A stretch of DNA of 64,000 nt, from assembly GCA_963827755.1 (NCBI GenBank), contig CAWHCQ010000017.1, positions 1 to 64,000 on the forward strand, read 5' to 3'. The position numbers and the translations under genes were made by a program. This document shows, one piece after another, positions 1 to 64,000 of this stretch (position 1 is the first letter of the stretch; each line of letters opens with the position of its first letter). Source of the DNA: an uncultured Gammaproteobacteria bacterium. Its GTDB lineage: Bacteria; Pseudomonadota; Gammaproteobacteria; UBA9214. The notes under the pieces are model-generated. The model was given only the letters and a program-made list of their open reading frames with translations. It searched no databases and was not told the origin of the DNA.

Positions 1-3000
1 TCTCGGTATTGATCTGGAACTCGCTGCCCACGGCCAGGCCGGTGTTGTCGTAGCGCTGGCCGTAGATGCCGTAGCCTGTCGCCGTCCTGGTTTTCGCTTT
101 GCCAGACGACGACGAAGTTACCGGCGGCGTCCATCGCGATGGCCGGTGCGGCCTGCTTCTTCAGGGTCTCGGTATTGATCTGGAATTCGCCGCCCACGGT
201 GGCGCCGGTGGCGCTGAAGCGCTGGCCGAACACGCCCATGTTGTCGGCGTCCACGCCGGTCCAGGCGACCACGAAGCTGCCGTCGTCGGCCATGGCCACG
301 ACCGGGTCGGTCTGCTGGCCGACGATATAGGCATTGACGCGGAACTCCCCGCCCAGCACCAGGCCCTCGGCCGAGAACAGCTGGCCATAGATGCCGTAGC
401 CGTTGCCGTCCTGGTTGTTGCTCGCCCAGACCACGACGTAGTCGCCGTTCGGGGCACTGGCCACTGCCGGGTCGGTCTGGTGATTCACGGTATAGGTGTT
501 GACCGCAAACTCGCTGCCCCAGGTCTGGCCGAGGCTCACCGTGCCGCCGGTCGCGCTGATGGTGATCTCGATCGGGATCGCCACGGCATCGTCGAAAATC
601 TGCACCGCGCTGTCGTCGTCGATCAGGATCAGGTTGCCGGTGGAGCTGCCGAGGTCGAGCGGGGTGTCCTCGGGCGTGACCTGCGGCCCCGGCATGACCA
701 GGGTCGGCGGGTCATTGGTCGCGTCCGGCGTGATGTTGATCGTCATCACGGCGGCATCCGACAGCGCCCCGCCCGGGCCGTTGTTGCCCAGGTCGTTGAC
801 CGTTATCTGCAGGATGGCCGGACCCGCATAGTTGGCCACCGGGTCGAAGGTCAGGCCCTCCAGGGCCGTGTTGATTTCTGCCACCGTGCCTTTAAACACC
901 ATCATCGGATCGGCGGTGCCGTCGCCCTGGCTGAAGTTCAGGCCAAGCACGCCGCCCAGGGTCAGGGTACCGTAACTCACCGCCAGCTTTACCTCGATAT
1001 CATCCCCGGCGGCATCGACATCGGCGATGCTGATGGCGTTGCCGTTGCCGCTGGAGAACACCAGTGCCGTGTCCTCCACCATGCCCTGCGCCGCCGGCGC
1101 CGTGATCACCGGCGCCTCGTTGTAGTTGCCGACCTCGATGTTGATCAGGTCGGTATCGACCAGGTCGCCGCCACCGGTGTTGCCCTGGTCGTCGGTGACG
1201 ATCTGCAGGGTGGCCGTGCCGCTGAAGGCCGTATCGGGATCGAAGAACAGGCCGTCGAGCGCAGTGTTGATATCGGCCAGCGTGCCGGTGAAGGTCATGC
1301 CGAGGTCGTCGCTGCCATCACCGAGGGTGAATGACAGGCCGGTCGTACCGCTCAGTGTGATCAGGCCGTTGGTGGCCGTGAGCGTCAGTTCGACTGCGCT
1401 GTTACCGGCGTCGTCGCTGAGGCTGATCAGGTTGCCGTTGATGGCATCGAACACCAGCGCCGTATTGGTATCGGTGTTCTGTTGTCCGGGGATGTTATTA
1501 ACCGGGGCATCGTTGACTGCCGTGATGGTCAGGTTGAAGGACTGTCCGGTCAGCACATTAAACGAGCCATCATCGACGTCGAAGTCGAAACTGTCGGCGA
1601 CGGTTTCGCTATCGTTGTGCACGTAGACGACCTGGCTGGCGTCGACCTGCGCCTGGGTGAAGCTGGTAATCGCGACACCCGGGTTTGTGGTCAGTTCAAG
1701 CTGGCCGTTTGCCGGAGCGCTGGTCACCGTATAAGTCACCGCGCTCGCCGGCTGCCCGGCGTCGTCATAGCGCAACTCGGTATTGCTGATGACGTCCGTG
1801 CCGCCCTCGAGCAGGGTACTGCCCGTGTTGTTGACCAGGAACGGTGCCGTGACATCCCCGGTACCCACGGATGATGTAGACGATGTCGCTGTCGGTCAGC
1901 GGGCCGCCGCTGCCGGTGTTGCCCAGGTCATCGACATCGACCTGTATGCCCGCCGTGCCGTTGAAGGCCGCGGTTGGCGTAAAGATCATGCCGTCCAGCG
2001 CCTCGTTGATCTGGGCGACCGTGCCGGTCAGCACGATGCTGGCATCATCGACGCCGTCGCCGATCAGGTAGGTGATGGCATCGGCGCCGCGGCAGGCGCT
2101 GCAAATAGATGCCATTCTTGCCATCGACGTTGTCCTGAGCCTTGCTGGTCCAGCTGATGATGGCATTGCCGTCGGCGTCCAGTGCGACAGAGGGCAGCTG
2201 CTGGTCGTCCAGCGTGGTGGTGTTGACCAGGGTCTCGACGCCCTCGGCCACGCCGCCAGCATCATAGCGCTGGGCGTAGATGCCATTCTTGCCATCGACG
2301 TTATCCTGGGCCTTGCTCTGCCAGGTGATGATGAACTCACCGCTGCCCTGCATGGCGATGCTTGGTGCAAGCTGGTCCTCCAGCGTGGTGCTGTTGACCG
2401 GGAACTCGATCCCCTGGGCCGCACCGTTGGCCGCGTAGCGCTGGGCGTAGATGCCATTCTTGCCGTCCACGTCATCCTGCGCCTTGCTCTGCCAGGCCAC
2501 CACGAAGTTGCCGGCATCGTCCATCGCAACCGACGGGGCCAGCTGGTCCTCCAGGGTCTCGGAGTTGACCTTGAACTCGATGCCCTGGGCGATGCCGGCG
2601 GCATTGAAACGCTGACCATAGATACCAAACTTGCCGTCCACATTATCCTGCGCCTTGCTTTCCCAGACGATGACGAAGTCACCATCGGTGTCCATGGCAA
2701 TCGCCGGGGCCTTTTGGTCCTCCAGCGTCTCGGTGTTGACCAGAAACTCGTCGCCCTGGGCCAGGCCGGTGGCATCATAGCGCTGAGCATATATTCCGAA
2801 CTTGCCGTCGAGGTGGTCCTGCGCCTTGCTCGCCCAGCTCACCACGAAATTGCCGGCGTCATCCATCGCAACGACCGGTGTGCTCTGGTCGTTGGCGATT
2901 TCGGTGTTGATCTCGAATTCGCCACCGATACGGGTGCCACCGGTGTCGAACAGCTGGCCGAAGACGCCGGTCCCGGCACCGTCCTGGTTGGCGCTTTGCC

Positions 3001-6000
3001 AGACGACGACAAAGGCGCCGTTGGCATTCATGGTCACGGCGGCTTCTTTCTGGTCACCGGCGGTAAAGGTGTTGACCTGGAATGCCGGGCCCTCGGCCTC
3101 GCCCAGTGGGTTGTAGCGCTGGGCAAAGATGCCAAGGCCGCCACCGTCCTGGTTCTTGCTCTCCCACACCACGATGTAGCTGCCATCGGCCGCCACGGCG
3201 ACCTGCGAATTGAGCTGGTCGTCAACGGTGTTGGTATTGACCAGGGTCTCGCTGTCGATCTGCGGACTCAGGGTCAGGGTGCCATTGGTTGCGGTGAGCG
3301 TCAGCTGTACCGGGCTGCCGTCGGCATCATCGGAGAGGGTAATCGGGTTGCCGTTGCTGTCGGAGAACACCAGGGCCGTATCCTGCGGCGTGGCCTGTCC
3401 GCCAGGCAGACTGTTGACCGGTGCGTCGTTGGTCGCATCCGGTGTGACCGCGATTGATGATGGTATCGGTGTCGGTTAATGCACCGCCGGTGCCGGTGTT
3501 GCCCTGGTCGTCGGTGATGATGCGCAGATAGGCATTTCCGGCAAAGCCGGCCAGCGGCGTGAAGGTCATGCCCTCCAGTGCGGTGTTAATGTCCGCGAGC
3601 ATACCGGTGAAGACCATCGTCGGGTCGTCACTGCCGTCACCCGTGGTGAAACTCAGACCGGTTATACCACCGAGGCTGATACTGCCCTGGATGGCGCTCA
3701 GGGTGACCTCGACGGGGTTGACGCCCGCGTCATCGACAATGCTGAGCGCATTGCCGTTACCCGTGGAGAAGGTCAATGCGTGTTGATTCGACCGTGGTCT
3801 GCGGACCCGGGATGCTGTTGGTCGGCGCGTCGTTGACCGGGTTGACGGTGATGTCGAAAGAATCCGATATCGGCGTCGGTGCCATCGTCGCTGTCGATCT
3901 GGATGGTCGCCGTGCCATAGAAGTCCGCCGTCGGCGTAAATACCAGACCGTCCAGCGCGCCATTGACCTCTTCCAGGCTGCCGCTGAAGGTCATCAGGCT
4001 GTCATCGACACCGTCACCGGTCGTGAAGGTCAGGGCGTCGGGTGCCAGGAAGCGCTGGCCGTAGACGCCTTCTTTGAGGTCGACGTTATCCTGGCCCTTG
4101 CTCTGCCAGACGGCGATGGCCTCGCCGAGACTGTTGAGTGCAACAGACGGTGTCTTCTGGTCCAGCGGTGTGGTCTGGTTGACGAGAAACTCGTTGCCCT
4201 GGGCGGTGCCTGCAGCGTCGAAATACTGCGCGAAGATTCCGACCTTGCCATCGGTATGGTCCTGGTTTTTGCTTTCCCATGCGATCAGGAACTCGCCGCT
4301 GGCAGACATGGCCACCGACGGCAATGTCTGGTCACCGGCCACGGTGGTGTTGACCACGAATTCGTTGCCCTGGGCAGTGGCAGTGTTGTCGTAGAGGCGC
4401 GCAACGATGCCCATCTTGCCGTCGGTGAAGTCCTGCCCTTTGCTCTCCCAGGAAATGACGAAGTTGCCGGCATCATCGGTTGCCACAGCCGGGATAGTCT
4501 GGTCACCGGGCGTGGTCTGGTTGACCAGGAATTCGTTGGTCTGTGCGGTGCCGCCGGCATCGAACTGGCGGGCATAGATGCCCGTTCTTGCCATCGACAT
4601 CGTCCTGCCCCTTGCTCTGCCAGGCGACGACGAAGTCGCCGTCGGCATCCATGGCGATACTGGCGGCACGCTGATCCTCGAGTGTGGTCTGGTTGACCAG
4701 GAATTCACCGGTCGTCGGGGTGCCGGCAGCATTGAACAGGCGGGCATAGATGCCGTTTTTCCCATCGACATTGTCCTGCGCCTTGCTCTCCCAGGCGATG
4801 GCAAAGTTGCCGGCGTTGTCCATGGAGACCGCCGGGGCGACCTGGTCTTCGAGCGTGGTCTGGTTGACCAGGAATTCATTGGTGGCCGCCGTGCCATCGG
4901 CATTGAACAGGCGTGCATAGACGCCATTCTTCCCATCAACATTGTCCTGTGCCTTGCTCACCCATGTGATGACGAAATTGCCTGCCGCATCCATGGCGAT
5001 CGCCGCTGCATACTGGTCCTCCAGGGTGGTCTGGTTGGCCAGCGTTTCAATGCCCTGCGCCGTGCCGTCTGCGGCATAGCGCTGGAAGTAGACCCCCTTC
5101 TTGCCGTCCAGATCGTCCTGGCCCTTGCTGGTCCAGGCGACGACGTAGCTGTCATCGGCCGCCATGGCGATGACCGGCTCGTTCTGAGCATCCGTCGTGG
5201 TGGTGTTGGCCAGGAACTCCGGGCCGATGGTGTTGCTCAGTGTCACGGTGCCGTTGGTGACGGTGAGTGTGACTTCGAGGGGGCTGCCGTCGGCATCGCT
5301 GACGCTGACGGCATTACCGTTGCCGCTGGAGAGCACCAGCGAGGTGTCTTCATCGATTGACTGGGCGACCGGTACGGTGTGCAGCGGGTCATCGTTGACA
5401 GGATCAACCGTTATGCTGAGGGTGTCACTGTCTTTCCCCGGCGGCGTGTTCATAATGCCGGTCACTTCCGCAGCGGATAATGCACGGTCATGGATGCGTG
5501 CATCGTCCATCTGCCCGATGAAATCCCACAGCGTATCGCCATCGCCGTGGGTGCCAAGGTAAGTATCCGGTCCCAGCGTATAGGCGACCGAGCCGGTCAT
5601 GGCGGCTGAATCGACAGCCACGCCGTCAAGATAGATAGTGTGAATGTTGTTGGTGTCGTCAACGCTATAGGCGACATGGTGCCATCCCGCACCGACCAGG
5701 TTGGTTGCAAACGAGAGTTCATGCCAGGTCGAACCATCGTAGTAGGCGCCTCTCACGCTGCCCCCGCTCCATTCGGCAAAACGCAGAACAACGCTATCAC
5801 CGAGGGAGATGAAATCAGCACCGTTGGTATCCGCTGTAGTGAGGTCGACCCATGCCGACAGTGTCACATTGGCAGGATCACCAAAGTGCCCGCTGATCTG
5901 CACGGAGTCGTTACCATCGAAGCTCAGTACATTGCCGCGCGTTGCATCGTATACCGACGTCGCACCGTTTACCGTGCCATTGTTGGATGTCACCCGGGCC

Positions 6001-9000
6001 GTCATCCTTGCCGAGATTACCGGCATCATCAAACGAATAGGCGCCTGCCAGCGATGCATCGTCGTGCGAGGTGATTGTCAGCGATGCCGAGCCATTGAAG
6101 TCGGCATCCGGCATAAATGACATGCCGTCCAGCGCGGCGTTTATATCAGCCAATGTGCCGGTGAAATTCATGGAAGCATTGGCCGTACCCGTGCCGCTGA
6201 TAAAGGTAAGCCCGGTGATCTGGCTGAGTGTCAGGGTTCCATCGCTCACGGTGAGCGTGACATCAAACGGATTGACACCTGCGTCAGGATCGCTGATCGA
6301 GATCAGGTTGCTATTGGCGGCGTTGAAGACCAGCGCTGTCTCTTCATCGACCACCTGGGTGCCGGGCAGAATATTGTCTGTATCGATCAGGTCATTAACG
6401 TTGATCGCCATGACTTTATCGTAGGTATTTCCGGCTGCATCCGTGGTGCGAACGGTGATGTTGTGGGAAGTCGCTGCTTCATAATCCAGCAGTGAACCAT
6501 CGGCGACGACTATCTTTCCACTGTTGCCATCAATTGAAAAACGGCCGGCGGCATCATCGGTCAGTGTGAAGGTGAAATTGCCGAGAACCTGGGAGGCATC
6601 CCACTCGATAATGTAATCACGCGCCACACTGTCAATAACATCGTCCCACAGACCATCCGTGCTGCGCATGGTGAGGGCGTCCTGTCCGCCGGAATCGTTT
6701 GGATTGGTCGCAAGGAAATTTGTGTAAGTCGTCGTTGAAGGCGTGTTGCCTGATCGCGATCTGGCCGGCATCGACACCGTTATCCTGCCAGTACCATTCG
6801 CCTTCGGTTGAAATATCGGAGGCACCGAGATACGTCTCGTTGACAATCAGGCCGTGTACCAGGGTATTTTCATAGGCCGATTTGATGACAGCCAGCTGGC
6901 CGCCAACGCCGTTAAGCGTTGCACCGGCCGCCGCGGCTTGTGCGTCAGCCCACGTTTTATCAGCCGTACTGACAACGCGATAGAACTTGTCGGTTGCGGC
7001 ATCATAGGTCAGTGAAGGGTCGCCGGTGAGAATGGCCTGTATGGCGGGAGAGACTTCCTTGACGTGGACATTGGCGATGATCGGGCCAAAGGCATCGGTA
7101 TTCAGGGACTCGAAGGTGAGTGCCGTGCTGGTCGCAATGGCCGTAAAAGTGAAACTGCGCTCTTCCCAAAGTGCATTTGTGCCCCAGTCCCAGTTGGCAC
7201 CCTCGGTGATTGAAAAATCGCCTGTCAGTCCTGCAGCGCCGACGCGTACCTGTTTGACGGCCTCGGCACTGGGGAAGAAGTTTCCTGTGAGTGCAAATGT
7301 CACCGTGTACTCTTTGCCGACTTCTGTCGCCAGTGTCTGGCTGATCTTGCCCGGCAAGTCCCCGGACAGGTCGACCGCGTTTCCGCCAAGCGGCGGCGGG
7401 TCAATATTACCTACATGGTCGACACTTTCGCTGGTAACGGTCCAGTCACCCAGTACACTCCCGGCGCCGCTGCCATTCGCATAATAAGTGGGGTTGCCCG
7501 CGGCGCTGCCTGCCTCGGTAAAGAGACCATCGCTGACGATATCGTTATAGACATCCGGGTCAGTCGGCACAACGATACCCACGGGGGTCCCGTTGAACGC
7601 GTTTTCATCAACGGAAAGCGTGGCATCCGGCGTGCTGGCGGTGAATCCGGCACCTGCTTGACCGATGGAAAGGTTGTTGGCGCCGACCACATCGACAACT
7701 TCATTCGAGCCGTTGAAACCATTCATCTGCCAATTGGCTACCAGGCCGGCTGGCAGGCTTCCGCTGTCGAACTTGTGCTGGTAATTAAGCGCGATTTCTG
7801 CAGCACTGCGGACTTCACTCCACAGGCGGATATCATGCAGGGTGCCGGAAAAATACTGGTCGGGATCGAATCCGCCGACGGGCGAATCCTGTTCCTGTCC
7901 GAATACGAACTGTCCATTCGTCGTATCCAGGGCAACGCCGGTGCTCAGGCCGGTGCCGGACTCGACAAAGTCACCGTCAACATAGACGGCCCAATCCCCG
8001 TTCGTGTTGTCCCAGGATACCGCCAGGCTGTGGAGGTCGCCGTCAAGCAGGGTTCTGAAATCCAGTGCTGTCGCATATGCATCGGCGCCGCCGCCGAAGT
8101 CAAGTTGCATTGAGCCGTCAGCTTGCATGAGCTGAAGCGAGAATTCATCTCCAGCCGGATTGTTGAACGACATGAACACCGTTTCCAGCGGAATGTTGTT
8201 TGCCGCAAAGCTGATTTCGACGGTTGTACTGGCCAGGGACTGGGGCAAGCCTGTGCTGGAGACCAGGTACGAACCGTTGCCGTCATCCGTGTTTAATGCG
8301 ATGCCGGAGGATAAATCTGTCGGAGCGGAATCGAGGGTGTTATTCCAGGCCTCTGCGGCGCGAGCGGTTAATAACGATGCCTGTTTCAAGTTTTCCTACC
8401 TGGTATTCCAGCTCCCAGTCACCGCCGAGTGCGGCACTGCCGGTCAGGTCTTCGGAGGCCGCGACATCGGCGCCGGTCAGGCCGGCGAGGCTGTTGACCA
8501 GCGACTGGCCTTCCTCGCTTGCCGCGAGATTACAGCCATAGATAAGGATGTCGGCATTGTCGGTAAAGGCACTGCCCCAGGAACCTACCTGCTCCGCATT
8601 GGCAGCCAGCGAGTCATTGTCCAGCGTGCCGCCACCGAGGTCGATGGCGCCCTCTGAGCCGTGCGAGAGGATGTGGATGGCATTGACATTCTCATAGCCC
8701 TCGAGGACCGAGCTGATCTGCGCGATGCCGTCTTGCGTATTATCGAGCTCGAAGACCTGGTAGCTGGTGTCATCCGGGTATTTCAACAGGTCGGACAGCA
8801 GGGTCTGGTATTCCGGTGTGTCGGTGTCGATGAAGATCAGTTCGACACGGGTTTCGGCGGCAGGCGTCTCGCGTGTCCCGGTATTGTCGCTATCAAGCCT
8901 CTGTTCCAGCACCGTCTGCTGGTAGACGTCCGTCGGCGCCTCCTGCTGATCGGCCGCAAGCGCACCGTCCGGGCCGGCGGAAAACAGCAGCCGCGGCTCC

Positions 9001-9059
9001 ATCTGCTCGAATACAGCCGGTATTTGCCCTTTCTTGTCCTTGCGTTTTTTCACCGTCAC
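1..9059 (-). CDS. Giant secreted adhesin-like protein (LEPR-XLL motif, DUF4347, LamG-like x2, DUF642-like, C-type lectin-like, cadherin-like and tandem ~65-aa repeats); 3' end outside window; split by several frameshifts
   Basis: Collinear minus-strand ORFs 8340-9059, 6632-8389, 5911-6846, 4503-6059, 3773-4942, 3327-3776, 2045-3370 and onward. N-terminus FEQMEPRLLFSA; DUF4347 motifs IHILSHG, ADILIYGCNLA, LTGADVAASEDLTGSAALGGDWELE; LamG motifs WHHVAYSVD, GQMDDARIHDRALS; cadherin motifs LLDYE and VNDAP; repeats VAMDxxGNFVVxWxSKxQDxxDGKxGIYAQRY. Confidence 0.88.
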
Positions 9060-9131
9060 TCCCGTGAATCACTGTGTATTCAGGTTGCACAGACCTCTCG
9101 CGTGAGATTTGCGCGTACTTCCACAGAAAAA

Positions 9132-9158
9132 AGATCGGCTAAACGGCGGGATTCTTGA
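9132..9158 (-). promoter_or_regulatory. Putative sigma28 (FliA)-type promoter for the giant adhesin gene
   Basis: Minus strand reads TCAA-N15-GCCGATCT about 70 bp upstream of the ATG at 9059; FliA consensus T(A/C)AA-N15-GCCGATAA. Confidence 0.5.
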
Positions 9159-9234
9159 GGGTCGGGGCGAGTGCTCGGCGGCGCCTGTCAGTCAGCACGG
9201 TGAGGAGAGCGGTTCGAGGTGAAAAAACAGGGGT

Positions 9235-10102
9235 TTATTTATAGAAACCCAGGTCCCTCGCTTTTTTTTCAGCCTGCAAGTCACTGGATTTGTTCATGAA
9301 TTTGACGCTGCACTTGAGCCCGCCCGGGAGCTTGTAGTCCGGGTTGGGCAGTTCCAGGCGCACGCCGAAGGTGCCGCTGGAGGCATCGATGACCCGGTCG
9401 ACGATCTTCACCTCGGCCTGGTAGGCCGCGTTCATGGGTGCTTCCGGACGGATCCTGGCGAGTTGGCCGGTTTTGATGCGGCCGAACATGGAGGCCGGCA
9501 GAATGACCTCGACACTCAACGGGTCAAGCTGGGCAAGGCGCAACACGGGTTCGTCTTCAACGAACTCGCCGGGGTGACTTGAAGCGCTCGACGACCACGC
9601 CCTTGATCGGGCTTTTCACGGTGCGCTGGTTCAGATAGGCCTGCGCCCGTGCCAGTTCGAGCCTGGCCAGTGCTTTCTCTTCCAGGGCATGTTTCAACTG
9701 CAGCGTCGCCAGGTTGGCCTCGGTTTCCACCTCGTCCTTGGTGTGCAGGGGAACGACTTGTTCCTCGTACATGTCGTCAAAACGGACCATTTTTCGCCGT
9801 GCAAAGGCGCTGCTGATGCGGCGCTCCTTGAGCTCCGCACTCATATCGATGCGCGCGGTTGCAAGTGCCACCGTCGCTTTTTCGATCTCGGATTCCAGTT
9901 CGATCAGCACCTGACCTTCCTCGACCAGGTCGCTTCTCTGCACCAGTATCTTTTCGATTTTCCCCTGTACCGAACTGTTGATATCAACCACCATGTTCGG
10001 TTCGATCAGGCAGTCATAGTCAGACACGCTCTCGGCGGCAACCGCTGCAGACAGCAGTGTCGCCGTGAGAATAAAAATCCGTTTCATTATCTGCATGTTC
10101 AT
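9235..10102 (-). CDS. RND/HlyD-family periplasmic adaptor (membrane fusion protein); frameshift near 9575
   Basis: ORFs 9557-10102 + 9235-9546; signal peptide, lipoyl-like halves (VQGKIEKILVQRSDLVEEGQVL, VKSPIKGVVV), VIDASSGTFGVRLELPN. Confidence 0.88.
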
Positions 10103-10126
10103 CTGTTCTGTAAATTACAGGACCGC

Positions 10127-12127
10127 TTATTCCTGTTGCCCGGCGAAGGACAGTATCTTCCCGAGATAGGCCTCCATGCGTTCCAGTGCCCGCCTTCTGC
10201 TGCGCAGCCTTGCCTCGGACCTGAACTGGCATATGGCTATCAGTACACGGCTTTTCCAGCCGGCGACAGGAGACAGGTTCCTTACTGCGTTAACGGCCAT
10301 GTTTCTCATATATTTAGGGCAATTCTGGCGAAGGATATCGTCCTCGAGGCAGAGGATGGACTCGAAGCTGCCCGGGTCACCCTGGCGGGCACAGCGCCCG
10401 TATAACTGGCGGTCGATGCGGCGTGCTTCATTGCGTTCCACGGCGATCACGTGCAGGCCGCCGAGGGCCTCGACACCGGGCCCGAGGGGAATATCGGTGC
10501 CGCGCCCCGCCATGTTGGTGGCAATGGTGATACTGCCCCGGTTGCCCGCGTTGCTGATCAGTTCGGCTTCTTCCTCGTCCTGGCGGGCGTTGAGCACGCG
10601 GTGCTTCAGGCCGGCGGAGGCGAGCAGCTGGCTGATACGCTCGCTGTCTTCCAGCGTGCGCGTGCCGACCAGTATCGGCCGGCCCTGCTGATGCACTGCC
10701 CGAATGCGCGCGACCAGGGCCTGCCACTTGGCATCGACCGTTGGCAGGAGTTGTGTCTTCAGGTCTGTCAGCCGGGATGGCCGGTGCGTGGGTATGCGCA
10801 CCACCTTGAGCTTATAGACGGACTGTAATTCAGCGGCCGCCTCACTGGCGGTACCGGACATTCCGGAGAGCTGCAGGTAGCGGCTGAAAAAGCGCTGGTA
10901 ACTGATGCGCGCGACGGTTTCCGAGGGCACCGATATGTCGCAGCCTTCCTTGATCTCGATCAGTTGATGCAGGCCCTGTTCCCAGGTGCGGTCCGCCATC
11001 ACGCGCCCGGTAAAACCGTCGATGATGCAGACGCGGTTCTCCTTCACCAGGTAATCATGGTCGCACTGGTAGAGCCGGGCGGCGGACAGGGCCTTGATGA
11101 CCAGTTCCTCGCAGTGTTTCTGCAGCGGCCAGTGCATTGCACCCTTTTCTGTCGCCGCGTTGAGCCGTTGCTTGCCCCTGCGGGTCAGCTCGATGCTGCG
11201 TGCCGACTGATTTACTTCATAATCTTCTGTTTCGACCAGGGCGCCTGCCAGCGACCAGGCCTCGTGGTAGCGGGCGGACAGCTCGGCATTTTCCTGACCG
11301 GGCTGGGAAATGACCAGCGGTGTACAGGCCTCGTCGATGAGCACGCTGTCGGCCTCGTCGACGATGGCGAAACACAGGCCGCGCATCAACAGGCGTTCTG
11401 CCCGGCGACTGGTGTTGTGCAGTGATTCCACCTCCATGGCCAGCCGGCAGGGCGCGTGGCGCATGACAATGCGGTCGCGCAGGTAGTCGAACGCGATTTG
11501 CTTGTTGGTGCCGTAGACCACGTCGCAGGCATAGGCGGCACGCCGTGCCGTTTCTTCCATGCCCTCGGTGATCGTGCCGACCGTGAGCCCGAGGAATTCG
11601 TACAGTGGGCGCATGTTGGCTGCATCGCGCTCGACCAGGTAATCATTGACCGTGATGATGTGTACCGGGATGCCCGCAAGCGCCGCCGTGCAGGCGGGCA
11701 GGGTGGCGGTCAGGGTCTTGCCTTCCCCGGTTTCGATCTCGGCAAGCCTGCCGCGCAAAATGGTCCAGCCACCCATGACCTGTACATCATAGTGCCGCAT
11801 GCCGAGGATGCGTTGCGAGCACTCGCGGACCAGTGCGAAGACTTCGGCAGTCAGCTTGTCTGCGAGCCCGTGTTGCTGTAATTGCCGGCCCAGTGCCTGG
11901 CTGCGGGCCTGCAGCTCCGCATCGGCCAGGACGGATATTTCACCATCATGGGCATTGACGCACTTGAGAAAGCGCCGCAGGGAGAATTGCTGCAAGCTGC
12001 CTGGCCGTGCCAGCAGGCCAAGCAGGGCCTGTGCGCTGCGATCAAACCAGTCCGGCTCGTCATCGCGACGTTCCGGGTAGGTCCCCAGCCGCACGCCGGG
12101 GCGCAGTGCCGGGCTGGTGCTAGACAC
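10127..12127 (-). CDS. Accessory short SecA-like ATPase (SecA_DEAD protein lacking the C-terminal wing/scaffold region)
   Basis: Motifs TGEGKT, VHIITVNDYL, AIVDEADSVLID, GLHQLIEIKEG, LSGMSGTA, TIATNMAGRGTDI, RRIDRQLYGRCARQGDPG; about 666 aa from likely GTG at 12127 overlapping the upstream stop. Confidence 0.9.
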   Translation of the reverse strand: MSSTSPALRPGVRLGTYPERRDDEPDWFDRSAQALLGLLARPGSLQQFSLRRFLKCVNAHDGEISVLADAELQARSQALGRQLQQHGLADKLTAEVFALVRECSQRILGMRHYDVQVMGGWTILRGRLAEIETGEGKTLTATLPACTAALAGIPVHIITVNDYLVERDAANMRPLYEFLGLTVGTITEGMEETARRAAYACDVVYGTNKQIAFDYLRDRIVMRHAPCRLAMEVESLHNTSRRAERLLMRGLCFAIVDEADSVLIDEACTPLVISQPGQENAELSARYHEAWSLAGALVETEDYEVNQSARSIELTRRGKQRLNAATEKGAMHWPLQKHCEELVIKALSAARLYQCDHDYLVKENRVCIIDGFTGRVMADRTWEQGLHQLIEIKEGCDISVPSETVARISYQRFFSRYLQLSGMSGTASEAAAELQSVYKLKVVRIPTHRPSRLTDLKTQLLPTVDAKWQALVARIRAVHQQGRPILVGTRTLEDSERISQLLASAGLKHRVLNARQDEEEAELISNAGNRGSITIATNMAGRGTDIPLGPGVEALGGLHVIAVERNEARRIDRQLYGRCARQGDPGSFESILCLEDDILRQNCPKYMRNMAVNAVRNLSPVAGWKSRVLIAICQFRSEARLRSRRRALERMEAYLGKILSFAGQQE

Positions 12128-14267
12128 CGAGGCGCTCCATGAAGAGTTGTCGAAGTGAGCGTTGCCACTGGCTTGCCAGTGGTTCGGAACCGTGGTCAAA
12201 ACGCACATGGACGCGCTGGCCGAAATACTTCGAGGGTGCCGCCTCGGCCAGTGCAAGCTCGAACTGGAAGACCTTTTCCAGCGCGGTCATGCCGTTTTCA
12301 TCCGTCGGGTCGACGGCGATCCTGCCGCCCCCGCCCGTACCCAGGGCACGGCTCGGCAACTGGTCGGTTGCGGCAGGCACCTCGCGCTTGATGCTGGCGG
12401 GTATCACCTGGGCAATGTTGCCGGCCAGGCGGACCTCGACCTCCCGAGTGCGTCCCCTGACCAGGTTGATATCATTCTGGGTGACCGCAACGCGGGCATT
12501 TTTCATGGCGCCGTTTGAAATATAGGCAAGCAGGTCACCCTTGTGCACATAGCGGCCTGCCAGGTCTTCCGCCTCGGGTATTACCAGGCGGCCGCCGGCC
12601 TGGCTGCGCAGTACCAGTGCATCCAGCTGTTCCTGCAGCCGGGCATGTTTTTTTTCTGCCGTGACGATATCCGCCTTGAAGCCCTCTGCCCTGATCTTGT
12701 CATCCTGCATCACCGACAGGTAGCTTGCCTTTAGTTCCTTGAGGTGTGCGGCGCTGATTGCAGCCTGCGCCTCGAGCAGCGGGTCTTCGCATTCGAGGAT
12801 GGCATCGCCCCTGTCAACCTGTGCACCCGGCACCGCGACCAGCCGGGTGACAAAACAACTGGCGCCGATGCGCAGCTCCGATTGTTCGGGCACCCAGACA
12901 ACCCCATCGGTACGGGTCAGCAGGGGGGCCGGCATGAAGAACAGCAGCCATGCAAGCAAGGTGCAGACAAGGCCGGTCGATGCAAGCACCCGGGTGCGAT
13001 TGGCCCGCAGCGCGGGGTTGCTGAACAGGAATGAAAGGTTGCGCGACAGCGGCAGGATGATCTGGGTCGCAACGGCCCAGAGCGCGAGCACGGTACCGAT
13101 GATGAAGTACTTGCTGGCGATATAAAATATGATGACGAACATGATTGCCATGCGATAGATAAACGATGCAATGCCGTAGAGCAGGAACCAGGCCGCTTCG
13201 CCGCTTGCCCGTGCCGGTGACTGGAGATTCTTTACACCGAACAGGTAATGCTGCAACAGGTAGCCGAGGTACTTGCTGGAACGCGTGCCCAGGTTGGGGA
13301 TCTCGATGGCATCGGCAAGAATGTAGTAACCGTCAAAGCGCAACAGCGGGTTGCCGTTGAAGAACAGCGTCGAGACGCTGCCGATCAGCATGATGTTGTA
13401 GCAAACAGTGCTGACGATGCCGGGTTCGACATTGATCCAGACGAACAATGCCAGTGCCGCGAGAAACAGTTCCACCAGCATTCCGGCCGCACCCACGACC
13501 ACGCGCCGGCCCTTGTTTTCGAAGGCGGTTGCTGCCGACGAGTCGACATAGGGTATGGGTATCAGCGCCAGCAGCATGATGCCCATTTCATGGACTTCGC
13601 CGCCCCAGACGCGCGTGGCAAAAGCGTGGCCGAGTTCATGCAGCAGCTTCACCAGCGGGTAGGTCAGCCATAACAGCACCAGGTTTTGCGGCGACGTCAC
13701 CCGGTTGATGACGTCGCCGGTGATTGCCGTCCAGTGCTGCCCGGCCAGCAGGATGGCAAGCGTGATCACGGCCAGCCAGATCGCGAGTGCGGTGCGGGTG
13801 AACAGCGGACGTGCCAGGTGTTGCCAGCGATCGAGGAAGCGTTGCGGGTCGAGGAGCGGTATGCGTATGGACAGTGGTGCATACAGCCGCTGTTTCACCC
13901 GGCCCTGCTTTTGCTGCCGGTGGCGCTTGAACAGCTCGATGCCGTCCGGCGGTAATTCACACTGCAACAGGTCGTTTGCATGCAGCTGGCCAAGCAGCTG
14001 GATGGTCTGCTCCTGGGTCGGTGCCGCGTCGCCGAGCTGGTGGATGACGGCCTGCCAGATATCGTCGACGCTGCGCTTGCCATCCATTTGCGCAAAGAAA
14101 CAATGGGCCGCGGGACTGAAACGGTGCGCGCTGCCGGAGGCCCGGTCCTGCAGGATGTACCAGCGCTGGCCGCGGTAATGGTGGCGGCGGATTTCGGCAT
14201 GGCGGCGCAGTTGCGGCTTGAGGTCGGCAACGCGGTACCACAGCGGGCTGTGCAGGGAATCCGTCAT
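12120..14267 (-). CDS. M50 (site-2 protease family) metallopeptidase fused to N-terminal PqqD-like and C-terminal HlyD-like domains
   Basis: HELGH zinc motif, NGNPLLRFDGYYIL, several TM segments, C-terminal coiled coil and lipoyl-like hairpin; likely start ATG 14267 (MTDSLHSPLWYRVA). Confidence 0.88.
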   Translation of the reverse strand: MTDSLHSPLWYRVADLKPQLRRHAEIRRHHYRGQRWYILQDRASGSAHRFSPAAHCFFAQMDGKRSVDDIWQAVIHQLGDAAPTQEQTIQLLGQLHANDLLQCELPPDGIELFKRHRQQKQGRVKQRLYAPLSIRIPLLDPQRFLDRWQHLARPLFTRTALAIWLAVITLAILLAGQHWTAITGDVINRVTSPQNLVLLWLTYPLVKLLHELGHAFATRVWGGEVHEMGIMLLALIPIPYVDSSAATAFENKGRRVVVGAAGMLVELFLAALALFVWINVEPGIVSTVCYNIMLIGSVSTLFFNGNPLLRFDGYYILADAIEIPNLGTRSSKYLGYLLQHYLFGVKNLQSPARASGEAAWFLLYGIASFIYRMAIMFVIIFYIASKYFIIGTVLALWAVATQIILPLSRNLSFLFSNPALRANRTRVLASTGLVCTLLAWLLFFMPAPLLTRTDGVVWVPEQSELRIGASCFVTRLVAVPGAQVDRGDAILECEDPLLEAQAAISAAHLKELKASYLSVMQDDKIRAEGFKADIVTAEKKHARLQEQLDALVLRSQAGGRLVIPEAEDLAGRYVHKGDLLAYISNGAMKNARVAVTQNDINLVRGRTREVEVRLAGNIAQVIPASIKREVPAATDQLPSRALGTGGGGRIAVDPTDENGMTALEKVFQFELALAEAAPSKYFGQRVHVRFDHGSEPLASQWQRSLRQLFMERLGV

Positions 14268-14272
14268 GCCTG

Positions 14273-16025
14273 TCAGGGCAGCCAGGACCAGGCCCACAGG
14301 CGCAGCCAGTCTGCCAGACCATGGGTCCATATCCAGAAAAGATTTTTCCGCCCGATCTCCACCTTGCCGATGCCTTCCATGCCGGGCAGCAGCGGTTGCG
14401 GGGCATCGAGCAGCCTGGACTCGACGCGGAAGTTGTTGCTGCCCTCGCTGGCCGCTGCAACCGGAGTGATTTTATCGATCACGAATGCCAGCGGTTCACC
14501 GGGCAGGCCGGTGAGGCGCAGCTCACCCTGTTTGGCCGATCTCGATGTGCTTGATATCGCTTTCCTTGACATGCAGCACCAGCCGGTAGTCATCGAGTGG
14601 CGCAACCTTGAACAGGACATCACCGCGTTCCACCGGTGAGCCGAGTGACTGGCTGAGGTCGCCGCTGACCACGACACCGTCGAAAGGTGCGCTGATCTGC
14701 GTGCGCAGCAGTTGTGCATTCACCAGTTCCAGTTGCGCACTGGCCTGCTCGATGCGTGCAGACAGGATGCTGACCTCCGAGCGGTCATGTTCAGACAGCG
14801 CATGGCGGTATTCACGCGTGTATTGCGTTTTCTGGCTGGACCACTTTTGCTGTTCAAGCAGCAGGTCCTTGTCTTCCATGGCGCCCATCAGCTGGCCCTT
14901 GCGCACCAGGTCGCCGGCACGAATGTCCGAGCTGGAAATGAAGCCGTCGATCGGCGCAACGATCGAACGTTGTACCCGGCCTTCCAGGCTGGCATCGGCA
15001 GTGACCCGGTAATCGCCCTGGCCGAGGATCATCAGCCCGAGCAGGCCGGCGAGGCCGAGGCCTGCAAGCTTCATCGCGGTATGCCGGGGGCCGAACAGTT
15101 TCTTCAGCTGTGCGCCGAGGGAGGCACTGATCTTGGCAGGCAGCCAGCGGTCGTCGCGGCGTTTCAGCGCCAGTGCCGGGCCGAGCATGGCGGCGATATT
15201 TCTGCAGAATGCGATGTCCGTCGCGCTGAAGGGCATGTCGGCCGGGCGTTCGAAGGTGAGTGCGCCAACGGCAAGCAGTTTATCGACCAGGGGTACGGTG
15301 CAGATGGCGGTGTTGCCGTGGTTCTGCGCCAGGTCCTTGTGGGCGTGGGTCAGCAGCGAAGACTGTGAGTCGGTGTCGGGCAGGACAAGCACGGCATCCT
15401 GCTCGACCGCCTCGTCCATGGCGCTGGCAATATCGCGCACCAGGTTGGCCTTGCCATCGAACTTTGCGGTATTCGACAGCGCCTGAACGTGCAGCTGCTG
15501 GCCGCGGATGAAGCCGACGCTGACCCGGTTGCAGGACAGGCGGGTGGCGAGCTCCGTGACCACGGCGGTGGCCGCGGCCTGAAAGCGGTGGTGTTCGAGG
15601 CACAGCGCAACCAGTTCCAGTACCGTGACCAGCGGCTGCTGGCTGCTCTTGCTCTCCTGCTCGATGAGCATTTCCAGCCAGGTGACACCCCATTTCAGTA
15701 ATTGCAGCACGCTGCGGTGTTGTGCCTCGGGCCGGCTGGAGAGTTCGACGGCGACGATACCGATCAGCTTGTCGCGGCTGACCAGCGGGCAGGCGATGGC
15801 GTCATACTCACGCCCGGCCTTTGCCTTGTGAACGACCATGCGGCGTTTGCTGCCGGCCTCCCGGGCGGCGGCCAGCAATTCGGGGGAGGCCGGCTCGGCG
15901 TCCGGCCAGCAGGCCACCGGGGCGAAGCTGCCCTGCTCGGGTACACCCAGCATGACGACGCCACAGCTGACGCCGTTGATGATCGTGCATTGCTGGGCAA
16001 GCCAGGATTGTGCCAGCACGTCCAC
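14273..16025 (-). CDS. GAF domain-containing HlyD-family periplasmic adaptor; frameshift near 14530
   Basis: ORFs 14523-16025 + 14273-14719; GAF-like N-half, one TM, IVAPIDGFI...AGDLVRKGQLM, ISAPFDGVVVSGDL, LLPGMEGIGKV. Confidence 0.87.
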
Positions 16026-16182
16026 TCTATAACCTCATGATAATATTAGTAAAATAGTTACCTGCGAGGCAGGCTCATACGCATCTGCCGGGCATCGTTA
16101 TAAATATCGGCAGCGATGATTGATTCCACAGTCTTGTCTGCCCGCAGGATGCGATGCAGCCCGGCTCATGCGGAAGCCCGCT

Positions 16183-16297
16183 TCGCCGAGCTGGCGCTGG
16201 CTCCTACACAGATCTACCCGGTGTCGATTCCGTGTCTGTAGGAGCGACTGCGCGAGCTCGCGATCGCGCTTCGCACAGCTGAGCGCTGGCTCCTGCA
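16183..16297. repeat. Degenerate GTAG-family REP cluster (three units)
   Basis: GCTGGCTCCTACA ending 16208, inverted TGTAGGAGCGACTGCGCGAGCTCGCGAT 16237-16264, third unit GCTGGCTCCTGCA ending 16297; shares GTAGGAGC head with REPs beside the RAYT gene. Confidence 0.6.
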
Positions 16298-16526
16298 GTT
16301 GTCGGGTTGATCGCGGTTTGTCGTTTGCGTGTCATGGCAGGGTTTGTTTCAATGCAGCAGGCGCAACTGCACACCCGGTGATTTTTTGCATGGGCACAAA
16401 CCCGAATGCATTCCCGCCGGCCTCAAGAAACAGCGGCCTGTAACGATAGCTGTATATATATGGATACTATAGAGTGTATATATCTTCAACTCGGTCGGAT
16501 TCTTATCATGCAGGTGCTAGCCGGAA

Positions 16527-19365
16527 ATGAGTAAGCATTGGATGCAGGCGCTGCAGCGCACCTCGCTACTTGACGGCGGGAACGGTGCCTACCTCGAAAG
16601 TCTCTACGAGAGCTACCTGCAGGACCCTGACAGCGTCGATGACCACTGGCGCAATTACTTCGACGCCCTGCCAGGGGTCAACGGCCATGACGCCGGTGAT
16701 GTTGTCCATTCGGAATTGCGGCGTGAATTCTCCCGCCTGACAGGCCGTCTTCGCGGCCACCGTATTGCACGCCTGACCGGCGCCCGTCTCGATCACGAAC
16801 GCAAGCAGGTGCGGGTGCTGCAGCTCATTAATGCCTACCGCTTCCGTGGCCACCAGCACGCCAAGACCGATCCGCTGCGCCGCGCCGAACCCGCACTGAT
16901 ACCCGAACTGGACCTGGTGTACCACGAACTTTCCGAGGCCGATTTCGACACGGTATTCCACACGGGTTCGCTGGTGGGCGCGGACGAGGCAAAGCTTCAG
17001 GAAATCCTGCTGGCACTGAACAAGACGTATTGCGGAACGGTCGGTGCCGAATATATGCACATGCAGGTGACCGGGGAAAAACGCTGGGTCCAGCAGCGCA
17101 TGGAGAGTGATCAGTCGCATCCGTCGCTGTCCAACCGGACCCGCAAGTGGTTGCTTGATCGCCTCACCGCGGCAGAGGGCCTCGAGCGTTACCTGCATTC
17201 GAAATATGTCGGCCAGAAACGTTTTTCACTGGAAGGTGCCGAAAGCCTGATACCCATGCTGGACGAGGTGATTGAACGTTCCGGATCACAGGGGATGCAG
17301 GAAGTTGTTATCGGTATGTCGCACCGTGGCCGGCTCAACGTGCTGATCAATGTCCTCGGAAAATCGCCCTCGGTACTGTTTTCGGAGTTTGAAGGAAAAA
17401 ACAGCCAGCAGCTGCAAACCGGTGACGTGAAATATCACCAGGGATTTTCGAGCAACGTCAACACCTCGGGCGGACAACTGCACCTGACGCTCGCATTCAA
17501 CCCGTCTCACCTGGAAATAGTTTCCCCGGTCGTGGAGGGCTCGGTGCGTGCGCGCCAGCAAAGATACCCGGAGAATGTCGGTGGCAAGGTGTTGCCCGTG
17601 GTGATACACGGTGATTCTGCATTTGCCGGCCAGGGCGTGGTCATGGAGACCTTCAACATGTCGGGGCTGCGCGGCTTTTCGACGCACGGCACCGTGCACA
17701 TCATCATCAATAACCAGATCGGCTTTACCACCAGTACACGCAACGATACCCGCTCGATGCTGTATTGCAGTGACGTGGCAAAGATGGTGGGTGCGCCCAT
17801 TTTTCATGTCAACGGCGATGATCCGGAGGCCGTTTATTTCGTCACCCAGACCGCGCTGGACTACCGCCAGAAGTTTAATAAAGACGTTGTCATCGACCTG
17901 GTTTGCTACCGCCGGCACGGCCATAACGAAGCGGATGAACCCTCCGCAACGCAGCCGCTGATGTATCGCGAAGTCAAGGCATTGAAGACCACGCGGGAGA
18001 AATATGCACGCACACTGGAGAAGAACGGGGTTACGGAACCGGGCTTTGCAGACAAAAAGGTTGATGAGTTTCGTCAGTTGCTGGATGCAGGCAGCAGTGT
18101 CACGCCGCGTATCAGGCAGGAGAACCATGTTGCAAACCCGAGGGCGGTCGACTGGACACCGTATTTTGGCCGTGAGTGGGATGAACCGGCCGATACATCC
18201 ATCTCACTGGATGAGCTGAAAATGCTGGCCACGCGGTTGCAGGACTTGCCGGATGGTTTCGAACTGCATCCGCGCGTTGAGAAGATCATGGACAACCGCC
18301 GTAAAATGGCGGCGGGCGCACTGGCGCTTGACTGGGGTGGTGCGGAAGCGCTGGCACTGGCATCGCTGCTGTACCAGGGATTTCCGATCCGTTTGTCGGG
18401 CCAGGACAGTGAGCGCGGCACCTTCTTTCACCGCCACGCGGTGCTGCACAACCAGATCGACGGCCACACCTTTGTGCCGCTGCACAATATCGATCATGAA
18501 TATTCGCGATTTATTATTATCGACTCGCCGCTGTCGGAAGAGGCGGTACTGGCCTTCGAGTATGGCTATGCGACAGCCGATCCGAACATGCTGGTCATCT
18601 GGGAGGCGCAGTACGGCGATTTTGCCAACGGCGCCCAGGTCGTCATTGACCAGTTTATCGCCGCGGGTGAGGCCAAGTGGGGGCGGCTCTGCGGCCTGAC
18701 CATGTTTCTGCCGCACGGCTACGAGGGTCAGGGTGCGGAGCACTCCTCGGCAAGACTGGAGCGGTTCCTGCAATTATGCTCTGACCACAATATCCAGGTT
18801 TGCAACCCGACGTACGCCTGCACAGATGTTTCATATGTTACGCAGGCAGATGATCCGGCCTTTTCGCAAGCCGCTGGTGGTGATGTCGCCGAAAAGCCTG
18901 CTGCGCCACAAGCTGGCGGTATCGACGCTGGATGAACTGTCGCAGGGAAGCTTCAGGCCGGTCATCGGTGATGTCGATGTCGTCGACAAGTCGACAATCA
19001 GGCGCCTGATCATGTGCAGCGGCAAGGTCTACTACGACCTGCTGGAGCGGCGCCGGGCAGAGCAGCTTGATGATATTGCCATCGTAAGGATTGAACAGCT
19101 CTACCCGTTTCCATGGCGCCTGCTGCGTGAAGAGCTTGCCCTGTATGAAAATGTAGAAGAGTTCTGCTGGTGCCAGGAAGAACCCAAGAACCAGGGGGCC
19201 TGGTATTCAACGCGGCACAAGTTGCAGGAGGTGATTGGCGAGGATGTCAGCCTTCTCTATACTGGCCGGGATGCATCACCCGCACCGGCAGTCGGTATTC
19301 CCGGATTGCATGTCGCACAGCAGACTGAACTGGTGACCCAGGCGTTGGGACTTAAAAAATCATGA
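16527..19365 (+). CDS. sucA: 2-oxoglutarate dehydrogenase E1; frameshift near 18810
   Basis: KRFSLEG, GDVKYHQG, HGDSAFAGQG, LPHGYEGQGAEHSSAR, PKSLLRH, WCQEEPKNQGAW; ORFs 16527-18935 + 18733-19365. Confidence 0.97.
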
Positions 19366-20614
19366 GCACTGAAATCAAGGTACCTGCACTTCCGGAATCT
19401 GTCACTGACGGGGTGATCGTCGCCTGGCACAAGCAGCCGGGCGATGCCGTTGCGCGTGACGAGGCCCTGGTCGATATAGAAACCGACAAGGTAGTGCTCG
19501 AGGTGCCGTCCCCCGGGGATGGCGTGCTTGAAAAAATTCTCATCCAGAGCGGCGATACCGTCACCGCCGACCAGGTCATCGGGCTTTTCAGTGCCGGCCC
19601 TGCGGGGCTGCAGGACCGGCGAAAGCCGACAGCTCGCCAGCTGCAGCGCAGGACAAGGCCGGCAAGGCGCTTGGACCGGCTGTGCGTAAACTGGTTGCCG
19701 ATCATGAGCTGGACCCGCAACAGATCAGCGGCTCGGGCAAGGGTGGCCGTATTACCAAGGCCGACGTCCTTGCACATATCGCCGGCACGAAACCGGCCGT
19801 GGTGGAAACCCCGGAAGCGCCGGAGCCCGCCAGCCGGCCGGCGCCGCCGGCAGTACCGCCAGCACCGCCGGAACCGGCAGAGGCAACACCGGGTCTCCCG
19901 GAAATCAATGAGGACCGGCCACAGAAGCGCGTTCCCATGTCAAGACTGCGCGCGCGCGTTGCAGAGCGCCTGCTGCATGCGACGCACACCACCGCCATGC
20001 TGACGACCTTCAACGAGGTCAACATGGCGCCGATTATGAACCTGCGAAAAAAACACCGCGAAACGTTCGAGCAGAATCACGGCGTGCGGCTGGGCTTTAT
20101 GTCATTTTTCGTGCGTGCCGCTGCCGAGGCCCTGAAGCGGCATCCCGATATCAATGCTTCCATCGACGGGGATGAAATTGTCTATCACGGGTTTTGCGAT
20201 ATCGGTGTGGCGATCAGCAGCGATCGCGGACTGGTCGTGCCGGTACTGCGTAATGCGGAATACATGAGCCTTGCCGAGATCGAGACCGATATTCTCGAAT
20301 TTGCAACCCGGGCACAGGCCGCAAAACTGACCATGGAAGACATAACCGGCGGCACATTTTCAATCACCAATGGCGGTGTATTCGGGTCGATGCTGTCGAC
20401 GCCGATTTTGAATCCGCCGCAGAGTGCCATCCTCGGGATGCACAAGATCCAGGATCGTGCCATGGTTGTTGACGGCCAGGTCGTGGTACTGCCGATCATG
20501 TACCTCGCGTTGACCTATGACCACCGCATCGTCGACGGCAAGAGTGCCGTTACCTTCCTGGTGACCATCAAGGACCTGCTGGAAGACCCCGCCAGCATGC
20601 TGCTGGATTTATAA
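19362..20614 (+). CDS. sucB: Dihydrolipoyllysine succinyltransferase E2; frameshifted in the linker (19600-19680)
   Basis: Lipoyl motif [11 protein letters not shown]3-binding [13 protein letters not shown], catalytic YDHRIVDG. Confidence 0.97.
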
Positions 20615-20616
20615 TT

Positions 20617-22055
20617 ATGAGTAAAGACTACGACGTTATTATTATTGGTGCAGGCCCGGCCGGCTACGTGGCGGCGATTCGTTGTGCGCAGCTGGGTTTG
20701 AAAACAGCCTGCATCGATGACTGGCTCGACAAGTCAGGCAAGCCGGTGCCCGGTGGCACCTGCCTGAATGCGGGATGTATCCCTTCAAAGGCCTTGCTGG
20801 AGAGCTCGGAACTTTTCGAACGCATGCAGAAGGAAGTCAGGGGACATGGCATCAGTGCGGACGGTGTTACAGTCAATGTGGCGGAAATGGTGGCCCACAA
20901 GGACCGTATTGTCGGTGACCTTACCAGCGGGATCATGTCCCTGTTCAAGTCCAATGGTATCGAGTGGGTAGCGGGGCGCGGACAGTTGCTGCCCGATCGG
21001 CAGGTCAGCGTGACGCCGCACCAGGGCAAGAAATACAGCCTCTCTGCGGAGCATATTATTCTCGCAACCGGCTCCAGGCCGGTAGAGATCGATGCCGCGC
21101 CTTTGAAAAATGATCGCGTGGTGGATTCAGCCGGCGCCCTGAACTGGACCGTGGTGCCGGAGCGTGTCGGCATCATCGGGGCGGGTGTGATCGGGCTGGA
21201 GCTGGGCAGTGTCTGGCGGCGCCTGGGTAGTGCACGTCACCTTGCTGGAGGCACAGGATGTGTTTCTCGCAATGGCAGACCAGCAGATCGCGAAGATGTC
21301 GCTGAATATGTTTCAAGAAACAGGGGCTGGATATCCGTCTCGGTGCCCTGGTGAAGTCAACAGGGATCGGCAAGGATGGTGTGACGGTAAAGTACACGGA
21401 TGCAGCGGGCGAGCAATCGCTAACGGTTGACCGCCTGATCGTGGCCGTCGGGCGCAGTCCCTGTACGCAGGATATTGCCACTGCAGAAACCGAATTGCTG
21501 TTTGATGAAGGTGGTTTTATTCATGTGGATAACAACTGTTGTACGAATCTGCCCGAAGTGTATGCCATCGGTGATGTCGTGCGCGGACCGATGCTGGCAC
21601 ACAAGGGTTCGGAAGAAGGGATTGCGGTTGCCGAGCGGATTGCCGGGCAGGACAGTGAAGTGAACTATGCCGCCATTGCATCGGTGATCTATACCAAGCC
21701 CGAGATCGCCTGGGTAGGACAGACCGAGGAATCGCTCAGGCATACCGGGGTGGATTTCCGCAGCGGCATTTTTCCGTTTGCAGCCAGTGGCCGGGCACGC
21801 GCCATGCAGGAAACCGGGGGAATGGTGAAGGTGCTCAGTGACGCGGGTTCGGACCGGGTGCTCGGCGTCCATATCCTGGGTGTACATGCCTCTGAACTGA
21901 TCGGCCAGGCCGTGCTGGCGATGGAGTTCGAGGCCAGCAGTGAAGACATCGCGCGCACTGTCTTTACCCATCCGACCCTGTCCGAGGCCCTGCACGAAGC
22001 GGCGCTGGCGGTCGACAACCGGGCCCTGCACATTGCGAAATCAAGACCCCGTTGA
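20617..22055 (+). CDS. lpdA: Dihydrolipoyl dehydrogenase E3; frameshifts around 21230-21340
   Basis: GAGPAG, GGTCLNAGCIPSK, GAGVIGLELG, HPTLSEA. Confidence 0.96.
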
Positions 22056-22136
22056 TGATCACGACGGGTACGCCGCACTTCACCCACCTGTAAACGAGAT
22101 GAGCAAAGTGCAGCCCGGCTGGCCCGGGAAAGTCAT

Positions 22137-22361
22137 CTAGACCTGCTCTTCTTCATAATCAATCAGCTTCAGCCTGCAGTTCCTGTTGATGGCCAGTGCC
22201 AGAACCGCAACAAAGCCGATAGCCGCGACGAATGCGATATACAGGTAGGGTGGCATTGAAGTCTGGTGAAAAAGCGCAATATAGATCGCGCTGACAAACA
22301 TCAGTATAAAAATTATCTTCAAAAAGCAGGCAAACGGGCAGTTTTTTGCCCGCTGCATGAG
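22137..22361 (-). CDS. Small two-TM membrane protein (start uncertain; ORF extends to 22439)
   Basis: Two hydrophobic stretches FLKIIFILMFVSAIYIALF and YLYIAFVAAIGFVAVLALAI; downstream of a sigma54 promoter. Confidence 0.55.
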   Translation of the reverse strand, partial: LMQRAKNCPFACFLKIIFILMFVSAIYIALFHQTSMPPYLYIAFVAAIGFVAVLALAINRNCRLKLIDYEEEQV

Positions 22362-22452
22362 CATCTCTATTGCATCCGGCATACAACCTCCATTTTCTAG
22401 CGACATGAATATCTGGATAACGCTGTCGAGTCGCGGCAACGTGGCACTGAAA

Positions 22453-22560
22453 TCAGCCAGGCACAGCGATCCAGAGCCAGTACAGGGTCAACGGGACGGC
22501 TGCAAGCATGACCAGCGTCAGCAGCGCTCCCAGCATGCACATGTAAAGGTCGTCACACAT
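22453..22560 (-). CDS. 35-aa single-TM miniprotein
   Basis: Read directly: MCDDLYMCMLGALLTLVMLAAVPLTLYWLWIAVPG*; GC-rich third positions; below the ORF-track cut-off. Confidence 0.5.
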   Translation of the reverse strand: MCDDLYMCMLGALLTLVMLAAVPLTLYWLWIAVPG

Positions 22561-22753
22561 CCTGATTGACCCCCGTGCAGTCACCTGCAGCATTTGAGCC
22601 AGTCCCCGGGTTGCCGAATGTGCCATGTCCTGTCCATGGTCCCGGCGCTGGGCATCGGTGTGTGCGGCGTGGCTTCAGCGCCCTGGCGGTCGTGGTCGCG
22701 CAGGAGAACCGCGCGGGTATGGGTAGGTATTTGCAGTGTTTGATGCTGTCCAT
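22553..22753 (-). CDS. Small hypothetical protein, first gene after the sigma54 promoter (reading frame uncertain)
   Basis: Strong GGAGG RBS before ATG 22753; as read MDSIKHCKYL...; one extra A in the AAA run would give MDSIKTLQIPTHTRAVLLRDHDRQG...WHIRQPGDWLKCCR. Confidence 0.4.
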   Translation of the reverse strand: MDSIKHCKYLPIPARFSCATTTARALKPRRTHRCPAPGPWTGHGTFGNPGTGSNAAGDCTGVNQDV

Positions 22754-22813
22754 TAGTGAAACCTCCATGTGGCTATATAATTAGCAATTTATAACATAAC
22801 GATATATCTAATA

Positions 22814-22829
22814 AGCAATCAACATGCCA
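22814..22829 (-). promoter_or_regulatory. sigma54 -24/-12 promoter (leftward)
   Basis: Minus strand TGGCATGTTGATTGCT, GG-N10-GC spacing. Confidence 0.75.
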
Positions 22830-22925
22830 ACCTTTAAAAAGACGCAACGAATGCTCTTACTCACTGATTTAAAGATATTTATCAAAAATGGCGGGATGGC
22901 CGGGGAGGTTCCCCAGGCTGCCAGG

Positions 22926-23138
22926 TGCACATGACTGGTGCCTGCTGTTTGTTTACAGGTGCAAACTGGTGCAGTTGGCGGCGCTGGTTGCCCGAAAAAA
23001 CCGCGGTTTGCTGTTGGCCGTTTACAGCGGTGAAGGTACCTCTTCCCCAATGAGGGCATTCGACGATTACGCAGTGCCCCACCTGTTGATATGCACCCTT
23101 GTGGTTCAATAAATGCGGGCATGCATTGCAAATGTGCA
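22926..23138. promoter_or_regulatory. NtrC-type enhancer boxes between divergent sigma54 promoters
   Basis: 17-bp sites TGCACATGACTGGTGCC (22926-22942), TGCACCCTTGTGGTTCA (23092-23108), TGCATTGCAAATGTGCA (23122-23138) vs consensus TGCACC-N5-GGTGCA. Confidence 0.65.
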
Positions 23139-23160
23139 TATTCGAATCCAGGTGACGTCA

Positions 23161-23207
23161 TAACCCACTGATTTTCTTATATCTCGCAAACTGGCATCAA
23201 TCCTGCT
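23161..23207 (+). promoter_or_regulatory. IHF-like site plus sigma54 promoter (rightward)
   Basis: TGGCATCAATCCTGCT at 23192-23207 (GG-N10-GC); AATCAG-N4-TTA on minus strand at 23161-23173. Confidence 0.7.
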
Positions 23208-23242
23208 TCCCAATGCTTATCAACCAGTTGCGGAGAAATGAG

Positions 23243-24360
23243 ATGACTATCAGAGCCAGTCACGGTTACCTGCCTGCAGGGCGCTATATCGTCAATCACG
23301 ACATCATGCATTGCACCGCGGAAGGTGTTGCACGGCAACGATCTTTATTCAGGCCGTGCACTCGGGCTTACCGAGCCGGATGACTACATCCAGCTGCACC
23401 CGGCACTCAGGTTTTTGTGGAATGACATCACGAGTCATTACCGGCGCATTGGCCTGAGCTACAGCGAGAATGTGATCTGGGACCTCGAGCCGGGAACAAC
23501 TGTCTGCATACCAGGGTTACAGGCCATCCGTGTTTTATTTCGGGCCGGAGGAAGCAAAGTCCTGGAACGATCCACAATGGCTGGATGCCGTCGAATACAT
23601 CAATTCGAAAAACAATTTCATGGCGCTTGCGCAACATCTGGGGATAGATGTGCCGCAGACACAGTGTTTTGACAGTGTCGGCGATATCAGCGAGATGGAT
23701 ATCATTTCGTTCAATATGCCCTGTTACCTGAAGGCGGCGATATCGGTATCCGGCGTCGGCATCTATCGCTGCGCCAATCGTGAAGAACTGCGCGATGCGA
23801 TGAAAAAATTTAAAAACGATGTACCTGTGCAGATGCAGGAAGAAATCAAAACGGACGTATTCCTGAACATGCAATATCGCGTCATTGACGACCGGCTGGT
23901 ACGCCTGGCCGCGAGCGAGCAAATTCTCAAGGGATGCGCCCACCAGGGCAACCGTTTTCCGTCCAGCCATGCGCCATGGGATGCCATCGAACCGATGGCA
24001 CTCTGGCTCAAGGAGCGTGGCATGAAAGGGATCTTTGCCTTTGACCTGGCGGTCGTTGAAACGCCTGATGGCATTCGCTTTCCTGCAATTGAATGCAATC
24101 CGCGCTTCAACGGTGCATCCTACCCGACCGTCATCGCGCAGAAACTGGATATTCCTGAATGGAGTGCGAAGACGTTCACGACCCGGCACCGGAAGCTTTC
24201 CGATCTGGATATCAGGGACCTCGAGTTCGATATGAAAACCGGTGAGGGGGTCGTCATCGTCAACTGGGGAACTGTACTGAAAGGCAAGCTTGTCCTGTTG
24301 CTGGCCGGGTCACCCGAATACCGGGAAGTGCTTGAAAGCGAATTGCTGGGGCGATTATAG
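23243..24360 (+). CDS. ATP-grasp domain protein with pre-ATP-grasp-like N-terminus (putative peptide/amide ligase); frameshifted
   Basis: ORFs 23325-23672 + 23530-24360; INSKNNF, IDVPQT, PCYLKAAISVSGVGIY, QMQEEI, GIFAFD, IECNPRFNGASY. Confidence 0.8.
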
Positions 24361-24435
24361 GAGTCATGTTTTTCAGGAATTTCTTCTGATCGTATGTGAC
24401 AATAGGCCGGTGATGGAAGATTCTCTGGTCAAACA

Positions 24436-25377
24436 ATGAGCAACACCGGCAGCTATTCCCTGATGGTTCATGGTGGAGCGGGTGCGCTCGATAACGTCAA
24501 GGACGATAAAACCGCATTTCGATATCTTGATAGTATTCGCAGAACCCTCGAGCATGGCCGTGACGTAATGAAATTGGGTGGCTCTGCGCTGCAGGCGGTG
24601 GAAGCCTGTGCGTCACTGCTGGAAGATGACCCTGTTTTTAATGCCGGTTGCGGTTCGGTGCTGAATGAAAACGGCAAGGTCGAGATGGACGCGGCGATCA
24701 TGGATGGCCGTGACCTGGCCGCCGGTGCAGTAGCCGCCATCGATAATATTGCCAATCCTGTGCAGCTTGCGCGTCTGGTCATGACGATGAGCGAGCACGT
24801 CATGCTCATTTCAGAGGGTGCGATGCGTTTTGCCGACCATTGCGGCATGGAACGCGTGCCTGAAGACTATTTCTACACGCCCGATCGCGTGGAACAGCTT
24901 CGCCAGGCACGGCTGAAACACAAGATCATGCTCGACCATGATGATACCGAGGAAGATACCGAAGACCAGAAATACGGGACGATTGGCGCCATCGCCATTG
25001 ACATGGAAGGTAACCTGGCCGCCGCAACATCAACCGGCGGTATCGTCAACAAGCGTATGGGCCGCGTGGGAGATTCTCCTGTCATCGGTGCGGGCGTCTA
25101 TGCCGACAACGAGACCTGTGCCGTTTCCGCTACCGGTTTCGGCGAGGACTTCATGCGTTCCGTTATTTCAAAAACCATCTCGGATTTCATCTACATGAAA
25201 GGCATGGATGCAGAAAAGGCAACGCAAGCCGGCATCGAATACCTGGTGCGCAAGGTAAGAGGGCGCGGCGGTGTCATCGTTATCGATAAGGACGGTAATT
25301 GTTCAAGCGGTTTTACAACGAAGAAAATGATTCACGGCTGGATTGAAAAAGGCGGAGAGACCATCTGTCGCTTCTAG
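24436..25377 (+). CDS. iaaA: Isoaspartyl peptidase / plant-type L-asparaginase (Ntn hydrolase)
   Basis: HGGAG, LEDDPVFNAGCGS, EMDAAIMDG, catalytic GTIGA, AATSTGG, GRVGDSPVIGAG. Confidence 0.93.
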   Translation: MSNTGSYSLMVHGGAGALDNVKDDKTAFRYLDSIRRTLEHGRDVMKLGGSALQAVEACASLLEDDPVFNAGCGSVLNENGKVEMDAAIMDGRDLAAGAVAAIDNIANPVQLARLVMTMSEHVMLISEGAMRFADHCGMERVPEDYFYTPDRVEQLRQARLKHKIMLDHDDTEEDTEDQKYGTIGAIAIDMEGNLAAATSTGGIVNKRMGRVGDSPVIGAGVYADNETCAVSATGFGEDFMRSVISKTISDFIYMKGMDAEKATQAGIEYLVRKVRGRGGVIVIDKDGNCSSGFTTKKMIHGWIEKGGETICRF

Positions 25378-25443
25378 GTGTGGCACATCCTGAAGCGCTG
25401 TATGCAAGGCGCTCCTGCGGATGTGACTGCTGTTAATTAATTG

Positions 25444-26677
25444 CTAGAAATACCACGCCAGTTCAGTGCGCAGCCGGGTGTCGTCCGCAAAGCTGGCCTG
25501 TGTCGTATTGGCGGGCGCACCGCTGACGCCGCGTGCCTCGAGGGACAGCTTCCAGCTGTCACCGTAGCGCCGGCTGGCTTCGATGTTGTAGCTTTCGCCG
25601 CCGCCGTCGAGGTCGATGATGACGCTGGCCAGCAGTTCCGAGCTCATGGCGTCGTTGAGCGTCAGGCGCGCGCCGAGTACCAGGTCTTTTTGAAAGGCAG
25701 ACAGGGAGAAGGGCCGGCCGGATAATACCGTCGCCGGTTTTATCGTGTCGCCGCGGCTGTCATATAAATATTCGGTGATGATGTCGACATCGAGCGCCGT
25801 GTCGCCGACACCGACGAAGGTGTATTCAAAACCGGCGGCCGCGGAATTGATCCGCTCGCCCTGGCCGCTGCGCGTCAGTGCTTCCATCTTCAGCAACCAG
25901 CTGCCGTAGATCGCCTGCAGGTCGATGCTGGTCTGGTTGATGATTTCGTACAGGGGCGTGACCTCGCGGATGGCAAGGGTCAGCGGGTTGATGGCGTCGG
26001 GCCGGACCAGGAAGCGCGGTTCGCGGCTGGTGCCATAGAAGTGCGCCAGGCCGATATCGAATTCACCGAGGGTATGTGACCAGCGGGCGGCCAGGTCGGT
26101 ATGCAGGTCGCCGGCGCCGGATTCATAGACGACGTCATTGTCGACCGGGATCGAGAATCTCGGCCGGCCGTCTTTCGAGGGGAAGGTGCGCTCGCGGAAT
26201 CCCGGCAGGACAAACAGGTCGACCACGCCCCAGTCACGAATCAGCGACAGGTTCATCATCGGCTGTCCCAGCTTGTCCTCGCCGTCGATGTTCACGACCA
26301 GGTCGGTCTGGTTGATGATGTCGACCAGGTGCGCGGCTTCCATCACGCCCCAGTACACCTTGCTTATGCCGGTGATGAGTTCCCAGTCCTGTGCCGCGTG
26401 CATCCATGAAAGTTCGCGGATATCGGCATGGCTGCGGTTGCTGTCGTGCTGGTCGAGCAGGGCGTAGGGGGTGAAGGTGAAAAGGTCATCCCCGTCGTTC
26501 CACTCGTGAATATATTCCGGCTCCGCACTGATGGAGAGATAGCTTCTGTGCTGGGATGAAAAGGCCGGTTCTTCGACAAAGCCGAGAAACTCTCCGGCAA
26601 CATAGCCGCTCCACTCGCCGGCCTGGGCCGTGAAGTGCGCCGAGCAGCAGGAGAGCCGGGGCGGTGGCAAAGCGCAT
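25444..26677 (-). CDS. Outer-membrane beta-barrel protein of the type found with LolA-like sorting proteins; frameshift in signal peptide
   Basis: ADIRELSW, VYWGV...HLVDIINQTD, EDKLGQPM, LPGFRERTFP, terminal LAWYF. Confidence 0.7.
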
Positions 26678-26688
26678 GCTTCAGGCTC

Positions 26689-27466
26689 CTAGCGGGCGCG
26701 TTTCAGTGAGTTCTTGTCGAAGTCACGGTCTGTCAGCCCGGTCCGGTATTGGAAGTTGGATTGCAGCAGGCGTGGTGCTCTTGCCGGTCTGGTGGTTTTC
26801 CATGTGCATGTCATGGGCACGCCAGAACCTGTCGAGGTACTGGTGATAATCGGTCAGCAGCAGGGTCTTCAGCAGGGAGTTCTTGCGGTCATAGAATTCG
26901 ATTTTGCGTTCCTTGTAGTGTTCCTTGTCCAGCCAGACGATCTGGCGCGTATAACCGGACTTTTTATCAACCGGGTAGCGTTCGAATACAAATACATCCA
27001 TGCCGTCAAGCGTTTCATCGCGCAGGAACTTGTAGGTGTACTTCTCGACTTCCTGCGAGGCAATGTCCTCGTAGGCGAACTCGCTGCCCATGAAGGGCCC
27101 CGACTTGTTGTCCGAGGCAATCCGCTTGGTGCGCTTTAACGCGGGCAGGTAGAGCCACTGGTCATCCGGGCCTTCCTTGTGGGTGAACGTCAGCAGTGCG
27201 GTGCCGCTGACATCCCTGGGCTTGTCGAAAATAGTCATGCTCTTGTCGCCGTCACCGTCCACCTCGAGGGTTTTGGAGCGTATTTCGCGGATGCTTTCCT
27301 GTCCCTGCTTGTTTCTCAGGATCATTTTTACATCGGAGGTGTAATCACCAAAACCGGTGTCGCGTTTGTCGGCCTCCTGCGCGATGGCGAGGCCCTGCTC
27401 CTCGGGGGTTTGTGCCAGCAGGCTCAAGGGCAGCAGGCATAGCAGCAGCGCCGGTAATATTCTCAT
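26689..27466 (-). CDS. Outer membrane lipoprotein-sorting (LolA-like) protein; frameshift near 26770
   Basis: Signal peptide, FDKPRDVSGTALL, DDQWLYLPALKRTKRI, FMGSEFAYED, shifted C-terminus RDFDKNSLKRAR*. Confidence 0.85.
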
Positions 27467-27500
27467 TATCCTGATTCTCCATTTTCAAGGGTACAAACGA

Positions 27501-27527
27501 TAGACTCTGAAACCGGTAAAAAGGTCA
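27501..27527 (-). promoter_or_regulatory. Possible ECF-sigma promoter of the LolA-like gene
   Basis: Minus strand TGACCT-N16-GTCTA about 35 bp upstream of ATG 27466. Confidence 0.3.
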
Positions 27528-27657
27528 ATCGGGATTTTTTCAACCGGGGAATTATATATCAGCCGGCAGTAGCATTTATATGGCACCTGCGTGAAACAGG
27601 TGCCAGGAACCGGATCATCCTGTTCTTGACCTGGCCCGGGTGCGGGCTACAGGGCAT

Positions 27658-27687
27658 AAAAAAAGCCGGGCCAATCACCGGCCCGGC
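27658..27687 (-). terminator. Rho-independent terminator after the peroxidase
   Basis: GCCGGGCC/GGCCCGGC stem followed on the minus strand by T7. Confidence 0.75.
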
Positions 27688-27712
27688 AAGGGGGAGCCAT
27701 GAAGGGGTCGGA

Positions 27713-29484
27713 CTATCTGCGTGGCGGCCTGCGCCGTTCTGTACGTTCTCTGCGCGGTTCAGCTTGCACGTAGCGGAACACGTTATCGTGTAACTCGTCG
27801 CGTATACCGGTATTGAGACGAATGATGTCGGCCAGACGCAGGCCCTCGACCATTCTGCGTTCGTCATCATCCAGGCGAAGCTGGTACCAGAAACGGTCAC
27901 CATCACGCAGCGCAATGAACTGGTTTCTGACCACGCGCGCTATCAGTTCGCCGACCAGCGCACCCGGCACAGGGTCTTCCGACAGCCCGCCAACCCAGAC
28001 ATCCACATCATCGACATGTTGATAAACAGCGGCCAGTCGCTGCTGAATGTCGGGCTTGGAACTGATATCGGAAAAACGAGTTGCCCTTGCCAGCCCGAGG
28101 GCGCTACGCGTGTCATTGTAGGAAGGCAGGCCATGGTCGCGGCCACGCTGGATATTCAGCGACACCAGGTCGAAACCGCCCTGGCCGGGTTCGCCAAACA
28201 GGAAGTTGCGCACATCATCGATCACAAATGGATCGATGTTCTGGCAGACCTGGTTTGCGAGTCCGCGCAGCAGCGGTTCGATACCGCCTTCATCCACAAG
28301 CCGGTGCGGGGCAAAGAAGGCATCACGCAGCGCGAGGTTTCCTTCCGGGATTTCATTACCCTGTGCATCCAGTCGGTACAGGGTCGGGCTGAGTGCACTA
28401 TGGCCATAGCGGTATGGGCCGGTGGAAAAGAGGTTGGCGATCGATGCATCCACAGAAGGTTTATAGCCGGTGTAAGCGGGTATTGCGTCCGGCCCCAGCA
28501 GGGCCGGCAGGTATTCCCGGTAGGTAATGAGCTGCATCTCGGCGCCGACGAGGCGGCGCGCGCGCAGGTATATCCCGTCGCCGGAGAGCTCCGGGTTTGC
28601 ACGTGCAACCAGTCTGGCGAGTCGATTGTGCTCGCGCACAAACAGCGTATGCATCACGGTCAGGCCGAGCTGTTCATTGGCGCGTACATCACCGGCAACG
28701 AACAGGCTGTCGCTGTCGCCGCCGGCATTGACAAGCCTTGCGTATTGAAGGGTAATAAATTTCCCGCGCCGGTTTTCAGTCTCCCGGTGCCATCCAGCAT
28801 ACGCAAGGCCATGGCGCGCTCGGCATCCGACCCGTAGACATTGGATGCATCGATCCAGGCAGTGATTTCATTTACCTGTTGACGTGGATTGCCGGCATCG
28901 TTGCCTGTTTTTGCATCATAGAGCGAACGGTTAAATGACATCGTGACTGTGCCGGTACTGCCGGGGTCAAACCAGGCATCACCGGCCGGTATGGAGATAT
29001 CTGCCGGCTCGACGGGGTCAGCACCGTCGGTCAGATCGATGTCGTGGTCAACAAACTGTCCCCATTGCCAGAGAAAGTCGGTGTAGCCGGCCGTATTCGG
29101 GCGGGTCTCTGCCTGGGCACTGACTGCATTGCTGACCTCACGCGGCCCCGGCCTGTTATGACCGGCAAGCAATGATATTTCATCGGCATAATCCGGCGGC
29201 ACGATGCGTTCCAGCATGGATCCGGCTGCGCCCATGCGCGGATCCTGCAGGTTGTTATCACTGCCATCGAAGCTGCGGAAAGCGGGATCGAGCGCGCGAT
29301 TCTCGGGGCGAACAGGCGGTCGTTGAATACGTCGGATCGGTGATACGCCGGGAGTTTGCGTTCGTGCGTCCGCGTCCTGCAATAATTCAGCCGGTTGCCT
29401 TCTGTCCTCCGCGTTGATGAGCTGCGTGGATAAAGCGAGGCAAATTGCAATATTCAGTTTTGTAAAATAACCAGTATGGTTCAT
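27713..29484 (-). CDS. Secreted animal-type heme peroxidase (peroxidase-cyclooxygenase superfamily); frameshift near 28730
   Basis: WGQFVDHDIDLT (distal His), ITAWIDASNVYGS, GDVRANE, HTLFVREHNRL, YRYGHS (proximal His), NIQRGRDHGLPSYN, LRDGDRFWY; signal peptide from ATG 29484. Confidence 0.92.
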
Positions 29485-29564
29485 CGTTATCTCCTGCAGG
29501 TTGTGTCCGTCGGAAAGTGTCTGCAAAAATGCAACCAGCTCTGCGATATCGCCGGGGTTGAGAT

Positions 29565-29837
29565 TTATTCGTCCGACCCGGGGCCGGTATCACGTCGTTT
29601 CGAATGGCGCATGTGCTCCGGCACGCACACCATTTCGTCGCGGCGGTTCTCGCAGGTGCCGGTGACGGTGCCGCGGCGGCCTTCAAAGCTGCATTGCTCG
29701 CCGGTGCCCGCGCTTGCACAGGCCTCCAGTGCTTCGGGTGGTGGTCCACGACGTTCGGCGCAGGCCATCGCGGGTGAACTCAACAGGGCCAGTCCGGCCA
29801 GCAGAAACCCTGTACGGGTGATGAGACGTGTATTCAT
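29565..29837 (-). CDS. Small secreted Cys-rich protein
   Basis: Signal peptide then RGPPPEALEAC...EQCSF...GTC...MVCVP; AGGAG RBS. Confidence 0.8.
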   Translation of the reverse strand: MNTRLITRTGFLLAGLALLSSPAMACAERRGPPPEALEACASAGTGEQCSFEGRRGTVTGTCENRRDEMVCVPEHMRHSKRRDTGPGSDE

Positions 29838-29900
29838 GATGTTCTCCTTTGTGGTGAGTTGTTGATGGCTACAGGCTAGCGGGCAAAATGACAGCGGCGA

Positions 29901-29928
29901 TGGAGAAACTGTGGAGAAAGTGTGAAGA
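29901..29928. promoter_or_regulatory. OmpR/BaeR-type direct-repeat operator
   Basis: TGGAGAAA ctg TGGAGAAA gtg TGAAGA, 11-bp period; reverse TTTCTCCA resembles the BaeR box; lies between the divergent target and TCS genes. Confidence 0.6.
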
Positions 29929-29992
29929 TCCCCGTCAGACGGTCATAACCGCCTGACAGGGATGCCGGTATTGCGGTTACACTGGGCATGAC

Positions 29993-31547
29993 ATGAAGCT
30001 GCGCATCACCTCCAAACTGCTGCTGGCCATCCTGCTGACCAATGCCGTCATCATCACTGTGCTGGCGCTGTACCTGCGCGATACCTTCGAGCGCGGCTTC
30101 AGTGATTACCTCAACCAGGCCGAAGCCGTACAGCTGTCACCGCTGCTGCAGTCACTGGCGTCCTGGCACGAACGCGGCGGTGAATTCGAATCGTTACAGT
30201 CTGACATGCGTCAATGGCATGACCTGCTGCTGCAGTCACTGCCGGGTGTCTCGCGGGGTGGCCGGCCGATGAATTTCCCGGACAGGGAACCCGGCAGGTT
30301 TATGGGTGGGCCCGACACGCCGCCTGGTGGCTTCCGCCCGGGCCGGCATCATCCGCCGGGGCGTCCACCACCCGACGATCGTCCCGATGCTGCCATGCCG
30401 GGCCGCGATGGACCCGAGCACCGTCAACGGCGGCCGCCCGCCCTTGCTCACGGACCCGAGCGGGCTGGTATCACGGCTGCGCCTGCTGAGCGCAGACAGG
30501 CAATTGATCATCGGCTCCGATTACCCTGCGCAGAACCATATCTGGCTGCCGATTGATGCAGGCGGACAGGCCGTCGCCTGGCTGACGCTGGCGCCTTCAT
30601 TACTGCCCGTGGAAGGACTGGCCGCGCGGTTCAGGGCACAACAGGAACGTACGCTGATGATCATCGGCGTGCTGGCGATCCTGGTTTCCGTACTGGCGGC
30701 CTTTGTGCTGACGCGAAATCTGTTGCGCCCGATTCGGCGCCTGACAGAAGGCGCACACCAGCTTACGGCCGGGGCCTTTGCTACGCGTATCGATGTCACC
30801 TCGACCGACGAACTGGGTCAGCTGGCGGGGGACTTCAATACGCTTGCAGGTACGCTGGAGGCGAATGAAAAGGCACGCCGGCAATGGATTGCCGACATAT
30901 CCCATGAATTGCGCACGCCACTGGCCGTACTGCGCGGCGAGATCGAGGCACTCCAGGATGGCGTGCGCGACCCGGGGCCGCAACGGCTGCGCTCCCTGCA
31001 TGCGGAAGTACTGTCACTTGGCAAACTGGTCGATGATCTCTATGAACTGTCGCTCTCGGATATCGGGGCGCTCTCCTATCACAAGGAAGAAATAAACCTC
31101 GCCGGGATTATCCGGGATGTCGTCGATGGTTTTCAGCAACGTTTTTCCGAGAAGGGGATCGAGTTGCTGTTTGATGCCGGAAAGACCGCGTCTGCACGGG
31201 TTTTTGCAGACGCAGGCCGGCTGGAACAGCTGTTTAACAACTTGCTGGAGAACAGCCTGCGCTATACAGATGCCGGGGGTGAAACGCGCATCTTCATGGA
31301 GGTCCTGAAAAACAAGGTCTTCATCCACATCCAGGATTCATTGCCGGGAGTGCCCGTGGAGATGTTGCCGAAACTGTTCGAGCGCCTGTTTCGCGTTGAT
31401 GACTCACGCAGCCGGGTCAACGGGGGTGCGGGGCTGGGACTGTCGATTTGCAGGAATATTGTTGATGCCCATGATGGCCGTATCGAGGCCAGTACTTCAC
31501 CTGCGGGCGGCCTGTGGGTGAGTATTCAGCTGCCACTGGTGAACTAG
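29993..31547 (+). CDS. baeS: BaeS-like sensor histidine kinase; frameshift in the Pro/Arg-rich periplasmic part
   Basis: TM, HAMP (DELGQLAGDFN), ADISHELRTPL, QLFNNLLENSLRYT, LFERLFRVDDSRSR, GAGLGLSI. Confidence 0.85.
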
Positions 31548-32234
31548 ATGCCAATAGAAGAAAGCGAACTGATCCTGATCGTAGAGGATGAACCCAAGCT
31601 GGCAGAGGTATTGCAGGATTACCTGCAGCAGGCGGGTTACCGTACAGATACCCTTATGGAAGGCACTTCTGTCATCGAGTGGATCAGGCATAACAATCCC
31701 GACCTTGTGCTGCTGGACCTGATGCTGCCCGGCCGAAACGGCATGGACATTTGCCGGGATTTGCGCAGCTTTTCCACTGTACCTGTCATCATGATGACTG
31801 CACGGGTGGAAGAGATCGATCGCCTGCTGGGGCTTGAAATGGGTGCGGATGACTACGTATGCAAGCCCTATAGCCCCCGGGAGGTTGTTGCCCGGGTAAA
31901 GGCTGTATTGCGACGTGTGCAGGTAAACACTGAAACCGCAGCCGATACCTTCGGCGTGACACTCAACCCGGAGGCGTTCACGGCCAGCTATAACGGCACA
32001 CCCATTGAACTGACCCCGGTCGAGTTTCGCCTGCTTGAAGTGTTGATGTCGCAGCCGGGTCGCGTCTATTCACGCGCCAGCCTGATGGATGCCATCTATA
32101 CCGATAACCGGGTCGTCACCGACCGGACCGTTGACAGTCATGTCAAGAACCTGCGCCGCAAACTCCAGGCGGTGATGCCGGCGGAAGAAATTATTCGTTC
32201 GATCTACGGGGTGGGCTACAAGCTGGAGCTGTAG
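31548..32234 (+). CDS. baeR: BaeR-like OmpR-family response regulator
   Basis: ILIVEDE, LLDLMLPG, GADDYVCKPYSPREVVARV, DRTVDSHVKNLRRKL, IRSIYGVGY. Confidence 0.9.
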   Translation: MPIEESELILIVEDEPKLAEVLQDYLQQAGYRTDTLMEGTSVIEWIRHNNPDLVLLDLMLPGRNGMDICRDLRSFSTVPVIMMTARVEEIDRLLGLEMGADDYVCKPYSPREVVARVKAVLRRVQVNTETAADTFGVTLNPEAFTASYNGTPIELTPVEFRLLEVLMSQPGRVYSRASLMDAIYTDNRVVTDRTVDSHVKNLRRKLQAVMPAEEIIRSIYGVGYKLEL

Positions 32235-32300
32235 GTTTTGCAGCGGTGCAGGATGCCTGAAATACACCCCGAGACTTATTTATGTTGAACCGGAGGCGCT

Positions 32301-33800
32301 CTACAGGATGCGATCCAGTTTGCGGTAGTTGATGGCTTCGGCCAGGTGTTGTGTGTAGATGTCACCCGATGCATTCATGTCTGCAATGGTGCGCGCCAGT
32401 TTAAGGATGCGGTGATAGGCGCGGGCAGACAGTTGCAGTTTTTCGATGGCCCGTTGCAGCAGCGAGCGGTCCGGGCTTTGCAATGTACATATGTCATCGA
32501 TTTGCCGATGCGACAGCTGGCTGTTGAGGGTGTCGTTGCGCTGCAGTTGCAGGCTGCGCGCCCCGGTTACGCGTTCACGCACCACGGCGCTTGTTTCACC
32601 TTCTGGCCCCTGCATCTCGACAAACGACAGGCGTGGCACCTCGACATGCATGTCGATACGGTCGAGCAGCGGGCCGGACACCCTGTTCCGGTAACGTATC
32701 ACCTGCTCGCTGGTGCAATGGCAGCGCCCGGACTTGTCGCCGAGGTAGCCGCAGGGGCAGGGGTTCATGGCGGCAATCAGTTGAAACCGTGCCGGGAATT
32801 CGGTCTGCCGCCTGGCGCGCGAAATCATGATGCGCCCGGACTCCAGCGGCTCGCGCAACACCTCCAGTACCTGCCGGTTGAATTCCGGTAGTTCGTCGAG
32901 AAACAGCACGCCGTGATGGGCCAGCGAAATCTCCCCCGGTTGCGGGTTGGAGCCGCCACCTACCAGCGCGGCGGCGGAAGCGCTGTGATGCGGTGCGCGA
33001 AAGGCGCGTCGTTTCCAGGTGCGGCAGTCAACGGACTGGCGGCTGATCGATGCGATCGTTGCGGCCTGCAGTGCTTCCGTCTCAGTCATCTCCGGCAGGA
33101 TACCGGGCAGGCGGCTGGCAAGCAGGGACTTGCCGGTACCCGGCGGCCCCGACATCAGCAGGCTGTGTCCGCCGGCGGCGGCAATTTCCAGGGCGCGCCG
33201 CGCCTGATGCTGGCCGCGCACATCGGCCAGGTCGGGCAAGTCGGCAGCACCGGCCGCAACAAGGGCTGCCGGTGTGTAATCGATCAGTGCCGTTTTATTC
33301 AGGTGCCGGGTGAGTTCGAGCAGGTGGTGTGCAGGCACCAGGCTGGCGCCCTTGACAAGACCGGCCTCGGCGGCATTTTCCAGCGGCAGGACTAGTACAC
33401 GCTGCGCCTTTTTTGTGTGCAGGGCCATCGGCAAGATCCCCTGCACCGCGCGCAGGTGGGCGGACAGGGCGAGTTCCCCGGCAAATTCGTACTGCGGCAG
33501 GTCGTTGCCGGGGATCTGGGCGGAGGCAGCGAGAATACCGATGGCAATCGGCAGGTCATAGCGGCCGCCTTCCTTGGGCAGGTCCGCCGGTGCCAGGTTG
33601 ATCGTGATGCGGCGCGCCGGGAAATCGAAATGCGAATTGAGAATGGCGCCGCGTACCCGGTCCTTGCTTTCCTTGACGGCGGTTTCAGCCAGTCCAACGA
33701 TCGACAGTCTCGGCAGGCCGTTGGACAAATGCACCTCGACGGTGACCAGCGGGGCATCCATCCCGACTTGCGCGCGGCTGTAGACAATCGCGAGTGACAT
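32301..33800 (-). CDS. comM: YifB/ComM Mg-chelatase-like AAA ATPase
   Basis: VTVEVHLSNGLP, ITINLAPADLPKEG, GPPGTGKS, FRAPHHSAS, LFLDELPEF, AAMNPCPCG. Confidence 0.95.
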   Translation of the reverse strand: MSLAIVYSRAQVGMDAPLVTVEVHLSNGLPRLSIVGLAETAVKESKDRVRGAILNSHFDFPARRITINLAPADLPKEGGRYDLPIAIGILAASAQIPGNDLPQYEFAGELALSAHLRAVQGILPMALHTKKAQRVLVLPLENAAEAGLVKGASLVPAHHLLELTRHLNKTALIDYTPAALVAAGAADLPDLADVRGQHQARRALEIAAAGGHSLLMSGPPGTGKSLLASRLPGILPEMTETEALQAATIASISRQSVDCRTWKRRAFRAPHHSASAAALVGGGSNPQPGEISLAHHGVLFLDELPEFNRQVLEVLREPLESGRIMISRARRQTEFPARFQLIAAMNPCPCGYLGDKSGRCHCTSEQVIRYRNRVSGPLLDRIDMHVEVPRLSFVEMQGPEGETSAVVRERVTGARSLQLQRNDTLNSQLSHRQIDDICTLQSPDRSLLQRAIEKLQLSARAYHRILKLARTIADMNASGDIYTQHLAEAINYRKLDRIL

Positions 33801-33907
33801 TTCCTGTCCCGGGGTGTGAAAAACGCAGCATAGGAGAATGTGTCTTCCTCAAGCAGGTCCCGTGACCGACAAGGCCTGTCGGACGATGCTGAAAAAGCGG
33901 TGGTTAG

Positions 33908-34171
33908 TCGCGGATTAGATCCGCTCCTACGCAGGGGTGGGTTGTTCATCGCGGATTAGATCCGCTCCTACAGCGCGAATGGTTTTTATGCGGGTGTTGA
34001 TCGCGGATTAGATCCGCTCCTCAGCGCGAATGGTTTTATGCGGGTGATTGATCGCGGATTAGATCCGCTCCTACAGCGCGAATGGGATCATGCGCGAATG
34101 GTTAGTTATCGCGGATTAGATCCGCTCCTACAGGTGGATGTGTCATTGTAGGAGCGCTTCTCAAGCGCGAT
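33908..34171. repeat. Tandem GTAG-REP array upstream of RAYT (5 direct copies plus 1 inverted variant)
   Basis: (A)TCGCGGATTAGATCCGCTCCTAC at 33908, 33948, 34000, 34051, 34108; inverted variant TGTAGGAGCGCTTCTCAAGCGCGAT 34147-34171. Confidence 0.92.
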
Positions 34172-34190
34172 TCGTGATATTCCTGTTTGC

Positions 34191-34655
34191 ATGATTGGAA
34201 AACACCGTGCCTGTGATTTACGCAAAGGAAGGATATCACTGCCTGGTCAGCTTTATCTGGTTACAACGGTTACGAGTGGCAGGAAGGCCCTGTTTGCCAA
34301 CTTCCATGCAGGTCGTGTGGTGGTGCGGGAAATCAGGCGTTCTGAATGTTTCGGCTGGACTGACACCCTCGCATTCGTGATCATGCCGGATCATATCCAC
34401 TGGCTGTTCTCCATACAAAAAGATATTTCGCTGTCGTGCGTTGTCGGGACCGTGAAACGTCATTCAGCCAGGAAGATTAATGATTTGATTAGAAGTCGAG
34501 GATCACCTGTCTGGCAACAGGGCTTCCATGACCATGCTCTGCGCAGGGAGGAGGATGCAGTTCATGTTGCACGGTATATCGTGGCAAATCCGTTACGCGC
34601 AGGGCTTGTAGGCCGAATCGGTGATTATCCGTTATGGGATGCGGCATGGTTGTAG
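34191..34655 (+). mobile_element. rayT: REP-associated tyrosine transposase (RAYT / TnpA-REP, HUH Y1 family)
   Basis: YLVTTVT, FVIMPDHIHW (HUH), WQQGFHDHALR, ARYIVANPLRAGLV (catalytic Tyr); REPs on both sides. Confidence 0.93.
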
Positions 34656-34684
34656 GGGAAGGGATATCCACGTAGCTGGATTTG

Positions 34685-34790
34685 ATCGCGGATTAGATCC
34701 GCTCCTACGGGGTTTTGGTTCATTGCAATCGCGAAGCAAACCAGGCAGATGCAATGATTGGCCACTGTAGGAGCGGATCTAATCCGCGAT
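34685..34790. repeat. Inverted REP doublet (REPIN) downstream of RAYT
   Basis: ATCGCGGATTAGATCCGCTCCTAC 34685-34708 and TGTAGGAGCGGATCTAATCCGCGAT 34766-34790. Confidence 0.92.
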
Positions 34791-34807
34791 TTGCTCCTTT
34801 AGCTTGA

Positions 34808-35053
34808 TTAGCGCTGTGTCTCTTCCAGTTCCGCGACGGTCTTTTCGAGGTGTTCGAGTTTCTCGCGGGTGCGCGCCAGGACGCGTGACTGGGCGTCGAA
34901 TTCTTCCCGGGTGACCAGGTCCAGTTTGGCGAGGGTGCCCTCCAGCAGGGTGCGGATGTTTTTGCTCACGTCCGCCTGCATTTCCTTCATCCCGGCGGGG
35001 ATGGTGGCGCTGATCTGGCGGGCAAGGTCGTCGATGAGTTTCATGGTTGACAT
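34808..35053 (-). CDS. ubiK: Accessory factor UbiK (YqiC/BMFP family)
   Basis: KLDLVTREEFDAQSRVLARTREKLEHLE; usual position between glnK and comM. Confidence 0.9.
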   Translation of the reverse strand: MSTMKLIDDLARQISATIPAGMKEMQADVSKNIRTLLEGTLAKLDLVTREEFDAQSRVLARTREKLEHLEKTVAELEETQR

Positions 35054-35099
35054 GCCCTCACCATAGTCGATTCGCGGGTTTTGCGTCCAGCCTCACGGC

Positions 35100-35241
35100 T
35101 GCACTGAAACAGTGCACTGTAGCGGGGCGTGCGGGCCCTGTATGCACTGTTATCGTGCGTGGCTCACCAGGTATTGTGCCTCCATAACAGAATAACCTAT
35201 TGAATATATATATGAAATATATAAGTGGCACGGTTTCTGCT
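35100..35241 (+). promoter_or_regulatory. NtrC boxes, IHF-like site and sigma54 promoter of the porin-glnK-amt operon
   Basis: TGCACTGAAACAGTGCA 35100-35116, TGCACTGTTATCGTGCG 35143-35159, ATTCAA-N4-TTA (minus, 35193-35205), TGGCACGGTTTCTGCT 35226-35241. Confidence 0.88.
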
Positions 35242-35328
35242 ATTGGTAAAGTGATTTTCCCCTTTTTACGCAGTTGAAGTGGTTGTCATTGCACAGTGTT
35301 TAACCACAACTTAAATGGAGATAGAGAC

Positions 35329-36071
35329 ATGATGAAGAAAACTTTACTTGCAGCGGCAATGCTGGCGACCTCTTCGGCGGCACTTGCTGAAATCAGCGGC
35401 AACGTAACACTGGCCACTGATTACGTGTTCCGTGGTATTTCACAAACGGATAACCAGATGGCCATCCAGGGTGGTTTGGATTACGCGTGGGATAACGGTT
35501 TTTACGTAGGCACCTGGGCTTCAAACGTGGATTCGAGTTTTTTCGATAATGGACGTGACCCGCAGATCGAACTTGATATGTATGGCGGTTACAGTGGTGA
35601 GTACGATGATTTTGGCTATGACGTGGGATATCTGCGCTACCAGTATCCCAGTAGCGACAATGTGAACACCAACGAAGTTTATGTCTCTGGTACTTATATG
35701 GGGTTAACAGTGTCACTTAACTATTCCGATGAGTTGCAGTTCATACTTTCGGACCAGAGTGCCTGGTACTTCAAAGACCTCTTACGAGCAGACATTGCCG
35801 TGGTATGACATCGGCATCTCTACGCATGTCGGCCATAACTTCGGTGATGCCTTTGATGTGGGTATATCTGACTTGTTAAAGGCGACTCAGGTCTTCAAGA
35901 TTCCTATACTGACTGGAGCATCGGCGTGTCCAAGAGCTGGATGGGTGTTGATTTCGGGCTGACTTATACTGATCTCACCGACATCAAGTTTTCAGACTGC
36001 TGACCGAATCGAAGTGTACGGCTAACTGGTGTGACAGCAAGGTCGTATTTACCGTTGGTAAAAGTCTTTAA
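35329..36071 (+). CDS. TorF-family putative porin (Gcw_chp); several frameshifts in the 3' third
   Basis: Signal peptide, SGNVTLATDYVFRGISQT, AIQGGLDY, GFYVGTWASNV, ELDMYGGY; C-terminus VVFTVGKSL*. Confidence 0.85.
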
Positions 36072-36124
36072 TCTGATGACAAAGCCTGCCCTTCGGGGCA
36101 GGTGTTTTTAATATTAAGGAGTAA

Positions 36125-36469
<345 letters not shown>

Positions 36470-36492
36470 TCACATAGACGGAGGAGATTCAA

Positions 36493-37756
36493 GTGGAAGC
36501 ATTAACTGAAGTGAAGTATGCGCTGGACACCTTTTACTTTTTGATGACGGGTGTCCTCGTAATGTGGATGGCCGCAGGCTTTTCGATGCTCGAGGCAGGT
36601 ATGGTGCGTGCCAAAAACACGGCCGAAATTCTGACCAAGAATATTTCCCTGTTTGCCGTCGCCAGCATTATGTACATGCTGGCGGGATACAGCATTATGT
36701 ATCCGGGCGAGGCCGTCAATGCATGGTGGCCTGGTTTTGGCGACATCCTGGGAAAGACCGACAATACGGCAGCTGAAGTACTGGCCAGTGGCGGGGATAC
36801 CTATTATTCCGGCCTGTCTGACTTCTTCTTCCAGGTTGTGTTCGTCGCAACCGCCATGTCGATTGTCTCGGGTGCCGTTGCGGAACGCATGAAGCTGTGG
36901 GCATTCCTTTTCTTTGCGGTGGTCATGACCGGTTTCATTTACCCGTTGCAGGGTTACTGGAAGTGGGGCGGCGGCGGCCTGGATGCACTCGGCTTCCTCG
37001 ACTTCGCCGGTTCCGGCGTGGTGCATTTGTGTGGTGCAACGGCAGCGTTTGCCGGTGTGCTGCTGCTCGGAGCTCGTAAGGGCAAATACCGTTCCGATGG
37101 TTCGATCAACCCGATACCAGGTGCGAACATGCCGCTGGCAACCCTCGGTACCTTCATCCTCTGGATGGGCTGGTTCGGCTTCAACGGTGGTTCAGAGCTG
37201 GTTATTTCCGATGTCGCAGAGGCCAACAATGTCGCGCTGGTATTCGTGAATACCAATATGGCAGCAGCCGGTGGCGTGATTGCCGCGATGCTGACCGCAC
37301 GCATGTTGTTCGGCAAGACCGATCTGACCATGGCGCTCAACGGCGCACTGGCCGGCCTGGTTGCCATTACTGCCGAACCGCTGACGCCGACGCCGCTGCT
37401 TGCCACCATTATCGGTGCCATCGGTGGTGTCATCGTGGTGTTCTCCATCATCAGCCTCGACAAGATGAAGCTGGATGATCCGGTCGGTGCCATCTCGGTG
37501 CACGGTGTGGTCGGTATGTGGGGGCTGCTCGCGGTTGTCCTCTCCAATCCGGATGCAACCCTGGTCGCACAGTTGACCGGACTCGGCGTGATCTTTGCCT
37601 GGACCCTGGTGGCCAGCCTGATCACCTGGGGCATTATCAAGATGGTGATTGGTATCCGCGTCAGCGAGGAAGAGGAATACGCAGGTGTCGACCTTATCTG
37701 AATGTGGCCTGGAGGCTTACCCTGAGTTTGTCGGTTCGCAGGGTTCCGGTAAGTAG
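36493..37756 (+). CDS. amt: Ammonium transporter (Amt family, copy 1); frameshift near 37695
   Basis: SIVSGAVAER, DFAGSGVVH, WMGWFGFNGGS, DDPVGAISVHG; shifted tail ECGLEAYPEF. Confidence 0.95.
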
Positions 37757-37795
37757 TCTTTAAAACCGGGTAAGAAGTAAGAAGTTAGTAGTATT

Positions 37796-37824
37796 AAACG
37801 GGCGCTTCGGCGCCCGTTTTTTTT
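37796..37824 (+). terminator. Rho-independent terminator after amt copy 1
   Basis: AAACGGGCGC-TTCG-GCGCCCGTTT followed by T run. Confidence 0.9.
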
Positions 37825-37829
37825 ATCAT

Positions 37830-38328
<499 letters not shown>

Positions 38329-38366
38329 AAATTTTCGAATAACCTATTCAACCGGGGAGAATTCCA

Positions 38367-39668
38367 ATGAGTTTTATCAAACCCAAAGGGCTGTCAGCCC
38401 TCCTTCTGAGCCTGTTCGCGGCCAGTATGCCGGCATTGGCAATGGCCGATGAACTCAGCAGTGGCGATACGGGGTGGATCCTGACGTCTACCGCACTGGT
38501 ATTGTTCATGACCATTCCGGGACTCGCGCTGTTCTATGCCGGACTGGTGCGCAGCAAGAATGTGCTCTCTGTTTTAATGCAGTGTTTTGCCATTACCTGC
38601 ATGGTGTCCATCCTCTGGTTTGCCTACGGCTATAACCTGGCCTTCGGTGATGGCGGCTACATGAATCAGTGGATGGGTGGTTTCGGCAACCTGTTCATGT
38701 CGAATGTCGACCGCGACAGTATGAGCGGCACCATTCCGGAGAGCGTGTTCGCGATGTTCCAGATGACTTTTGCCATTATTACACCGGCGCTGATCGTCGG
38801 CGGTTTTGCCGAGCGCATGAAGTTCTCGGCCATGCTGCTGTTTTCCGCTATCTGGTTGACCGTTGTCTATGCGCCGGTCTGTCACTGGGTCTGGGGTGGC
38901 GGCTGGCTTGCCGATATGGGCCTGCTGGACTTTGCCGGCGGTACGGTGGTGCATATCAATGCCGGTGTTGCGGCCATTGTTGCCGCCTTGGTGCTGGGCA
39001 GTCGCAAGGGCTTTGGCGAGGTAGCCATGCCACCGCACAACATGACCATGACCGTGGCGGGTGCTGCAATGCTCTGGGTCGGCTGGTTCGGTTTCAACGC
39101 CGGCAGTGCGCTGGCGGCGAACGGTGATGCCGGCATGGCCATGCTGGTCACGCATATCGGCGCGGCATCCGGTTCACTGGCATGGATGTTCATGGAGTGG
39201 GTGCGCCACGGCAAGCCGAGTGTGCTGGGTATCGTCACCGGCATGGTCGCCGGTCTCGGAACGATCACCCCGGCATCCGGTTTTGTCGGCCCGATGGGTG
39301 CGCTGATTATCGGCCTGACGGCGGGCGTGGTCTGCTACACGGCGACCAGCTTCATCAAGCGGACGCTGAAGATCGATGATTCCCTTGACGTGTTCCCGGT
39401 GCACGGTGTCGGCGGCGTGCTCGGGACCATGCTGGCCGGTGTATTTGTTGCCATCATGGGCGGCGTCGGCCTGGCGGAAGGCGTGACCATGGGTGACCAG
39501 GTGTGGGTGCAGTTTGTGGGTGTTGCGGCCACGATCGTTTATTGCGGTGTTTTGACCTGGGTCATTCTCAAGGTAGTTGATTTGATCGTTGGTCTTCGTG
39601 TCAGCGGGGATGAAGAGACCGAGGGTCTTGATATCGTGCTGCACGACGAGACGGGTTATAACCTGTAG
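38367..39668 (+). CDS. amtB: Ammonium transporter AmtB (copy 2, canonical type with signal peptide)
   Basis: GDTGWILTSTALVLFMTIPGLALFY, FQMTFAIITPALI, DFAGGTVVH, DDSLDVFPVHG. Confidence 0.97.
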   Translation: MSFIKPKGLSALLLSLFAASMPALAMADELSSGDTGWILTSTALVLFMTIPGLALFYAGLVRSKNVLSVLMQCFAITCMVSILWFAYGYNLAFGDGGYMNQWMGGFGNLFMSNVDRDSMSGTIPESVFAMFQMTFAIITPALIVGGFAERMKFSAMLLFSAIWLTVVYAPVCHWVWGGGWLADMGLLDFAGGTVVHINAGVAAIVAALVLGSRKGFGEVAMPPHNMTMTVAGAAMLWVGWFGFNAGSALAANGDAGMAMLVTHIGAASGSLAWMFMEWVRHGKPSVLGIVTGMVAGLGTITPASGFVGPMGALIIGLTAGVVCYTATSFIKRTLKIDDSLDVFPVHGVGGVLGTMLAGVFVAIMGGVGLAEGVTMGDQVWVQFVGVAATIVYCGVLTWVILKVVDLIVGLRVSGDEETEGLDIVLHDETGYNL

Positions 39669-39692
39669 TTTCAGGTTATTTCCGGTATAGGG

Positions 39693-39719
39693 ACGGGCGC
39701 TTCGGCGCCCGTTTTTTTT
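39693..39719 (+). terminator. Rho-independent terminator after amtB
   Basis: ACGGGCGC-TTCG-GCGCCCGT + T run, identical core to 37798-37824. Confidence 0.9.
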
Positions 39720-39733
39720 GTTTTGTCTATTTG

Positions 39734-40525
39734 TTGGGGCGCCTTGCAGGCGCTGGTTTTATTTGATGCGGGCTCTCGCGCCCGCCGGCGAGATACTTTT
39801 CTTTGCTTCGCCAAAGAAACGTATCCAAAAGAAAGGCGACCCGGAGGTGCAGCCCGAATACTCATTTTCAATGAGTATTCGGGTTCCCTGCGCTTCTCGC
39901 GAAAACCGGCGCATGCGCAACTCGCAATCTCGCTGCGCTCGAAAGCTCAGACAGGGCGCATGCTTCATCCGGTTTTCACTGCGATGCTCGGCTGCGCCTA
40001 CGGGAGGGGTAGATCAAACTCCAATCGGTGAGCCAGGTAGGATGGGTAAAGCGCAGCGTACCCATCAGGGTTCGGTGCTTTGATGGGTACGGCCTTCGGC
40101 CTTACCCATCCTACATAAAGGGAGTTGTGATTTACCCTCCCCGTAGCACTCACCGAGTACCGCAGCCAATCCGGGGAATAGCCGCGCACCCTGTCTGAGC
40201 TTTCGAGCGCAGCGAGATTGCGAGTTGTGCGCGGCCCCCGGATTGGCGAGGAACGCACGGGCAAGGCTGCGAGCGGCCTTGTAGTTCAAGCGGTGAGTGC
40301 TCCGGGTGCCTTTCTCTTTGGGTACTTTCTCTTGGGCAAGGCTGCGAAGCGGCCTTGTATATTCACGAAAGTACCTCGCCGCGCGGGCGCGAGAGCCCGC
40401 ATCCAATAAAACCGCGCCTGCAAGGCGCTCCAACAAAGAAATCGGCGGAGCGGAGAAAGGTGCCTCGCCGTGCGGGCAGCGAAAGCCCGCATCAAAAAAA
40501 ACCAGCGCCTGCAAGGCGCCCCCAA
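39734..40525. repeat. Large paired structured repeat: arm A (39734-40022), nested REP doublet, inverted arm B (40120-40436) plus a short extra subunit (40441-40525)
   Basis: Arms share an identical core CAACTCGCAATCTCGCTGCGCTCGAAAGCTCAGACAGGG and the same order of hairpins; near-identical copy at 63536-64000. Confidence 0.9.
40037..40114. repeat. Second-class GTAG REP doublet nested between the arms
   Basis: GTAGGATGGGTAAAGCGCAGCGTACCCATC ... GATGGGTACGGCCTTCGGCCTTACCCATCCTAC; degenerate single copy at 22063-22092. Confidence 0.85.
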
Positions 40526-40531
40526 TGGCTC

Positions 40532-40768
40532 CTACAATTTATTATGTGTCCCGTCGCAAAACGGCTTATCACTGCTGTGCTTGCAGCCGCATAGCCAGAC
40601 TTTGGTCTTTTCCGTGAGTTCGAATTTCACCGGGGTAAACTCGCTTCCCTTGTGCGAGCCGTCACAGAACGGCTGGTTTTTTGACTTGCCGCAGGCGCAC
40701 CACCAGTAGCTGCCCGCTTCCAGTTCCTGTTCATAGGGTGATTTTTGTGCAATGGTTGGCTCTGCCAT
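40532..40768 (-). CDS. CDGSH iron-sulfur domain protein (two CDGSH motifs)
   Basis: WCACGKSKNQPFCDGSH and LCGCKHSSDKPFCDGTH; start MAEPTIAQK at 40768. Confidence 0.93.
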   Translation of the reverse strand: MAEPTIAQKSPYEQELEAGSYWWCACGKSKNQPFCDGSHKGSEFTPVKFELTEKTKVWLCGCKHSSDKPFCDGTHNKL

Positions 40769-40796
40769 GATGATTCCCGTTATAGAATAAAGAATC

Positions 40797-41429
40797 GTGA
40801 GTAAAACACCCCCATTACTGCAAATCAAGAATCTGCGACGCCTGGCGATCGGGCCGCTGTCGCTGGATGTCGATAGCGGCGATTGCCTGTGTATCTCCGG
40901 GCCATCCGGTTGCGGTAAATCGCAACTGCTGCGTGCAATCGCCGATCTTGATCCGCACGAGGGGGAGGTCTTGCTCGAGGGGGTCGACGCCAACGCGATT
41001 GCAGCGAACGAGTGGCGTGCACGGGTTGCCTTGCTGCCACCGGAGAGCTGCTGGTGGCTGCCACACGCCATTGATCATTTTCGTGACGGTGTGCCCATAG
41101 CACTTGAGCATATTGGTCTGTCGACGCCCATTCTTGACCAGCCGGTCAGTCGGCTTTCAAGTGGTGAACGGCAACGCCTTGCGCTGATGCGCCTGCTCTC
41201 CAACCGGCCGCGGGTGCTGCTGCTCGATGAGCCGACGGCCAACCTCGACCCGGAGAATACCCGGCGCATCGAGACGGTGATCACGGAATACCGCCGCAGT
41301 CACGATGCAGCGGTCATCTGGGTCAGCCACGACAGCGAGCAGGTCAAGCGGGTTGCAAACCGTTATTATGCAGTGGTGGATGGCCACCTGCAGCAGCGTG
41401 AGATGGAGTGGACGCAATGGTTACGTTGA
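40797..41429 (+). CDS. fetA: ABC ATP-binding protein, FetA/YbbL-like
   Basis: GPSGCGKS, LSSGERQR, LLLDEPTANLD, WVSHD; paired with FetB. Confidence 0.82.
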   Translation: MSKTPPLLQIKNLRRLAIGPLSLDVDSGDCLCISGPSGCGKSQLLRAIADLDPHEGEVLLEGVDANAIAANEWRARVALLPPESCWWLPHAIDHFRDGVPIALEHIGLSTPILDQPVSRLSSGERQRLALMRLLSNRPRVLLLDEPTANLDPENTRRIETVITEYRRSHDAAVIWVSHDSEQVKRVANRYYAVVDGHLQQREMEWTQWLR

Positions 41430-42208
41430 CAATTGCCGACCTGGCCATTGCGGCGCTGCTGGTGGTATTACTGGCCTTGCTGTCGATGCGCCTGCAAACC
41501 GGCATCAGCCAGCAACTGGTCATTGCCGCTGCCAGGACCGCCATCCAGCTGACCCTGATCGGGCTGGTGCTGAAAGCCCTGTTTGCGAATGTGCAGTTTG
41601 GCTGGGTGTCACTCATGGCCCTGTTCATGTTGCTGGTTGCCGGGCGTGAGGTCATGGCGCGGCAGGAACGGCGCTTCAAGGGCTGGTGGGGTTACGCGGT
41701 CGGCACCTTCTCGATGTTCCTGTCATCCTTTACCGTTACCGTATTTGCCCTCATCATCATTCTCGGGGAGACGCCGTGGTATGAACCACAGTATGCGATT
41801 CCCCTGCTCGGCATGTTGCTGGGCAACACCATGAACGGCATCTCGATTGCCATGGACCGCCTGACCACCTCGGCATGGGAGCAGCGCAGCGTGATAGAGG
41901 CGCGCCTGATGCTCGGCGAGCGTGCGGATGAGGCGATATCGGAAATTCGAAGACAGGCGATTCGCAGCGGCATGATCCCTATTATCAACGCCATGGCCGC
42001 GGCCGGTATTATCAGCCTGCCGGGTATGATGACCGGGCAGATACTGGCAGGTGCCGCGCCGGTCGAGGCGGTGAAATACCAGATCCTTATAATGTTCCTG
42101 ATCACCGCCGGTACCGGGCTGGGCACCATGGCAGCCGTTACCATTGGCGCAAAACACCTGTTCGACAAGCGCCAGCGGCTTTGCCTGGAACGGTTGCGGG
42201 AAAAATAA
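41417..42208 (+). CDS. fetB: Iron export ABC permease FetB/YbbM (UPF0014)
   Basis: RTAIQLTLIG, PQYAIPLLGMLLGNTMNG, GIISLPGMMTGQILAG, AVKYQILIMF. Confidence 0.9.
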   Translation: MVTLTIADLAIAALLVVLLALLSMRLQTGISQQLVIAAARTAIQLTLIGLVLKALFANVQFGWVSLMALFMLLVAGREVMARQERRFKGWWGYAVGTFSMFLSSFTVTVFALIIILGETPWYEPQYAIPLLGMLLGNTMNGISIAMDRLTTSAWEQRSVIEARLMLGERADEAISEIRRQAIRSGMIPIINAMAAAGIISLPGMMTGQILAGAAPVEAVKYQILIMFLITAGTGLGTMAAVTIGAKHLFDKRQRLCLERLREK

Positions 42209-42244
42209 CGGGTCTCCGGACTGCAAATCGGCTGCAGGTGCGCC

Positions 42245-42706
42245 ATGAAACTATTCACCATGTTTTTTGTTGTCGTCATGTTCACCAGCGTGGAAGTGGC
42301 GGCGGAAATCTATAAATGCACGTCTGCCGGCGGGGAGGTTGATTACACCGACAGGCCTTGCCGGGGAGAGTCAAGCATTTTTGTTCCCGGCCCGGCACCC
42401 GTGGTGGATGAACATGTGAAAGCGCGCGAGGAAAAAAGAAAACGGCTGCTGCGTGCCTACCGCGAGGAAGATGCTGCGGAAAAACAAAAAGCCGCCGAGC
42501 TGAAGGCCGAACGCGAAAGGCGCGCGGAGCACTGCCGTCGTGCAAGAATAAATTACCGCAGGATCAGGGAGGCCGGGCGTGTTTTCCGGCCCGGCAGCGA
42601 CGGCGAACGTGTCGACTTCACGGACGAGGAACGCGCCGCGGCAACAGCCCGTGCACAGGCCGATGTCGAAGCAATGGTGCGACGGGAAATAACGGCAGCG
42701 AATTGA
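42245..42706 (+). CDS. DUF4124-like exported protein
   Basis: Signal peptide then AEIYKCTSAGGEVDYTDRPC, charged helical C-terminus. Confidence 0.75.
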   Translation: MKLFTMFFVVVMFTSVEVAAEIYKCTSAGGEVDYTDRPCRGESSIFVPGPAPVVDEHVKAREEKRKRLLRAYREEDAAEKQKAAELKAERERRAEHCRRARINYRRIREAGRVFRPGSDGERVDFTDEERAAATARAQADVEAMVRREITAAN

Positions 42707-42758
42707 ACCGGCCGCTGCAAAAACAGGCCGCCATGCGCAGCCACTGGAGCAGACGCTT

Positions 42759-43649
42759 ATGAAAACCGGCATTATCGGACTCGGAGCCATGGGTGGGCCC
42801 ATGGCAGGCAACCTGAACCGGGCCGGCTATCTCGAGACGGTCTGGAATCGCAGCAGCGACAAGGCGCAGCGGCTTGCCGGTGAACTTGGCGTGGCGCTTG
42901 CAGACAGCCCGGCGACACTGGCGCAGCAGTGCGAACTCATTATCCTGTCCGTATCCGCCGATGCGGATGTGCTCGAAATTATCGAGGCAATGAAACCCGG
43001 TTTGAGTGCCGGCAAGGTCGTACTGGATACCTCCACCGTCAGCCGCGAGACCGCACAGCAGGCCGCGGCCCTGCTCGAGCAAAGCGGCGTCGACTTCCTC
43101 GATGCACCGGTCTCCGGCGGTATCGAGGGTGCGCGCCAGGGCACGCTGGCCATGATGGTCGGCGGCGACCGCGCGGTACTTGACAAGATCCGGCCGGTAC
43201 TGGATTCAATTGCCGGGCGCGTCGCTCACATGGGGCCGGTCGGTGCCGGCCAGTCCACCAAGGCCGTCAACCAGGTGATGGCCGCCGGCATCAACCAGGC
43301 CGTCACCGAGGCGCTCGCCTTTGCACAGGCACTCGACTTGCCCATGGACAAGGTCATCGAGGTCGTCGGTGGCGGGGCGGCCGGCAACTGGTTTCTCGAC
43401 CACCGCGGCCCGGGCATGACAGCGGGTAAATTCGAGCCGGGCTTTCGCGTTGCACTGCACCACAAGGATCTCGTCATCTGCCAGCAGCTGGCCGAGCAGT
43501 TCGACGTCGCCCTGCCGGTGATCGAGATGACGCTGATTCACTACCGCCGGTTAATGGCGGCCGGCTATGGTGATGAAGACATCTCCGCACTGTTTCGGGA
43601 GAAGCGGGGAATGTTTGAAAAAGGCAGTGACCGCCCGAAACGACCCTGA
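42759..43649 (+). CDS. NAD(P)-dependent beta-hydroxyacid dehydrogenase (3-hydroxyisobutyrate / tartronate semialdehyde reductase family)
   Basis: GLGAMG, FLDAPVSGG, GAGQSTKAVNQ, LHHKDL. Confidence 0.92.
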   Translation: MKTGIIGLGAMGGPMAGNLNRAGYLETVWNRSSDKAQRLAGELGVALADSPATLAQQCELIILSVSADADVLEIIEAMKPGLSAGKVVLDTSTVSRETAQQAAALLEQSGVDFLDAPVSGGIEGARQGTLAMMVGGDRAVLDKIRPVLDSIAGRVAHMGPVGAGQSTKAVNQVMAAGINQAVTEALAFAQALDLPMDKVIEVVGGGAAGNWFLDHRGPGMTAGKFEPGFRVALHHKDLVICQQLAEQFDVALPVIEMTLIHYRRLMAAGYGDEDISALFREKRGMFEKGSDRPKRP

Positions 43650-43925
43650 CCGTTATCCAGCGGGCTGTGCACCCCGCGACTGCCCTTGTTGATAAACCGG
43701 CGAATCCACCGAGTACAGGATTGCCCTGTGCGCAGACTGTCATGCCGGGCCCGGATTGCATCTCGACCACAATCGAGCAAACGTTTTTTACTCCATGTCA
43801 TGTTTGAAAATTCTTTTAGGCCATGTAGTATCAGGCTGAGCCATTGAATTAATGTCAGTCAATAATCAAACATGTCCTGAAAGTCGCAATACAAAGGCGA
43901 CTTTCAGATTGCTCAGGATAAATCA

Positions 43926-44528
43926 GTGAGATCATGTTGTGATGATGACTGCGCTCTTGACGCTCTTCGCGATAAGCAGCGCAGTACGCTTGTAAAGGTC
44001 CTGTGGATTAATGCCTTCATGTTTATTGCTATAGCTGCGGCGGCGTTTTATGGCAAGTCAACCGCCCTGCTATCTGACAGCCTGGACAACCTGGGTGATG
44101 CATTGACATATGGATTAAGCTTGTTTGCGGTCTCCAAGGGCACAACTGCAAAGGCTCGCGTTGCTCTGTTCAAGGGTGGCCTGATTTTCCTGGCGGCTTG
44201 CATTGTTGTTGCCCAGATAATCTACAGACTTGTCAATCCAGTGCTCCCTTCCTATGAAGTAATGAGTATCTTTAGTCTTGCTGGCCTGGCAGCAAACGGG
44301 GTGTGTTTATTACTGCTTTGGCACCATCGGAATGAAGACATCAATATGAGCTCTGTTTTCGAGTGTTCACGAAATGATATTGCTGCAAACCTGTCTGTAA
44401 TAATGGCGGCTATCGGTGTCTGGGCATTTAACTCAGGCTTGCCAGACATCATTATTGCAACACTCCTGGCAGCACTTCTTTTGAATTCGTCTGCTCGGGT
44501 TATAAAGGGAGCATTGTCGGAGTTATAG
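43926..44528 (+). CDS. Cation transporter (short CDF/CzcD-like)
   Basis: STALLSDSLDNLGDA, NMSSVFECSRND, 5-6 TM, N-terminal CCDDDC. Confidence 0.8.
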   Translation: MRSCCDDDCALDALRDKQRSTLVKVLWINAFMFIAIAAAAFYGKSTALLSDSLDNLGDALTYGLSLFAVSKGTTAKARVALFKGGLIFLAACIVVAQIIYRLVNPVLPSYEVMSIFSLAGLAANGVCLLLLWHHRNEDINMSSVFECSRNDIAANLSVIMAAIGVWAFNSGLPDIIIATLLAALLLNSSARVIKGALSEL

Positions 44529-44752
44529 GATGGGAAGACCCGAAAGCAGCCGGATGCGCTGTCCTGCACCGCTCAAATCTGCGTTTTGTGGCAGGAGCAG
44601 GGGGAGGTTATGATGAACGATGAAACCGTTGGCAGTTTTCACCGGGGTTTCCGGGCAATCGGCACTGTCGCGCTGGCGAATCAAAAGCAATACGTATCTC
44701 TGTATACCTGTGGCAGCACGGCACGGTGCAATGTTGGAAAACAGGAGGAATT

Positions 44753-45301
44753 ATGAACAAAATACTTTTAGTCTTTTTGCTTGTAATGGCGCCTCTTTGC
44801 CATGCCAATGATTTATTATGGTTTAGCTCTGATAAAAGCAAATGGCCCGATTCCGAGTCCAGGAAAAGCAGCGATGGTTTTGCGGGGATGCTCCTGGTTA
44901 CGCCTGATTCAGACTGGGAGGAAAAGTGGGCTGCATCATCTGAAGGCGTTCCGCAGTTTATGGCGGCCAACACCGTACGCTACGGGGAGGAGCTTTCTGT
45001 ATTGATATTCTTCATGAATCCAAAGCCGGATGACCGCAATAATGTAGACATACAATGTAGTTTCGTGGTGACTCGCCCGAACAAGACGATTGCCGTATAT
45101 GAGCAGGGAGTCGCCTGTATGAAAGGGGGATTGCAGGGTAACGAAAACAGAGTCGGATTATCGCCGGTTGTTCTGAAATTCGTGGGTGAAAAAAATGATC
45201 CTGCAGGCATATGGACGATTAGTGTGGATCTCAGAGATGTGAACCGGAATACAACACTGCAACTCAAAACCCGTTTCAGTCTGGTCAAAAACGATAACTG
45301 A
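44753..45301 (+). CDS. Exported hypothetical protein
   Basis: AGGAGG RBS, signal peptide MNKILLVFLLVMAPLCHA, Ig-like C-half. Confidence 0.7.
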   Translation: MNKILLVFLLVMAPLCHANDLLWFSSDKSKWPDSESRKSSDGFAGMLLVTPDSDWEEKWAASSEGVPQFMAANTVRYGEELSVLIFFMNPKPDDRNNVDIQCSFVVTRPNKTIAVYEQGVACMKGGLQGNENRVGLSPVVLKFVGEKNDPAGIWTISVDLRDVNRNTTLQLKTRFSLVKNDN

Positions 45302-45396
45302 CATCAAGATAAGACGCATCCACCGGATGGTCAGGATGCGCTTGTTGTGCCCACGAAGATGCTACCGTTTCATGCTGCCTGATTCAGGTGTTAGAT
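45292..45396 (+). other. Degenerate attC-like site
   Basis: GATAAC overlapping the gene end, internal hairpin GCATCC/GGATGC, right end GCCTGATTCAGGTGTTAGAT (GTTRRRY). Confidence 0.4.
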
Positions 45397-45433
45397 ATCA
45401 AAAATATGCTGGTAATTACCATGGAGTGATCTT

Positions 45434-46465
45434 GTGAAGATATCCAGGAACCAGCTGGGCAAGGCGGCTGAAGAAGGGCTGCTTTCAGCCGAGCAGGCCG
45501 ATGCCCTGTTTGACTTTCTTCAAAGCCAGCCTGACCCGGCTCCCGTTTTTAATTTCACCAACATTCTCTATTACTTCGGCGGCCTGGTCGCAATAGGCGC
45601 GATGACGTTGTTTATGAACCTGGGCTGGGAGGAGTTTGGCGGGTGGGGAATTTTATCGATCTCGATTGCCTACGCGTGTATCGGGCTTTTTCTGACTGGT
45701 AAATTTCAGCGCGCGGGGCATGCCATTCCGGCTGGAATATGTGCAACCTTCGTCGTCGCTATTACACCGCTGGCCATCTACGGGTTCCAGCAGGGCATGG
45801 GATGGTGGCCTGATGCAACCACCTACCATGAGTACCATGAATATATAAAATGGCACTGGATTTACCTGGAGTTCGGCACATTGATAACAGGTGCTGTTAT
45901 GGCGTGGGTTTACCGCTATCCTTTTCTTGTCATGCCGGTTGCGGTAACCCTGTGGTACATGTCCATGGATATGGCAGCAATGTTGACCGGTGGCGAGGCC
46001 GATTACGAATTTCGTGCGTTTGTCTCCATGTGGTTTGGGTTGTTGACCCTGTGTATTGCCTTCTGGGTGGATATCCGCTCCAGAAAATCGGCAGACTATG
46101 CCTTCTGGTTATATATATTCGGTGTAATTGCCTTCTGGTGCGGTCTGTCGCTGCAGCACTCGGACAGCGAACTCTCCAAACTGATTTACTTCTGTATAAA
46201 CATGGGCCTCATAGGGATCGGTGCCGTGCTTGTCAGGCGGGTATTTGTCGTTTTCGGGGTACTGGGATGTGCGGTATATTTTGAACACCTGGCTTCAACT
46301 ATATTTGAGGATAGCTGGCTGTTCCCGATTGCGTTAACGGTGATCGGCCTGGCAATTATGTACCTCGGTATTATCTGGCAAAGACATGAGGCGGCAATAA
46401 CCCGTAATATCAGGAGAGTATTGCCCGTAGAGTTGCAGGAACTGCTTTCCGAAAGAACGGGATAG
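45434..46465 (+). CDS. DUF2157-like integral membrane protein
   Basis: N-terminal EGLLSAEQADAL, ILYYFGGLVAIGAMTLF, about 10 TM. Confidence 0.78.
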   Translation: MKISRNQLGKAAEEGLLSAEQADALFDFLQSQPDPAPVFNFTNILYYFGGLVAIGAMTLFMNLGWEEFGGWGILSISIAYACIGLFLTGKFQRAGHAIPAGICATFVVAITPLAIYGFQQGMGWWPDATTYHEYHEYIKWHWIYLEFGTLITGAVMAWVYRYPFLVMPVAVTLWYMSMDMAAMLTGGEADYEFRAFVSMWFGLLTLCIAFWVDIRSRKSADYAFWLYIFGVIAFWCGLSLQHSDSELSKLIYFCINMGLIGIGAVLVRRVFVVFGVLGCAVYFEHLASTIFEDSWLFPIALTVIGLAIMYLGIIWQRHEAAITRNIRRVLPVELQELLSERTG

Positions 46466-46556
46466 CGGGCAGGCATTCGGCAACCCGTTCTGCTCTACAT
46501 GGGTGGCCGACACCGGGTGCGATGTTTTTCAAATAATTAATTAAAGGGCGAATACT

Positions 46557-47063
46557 ATGGGAAAAAATATGCTGGCGATGATCATTGCTGTTGGCAGCCT
46601 TTTTGCCTTCCCGGTGCAGAGTCCCGCGACAGAGCCGCATGACCCGTCTCAACGTATCGGTTTATCGCCGGATTTGCTGGCTCTTCTTGGTGAGGAGATG
46701 CGTGAAATTGCCGCAGGTGTGCAGGGCATAGCCTTGTCCCTGGCGACTGCGGACTGGAAGTCGATGGAGGAAACCAGTGCGAAGATTCAGGCCAGCTACA
46801 TTATGCAGAAGAAGCTTACCCCGGCCCAGGCCAGGGAACTGGAGCATGCGCTGCCCGCGGATTTCAAACGGATAGATGCGGAGTTTCACCAGCGGGCAGG
46901 AAGACTGGGCCTGGCCGCAGCAGCCCATGATCCCGAGCTGGCCGCCTTCCACTATTCACGCCTGGTGGAAAGCTGTGCGCTTTGTCATGCTGCCTATGCA
47001 AGGCAGCGGTTTCCGGGTTTCTCACCCATTGGACCGCAGGGCCACCACCACGCGAAACATTGA
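46557..47063 (+). CDS. Periplasmic class II (c'-like) cytochrome c
   Basis: Signal peptide, helical, C-terminal CALCH heme motif. Confidence 0.8.
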   Translation: MGKNMLAMIIAVGSLFAFPVQSPATEPHDPSQRIGLSPDLLALLGEEMREIAAGVQGIALSLATADWKSMEETSAKIQASYIMQKKLTPAQARELEHALPADFKRIDAEFHQRAGRLGLAAAAHDPELAAFHYSRLVESCALCHAAYARQRFPGFSPIGPQGHHHAKH

Positions 47064-47117
47064 CTTCCGCTGCAGGCGGCAGCCCGAATGGGCCGCCATC
47101 CTGACACCCGTTGAGGC
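47058..47117 (+). other. Degenerate short attC-like site
   Basis: CATTGAC...CGCTGCAGGCGGC-loop-GCCGCCATCCTGA...CGTTGAGG; about 60 bp, imperfect palindrome starting at the stop codon. Confidence 0.35.
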
Positions 47118-47132
47118 TTTAAGGAGGAGACT

Positions 47133-47660
47133 ATGAAAAAATATATGCTTGCCGTGATTTTGAGTGGCATCGTATTGTTCCTCTGGGGCTTCTTCTCCTG
47201 GGCCGTATTGCCCTGGCACAACACGGTTGCCAACGAATTTACAAGTGAACAGACCGTTGCCCGGGTGTTAAGGGAAAACGCACCAGGGGCCGGGGTTTAT
47301 TACCTGCCTTTTGCAGAAGAGGACCGCGGGGCTGGAGAGACCGGCGCATTTGTCAATGTATTGCCCGACGGGTTTGATATGAATATGGGGAAACTGATGG
47401 GGCAGGCCTTGCTGGGGCAAATGATGGCTGCGTTCCTGGTGCTTTTGCTGCTGCGCAATACATCGGGCCTCGCGTACATGCAGCGGGTGGGTTTTGTTGC
47501 CCTGGTGGGCCTGACGATCGGCTTTGTGGGTCATTTCCCCTACTGGAACTGGTTCGGATTTTCAGCAGCGTATGTAATTGTCATAATACTCGACTCGTTA
47601 ATTGCCTGGACCCTGGCAGGGCTTGTAATGGCAAGGCTTGTCGATGGTCAAAGGGCGTAA
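47133..47660 (+). CDS. Hypothetical 4-TM membrane protein
   Basis: AGGAG RBS; IVLFLWGFFSWAVLPWH, PYWNWFGFS. Confidence 0.75.
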   Translation: MKKYMLAVILSGIVLFLWGFFSWAVLPWHNTVANEFTSEQTVARVLRENAPGAGVYYLPFAEEDRGAGETGAFVNVLPDGFDMNMGKLMGQALLGQMMAAFLVLLLLRNTSGLAYMQRVGFVALVGLTIGFVGHFPYWNWFGFSAAYVIVIILDSLIAWTLAGLVMARLVDGQRA

Positions 47661-47792
47661 CAATTAATACACGCCGGATGCGTGGCATGGGCGCCCGGGT
47701 TTTCTGCACCCCGGATATCCGGGTATTCAGCATGTCATCATTCAGGCAGCGTATTTATTCCATGCCAGGCAAAACAGGAGGGAAGTAGGGAA

Positions 47793-48071
47793 ATGGAAAA
47801 AAAAGACAATATGCCGATATGGGTTTTTCTCGCTTTTTCCAGTATCGAGACCAGGAAGGCGGCCTTGCTGCTGATTTCGGTCTGCGTGGTTTTTTCACTC
47901 TATTGTATTCCCTGGTCATTATTATTCACGGACAACATCTGGGTTGCGAAAATATTCCTGATCGATGACTGGAGCTGGCTTGCGATGATGATCCCGATTG
48001 TAGTCTGGTACTGGTTGAGTCTACGCTGGGTCGATAATCATTCCGGCTGGGAAGACGCCGGGCAGGATTAA
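47793..48071 (+). CDS. Small hypothetical membrane protein
   Basis: ATG 47793; two hydrophobic segments; [12 protein letters not shown]. Confidence 0.6.
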
Positions 48072-48148
48072 GACGGCTTGCCAGCAAGGTATACTTGCAT
48101 GTCCGCTTCCACCTGTCTGCTCCCTGCATACCCTGGCAGGCATATGCA

Positions 48149-48604
48149 GTGAATATCTGGGTCGATGCCGATGCCTGCCCTGCGGTAATCAAGGATATCC
48201 TGTTCAGAGCTGCCGAGCGTACCGGGACCCGGTTGACGCTTGTAGCCAACCAGCCCGTGCGAATACCGCGTTCACGCTGCATTAAATTTGTTCAGGTCTC
48301 GCCTGGTTTTGATGTTGCCGACAACGAGATCGTCAGGAGGCTTGCAGCAGGTGACCTTGTTATTACCGGGGATATTCCCCTGGCATCAGAGGTGATTGAG
48401 AAAGGCGCCCATGCGCTCAATCCCCGCGGTGAATTATATTCAGCTGACAATATAAAGGCGCGCCTGAATATGAGAGATTTTATGGACACATTGAGAGCCA
48501 GCGGAATCAACACGGGTGGCCCGCCGACGCTGAGCCAGAGTGATCGCCAGGCCTTTGCAAACAACCTGGACAGGTTATTGACCAGGTATGCAAATAGTTC
48601 ATAA
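48149..48604 (+). CDS. yaiI: YaiI/YqxD family protein (UPF0178)
   Basis: [46 protein letters not shown]. Confidence 0.92.
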
Positions 48605-48711
48605 CAAGCCGTCAAGAGGCACGCACCCTGGAATATGACGAAATAATAATAACGGAGGCCTACCCGAAAAAAGCGCGGCAACTCCGCTACCTGATCGGAC
48701 TGGCAGCGATC

Positions 48712-49134
48712 ATGCTGGCCGTGGGACTGGTTGCGCCGATAGCGACATTGAACAAGTTTATTCTTGTTCAGAATACATTTTCAGTGCTATCAGGGGTGCT
48801 GGCGCTGTTCAGTGAAGGCCAGTTCTTCCTGTTCCTGCTGATAAGCTGTTTCAGTGTGCTGTTGCCGGTCCTGAAGCTCGGCGTTCTTTACCGGCTGGTC
48901 AGTCAGAATTCCACGATGCGGGAGCAGACGAAGCGCCTGTTGCACTGGATGCACCTGTACGGGAAGTGGTCGATGCTCGATGTGTTTGTGGTGGCGGTGC
49001 TGGTGGTCCTGGTGAAGCTGGGAGCGATCGCCAATGTAGAAATGCGTTACGGCCTGTATGCCTTTGCGGCATCCGTGCTGCTGACCATGTTTGTTACGGC
49101 ACGCATCGTGAGCCTGACGAGTGAACCGCACTGA
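48712..49134 (+). CDS. Paraquat-inducible protein A domain protein (single PqiA repeat; N-terminus may extend to ~48635 through a frameshift)
   Basis: FSVLLPVLKL, GKWSMLDVFVVAVLV, GLYAFAASVLL. Confidence 0.82.
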   Translation: MLAVGLVAPIATLNKFILVQNTFSVLSGVLALFSEGQFFLFLLISCFSVLLPVLKLGVLYRLVSQNSTMREQTKRLLHWMHLYGKWSMLDVFVVAVLVVLVKLGAIANVEMRYGLYAFAASVLLTMFVTARIVSLTSEPH

Positions 49135-49474
49135 CAATGCTGCTGTAAATGCCACCCGCCAGGCTTCATTCTGCGCTGTAACAGGGCATAATTCCGACCT
49201 GAAAGGTGCAGGCCTGTGTGTCACGCACGTCCTTGTCAGGGCGCTTTTGAGTAGCCTGCCGAGTGAGCTGTAGCGGTGGATTATATTCCTGCGGCACGTG
49301 AAAAGGTGGCGCAGATATCGGCTAAAGAGTGCTACAATCGCTTGCGTTCAGGGTGGTTATTCCCCCTGTAAACCTGATGGTTACATGAGTGATGACCCGG
49401 CGCAGTCCGGGAAGTTCCTGTCCTTCAGGGGCCGGATTTATGAATATTTTGTCATGAGACTAATGGAGAACATT

Positions 49475-50050
49475 ATGAAAGCTGTCGCAAAGGGTATTGT
49501 TTCGATTCTGCTGTTACCCCTGGCAATGGGTGCGCAAGCGGTGCTGGCCGAAGAGGGCAGCAGCAATAAAAACCCTGACCCGGTTGTGCAGGAGCAGGGC
49601 GCCATGGTCGAGGCTGCCGCAGCCATGGAGAACGAACAGGATACAGTGCAATACTCCGAGATGACAAAGGAAGAACAAAAACAATACAAGGCCGACATGA
49701 AGGCAGAAAAGAAGGCCGCACGCGAGCAGCTCAAGGCGGAAAAGAAGGCCGAACGCGAGCAGCTCAAGGCGGAAAAGAAGGCCGAACGCGAGCAGCTCAA
49801 GGCGGAAAAGAAGGCCGAACGCGAGCAGCTCAAGGCGGAAAAGAAGGCCGAACGCGAGCAGCTCAAGGCGGAGAAGAAGGCCGAACGCGAGCAGCTCAAG
49901 GCGGAAAAGAAGGCCGCACGCGAGCAGCGCAAGGCCGAAAGAAAGGCCGAACGTGATCGCCGCCGGGAAGAGCGCGAGCAAAAGAGGGCGATGAGGGAGC
50001 AGGATCCGAAGTATCGGCGCCCGATAGATGAGAGGTTCGAAGACTTCTAG
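49475..50050 (+). CDS. Exported highly charged helical protein with 11-aa tandem repeats
   Basis: GGAGA RBS, signal peptide MKAVAKGIVSILLLPLAMGAQAVLA, 7 x KAEKKA(E/A)REQL. Confidence 0.75.
   Translation: MKAVAKGIVSILLLPLAMGAQAVLAEEGSSNKNPDPVVQEQGAMVEAAAAMENEQDTVQYSEMTKEEQKQYKADMKAEKKAAREQLKAEKKAEREQLKAEKKAEREQLKAEKKAEREQLKAEKKAEREQLKAEKKAEREQLKAEKKAAREQRKAERKAERDRRREEREQKRAMREQDPKYRRPIDERFEDF
49700..49953 (+). repeat. Coding 33-bp tandem repeat (7 full units plus a partial)
   Basis: Unit AAGGCGGAAAAGAAGGCCGAACGCGAGCAGCTC, nearly invariant. Confidence 0.95.
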
Positions 50051-50300
50051 GTGACATCCTGCAGGGATTGCTCACCTGCAGGAAAAATCCCGGTCGTGGA
50101 ACACGTGCCGGCCTGATCGGGGCACGTGAGTTCCGGGTGATCAACGACTGTATTTCACCTTCCCGGGTCGATGTCGTTTTTTTCATCATTTGTATTCATG
50201 CAAGCTGCCACAGGGGCCAGTGCCAGCTTGCCTCGTTCATTTGCGCTGTACCGACAGCAGTATTGAAGGTATTTCTTCAATCCAGATTCAGGGGGTTGTT

Positions 50301-50639
50301 ATGAAGGTTGCTTATATATTTTCCAGCCAGGGGCACACGGTGTCCTACAAGCTTGGCCAGATGATCCTCCCGCAGCTTGAAGCGGATGCGCATGGCGTTG
50401 ACGTGGTGGGCATGTTTTTCTTTGAAGACAACACCTATGTGCTGGTAAAGGACAACCCGCTGGGGGAGCGTCTGGCAAAGGTCGCCAGTGAAAAAGGCAT
50501 GTTGTTGATGGGCTGCGACAAGTGTTGCTACGAACGCGAGATCGATGGCAAGCTGGTCGACGGTGCCGTGATCGGTTGCTTTCCGAACCTGTACGAAGCC
50601 CTTTCAGGGAATATGCCAGACCAGGTGATCACCCTGTAG
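50301..50639 (+). CDS. DsrE-related protein (SaoD-like)
   Basis: MKVAYIF, MILPQLE, VVGMFFFEDN, LMGCDKCC, GCFPNLYEAL, PDQVITL. Confidence 0.7.
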   Translation: MKVAYIFSSQGHTVSYKLGQMILPQLEADAHGVDVVGMFFFEDNTYVLVKDNPLGERLAKVASEKGMLLMGCDKCCYEREIDGKLVDGAVIGCFPNLYEALSGNMPDQVITL

Positions 50640-50655
50640 GCTGTTTCCGGCAGAT

Positions 50656-51243
50656 TTATTCCGCGATCCTGATAAGTGTACTGTCAACGCCCTGTTTATT
50701 GAGCAACAGGCGTGTCTTGTTGAGCATATCAAGCTGTTGATAGGGGCCGACGCGCACGCGGTGATAGGTGTCGGTGTTATTGATGGTGACTGTCTGGATG
50801 CTTGTCTCAAGACCCAGCAGTATCAGTTCGGCCTTGAAGCGGTCGGCCTGTTCCCGGCTGCGGAATGAACCCACCTGCAGATAGTAGGTGCCGGGTTGTT
50901 CAACCTGCTTGATGCCCGCCTCGGTCTTGCCCTGGATTTCCTGCTCCGGGATCACGACTTCCATCTCCGGTAACAGGGTATAAAAGTCAAAACGCGGTTT
51001 TGGCGGTGGCGGGATGACCGCCTGTTTTTCCTTGCGTGGCTCGAGTGCAGTCTGACGTGTTACCTCCGGTGCAGGGGTCTGCATGCCTGCCGCAACCGGG
51101 TGCTGACCGGCCGGCTGCATTTTTATATAGACCAGGAAGGCCACAAACAGTCCAGTACTCAGCCCGGCAAGGAGGGTTAACCAGGGCGAGACGGGCTTGC
51201 GCTTTTTCCTTCTCTGCGCCCGGTGTTTGTAGTCTCTTGGCAT
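50656..51243 (-). CDS. SPOR domain cell division protein (FtsN-like)
   Basis: MPRDY, one TM, PRFDFYTLLPE, YYLQVGSF, HRVRVGPY; downstream of argS. Confidence 0.9.
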   Translation of the reverse strand: MPRDYKHRAQRRKKRKPVSPWLTLLAGLSTGLFVAFLVYIKMQPAGQHPVAAGMQTPAPEVTRQTALEPRKEKQAVIPPPPKPRFDFYTLLPEMEVVIPEQEIQGKTEAGIKQVEQPGTYYLQVGSFRSREQADRFKAELILLGLETSIQTVTINNTDTYHRVRVGPYQQLDMLNKTRLLLNKQGVDSTLIRIAE

Positions 51244-53003
51244 TACATCGCATCCGGGGCCGACACACCCAGCAGCCCGAGGCCGTTGGCTATCACCTGG
51301 CGTGTTGCCTCGATCAGGTTAAGCCGCGCATTGCGCAGCGCGCTGTCTTCAACCAGGAAGGTGTGTGCGTTGTAGTAGGTATGGAAATCGTTGGCCAGCT
51401 CACGCAGGTAGTGGGTCAGCTGGTGCGGTTCGTGATTAACGGCGGCAGATTCCAGTACTTCCGGGTAGCGTGACAGCCTGATCATGAGTTCCTGCTCATG
51501 TTCCTCGGACAGTAAAGAAAGCCCGGCATTGCCGGCCGCCCGGTCCCGGTCGAGCTGCTTTTCCTGCAATTGCCGCATGACGCTCATGACGCGCGCGTGC
51601 GCATACTGGATGTAATAAACCGGGTTTTCGTTGGACCGGGACTTGGCGAGATCCAGGTCGAAGTCCATATGCTGTTCGCATTTGCGCATCACGTAGAAAA
51701 ATCGTGCTGCATCATTACCGACCTCGTTGCGAAGTTCACGCAGGGTGACAAATTCGCCGGAACGCGTCGACATCTGAGCCTTCTCACCATTGCGATAGAG
51801 CACGGCGAACTGTACCAGCAGTACATCGAGCCGCCCCGGATCATCCCCGAGTGCCTGCAACGCCGCCTTTACGCGCGGGATATAGCCATGGTGGTCCGCA
51901 CCCCAGACATCGATGACACGGTCGTAACCGCGTTCCAGCTTGTTGGCATGGTAGGCAATATCAGAGGCGAAGTAGGTGCTCTGGCCATTGTCGCGTACCA
52001 GCACGCGGTCTTTCTCATCACCGAAACCGGTGGAACGAAACCAGAGTGCGCCGCCTTTTTCATAGACGTGGCCACTCTGTTGCAGCCGTTCAATACTCTT
52101 TTTCACGGCCCCGGATTCCGTCAGAGAACGTTCCGGGAACCAGTCGTCGTAGACCACACCGAATTCCTTCAGGTCCTGGCGGATGTTGTGCAGGATGGCA
52201 TTGAGTCCCTCGTCAAAGACTTTCCTGTAGTCTTCTGCACCCAGCAGTGACCGGGCGCGCGCAATGACGGCGTCGATATGTGTTTCCTTGTCACCACCTG
52301 CCGGTTCGTCCGGCGGCACGCCGCTGAATACGTCATTGACCGGATGCCTGAAGCGCTCGCCGTGTTCACGGTGCAGCGTGGCGCCGATATCCCAGACATA
52401 GTCACCCTGGTAGCCATTGGCCGGGAACGGTATTTCTTCCCCGCAGAGTTCGAGGTAACGCAGGTAGACACTGGCGGCGAGGATATCCATCTGCCGGCCG
52501 GCATCGTTGACGTAGTACTCGCGGTGGACTTTATAGCCAACCGCCTCCAGCAGGTCGGCGACGGCGGCGCCATAGGCGGCCCCGCGTCCATGACCCACAT
52601 GCAGCGGCCCGGTGGGGTTGGCGGAGACAAACTCTACCTGGACGCGCTGGCCGTCACCGTAGTGGCTGAGGCCAAAGCGGTTGCCCTGCTCAAGGATATC
52701 GCCGATGACACTGTGCCAGGCATCCGCGCCCAGGTAAAAATTGATAAACCCCGGCCCCGCGATTTCCACTTTTTTAATGCGCTCGCCGGTTTCGATGAGG
52801 GCAACAATCTTCTCAGCCAGTTCACGTGGCTTGCTGCGTGCCGGCTTTGCCAGGGTCATGGCCAGGTTGCTGGCGAAATCACCGTGCGCACGGTCGCGGG
52901 TTCGCTCGACCGTGACGTTCGGCACGATCTCCGCCGGCAGGTCGCCGCTGGCCTGCAGCCTGGCAACGGCGTCGGCGAGTACTTGTGTGAGGTGCTGTTT
53001 CAA
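51243..53003 (-). CDS. argS: Arginine--tRNA ligase
   Basis: [54 protein letters not shown]. Confidence 0.98.
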
Positions 53004-53139
53004 TTAGTTTGTCTGATCGGTTGCGGGAAGGTTATCTGTATGCATGTTTGTCTGCTTTCTGAGGGCTGCCTATTATCCCGCCCAACGCTCCAGTTGCAAC
53101 CGACAGTGCCGGATCCAGGAGGGTTCGATAAAATGCCTT

Positions 53140-53172
53140 TCCCGGATTGCGCTGCCCTCCACCCGGGCTACA
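53140..53172 (-). repeat. Third-class single GTAG REP
   Basis: Minus strand TGTAGCCCGGGTGGAGGGCAGCGCAATCCGGGA. Confidence 0.65.
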
Positions 53173-53176
53173 CAAT

Positions 53177-53218
53177 TCACTTCTCACTTCTCACTTCTCA
53201 CTTCTCACTTCTCACTTC
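53177..53218. repeat. Heptamer tandem repeat (TCACTTC)6
   Basis: Six perfect copies between priA and argS. Confidence 0.93.
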
Positions 53219-53256
53219 TGATACACTTCTGAACGGATCTCATCCGCGATAAACTC

Positions 53257-55470
53257 CTAATAGGTATCCGCCGGATCAACGTCCACGGACCAGCGCACCC
53301 GGCGGGCCAGTTTGTCCTGTTCCAGCTGGCGCACCAGCCGGCTGAGCAGCAACTGCAGATTACCGCGGCTGTCGGACTGCAGCATCAACTGGGCGCGGAA
53401 ACGCCCGGCGCGGCGTTCCATGGCGGCCGCGACCGGTCCCCATACCTCGATTCGGCCGATGCCGGCTTCCTCGACCTGCGCGCGGACCGATTCGAGGAAA
53501 CGCAGCGGCAGAGCCTCAGCGGTGGCCTCGGCGCGCAGCAGTGCGAGGCTGGTTACAGGGGGCAATCGCGCGGCATGTCGCTCGAGAAGTGCGGCCCGGG
53601 CAAAGGCCGGGTAGCCCTGCCTGACCAGTAATTGCAGCAGCGGGTGATCCGGGTGCCGGGTCTGGATGACGACGTGCCCCGGGCGGTCATGGCGGCCTGC
53701 GCGCCCGGCGACCTGGACGATCAGCTGCGCCATGCGTTCGCTGGCGCGGAAATCGGTGCTGAACAGACCATGATCGGCATCGAGGATGCCAACCAGGGTG
53801 ACATTGGGGAAATGATGGCCCTTGGCAAGCATTTGTGTGCCAAGCAACAGCCGTCCATGGCCACTGCGCGCCTGCTCCAGCAGTTTGTCGAGTTCGCCCT
53901 TGCGGCGGGTGGTGTCGCGGTCGATGCGCAGCAGTTCCACGCCCGGAAAATGTTCGCCCAGTGCCTGCTCGACGCGCTCGGTGCCCTGACCCTGCGGGTG
54001 CAGGTCGCGGCCCTTGCATTCCGGGCAGTGGCTGTCGAGCGGGCGCTGGCTGCCGCAATGGTGACAATGCAGCCGGTTGTCGCGCCGGTGCCAGGTGAGA
54101 TGTGCGTCGCAGCGCCGGCAGTCTGCAATCCAGCCACAGCCGTAACACATGAAGGTGGGCGCATAGCCGCGCCGGTTCAGAAACAGCAGTACCTGTCCCC
54201 CTGCATCCAGGTGGACCCGGATCCGCGCAAGCAGGTCAGCGGAGAGGCCATCTTCCAGTGCCTGTTCACGGACATCGACTATGGCGTACTCCGGCATGCA
54301 CGCGACCCCGGTGCGCTCCGGCAGTGGCAGACGCCGATAGCGCTGTTGTTCAACGTTATACAGGCTCTCCAGCGAGGGGGTGGCCGTGCCGAGCAGGACG
54401 GGGATATTCAGGCGGCGTGCCCGCCACACGGCCAGGTCGCGTGCCGAGTAGCGGAAGCCTTCCTGCTGCTTCAATGACGGGTCGTGCTCTTCATCAACAA
54501 TCAGCAGCCCGGGCCGCGCCAGCGGCGTGAAGATCGCCGAACGGGTGCCGATGACGATAGGTGCGAGGCCGCTGCGTGCGCGCTGCCAGGCATCGAGGCG
54601 TTCGCGCTTGCCGAGCCCGGAGTGCAGCACGGCAAGGGGTACCGCGAAACGTGACTGGAAACGTTTCACCAGTTGCGGGGTCAGGCCGATTTCAGGCACC
54701 AGCAGCAGTGCCTGCCGGCCGCGCGCGAGTACCTGCTCGATGAGCTGTATATAGACCTCGGTCTTGCCGCTGCCGGTGACGCCTTCCAGCAGAAAACCCT
54801 GAAAATGGTCCAGGTGTTCCAGCACCTCGTCAACGGCATGCTGTTGCGCCGGGTTCAGTGAGTGGCCGGGCGAGCAAGGTGCTGCCGTGGCAGTGGACTG
54901 AGTCGGTTCAGCTGGCGCCTGTTGAAAGCTTTCAATCCAGCCCTTGTCGGCCAGGGCGTGCAATACACTGGCCGGGGCATCCAGTGCCGCGCGCTCCATT
55001 CCCTGCGGGTGCCGGTGGAGTTCGGCCAGTACACTGGCCTGGCGCCGCGCGCGCTTCAGGTCGTCGGGGTCGATTCGCCGGCCGGCCTCCGTCAATCGCC
55101 AGACGGTGCTGGCGACAGCAATCGGCGCCTGCCCCTCGCGCAATAATACCGGCAACGCTGCCGCCAGCGCCTCGCCGATCGGGTACTGGTAATAGGCGCT
55201 GGCCCATTGAACCATTTCAAGAATCTCGCCACTGATGACCGGTTCCGAATCAAGAACCTCAAGTGCGGCCTTGAGTTTTTTCGGGTCGACATCGCTGTCT
55301 GCGGGCAGATCGATAAGCACGCCAATGGTCGAGCGGCGACCAAACGGAACGCGCAGGCGCATGCCGGGTTGCAGGCTGGCAAGCGCCGTGTCGGCGGGCG
55401 GCAGGTAGTCAAATTCGCGATATAAGGGTGAAGCAACGGCGACACGCAGCACGCGTTTATCGGTTGCCAT
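53257..55470 (-). CDS. priA: Primosomal protein N' (replication restart helicase)
   Basis: GVTGSGKTE, LVPEIGLTPQ, IVDEEHD, four CxxC zinc motifs, QVAGRAGR, WSVDVDP; likely start ATG 55470. Confidence 0.97.
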   Translation of the reverse strand: MATDKRVLRVAVASPLYREFDYLPPADTALASLQPGMRLRVPFGRRSTIGVLIDLPADSDVDPKKLKAALEVLDSEPVISGEILEMVQWASAYYQYPIGEALAAALPVLLREGQAPIAVASTVWRLTEAGRRIDPDDLKRARRQASVLAELHRHPQGMERAALDAPASVLHALADKGWIESFQQAPAEPTQSTATAAPCSPGHSLNPAQQHAVDEVLEHLDHFQGFLLEGVTGSGKTEVYIQLIEQVLARGRQALLLVPEIGLTPQLVKRFQSRFAVPLAVLHSGLGKRERLDAWQRARSGLAPIVIGTRSAIFTPLARPGLLIVDEEHDPSLKQQEGFRYSARDLAVWRARRLNIPVLLGTATPSLESLYNVEQQRYRRLPLPERTGVACMPEYAIVDVREQALEDGLSADLLARIRVHLDAGGQVLLFLNRRGYAPTFMCYGCGWIADCRRCDAHLTWHRRDNRLHCHHCGSQRPLDSHCPECKGRDLHPQGQGTERVEQALGEHFPGVELLRIDRDTTRRKGELDKLLEQARSGHGRLLLGTQMLAKGHHFPNVTLVGILDADHGLFSTDFRASERMAQLIVQVAGRAGRHDRPGHVVIQTRHPDHPLLQLLVRQGYPAFARAALLERHAARLPPVTSLALLRAEATAEALPLRFLESVRAQVEEAGIGRIEVWGPVAAAMERRAGRFRAQLMLQSDSRGNLQLLLSRLVRQLEQDKLARRVRWSVDVDPADTY

Positions 55471-55575
55471 CGAGACGTTCCGTATTGCCCCGAAAAGGGT
55501 TGAATTTAGGGTGCATGGCTGAGAGTCTTTGTTACCAAGTGAAGCTAACTCCTTCATCTGACTGGGGCCGCTTTT

Positions 55576-55610
55576 TTATCCACAAACTCTGTGGATAACT
55601 CTGTGGATGA
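55576..55610. promoter_or_regulatory. DnaA-box trio with DARS-core spacing
   Basis: TTATCCACA-5bp-TGTGGATAA-3bp-TGTGGATGA; extra box TGTGAATAA at 55781-55789; AT-rich tract between them. Confidence 0.75.
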
Positions 55611-56141
55611 ATGCCGTTATCGTGTTTTTTATGCCTATTTTTCCAGCATGAGCGTTAAATTGAACACATTTTATCCCTTGGAAAAATTCCATTTAAAAAC
55701 AATAACTAACAGTTAATTATAAGTTTCTTATATACTATTGTTGGCCGGTTTGTTGCGCGAAAACATCGCATCCCCTTGACTGTGAATAAGCGTGTCTGCC
55801 TGGAGCCGGTCAAGCTTGCCTCTGCAACCCCTGTTTTTACTGGTTAAAGTTATTAAACGCCGCATTTTTGCCCTGTTTTGGACCACGGATTTCAGGCTCA
55901 TGCATGATAGCACCGCAGGCTCGCAAACCGTGTCAAGCATTCGCCGCCAGGCGCTTGGACCGGCGTTCAGGGCGTGGTCCGAAAGGCTGCCAAATAACGG
56001 ATCAATAAACTGGAGATGAAATCATGATCAGTCGTGGGAGCGCAGCAGGTTTTTCGACGAGGTGAGAGCCAGTGAGTGACCCTGTGATCATGCCCCGGGC
56101 CAGCGCCTTTTCAAGCGTTCGGACGCTGCCCCGCCCGCGGT

Positions 56142-57522
56142 TTAAAGCGCCTTGATGGCGTGGATCAGTTCACCTGCCATCGCCTGGCCGTCGCCGTAGA
56201 GCATGCGGGTGTTATCGGCGAAGAACAGGGCGTTTTCGACGCCCGAGAAGCCCTTGCCCTGGCCGCGCTTGATGACGATGACATTGTCCGCGTAGTCGGC
56301 ATTGAGGATCGGCATGCCGTAGATCGGGCTCTCGGGGTTGCTGCGGGCCGAGGGATTGACCACGTCGTTGGCGCCGATCACCAGTGCCACATCGGCCTGG
56401 GCAAATTCGGCATTGATCTCGTCGAGGTCGTAGAGACGGTCATACGGCACGTCCGCTTCCGCCAGCAGCACGTTCATGTGCCCCGGCATGCGCCCGGCCA
56501 CCGGGTGGATGGCAAATTTCACATCGACGCCGCGCGAGAGCAACTGTTCCATGAGTTCCTTGATCTTGTGCTGCGCCTGGGCGACGGCCATGCCGTAGCC
56601 GGGAATGATGATGACCTTCTTGGCGTAGGCCATCATGATGCCGGCATCCGCGGCTTCAATCGGCTTCATGCTGCCTTCCACCGCTTCTTCCCGCACCATC
56701 GCCGCCGGCGCCGAAGGAGCTGAACAATACGTTGCCGATCGAGCGGTTCATGGCGCGGGCCATCAACTGGGTCAGCAGGGTGCCGGCGGAACCCACCACC
56801 GTGCCGGCAATGATCATGGCGGCATTGCCGAGCACGAAGCCCTCGAAGGCCACGGCCAGCCCGGTCAGGGCGTTGAACAGGGAGATGACCACCGGCATGT
56901 CGGCGCCGCCGATCGGCAGGGCCATGAAGATGCCGTAGGCCAGGGCCAGCACGAAAAAGGCAAGGATGACCGTGCCGGAAAAATCAGCGCCGAAGAGCAG
57001 TATCCCGCCAAGGGCGACGGCGCCGACAAATACGCCGATGTTGAAGATTTGCTGGCCCGGAAAGCGTACTGGTCGGTTCATCCAGCCCTGCAGCTTGGCA
57101 AAGGCAATCAGCGATCCCGAGAAGGAGATCGAGCCGATCAGGCCGCCGAGTATTGCCAGGGTCAGGAAGGTGGTGGAGTGAAACTCGCCGCCCAGCAGTT
57201 CCATTGCGGCAATGGTGCCGGCGGCGCCACCACCCATGCCGTTATAGAGTGCAATCATTTGCGGCATGTCGGTCATGGCGACCTTCTTGCCGGACCAGAA
57301 GGCCAGTCCGCCGCCGATGGCGATGGCGACGGTCATCAGCAGGTAGTTCTCCATGCCCGGGTAGAAGAAGGTGATCAGCGTGGCGACCAGCATGCCGACA
57401 CCGGCCCAGACGATGCCGCCGCGCGCCGTGACCGGCGAACTCATGCGCCGCAGGCCGACGATAAACAGGATGGCCGCGATGAAGTAACTGATTTCGATAA
57501 TGTTATCGATAATGTTCTCCAT
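56142..57522 (-). CDS. pntB: NAD(P) transhydrogenase beta subunit; frameshift near 56700
   Basis: MTDMPQMIALYNG, PIGGADMPVVIS, AMNRS, PGYGMAVAQAQ, IHPVAGRMPGHMNVLLAEA. Confidence 0.96.
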
Positions 57523-57812
57523 CAGTTTTTCCCCTTGCTGCTCTTGAACATCTCGAGCATGCGCTCCGTGACCACGTAGCCACCCACGGCGTTGCCGGCG
57601 GCGAGCATGACCCCGACGAAACCGATGACCAGTTCAAGCGTGCCGTGGGCATGCCCCATCGCGACCATGGAACCGACCAGCACGATGCCGTGGATGAAGT
57701 TCGAACCGGACATCAGCGGGGTATGCAGGATGACCGGTACGCGGCCAATCACCTCGTAGCCGGTGAAAGCGGCCAGCATGAAGATATAAAGTGCGGTGAT
57801 GCCTTCGATCAT
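57522..57812 (-). CDS. pntA: NAD(P) transhydrogenase alpha subunit, part 2 (membrane)
   Basis: LHTPLMSGSN, GGYVVTERMLEMF; ATG overlaps upstream TGA. Confidence 0.93.
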   Translation of the reverse strand: MIEGITALYIFMLAAFTGYEVIGRVPVILHTPLMSGSNFIHGIVLVGSMVAMGHAHGTLELVIGFVGVMLAAGNAVGGYVVTERMLEMFKSSKGKN

Positions 57813-58940
57813 GAGGCCTCCTCCAGCCGTTTCCGGGTCTGTTCATGGCGGATTTCGCCGCCGTGGGTGACAACACTGGCCGAGAAGATCTCGTCATCCC
57901 AGTCCGGTTCGAGCCTTGCCTTCCTTGATCAGCAGATCCAGGAAGTTGGACAGGTTTTTTGCATACATTTCACTGGCATGCACCGCCAGCAGGGCCGGTA
58001 CATTCAGCGGGCCGTCGATGATTACACGGTTATGGGTAATGCATTCACCGGGTTTTGTCAGTTCGCAATTGCCGCCACTTTCCGCGGCCAGGTCAATAAT
58101 GACGGCACCCGCCTTCATGGCATCGACCATGGCCGCGTCGATGATGCGCGGCGCCGGCCTGCCCGGCACGGCAGCCGTGGAAATGACGACATCGGCCGCG
58201 GCAACATGTTTGGCGAGTACGGCGACCTGCTGCTGTTTTTCCTCGTCCGTGAGTTCGCGGGCATAGCCGCCGCTGCCCTCGGCCTTGACATCGATCTCGA
58301 CGAACTTTGCGCCTAATGACTCCACCTGTTCACGGGTTTCGGGGCGGACATCGTAGGCCTCGACAATGGCGCCGAGGCGTCTTGCCGTGGCGATCGCCTG
58401 CAGGCCGGCAACGCCGACACCGATTATCAGTACCTTCGACGGGCGGATGGTGCCTGCGGCGGTGGTCAACATGGGGAAGAAACGCGCACTGCGGCTGGCG
58501 GCCATCAGAGCCGCCTTGTAACCGGCAATCGACGCCTGCGACGACAGCGCATCCATGTTTTGTGCGCGGGAGATGCGCGGAATCAGCTCCATGGCGAAAC
58601 TGGTGATGTTGCGCTCGCGCAGCAGGGCGATGCGCTCCGTTGATTCGTGTGGCAGCAGGAAGCCGAGGACGATGCTGCCTTCGCGCAGCAGGGCGATATC
58701 CTCGTTTGCCAGCGGCTGGACACTGAGGACAATGTCGGCCTTGCCTAACAGCTCAGCCCGGTCTGCAATGATTTTGGCCGAGGCATAGTCTGTGTCCTGA
58801 AAGAAGGCACCCTCACCGGCGCCGGCCTCCAGCAGGACCTCGATACCGGGTGCAGCGAGTCGCTCGACGATCTGGGGGACCAGCGCAACCCGGTGTTCAC
58901 CGGGTCGGGTTTCTCTGGGCACGGCAACGCATATCGGCAT
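57809..58940 (-). CDS. pntA: NAD(P) transhydrogenase alpha subunit, part 1 (NAD-binding); frameshift near 57915
   Basis: GEHRVALVP, PRISRAQNMDALSSQ, TTAAGT, GVGVAGLQAI, DLAAESGGNC. Confidence 0.95.
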
Positions 58941-59329
58941 AAGGACCTCCGGATGCGACTTGTCGTGCTGTTAGCCCGGGGCAAGTAACATGAATAAGTT
59001 GATTTTTAACAGGTAAACGGGGTGTTGGCGCGCGTGCTTACCCGTCCAGCAAGGCGCGATGTTAGCAGGCATTAATAGAGGAATACAATACATCTGAAGA
59101 TTAATTCAAACGGCTTGTGCGCATGCCGGCAGTGCCCGATACCGATGGTTGGTATCGATCGGGGAATCATGCTGTATTGGCGTGGTTGAGCGCTGGCAGA
59201 GGCGGGCAGCGGCCCCTTCTGGTGTGTGTTTTCCGGGCGTGATAATCTATGAAGCATTGCAGTAGTGCTGTTGTAGTGTTGCATTTAGCGGGTTACCGGT
59301 CATTCCAGTGAGCCGGCGAACCCACGAGA

Positions 59330-59956
59330 GTGGCAATGATGGATTTGAATCACCAGGTATTGAGAACGGACATTTCAGGGATGCCGCTCGAATGGGTGGG
59401 CTACCAGGATGCAGTGCGTCTCTATCACCTCGAGCAGGTGGCCTATAGCTGCGGCAGCCTGCTTTACCGGGTGCACGGAGGTATCTGCGCCCTGACGGGC
59501 CGGCAGAGCATCATCGAAGTCAATTCCATTATCGCTACCCACGGGCACAATCATGCGCTGACCAAACTGGGTGAGCGTTACGTTCCCCCCCTTAACAACC
59601 CGGCACTGTTCAGGCGCGATTCGCGTGTCTGTCTTTACTGCGGTGTTGCTTTTCCCACGCGCGACTTGTCGCGTGACCATGTCACGCCGATTTCCCGGGG
59701 CGGGCTGGATGTCTGGGGCAATGTGGTGACAGCCTGCCGGCGTTGTAACAATCACAAGGCCGGGCACACCCCGGAGCAAGCCGGGATGCAACTGCTGGCT
59801 GTGCCGTTCGTGCCGACCCATGCCGAGTACATTTATCTGCAGGGCCGCCGTGTGCTGGCAGACCAGATGGAATTCCTGCGCGCACATTTCCCGCGCAGCA
59901 GCCCGCTGCGCCGGCGTCTCGCGCGCACTGCCGGAAAGAGTGCACCCGGTCAGTAA
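59330..59956 (+). CDS. HNH endonuclease (McrA-like, zinc-binding)
   Basis: LFRRD..CLYCG, SRDHVTPISRGG, WGNVVTACRRCNNHKA. Confidence 0.9.
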   Translation: MAMMDLNHQVLRTDISGMPLEWVGYQDAVRLYHLEQVAYSCGSLLYRVHGGICALTGRQSIIEVNSIIATHGHNHALTKLGERYVPPLNNPALFRRDSRVCLYCGVAFPTRDLSRDHVTPISRGGLDVWGNVVTACRRCNNHKAGHTPEQAGMQLLAVPFVPTHAEYIYLQGRRVLADQMEFLRAHFPRSSPLRRRLARTAGKSAPGQ

Positions 59957-59961
59957 ATCAA

Positions 59962-60858
59962 GTGGCCGACAACAAGCGCTGCGTCTATTTGATCGACGCC
60001 AGTATCTATATATTCCGCGCGTACTATTCGGTTCCGGATACCCTCACCAATAATGACGGACAGCTGATCAATGCGCTGCACGGTTTTGCCGGGTTTCTTG
60101 CCGAGTTCCTGGAAAAGGCAAGGCCGGAGCATGTTGCGGTGGCCTTTGACGAGAGCCTGACGACATCTTTCCGCAATGAAATCTATTCAGGCTACAAGGC
60201 CAACCGGGAGTCACCGCCCGAAGAACTCAGCCTGCAGTTCGGCTTTTGCCGCTCGCTGGTACAGACGCTGGGGCTGGCGGATTATTCCAGTGAGCACTAC
60301 GAGGCCGATGACCTGATCGGAACGCTGGCACAGCGCCTGCGTGAACAGGGATTCTCGGTCGTGATACTGAGCGCCGACAAGGACCTGGCGCAGTTGCTTG
60401 AAGAAGGCGATATATTATGGGACTTTGCGCGCAACCGTAAACACGGCTATGCAGGCGTGCACGACTGGCTCGGCGTGCATGCCGGCCAGGTAGCCGACTG
60501 GCTGGCGCTGGCGGGTGACAGCGTCGACAACATACCGGGTGTCCCCGGCATCGGCGCAAAGACGGCAGCAGCACTGCTGGCGCAGTTCAGTTCGCTGCAG
60601 GAGATATACGAGCGCATCGACGCGGTTGCCGATCTCGAAATACGCGGCGCCGCGCGGGTGCAGCGCCTGCTGCTGGAGCATAAAGAGGCCGCCCTGCTGG
60701 CGCGCCGCCTGACCGGCATCGTGACGGATGCTGATATACAGGGCGATGCGCAGCATGTGTTGCGCCGCAGCGTCCGTGCCGATGAGCTTGCAAGCGTCTG
60801 CGACCGGCTGGGACTCGGCCGAATGACGCAAGCGCGCCTGTTGCGGTTGTCGGGCTAG
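59962..60858 (+). CDS. Stand-alone 5'-3' exonuclease / flap endonuclease (Xni/YgdG-like)
   Basis: YLIDASIYIFRAYY, YKANR, EADDLIGTL, DKDLAQL, LAGDSVDNIPGVPGIGAKTA. Confidence 0.9.
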   Translation: MADNKRCVYLIDASIYIFRAYYSVPDTLTNNDGQLINALHGFAGFLAEFLEKARPEHVAVAFDESLTTSFRNEIYSGYKANRESPPEELSLQFGFCRSLVQTLGLADYSSEHYEADDLIGTLAQRLREQGFSVVILSADKDLAQLLEEGDILWDFARNRKHGYAGVHDWLGVHAGQVADWLALAGDSVDNIPGVPGIGAKTAAALLAQFSSLQEIYERIDAVADLEIRGAARVQRLLLEHKEAALLARRLTGIVTDADIQGDAQHVLRRSVRADELASVCDRLGLGRMTQARLLRLSG

Positions 60859-60867
60859 GGCGATGTC

Positions 60868-61804
60868 GTGTCCTTTGTGGAAAATCAGAATATGACAATC
60901 TGGAAAACCATCCAGGCCGATATAGAAAACACGACCGGCGCAAGGGCCTCGCTGGATCAGCAGGGTTCGGTCGGTGGCGGCTGCATCAACCGGGCCGTGC
61001 GGGTGCGCTACGGCGATACGGGCTATTTCGTCAAGCTCAACAGCGCGAGCAGGCTGGAGATGTTCGCGGCCGAGGCCGAGGGTCTGCTGGAACTGGCGCG
61101 CAGCAAAACCCTGCGGGTGCCCGTGCCAGTCTGCCGGGGTGATGACGGCGATACGGCCTACCTGGTGATGGAAGACCTGCAACTGGGCGGGCAGGGTGAT
61201 CCTGCAGCACTGGCCGACGGACTGGCGAACCTGCACCGGGTGACGCGTGACCGCTTTGGCTGGTCCAGGAACAACACCATTGGTGCGACACTGCAGGTCA
61301 ATACCGAGACGGATGACTGGGTTGATTTCTGGCGGCAGCAGCGCCTGCAGTTTCAGCTCGAACTGGCGGCCGGCCACGGGCATGGCGGTCGCCTGCAGTC
61401 ACAGGGGGAGCGCCTGCTGGATGTCTTGCCGCAGTTGTTTTCAGCTTATTCCCCGCAGGCCTCGCTGTTGCACGGTGACCTGTGGGGCGGGAACTATGCC
61501 TATAGCCGGGACGGCGAGCCGGTGATCTTTGATCCCGCCGTGTACTACGGCGACCGCGAGGCGGACCTCGCCATGACGGAACTGTTCGGCGGGTTCAGTG
61601 GTGAATTCTATTCGGCCTATCGAAGACCAGCTGCCGCTGGATGACGGCTACCCGGTGCGCAAGACGCTCTATAATCTGTACCACGTATTGAATCACCTGA
61701 ATATGTTCGGCGGTGGTTACCTTTCACAGGCGCAGGGTATGCTTGATTCATTGCTGAGTGAGCTGAACTGGATAACTTCTGATGGCACCGGTCAGGACTG
61801 CTAG
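60868..61804 (+). CDS. Fructosamine kinase family protein; frameshift near 61620
   Basis: GGGCIN, YFVKLN, MFAAEAEGL, LLHGDLWGGN, FDPAVYYGDREADLAMTELFGGF, LYNLYHVLNHLNMFG. Confidence 0.92.
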
Positions 61805-61805
61805 A

Positions 61806-62366
61806 ATGAATCACATGGGTTTGCGATTTATATTCCCGCTGCTGGTCGCGCTGTCGTTACTGGCAGGCTGCAGGGCCGGCCTGCAGGTGGAGGCCGGGCA
61901 GTCATTGTTTCACGCATTGCCCGGCAGTGAATTTATTCTGCGCGCGGATATCGTTATTCCGCCCGGCCGGTTACGTGCCAGCTTTCAGGGTGGAAAATTA
62001 TTAAACGGTGCCAGCGAATTCGAGCCGCGTTGTGAACTTGAACTCCGAAACTTCAGTGAAGAGCCGCAAACTATCCCTGCAGGTACTTACAGGATTGACA
62101 GGGTCCGTGGCCTGGACCGTTACGTCAGTCGTCCGGACGAAAAGATCCTGCTGGCTGCGGCGGAGGTGCTGCAACTGGCCTCTGATGCAGGAGACTCGCA
62201 ATGGTACATGCGTACCTACCATATGACCCTGCAATCGGAAATGCAGGCCGATGCGCCAGTGCTGGTTTGTGGCGGCGCCTATAATTACGCATTTGACGTC
62301 CGCTATCCCACGCTGTCGGAAATGCTTGTTGCGCTGGGTGATTACGCCGTACTCAGGCTGCGCTGA
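61806..62366 (+). CDS. Putative lipoprotein
   Basis: Lipobox LLAGC after hydrophobic leader; two further Cys. Confidence 0.7.
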   Translation: MNHMGLRFIFPLLVALSLLAGCRAGLQVEAGQSLFHALPGSEFILRADIVIPPGRLRASFQGGKLLNGASEFEPRCELELRNFSEEPQTIPAGTYRIDRVRGLDRYVSRPDEKILLAAAEVLQLASDAGDSQWYMRTYHMTLQSEMQADAPVLVCGGAYNYAFDVRYPTLSEMLVALGDYAVLRLR

Positions 62367-62396
62367 CCGTCTGCCCTCTGTGCAGGAGCCCGGCGC

Positions 62397-63461
62397 TCAG
62401 TCGTGGTATTGCCTGCTGAGCTGGTGAACGGCACTGATCATGGCGCCAACGTGTTCCGGATTGACGTCGGGGTTGATGCCATGGCCAAGGTTGAATACAT
62501 GGCCGGTGCCGGCGCCATACTGTTTCAATACCGCGCCGACCTTTTCGTGAATAATTTCCGGCGCCGCATACAGGGTAGCAGGGTCGAGATTGCCCTGTAA
62601 CGCGACCCGGTCACCAACCCGCTTGCGCGCCATGGCCAGGTCGGTTGACCAGTCAATGCCAAGTGCATCGACACCGGTGTCGGCCATCGCCTCCAGCCAC
62701 TGGCAGCCGCCCTTGGTAAACATAATGACCGGAACCTTCACACCCTCGTGTTCACGCTTAAGGCCGTCGACAATCTGTTGCATGTAGCGTAGCGAGAATT
62801 CGGCGTAGTCCTCGGGGGTGAGGATACCGCCCCAGGTGTCGAAGATCATCACGGTCTGCGCACCGGCGGCAATCTGTGCATTCAGGTATGCCGTCACCGA
62901 CTCTGCCAGGATGTTCAGCAAACGATGCATTAACGCCGGTTCGTTGTAGAGCATGCCCTTGACGCGCGAGTAGGTCTTCGACGCACTGCCCTCGACCATG
63001 TAGGTCGACAGCGTCCAGGGACTGCCCGAAAAACCGATCAGCGGAACGCGGTTGTTAAGCTCTTTCCGGATCAGGCGCACGGCATCCATCACGTAACGCA
63101 ATTCGTTTTCCGGATCCGGGACGCCAAGCGCCTTGATGTCGGCGGCCGTGCGCACCGGCTTGTGGAACCGCGGGCCTTCGCCTTCTGCAAAATACAGCCC
63201 GAGTCCCATGGCGTCCGGAATGGTGAGGATGTCCGAGAACAGGATGGCCGCGTCCAGCGGAAAGCGCTCGATCGGCTGCAGGGTGACTTCGCAGGCCAGT
63301 TCAGGGTTGGTGCACAGGTCCATGAAGCTGCCGGCCTGTTTGCGAATCTTGCGGTATTCCGGCAGGTAGCGGCCGGCCTGGCGCATCATCCATACGGGAG
63401 TGACGTCGACGGGCTGGCGCAGCAGCGCGCGGATGAAGCGGTCATTTTTTAGTGGTGGCAT
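62397..63461 (-). CDS. hemE: Uroporphyrinogen decarboxylase
   Basis: [42 protein letters not shown]. Confidence 0.98.
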
Positions 63462-63535
63462 TGGGGTATTGTAAGCGGGGATGGTGTTTTGCGTAACTAG
63501 TTTTCAGTTTTTTGGGTTTTGTTTCGCCCTGACCG

Positions 63536-64000
63536 GGCGAGGCACCTTTCTCCGCTCCGCCGATTTGGTAGAAGCGCCTTGCAGGCGCTGGTTTTATTTT
63601 ATGCGGGCTCTCGCGCCCGCGCGGCGAGATACTTTTCTTTGCTCCGCCAAAGAAACGTATCCAAAAGAAAGGCGGCCCGAAGGTGCAGCCCGAATACTCA
63701 TTTTCAATGAGTATTCGGGTTCCCTGCGCTTCTCGCGAAAACCGGCGCATGCGCAACTCGCAATCTCGCTGCGCTCGAAAGCTCAGACAGGGCGCATGCT
63801 TCATCCGGTTTTCACTGCGATGCTCGGCTGCGCCTACGGGAAGGTAGGTCAACTCCCACATACTCACGGATTGGGGGTAGATTTACCCACCCGTAGCACT
63901 CACCGAGTACCGCAGCCAATCCGGGGAATAGCCGCGCACCCTGTCTGAGCTTTCGAGCGCAGCGAGATTGCGAGTTGTGCGCGGCCCCCGGATTGGCGAG
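63536..64000. repeat. Second copy of the large paired structured repeat (extra subunit, arm A 63573-63857, inverted arm B from 63873, cut by window end)
   Basis: 63573-63840 nearly identical to 39738-40004; 63891-64000 identical to 40141-40250; no nested REP doublet here. Confidence 0.9.

Follow-up and report, generated by a model that had tools for sequence, protein, structure and literature searches.

What fills the gap of about 800 bases between the facing genes amtB and CDGSH, and how it came to lie there, are the questions raised by this locus in the window, i.e. the whole stretch of 64,000 nucleotides of an uncultured gammaproteobacterium analyzed here. The gap is the site of a doublet at 39730-40522, an inverted pair of ~290-nt arms with a near-identical 45-nt core, and we regard the locus as probably one copy of a multi-copy, non-coding foldback doublet whose arms stand tail to tail between convergent gene ends. 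A repeat finder returned the core (39915-39959 / 40186-40230; 45 nt, 96% complementary), the outer arms (39736-39779 / 40479-40522; 95% complementary) and the internal stems I7, I8 and I9 of 16, 14 and 12 nt, in accordance with the original prediction, which had described two inverted arms differing in stem sequence with pairing kept, named the internal stems and noted an apical core common to both arms. Arm A (39738-40004, + strand) is of type 1 and arm B (40139-40430, - strand) of type 2, each at all nine diagnostic features. Folded as single strands, arm A reached -71.9 kcal/mol (z -4.9, 0 of 200 shuffles as good), its complement -72.0 kcal/mol (z -5.6, 0 of 200) and arm B -85.1 kcal/mol (z -7.1, 0 of 100), and each arm is predicted to be able to fold alone into a defined rod-and-branch structure.

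Four parts make up an arm: a terminator-like hairpin, a hairpin with a mirror-repeat strand, a rod with a three-way junction, and a tail of the form ACGGG...TCAAAACC (Table 1). The doublet as first outlined holds, with three amendments: the distal segment that had been placed within arm B is an extra tandem outer module, also found at 5 other loci of the source genome; the centre holds a REP hairpin of GTAGGATGGG type that was inserted there and is missing from other copies; and arm B contains two 25-nt mini-hairpin insertions. The 15-mer of the outermost hairpin, H1, is found 38 times genome-wide, with 31 of these sites at the ends of arms; in congeners the homologue of arm A H2 is GTTTCGCCC-N4-GGGCGAG. 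The REP insertion held by the doublet centre in the window is lacking in public-run contigs, in which 40017 or 40032 is joined to 40128, and the GTAGGATGGG word has 26 occurrences in the genome.

Table 1. Coordinates of the doublet features in the window, with strand and the evidence on which each assignment is based
Feature	Position	Strand	Evidence
Arm A H1 (REP-derived stem GGCGCC..GGCGC), then T-run; terminator-like, inward-facing	39738..39765	+	terminator scan
Arm A H2 (GCGGGCTCTCGCGCCCGC; alternative TCTCGC..GCGAGA), then T-rich strand	39768..39793	+	terminator scan
Arm A putative triplex module: pyrimidine strand 39794-39805, purine strand 39812-39823, third (mirror-repeat) strand 39825-39838	39794..39838	+	mirror in several independent variants
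Arm A body	39840..40004	+	covariation counts, fold
Arm A basal stem P0/P1	39840-39854 with 39990-40004	+	covariation, fold
Arm A side hairpin P1a	39853-39883	+	covariation, fold
Arm A helix L1/L2, conserved mismatches	39886-39899 with 39979-39991	+	covariation, fold
Arm A P2, P3 and apical core (core 39919-39955)	within body	+	covariation, fold
Arm A 3' tail AGGGGTAGATCAAACTCC, local form of the family end ACGGG..TCAAAACC	40005..40022	+	
Central secondary insertion, REP-type hairpin pair GTAGGATGGGTAAAGCG..CCCATCCTAC; outside the element proper	40037..40114	+	absent in 11 other doublets
Arm B tail and body (type 2)	40120..40306	-	repeat finder, fold, nine features
Arm B P1 and L1/L2 strands	P1 3' strand 40139-40155; L2 40153-40165; L1 40247-40258; P1 5' strand 40291-40306	-	
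Arm B P2, P3 and core (core 40190-40226)	within body	-	
Arm B 25-nt mini-hairpin in place of the side hairpin	40259-40283	-	direct repeats D3/D4
Arm B putative triplex module: third strand 40307-40321, purine strand 40322-40334, pyrimidine strand 40367-40374	40307..40374	-	
Arm B triplex loop broken by a second mini-hairpin copy	40334-40359	-	direct repeats D3/D4
Arm B H2 (40383-40400) and H1 (40413-40430), T-run; terminator-like, inward-facing	40383..40437	-	terminator scan
Extra tandem outer module: H1 40504-40520, H2 40472-40490, start of a pyrimidine strand	40444..40522	-	direct repeats D1/D2, 90-91 nt spacing

In order to follow the arm across genomes, BLAST and a covariance model of 119 positions covering the inner body were used, which gave 45 and 29 matches in the source genome, respectively, distributed over 12 complete doublets, 2 more that are truncated where a contig stops, 2 arms standing alone and 1 fragment. 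Arms were found in 18 of 24 congeners by BLAST and in 23 of 36 by model R1, in 19 of 150 other families of the class, and at 59 loci of named records that include Silvimonas, Alkalilimnicola ehrlichii, and MAGs of Thiobacillus and Thiohalobacterales. The copy number among congeners ranges from 0 to 29, the source genome being the highest in the genus, and many of its copies are 97-98% identical. Neither phage records nor E. coli genomes matched the arms, and in plasmid records only a 50-60 nt end module was matched, in 16 records (Burkholderia, Ralstonia, Pasteurella, Aeromonas, Pseudoalteromonas and Chitinibacter). The amtB-CDGSH site carries the doublet in the source genome and in one congener (G012), and in seven other congeners the same gene pair encloses other REPs or a short gap and no doublet; at a second site the doublet is flipped in G012, and another congener, G020, has a plain small REPIN there. 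The arms form a dispersed, multi-copy family with copies present or absent at orthologous sites. No exact empty site with readable junctions was found at amtB-CDGSH, at three further loci in five congeners or in public runs, and at the three further loci this is due to flanks that are too diverged or to a site held by other repeats. A joint of 39719 to 40576 seen in two public DNA runs was rejected as an empty site; since its short side spans 25 letters and unknown letters lie between, it most likely represents a relative with another intergenic sequence.

The arms stand tail to tail, and nearly always one is of type 1 and the other of type 2. This composition was found in 15 of the 16 resolved doublets of five congeners and in 8 of the 12 clean doublets of the source genome, where recombinant arms with broken stems occur in 3 of 12, and the expectation that the A+B pair is the recurring unit is thereby borne out. 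In well-assembled congeners nearly all matches listed are pairs of a + followed by a - arm, 20-170 nt apart; among the matches listed, 10 of 10 fall into 5 pairs in one genome (G048) and 8 of 8 into 4 pairs in another (G052). We hypothesize that the whole A+B unit spreads, or did spread, like a non-autonomous mobile element, and that the divergence between A and B would keep a 600-bp palindrome from being perfect and unstable; the presence of two lineages per doublet may then explain how such a palindrome survives in a bacterial genome.

The original prediction also attributed the differences between arms to compensatory base changes in folded elements that are selected or maintained, and this is supported by covariation in a larger set of 81 arms from many genomes. 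The register of helix P3 varies among arms, so pairs were counted from the alignment instead of in a fixed register: 85.7% of 3227 cells were paired, compared with 68.6% upon shuffling (0 of 500) and 30-47% when the partners were slid. Thirty of 41 pairs are changed on both sides, the 50 distinct variants of P2 are 89% Watson-Crick with their own partner and 47% with the partners of others, and within the conserved L1/L2 linkers two columns covary, exchanging CG for UA. Whereas the two sides of the stems vary in concert, a number of unpaired or mismatched motifs stay constant. Motifs that are unchanged in distant taxa include CTGCGYTYCTCG, AACTCG and CTCARACA. The interior pairs comprise 2650 Watson-Crick, 31 G.T and 21 A.C, the stems being almost purely Watson-Crick on both strands, and consequently part of the compensatory change may reflect hairpin-templated correction of a DNA palindrome rather than selection on the fold. 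A count of wobble pairs over the stems gave no signal for which strand folds.

As to the identity of the family, a search of Rfam over 33000-44000 with E up to 1 returned three weak terminator-like matches, none of them on the arms, and RF01731 (threshold 43 bits) was matched neither in 33000-44000 (E up to 1) nor genome-wide (E up to 0.001); an informal scan by reading found no AYGGAY terminal loops on either strand of 83 parsed arms. The absence of a named family in the first account is upheld by the lack of a match to any Rfam model, yet the termini and the doublet geometry are common to the extended TwoAYGGAY elements. According to passages of a preprint (bioRxiv 10.64898/2026.09.22.753630), the TwoAYGGAY motif consists of two hairpins with AYGGAY loops on a common basal stem, its extended form is multi-copy, has a 3' pseudoknot and is enriched in divergent doublets, and a function as a Csr/Rsm sponge is proposed in the discussion; since the Rfam strand is the complement, "divergent" there corresponds to "convergent" here. 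As far as those passages go, the present arms agree with the extended form in their multi-copy intergenic occurrence, elongated basal stem, triplex or pseudoknot module at the same terminal end, enrichment in back-to-back doublets, association with REPs and very variable copy number. Likewise, the TwoAYGGAY doublets of one genome (G156) show the same H2 hairpin, hairpin with mirror strand, CCCG..ACGGG basal stem and facing of the arms, and a chimeric doublet in another (G087) combines one arm of the present kind with one TwoAYGGAY arm, with matching modules. In contrast, the body of the present arms has no AYGGAY loops or RF01731 match, and possesses invariant motifs of its own and a three-way junction; furthermore, the two kinds occupy separate genomes of the class sample (19 vs 7, no overlap). 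Judged against RF01731 and the preprint passages, the element ranks as sister to the extended TwoAYGGAY elements of Pseudomonadota, from which it differs in having an uncatalogued body; variants like this body may already be among the supplementary figures S17-S29 of the preprint, which lie beyond those passages. The doublet belongs to a widespread, poorly understood family of paired elements; related structured doublets occupy numerous intergenic regions of Beta- and Gammaproteobacteria, and in annotation they account for long "empty" stretches behind stop codons, breaks in MAG contigs and spurious ORFs.

The feature common to both kinds, the hairpin with a mirror-repeat strand at each outer end, likely corresponds to a triple helix. 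The third strand mirrors the purine strand in at least four informative sequence variants, and the blocks of triplex type are 9-10 nt long and joined by loops of 5-6 nt and 3-5 nt, within the limits set for an intrastrand triplex motif of three consecutive blocks (stems 6-15 nt, loops 1-6 nt) by Holder et al. 2015 (PMC4666352). The purine tracts are nearly self-similar, and the mirror alignment exceeds the direct one by only 1-2 positions per variant; an alternative hairpin built on a direct repeat fits worse than the mirror reading. The mirror symmetry, which a triple helix would need, persists in modules that have changed in sequence. Such a helix may mark the end of the element, and would be of the purine motif on one strand and of U.A-U / C+.G-C type on the other, the TwoAYGGAY RNA strand. 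Compared with BoxC / TM_ECO, as described in PMC4666352, the arm module is A/T-rich (CTTTTCTTTG / CAAAGAAAAG / AAAAGAAAGG) and is the end of a larger element, whereas theirs is G/C-rich (CCCTCNCCC) and a free-standing 56-nt repeat. A consensus scan called 7 terminator-like sites where 1.8 were expected, and 5 of the 7 lie in outer modules or an arm; the consensus of a G+C-rich hairpin with a T-run is matched by H1 of both arms, by the extra module and by H2 of arm A; in the H1/H2 region, interior G.T pairs (15) exceed A.C (2) on the inward-reading strand. The outer hairpin and T-rich strand may function as inward-facing terminators, an activity that could make the element tolerated or useful after stop codons.

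The best surviving alternative, although in our view an unlikely one, is a divergent pair of structured sRNA genes in the TwoAYGGAY orientation, reading outward from the middle of the doublet, with a U.A-U triple helix and hairpins at their far ends, whose products would act in trans, e.g. as a protein sponge, with spread being secondary. Rfam lists the sister family as an RNA motif (RF01731), for which a sponge role is proposed in the preprint discussion, the end module reads on that strand as a textbook pyrimidine-motif RNA triple helix, and the invariant mismatched loop would be purine-rich there, as are many RNA tertiary or protein-binding motifs. In one metatranscriptome the summed contig depths were 35-79 on the arms against 5-15 on amtB, but these contigs show neither strand nor ends, pool the signal of many copies and may derive in part from DNA. 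Against an RNA pair, a scan of 39500-40700 for sigma-70-like promoters gave none, the centre is variable, with insertions or cargo breaking it up, G.U pairs amount to ~1% and favour neither strand, an unusual pattern for RNA under selection, and AYGGAY/GGA loops are, by reading, not conserved in the body.

A rather improbable extension of the foldback doublet is that the copy in the window represents the empty form of a gene-carrying platform, in which the arms would delimit a non-autonomous element of a new kind, or a hotspot for integration, the centre would take up foreign DNA, and the triplex end modules and mismatched loops would be recognized on folded single strands by an enzyme other than a RAYT. 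In three other families, five widely spaced arm pairs surround 0.6-1.6 kb of DNA that is distinctly poor in GC and contains unrelated orphan genes; the doublet centre can carry foreign genes. The ORFs between these five pairs matched no Pfam, PADLOC or NCBIfam family and no transposase; one of them falls in a large ESM Atlas cluster of hypothetical proteins with a sub-threshold HEPN_AbiU2 match only, and another had no usable placement in the ESM Atlas. A further arm pair, 5.9 kb wide, contains an IS110 gene that looks like a secondary insertion. Like MITEs and foldback-type non-autonomous transposons, the doublets are bounded by long, imperfect inverted repeats, lack a transposase, are present in many copies and now and then enclose passenger DNA. 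They differ from these transposons in having internally folded arms of two lineages; no target-site duplication or transposase-bearing parent element was found for the doublet, at sites without exact empty junctions.

It is less probable still that the doublet is a punctuation element kept by the host, a bidirectional terminator, insulator or protein- or structure-forming site comparable to BIMEs, and spread by recombination rather than transposition. The terminator-like hairpins facing inward at both ends, the invariance of the three motifs across distant taxa, which suggests a conserved binding partner, and the position of the element, which lies 8-70 nt behind stop codons and in most cases (8 of 12 doublets of the source genome, by crude ORF calls) has convergent ORFs on its two sides, would fit such a role. 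However, orthologous sites of congeners are without the element, the number of copies varies between congeners over the full range given above, amtB retains its own canonical terminator at 39689-39719, upstream of the doublet, and an arm of 290 nt far exceeds the needs of a terminator.

Very improbable, finally, is a giant REPIN mobilized by the RAYT of the genome, a Y1/HUH enzyme recognizing GTAG beside hairpins in single-stranded DNA, which had been proposed as the possible mover. REPs carry a conserved GTAG-type tetranucleotide at their end. A RAYT is encoded 5 kb from the doublet (34191-34655, PF01797, E 2.6e-9), the stem of the arm cap hairpin in the source genome and G012 is identical to the local REP variant GTAGGAGCGCCTTGCAGGCGCGAT, one locus has a plain REPIN of GTAGGAGCGCCTTGCAGGCGCGAT-type REP in G020 where the source genome has the doublet, and the genus-maximum number of arm matches, with many nearly identical copies, fits a recent burst. 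Nevertheless, GTAG is kept in 4 of the 31 arm-end caps listed, most having GTTG, and the CTAC reported to end each long stem, although present, is not a conserved signal, as it lies inside the 15-bp basal stem (CCCGGAGGTGCAGCC / GGCTGCGCCTACGGG) and reads CAAC, CGAC, CAGAC, CTGAC or CGAA in relatives. Moreover, the arrays that flank the RAYT consist of a different, canonical 24-nt REP, GTAGGAGCGGATCTAATCCGCGAT (49 copies including the C variant), the arms of other species have no REP cap, and a Y1 transposase is not commoner with arms, being present in 12 of the 19 genomes that bear arms and in 77 of the 131 that do not, and is absent from the arm-bearing G133 (23 matches, 100% complete), G073 and G169. 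The RAYT, the usual suspect, can be set aside, and the copying agent of the foldback doublet would be another one. As described in passages of Bertels and Rainey 2011 (PMC3116915) and PMC3337134, REPINs are inverted doublets of hairpin-forming repeats, intergenic and non-coding, consisting of two short inverted REP palindromes with a short spacer (PMC3337134). The present doublets share this general arrangement and, in the source genome, a REP-derived outermost hairpin, but their ~290-nt arms are ~10 times longer, are of two types, have five or more helices and a junction, and lack both a conserved GTAG and co-occurrence with Y1. The true REPINs of the source genome measure ~65 nt, e.g. the one at 37834-37898.

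The inverted arm pair between the stop codons of the ammonium transporter and CDGSH iron-sulfur genes is a real, structured repeat doublet, and it is a member of a repeat family, more than a single locus. Its genome, G000 (2.85 Mb in 52 contigs, 92% complete), contains 12 complete doublets, two cut by contig ends, two single arms and one fragment, with many arm-A copies at 97-98% identity. R1, a covariance model built on the inner arm body (119 positions, 26 pairs), retrieved 29 arms from G000 and detected arms in 23 of 36 congeners; of 150 other families in the class, each represented by one genome, 19 had arms. Exact matching of a pattern made from two conserved motifs gave 59 loci in a collection with one genome per species, including three Silvimonas records, Alkalilimnicola ehrlichii, Thiobacillus and Thiohalobacterales MAGs, and one MAG labelled Verrucomicrobia. 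The Rfam search gave no match on the arms, no arm match was obtained in the phage records and E. coli genomes searched, and in plasmid and chromid records matches were confined to the 50-60 nt end module.

From the outer end inward, each arm comprises a hairpin followed by a T-run (H1), a second hairpin (H2), a pyrimidine-run/purine-run hairpin with a second purine run 3-5 nt on (the end module, a candidate triplex), the long basal stem (P0/P1), P1a as a side hairpin, a helix formed by a pair of 'linkers' nearly identical in sequence (CTGCGYTYCTCG and CTGCGRTRCTCGG), stems P2 and P3, the apical core AACTCG..CTCAGACAGG and a 3' tail. Two arm lineages are told apart by nine diagnostic features, at all of which arm A is type 1 and arm B type 2; the two are 96% complementary over a 45-nt core. 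Single-strand folds of both arms, on either strand, far beat those of shuffled sequences (z -4.9 to -7.1). In this copy the plan is obscured by three later additions: a central REP pair, two mini-hairpins and an extra outer module. The mini-hairpin (TACAAGGCCGC(T)TCGCAGCCTTGCCC) has another copy site in G000 (C4:87640-87680), and in arms of two other genomes (L108, L121) near-identical copies occupy the position of the side hairpin; this 25-nt repeat seems to target these arms.

Features of the doublet and its surroundings (window coordinates)
Feature	Position	Remark
REP arrays	33950-34135, 34685-34790	24-nt REP GTAGGAGCGGATCTAATCCGCGAT
Y1 transposase (RAYT) ORF	34191-34655	PF01797
First ammonium transporter (amtB) paralogue	36493-37701	
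Terminator sequence ACGGGCGCTTCGGCGCCCGTTTTTTTT	37797-37826, 39693-39719	common to the ends of both transporter paralogues
REPIN, 65 nt	37834-37898	after first amtB paralogue
P-II gene	37957-38328	between the paralogues
Ammonium transporter gene (second paralogue)	38367-39668	PF00909; stop codon borders doublet
Transporter gene's own terminator	39689-39719	
Doublet	39730-40522	inverted arm pair
GTAGGATGGG-type REP pair	40037-40114	doublet centre; later addition
25-nt mini-hairpin, two copies	40259-40283, 40334-40359	arm B; later addition
Extra tandem outer module	40444-40522	later addition
CDGSH iron-sulfur gene	40532-41071	PF09360; strand opposite to transporter gene; stop codon borders doublet
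Second doublet of the family	63574-64000, on to C17:64167	type 1 + type 2; without central REP insertion; passes window boundary

The original prediction listed stems replaced pairwise between arms A and B; the list is correct, and covariation extends to other arms. When a structure of 41 pairs, written from arm A, was scored on 81 distinct arms, 85.7% of 3227 cells were paired, against 30-47% with partners slid by 1-3 columns and 68.6% with shuffled partners, and 30 of the 41 pairs changed on both sides. None of 500 shuffles reached the observed value. Because the arms share ancestry and some come from a single genome, this count overstates independence; sliding the partners and counting pair types give safer measures. 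Helix P2 occurs in 50 distinct sequence variants, for which Watson-Crick pairing is 89% with the cognate strand and 47% with the strands of other variants. Antiparallel pairing of the linkers leaves three conserved pyrimidine-pyrimidine mismatches and includes two G.T pairs, and two linker columns switch jointly between C-G and U-A, so that they constitute a helix with fixed mismatches and not loops. The fold of the arm is thus supported by covariation.

Interior G.T and A.C wobbles are few and balanced (31 and 21, against 2650 Watson-Crick pairs). Most RNAs under selection differ in this respect, and the pattern fits maintenance at the DNA level or hairpin correction during replication. The outer H1/H2 region is the exception (15 G.T vs 2 A.C), and fits hairpins read as RNA by transcription entering from the neighbouring gene. 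A consensus scan identified H1 of both arms, the extra outer module and H2 as terminator-like, with seven such sites against 1.8 expected in shuffles. In contigs of one metatranscriptome the summed depth was 35-79 on arms vs 5-15 on amtB, a weak hint only of arm transcription, as this depth sums many copies, is strandless and gives no ends.

Judging from its sequence, the end module is likely to form a triple helix. In every informative variant tabulated the second purine run is the mirror of the first (AAAGAAAAG / AAAAGAAAG; AAGAGAAAG / AAAGAGAAG; AAAAGAAAGG / AAAGAAAAGG, in Silvimonas and one Pasteurella arm; AAGAGAAAAG / AAAAGAGAAGG; AAAGAAGAAG / AAGAAGAAAGG), although the tracts are nearly self-similar and the advantage of the mirror over a direct-repeat alignment is just one or two positions in each variant; an arm of G087, a compared genome, is a misfit. 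Such symmetry is needed for a purine-motif intrastrand triplex on the strand used here and, on the complementary strand, for a U.A-U / C+.G-C triplex; according to the available text of Holder et al. (PMC4666352), the triplex classes on the two strands are coupled. G/C-rich BoxC/TM_ECO-like triplex motifs (CCCCTCTCCC..GGGAGAGGG..GGGNGAGGGG) adjoin arms at five loci of other taxa (L087, L119, L128, L186, L188), and two kinds of triplex-type repeat therefore cluster.

The arms were also expected to recur as an A+B pair, and this was borne out. In congeners with long contigs, almost all matches listed form tail-to-tail pairs, a + hit with a - hit 20-170 nt further on (among those listed, 10/10 hits in five pairs in G048 and 8/8 in four in G052), and no head-to-head pair occurs among the R1 matches listed for congeners. 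Twenty doublets were fetched from six congeners, and 16, from five of them, could be typed at both end modules: 15 combine type 1 with type 2 and one has two type 2 arms. In G000, the type 1 + type 2 combination is clean in eight of the 12 doublets and nearly so in a ninth; the other three have recombinant arms, with 5' and 3' halves of different types and pairing lost, the outcome expected if inverted arms cross over within the cores they share. The two single arms in G000 are type 1, tandem same-direction arrays exist in two other taxa (L087, L128), and convergent genes flank 8/12 doublets by crude ORF calls.

The element is probably mobile. Between amtB and the CDGSH gene, G000 and G012, its closest congener, both carry the doublet; in seven congeners the gene pair is retained and other REPs or a short spacer stand there instead, one more has a different gene as neighbour, and two contigs break off too early. 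At a second site the G012 doublet is reversed in orientation, and another congener, G020, has only a small REPIN built of the REP that caps arms in G000. Copy number in the genus ranges from 0 to 29, and no clean filled/empty pair was found among the congener sites and public runs compared. How the doublet is copied and what it does are matters of inference.

In the class sample, five arm pairs from three families (two in G080, two in G169, one in G070) are 0.68-1.6 kb apart, vs the usual 20-170 nt, with arms in the usual facing, full end modules and a GC content between the arms of 0.36-0.44 vs 0.46-0.62 in the flanks. Their centres encode unrelated small proteins for which no Pfam, PADLOC or NCBIfam family was found; one belongs to a large cluster of hypothetical proteins, with an Abi-like lead below threshold. 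The facing arms of a sixth pair (L187, G112:C11:114700-121900) are separated by 5.9 kb; between them lie an IS110-family transposase, a trypsin-like peptidase and a PEP-CTERM protein, along with orphan genes, and GC falls to 0.35-0.39 over part of this stretch. Given these contents and the REP insertion in the copy at 39730-40522, foreign DNA is tolerated at, or attracted to, the centre of the doublet; that this is a true cargo site would be the boldest interpretation that the data permit.

As to the relatives of the family, the available text of a preprint of 24 September 2026 (10.64898/2026.09.22.753630) describes TwoAYGGAY elements (RNA motif RF01731) of Pseudomonadota, with a median of 11-23 copies per genome, enriched doublets (68.4% divergent) and neighbouring REP arrays. 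The Rfam strand is the complement of that used here, and our tail-to-tail convergent is the preprint's divergent; the triplex module of the present arms corresponds to the TwoAYGGAY 3' pseudoknot as given in that text. Membership in RF01731 itself was rejected, since its search of G000 gave no match; among 150 other genera it was matched in 7, and in none of these do arms of the present family occur. Nevertheless, the flanks of TwoAYGGAY doublets in G156 have the same H2 hairpin, hairpin plus mirror strand and CCCG..ACGGG stem as the present arms, and a chimeric doublet (L192, G087:C1, about 359900-360700) joins an arm like the present family, carrying CCCTGTGCGCTTCGG .. CTGCAGTGCTCGG .. CGACGGGAATCAAG, to an arm with a full Rfam TwoAYGGAY match, the triplex end module being identical in kind on both. 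Accordingly, we file the arms as a new body variant within the TwoAYGGAY superfamily, whose structured repeat doublets have only just begun to be described; no description of this arm body was found in the literature on bacterial intrastrand triplex repeats, TwoAYGGAY and REPIN/RAYT/REP doublets.

The doublet as a REPIN was rejected, and the proposed movement by a RAYT-like enzyme, with GTAG/CTAC as substrate mark, is unsupported. The RAYT of the window sits among arrays of a REP that, with its C variant, occurs 49 times in G000 and forms ordinary 65-nt REPINs, among them the one at 37834-37898, so that this enzyme already has cognate repeats. The CTAC of the arms lies within the basal stem and is altered in relatives; the outer arm hairpin in G000 and G012 derives from a rarer REP variant, only 4/31 caps keep GTAG, and arms of other species have a different hairpin or none at this position. 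Y1 genes occur in 12/19 arm-bearing vs 77/131 arm-free genomes of the class sample (the latter tally takes in G177, flagged unpublished, on which nothing rests), and G133, rated 100% complete and with 23 arm matches, has none. On these grounds a RAYT neither defines nor carries the arm family; a REP-capped copy may have helped a local burst.

A further body variant of the superfamily is found in a named species, Pasteurella multocida (L190, NZ_CP020346.1), as a doublet between dapF and a DUF484 gene, with triplex end modules of the same kind (types 1 and 3), the same CCCG..ACGGGG stem, and a different, AT-rich body whose core GTTAGCAGACTACGCACTGCGTGCTTCGCTG is common to both arms.
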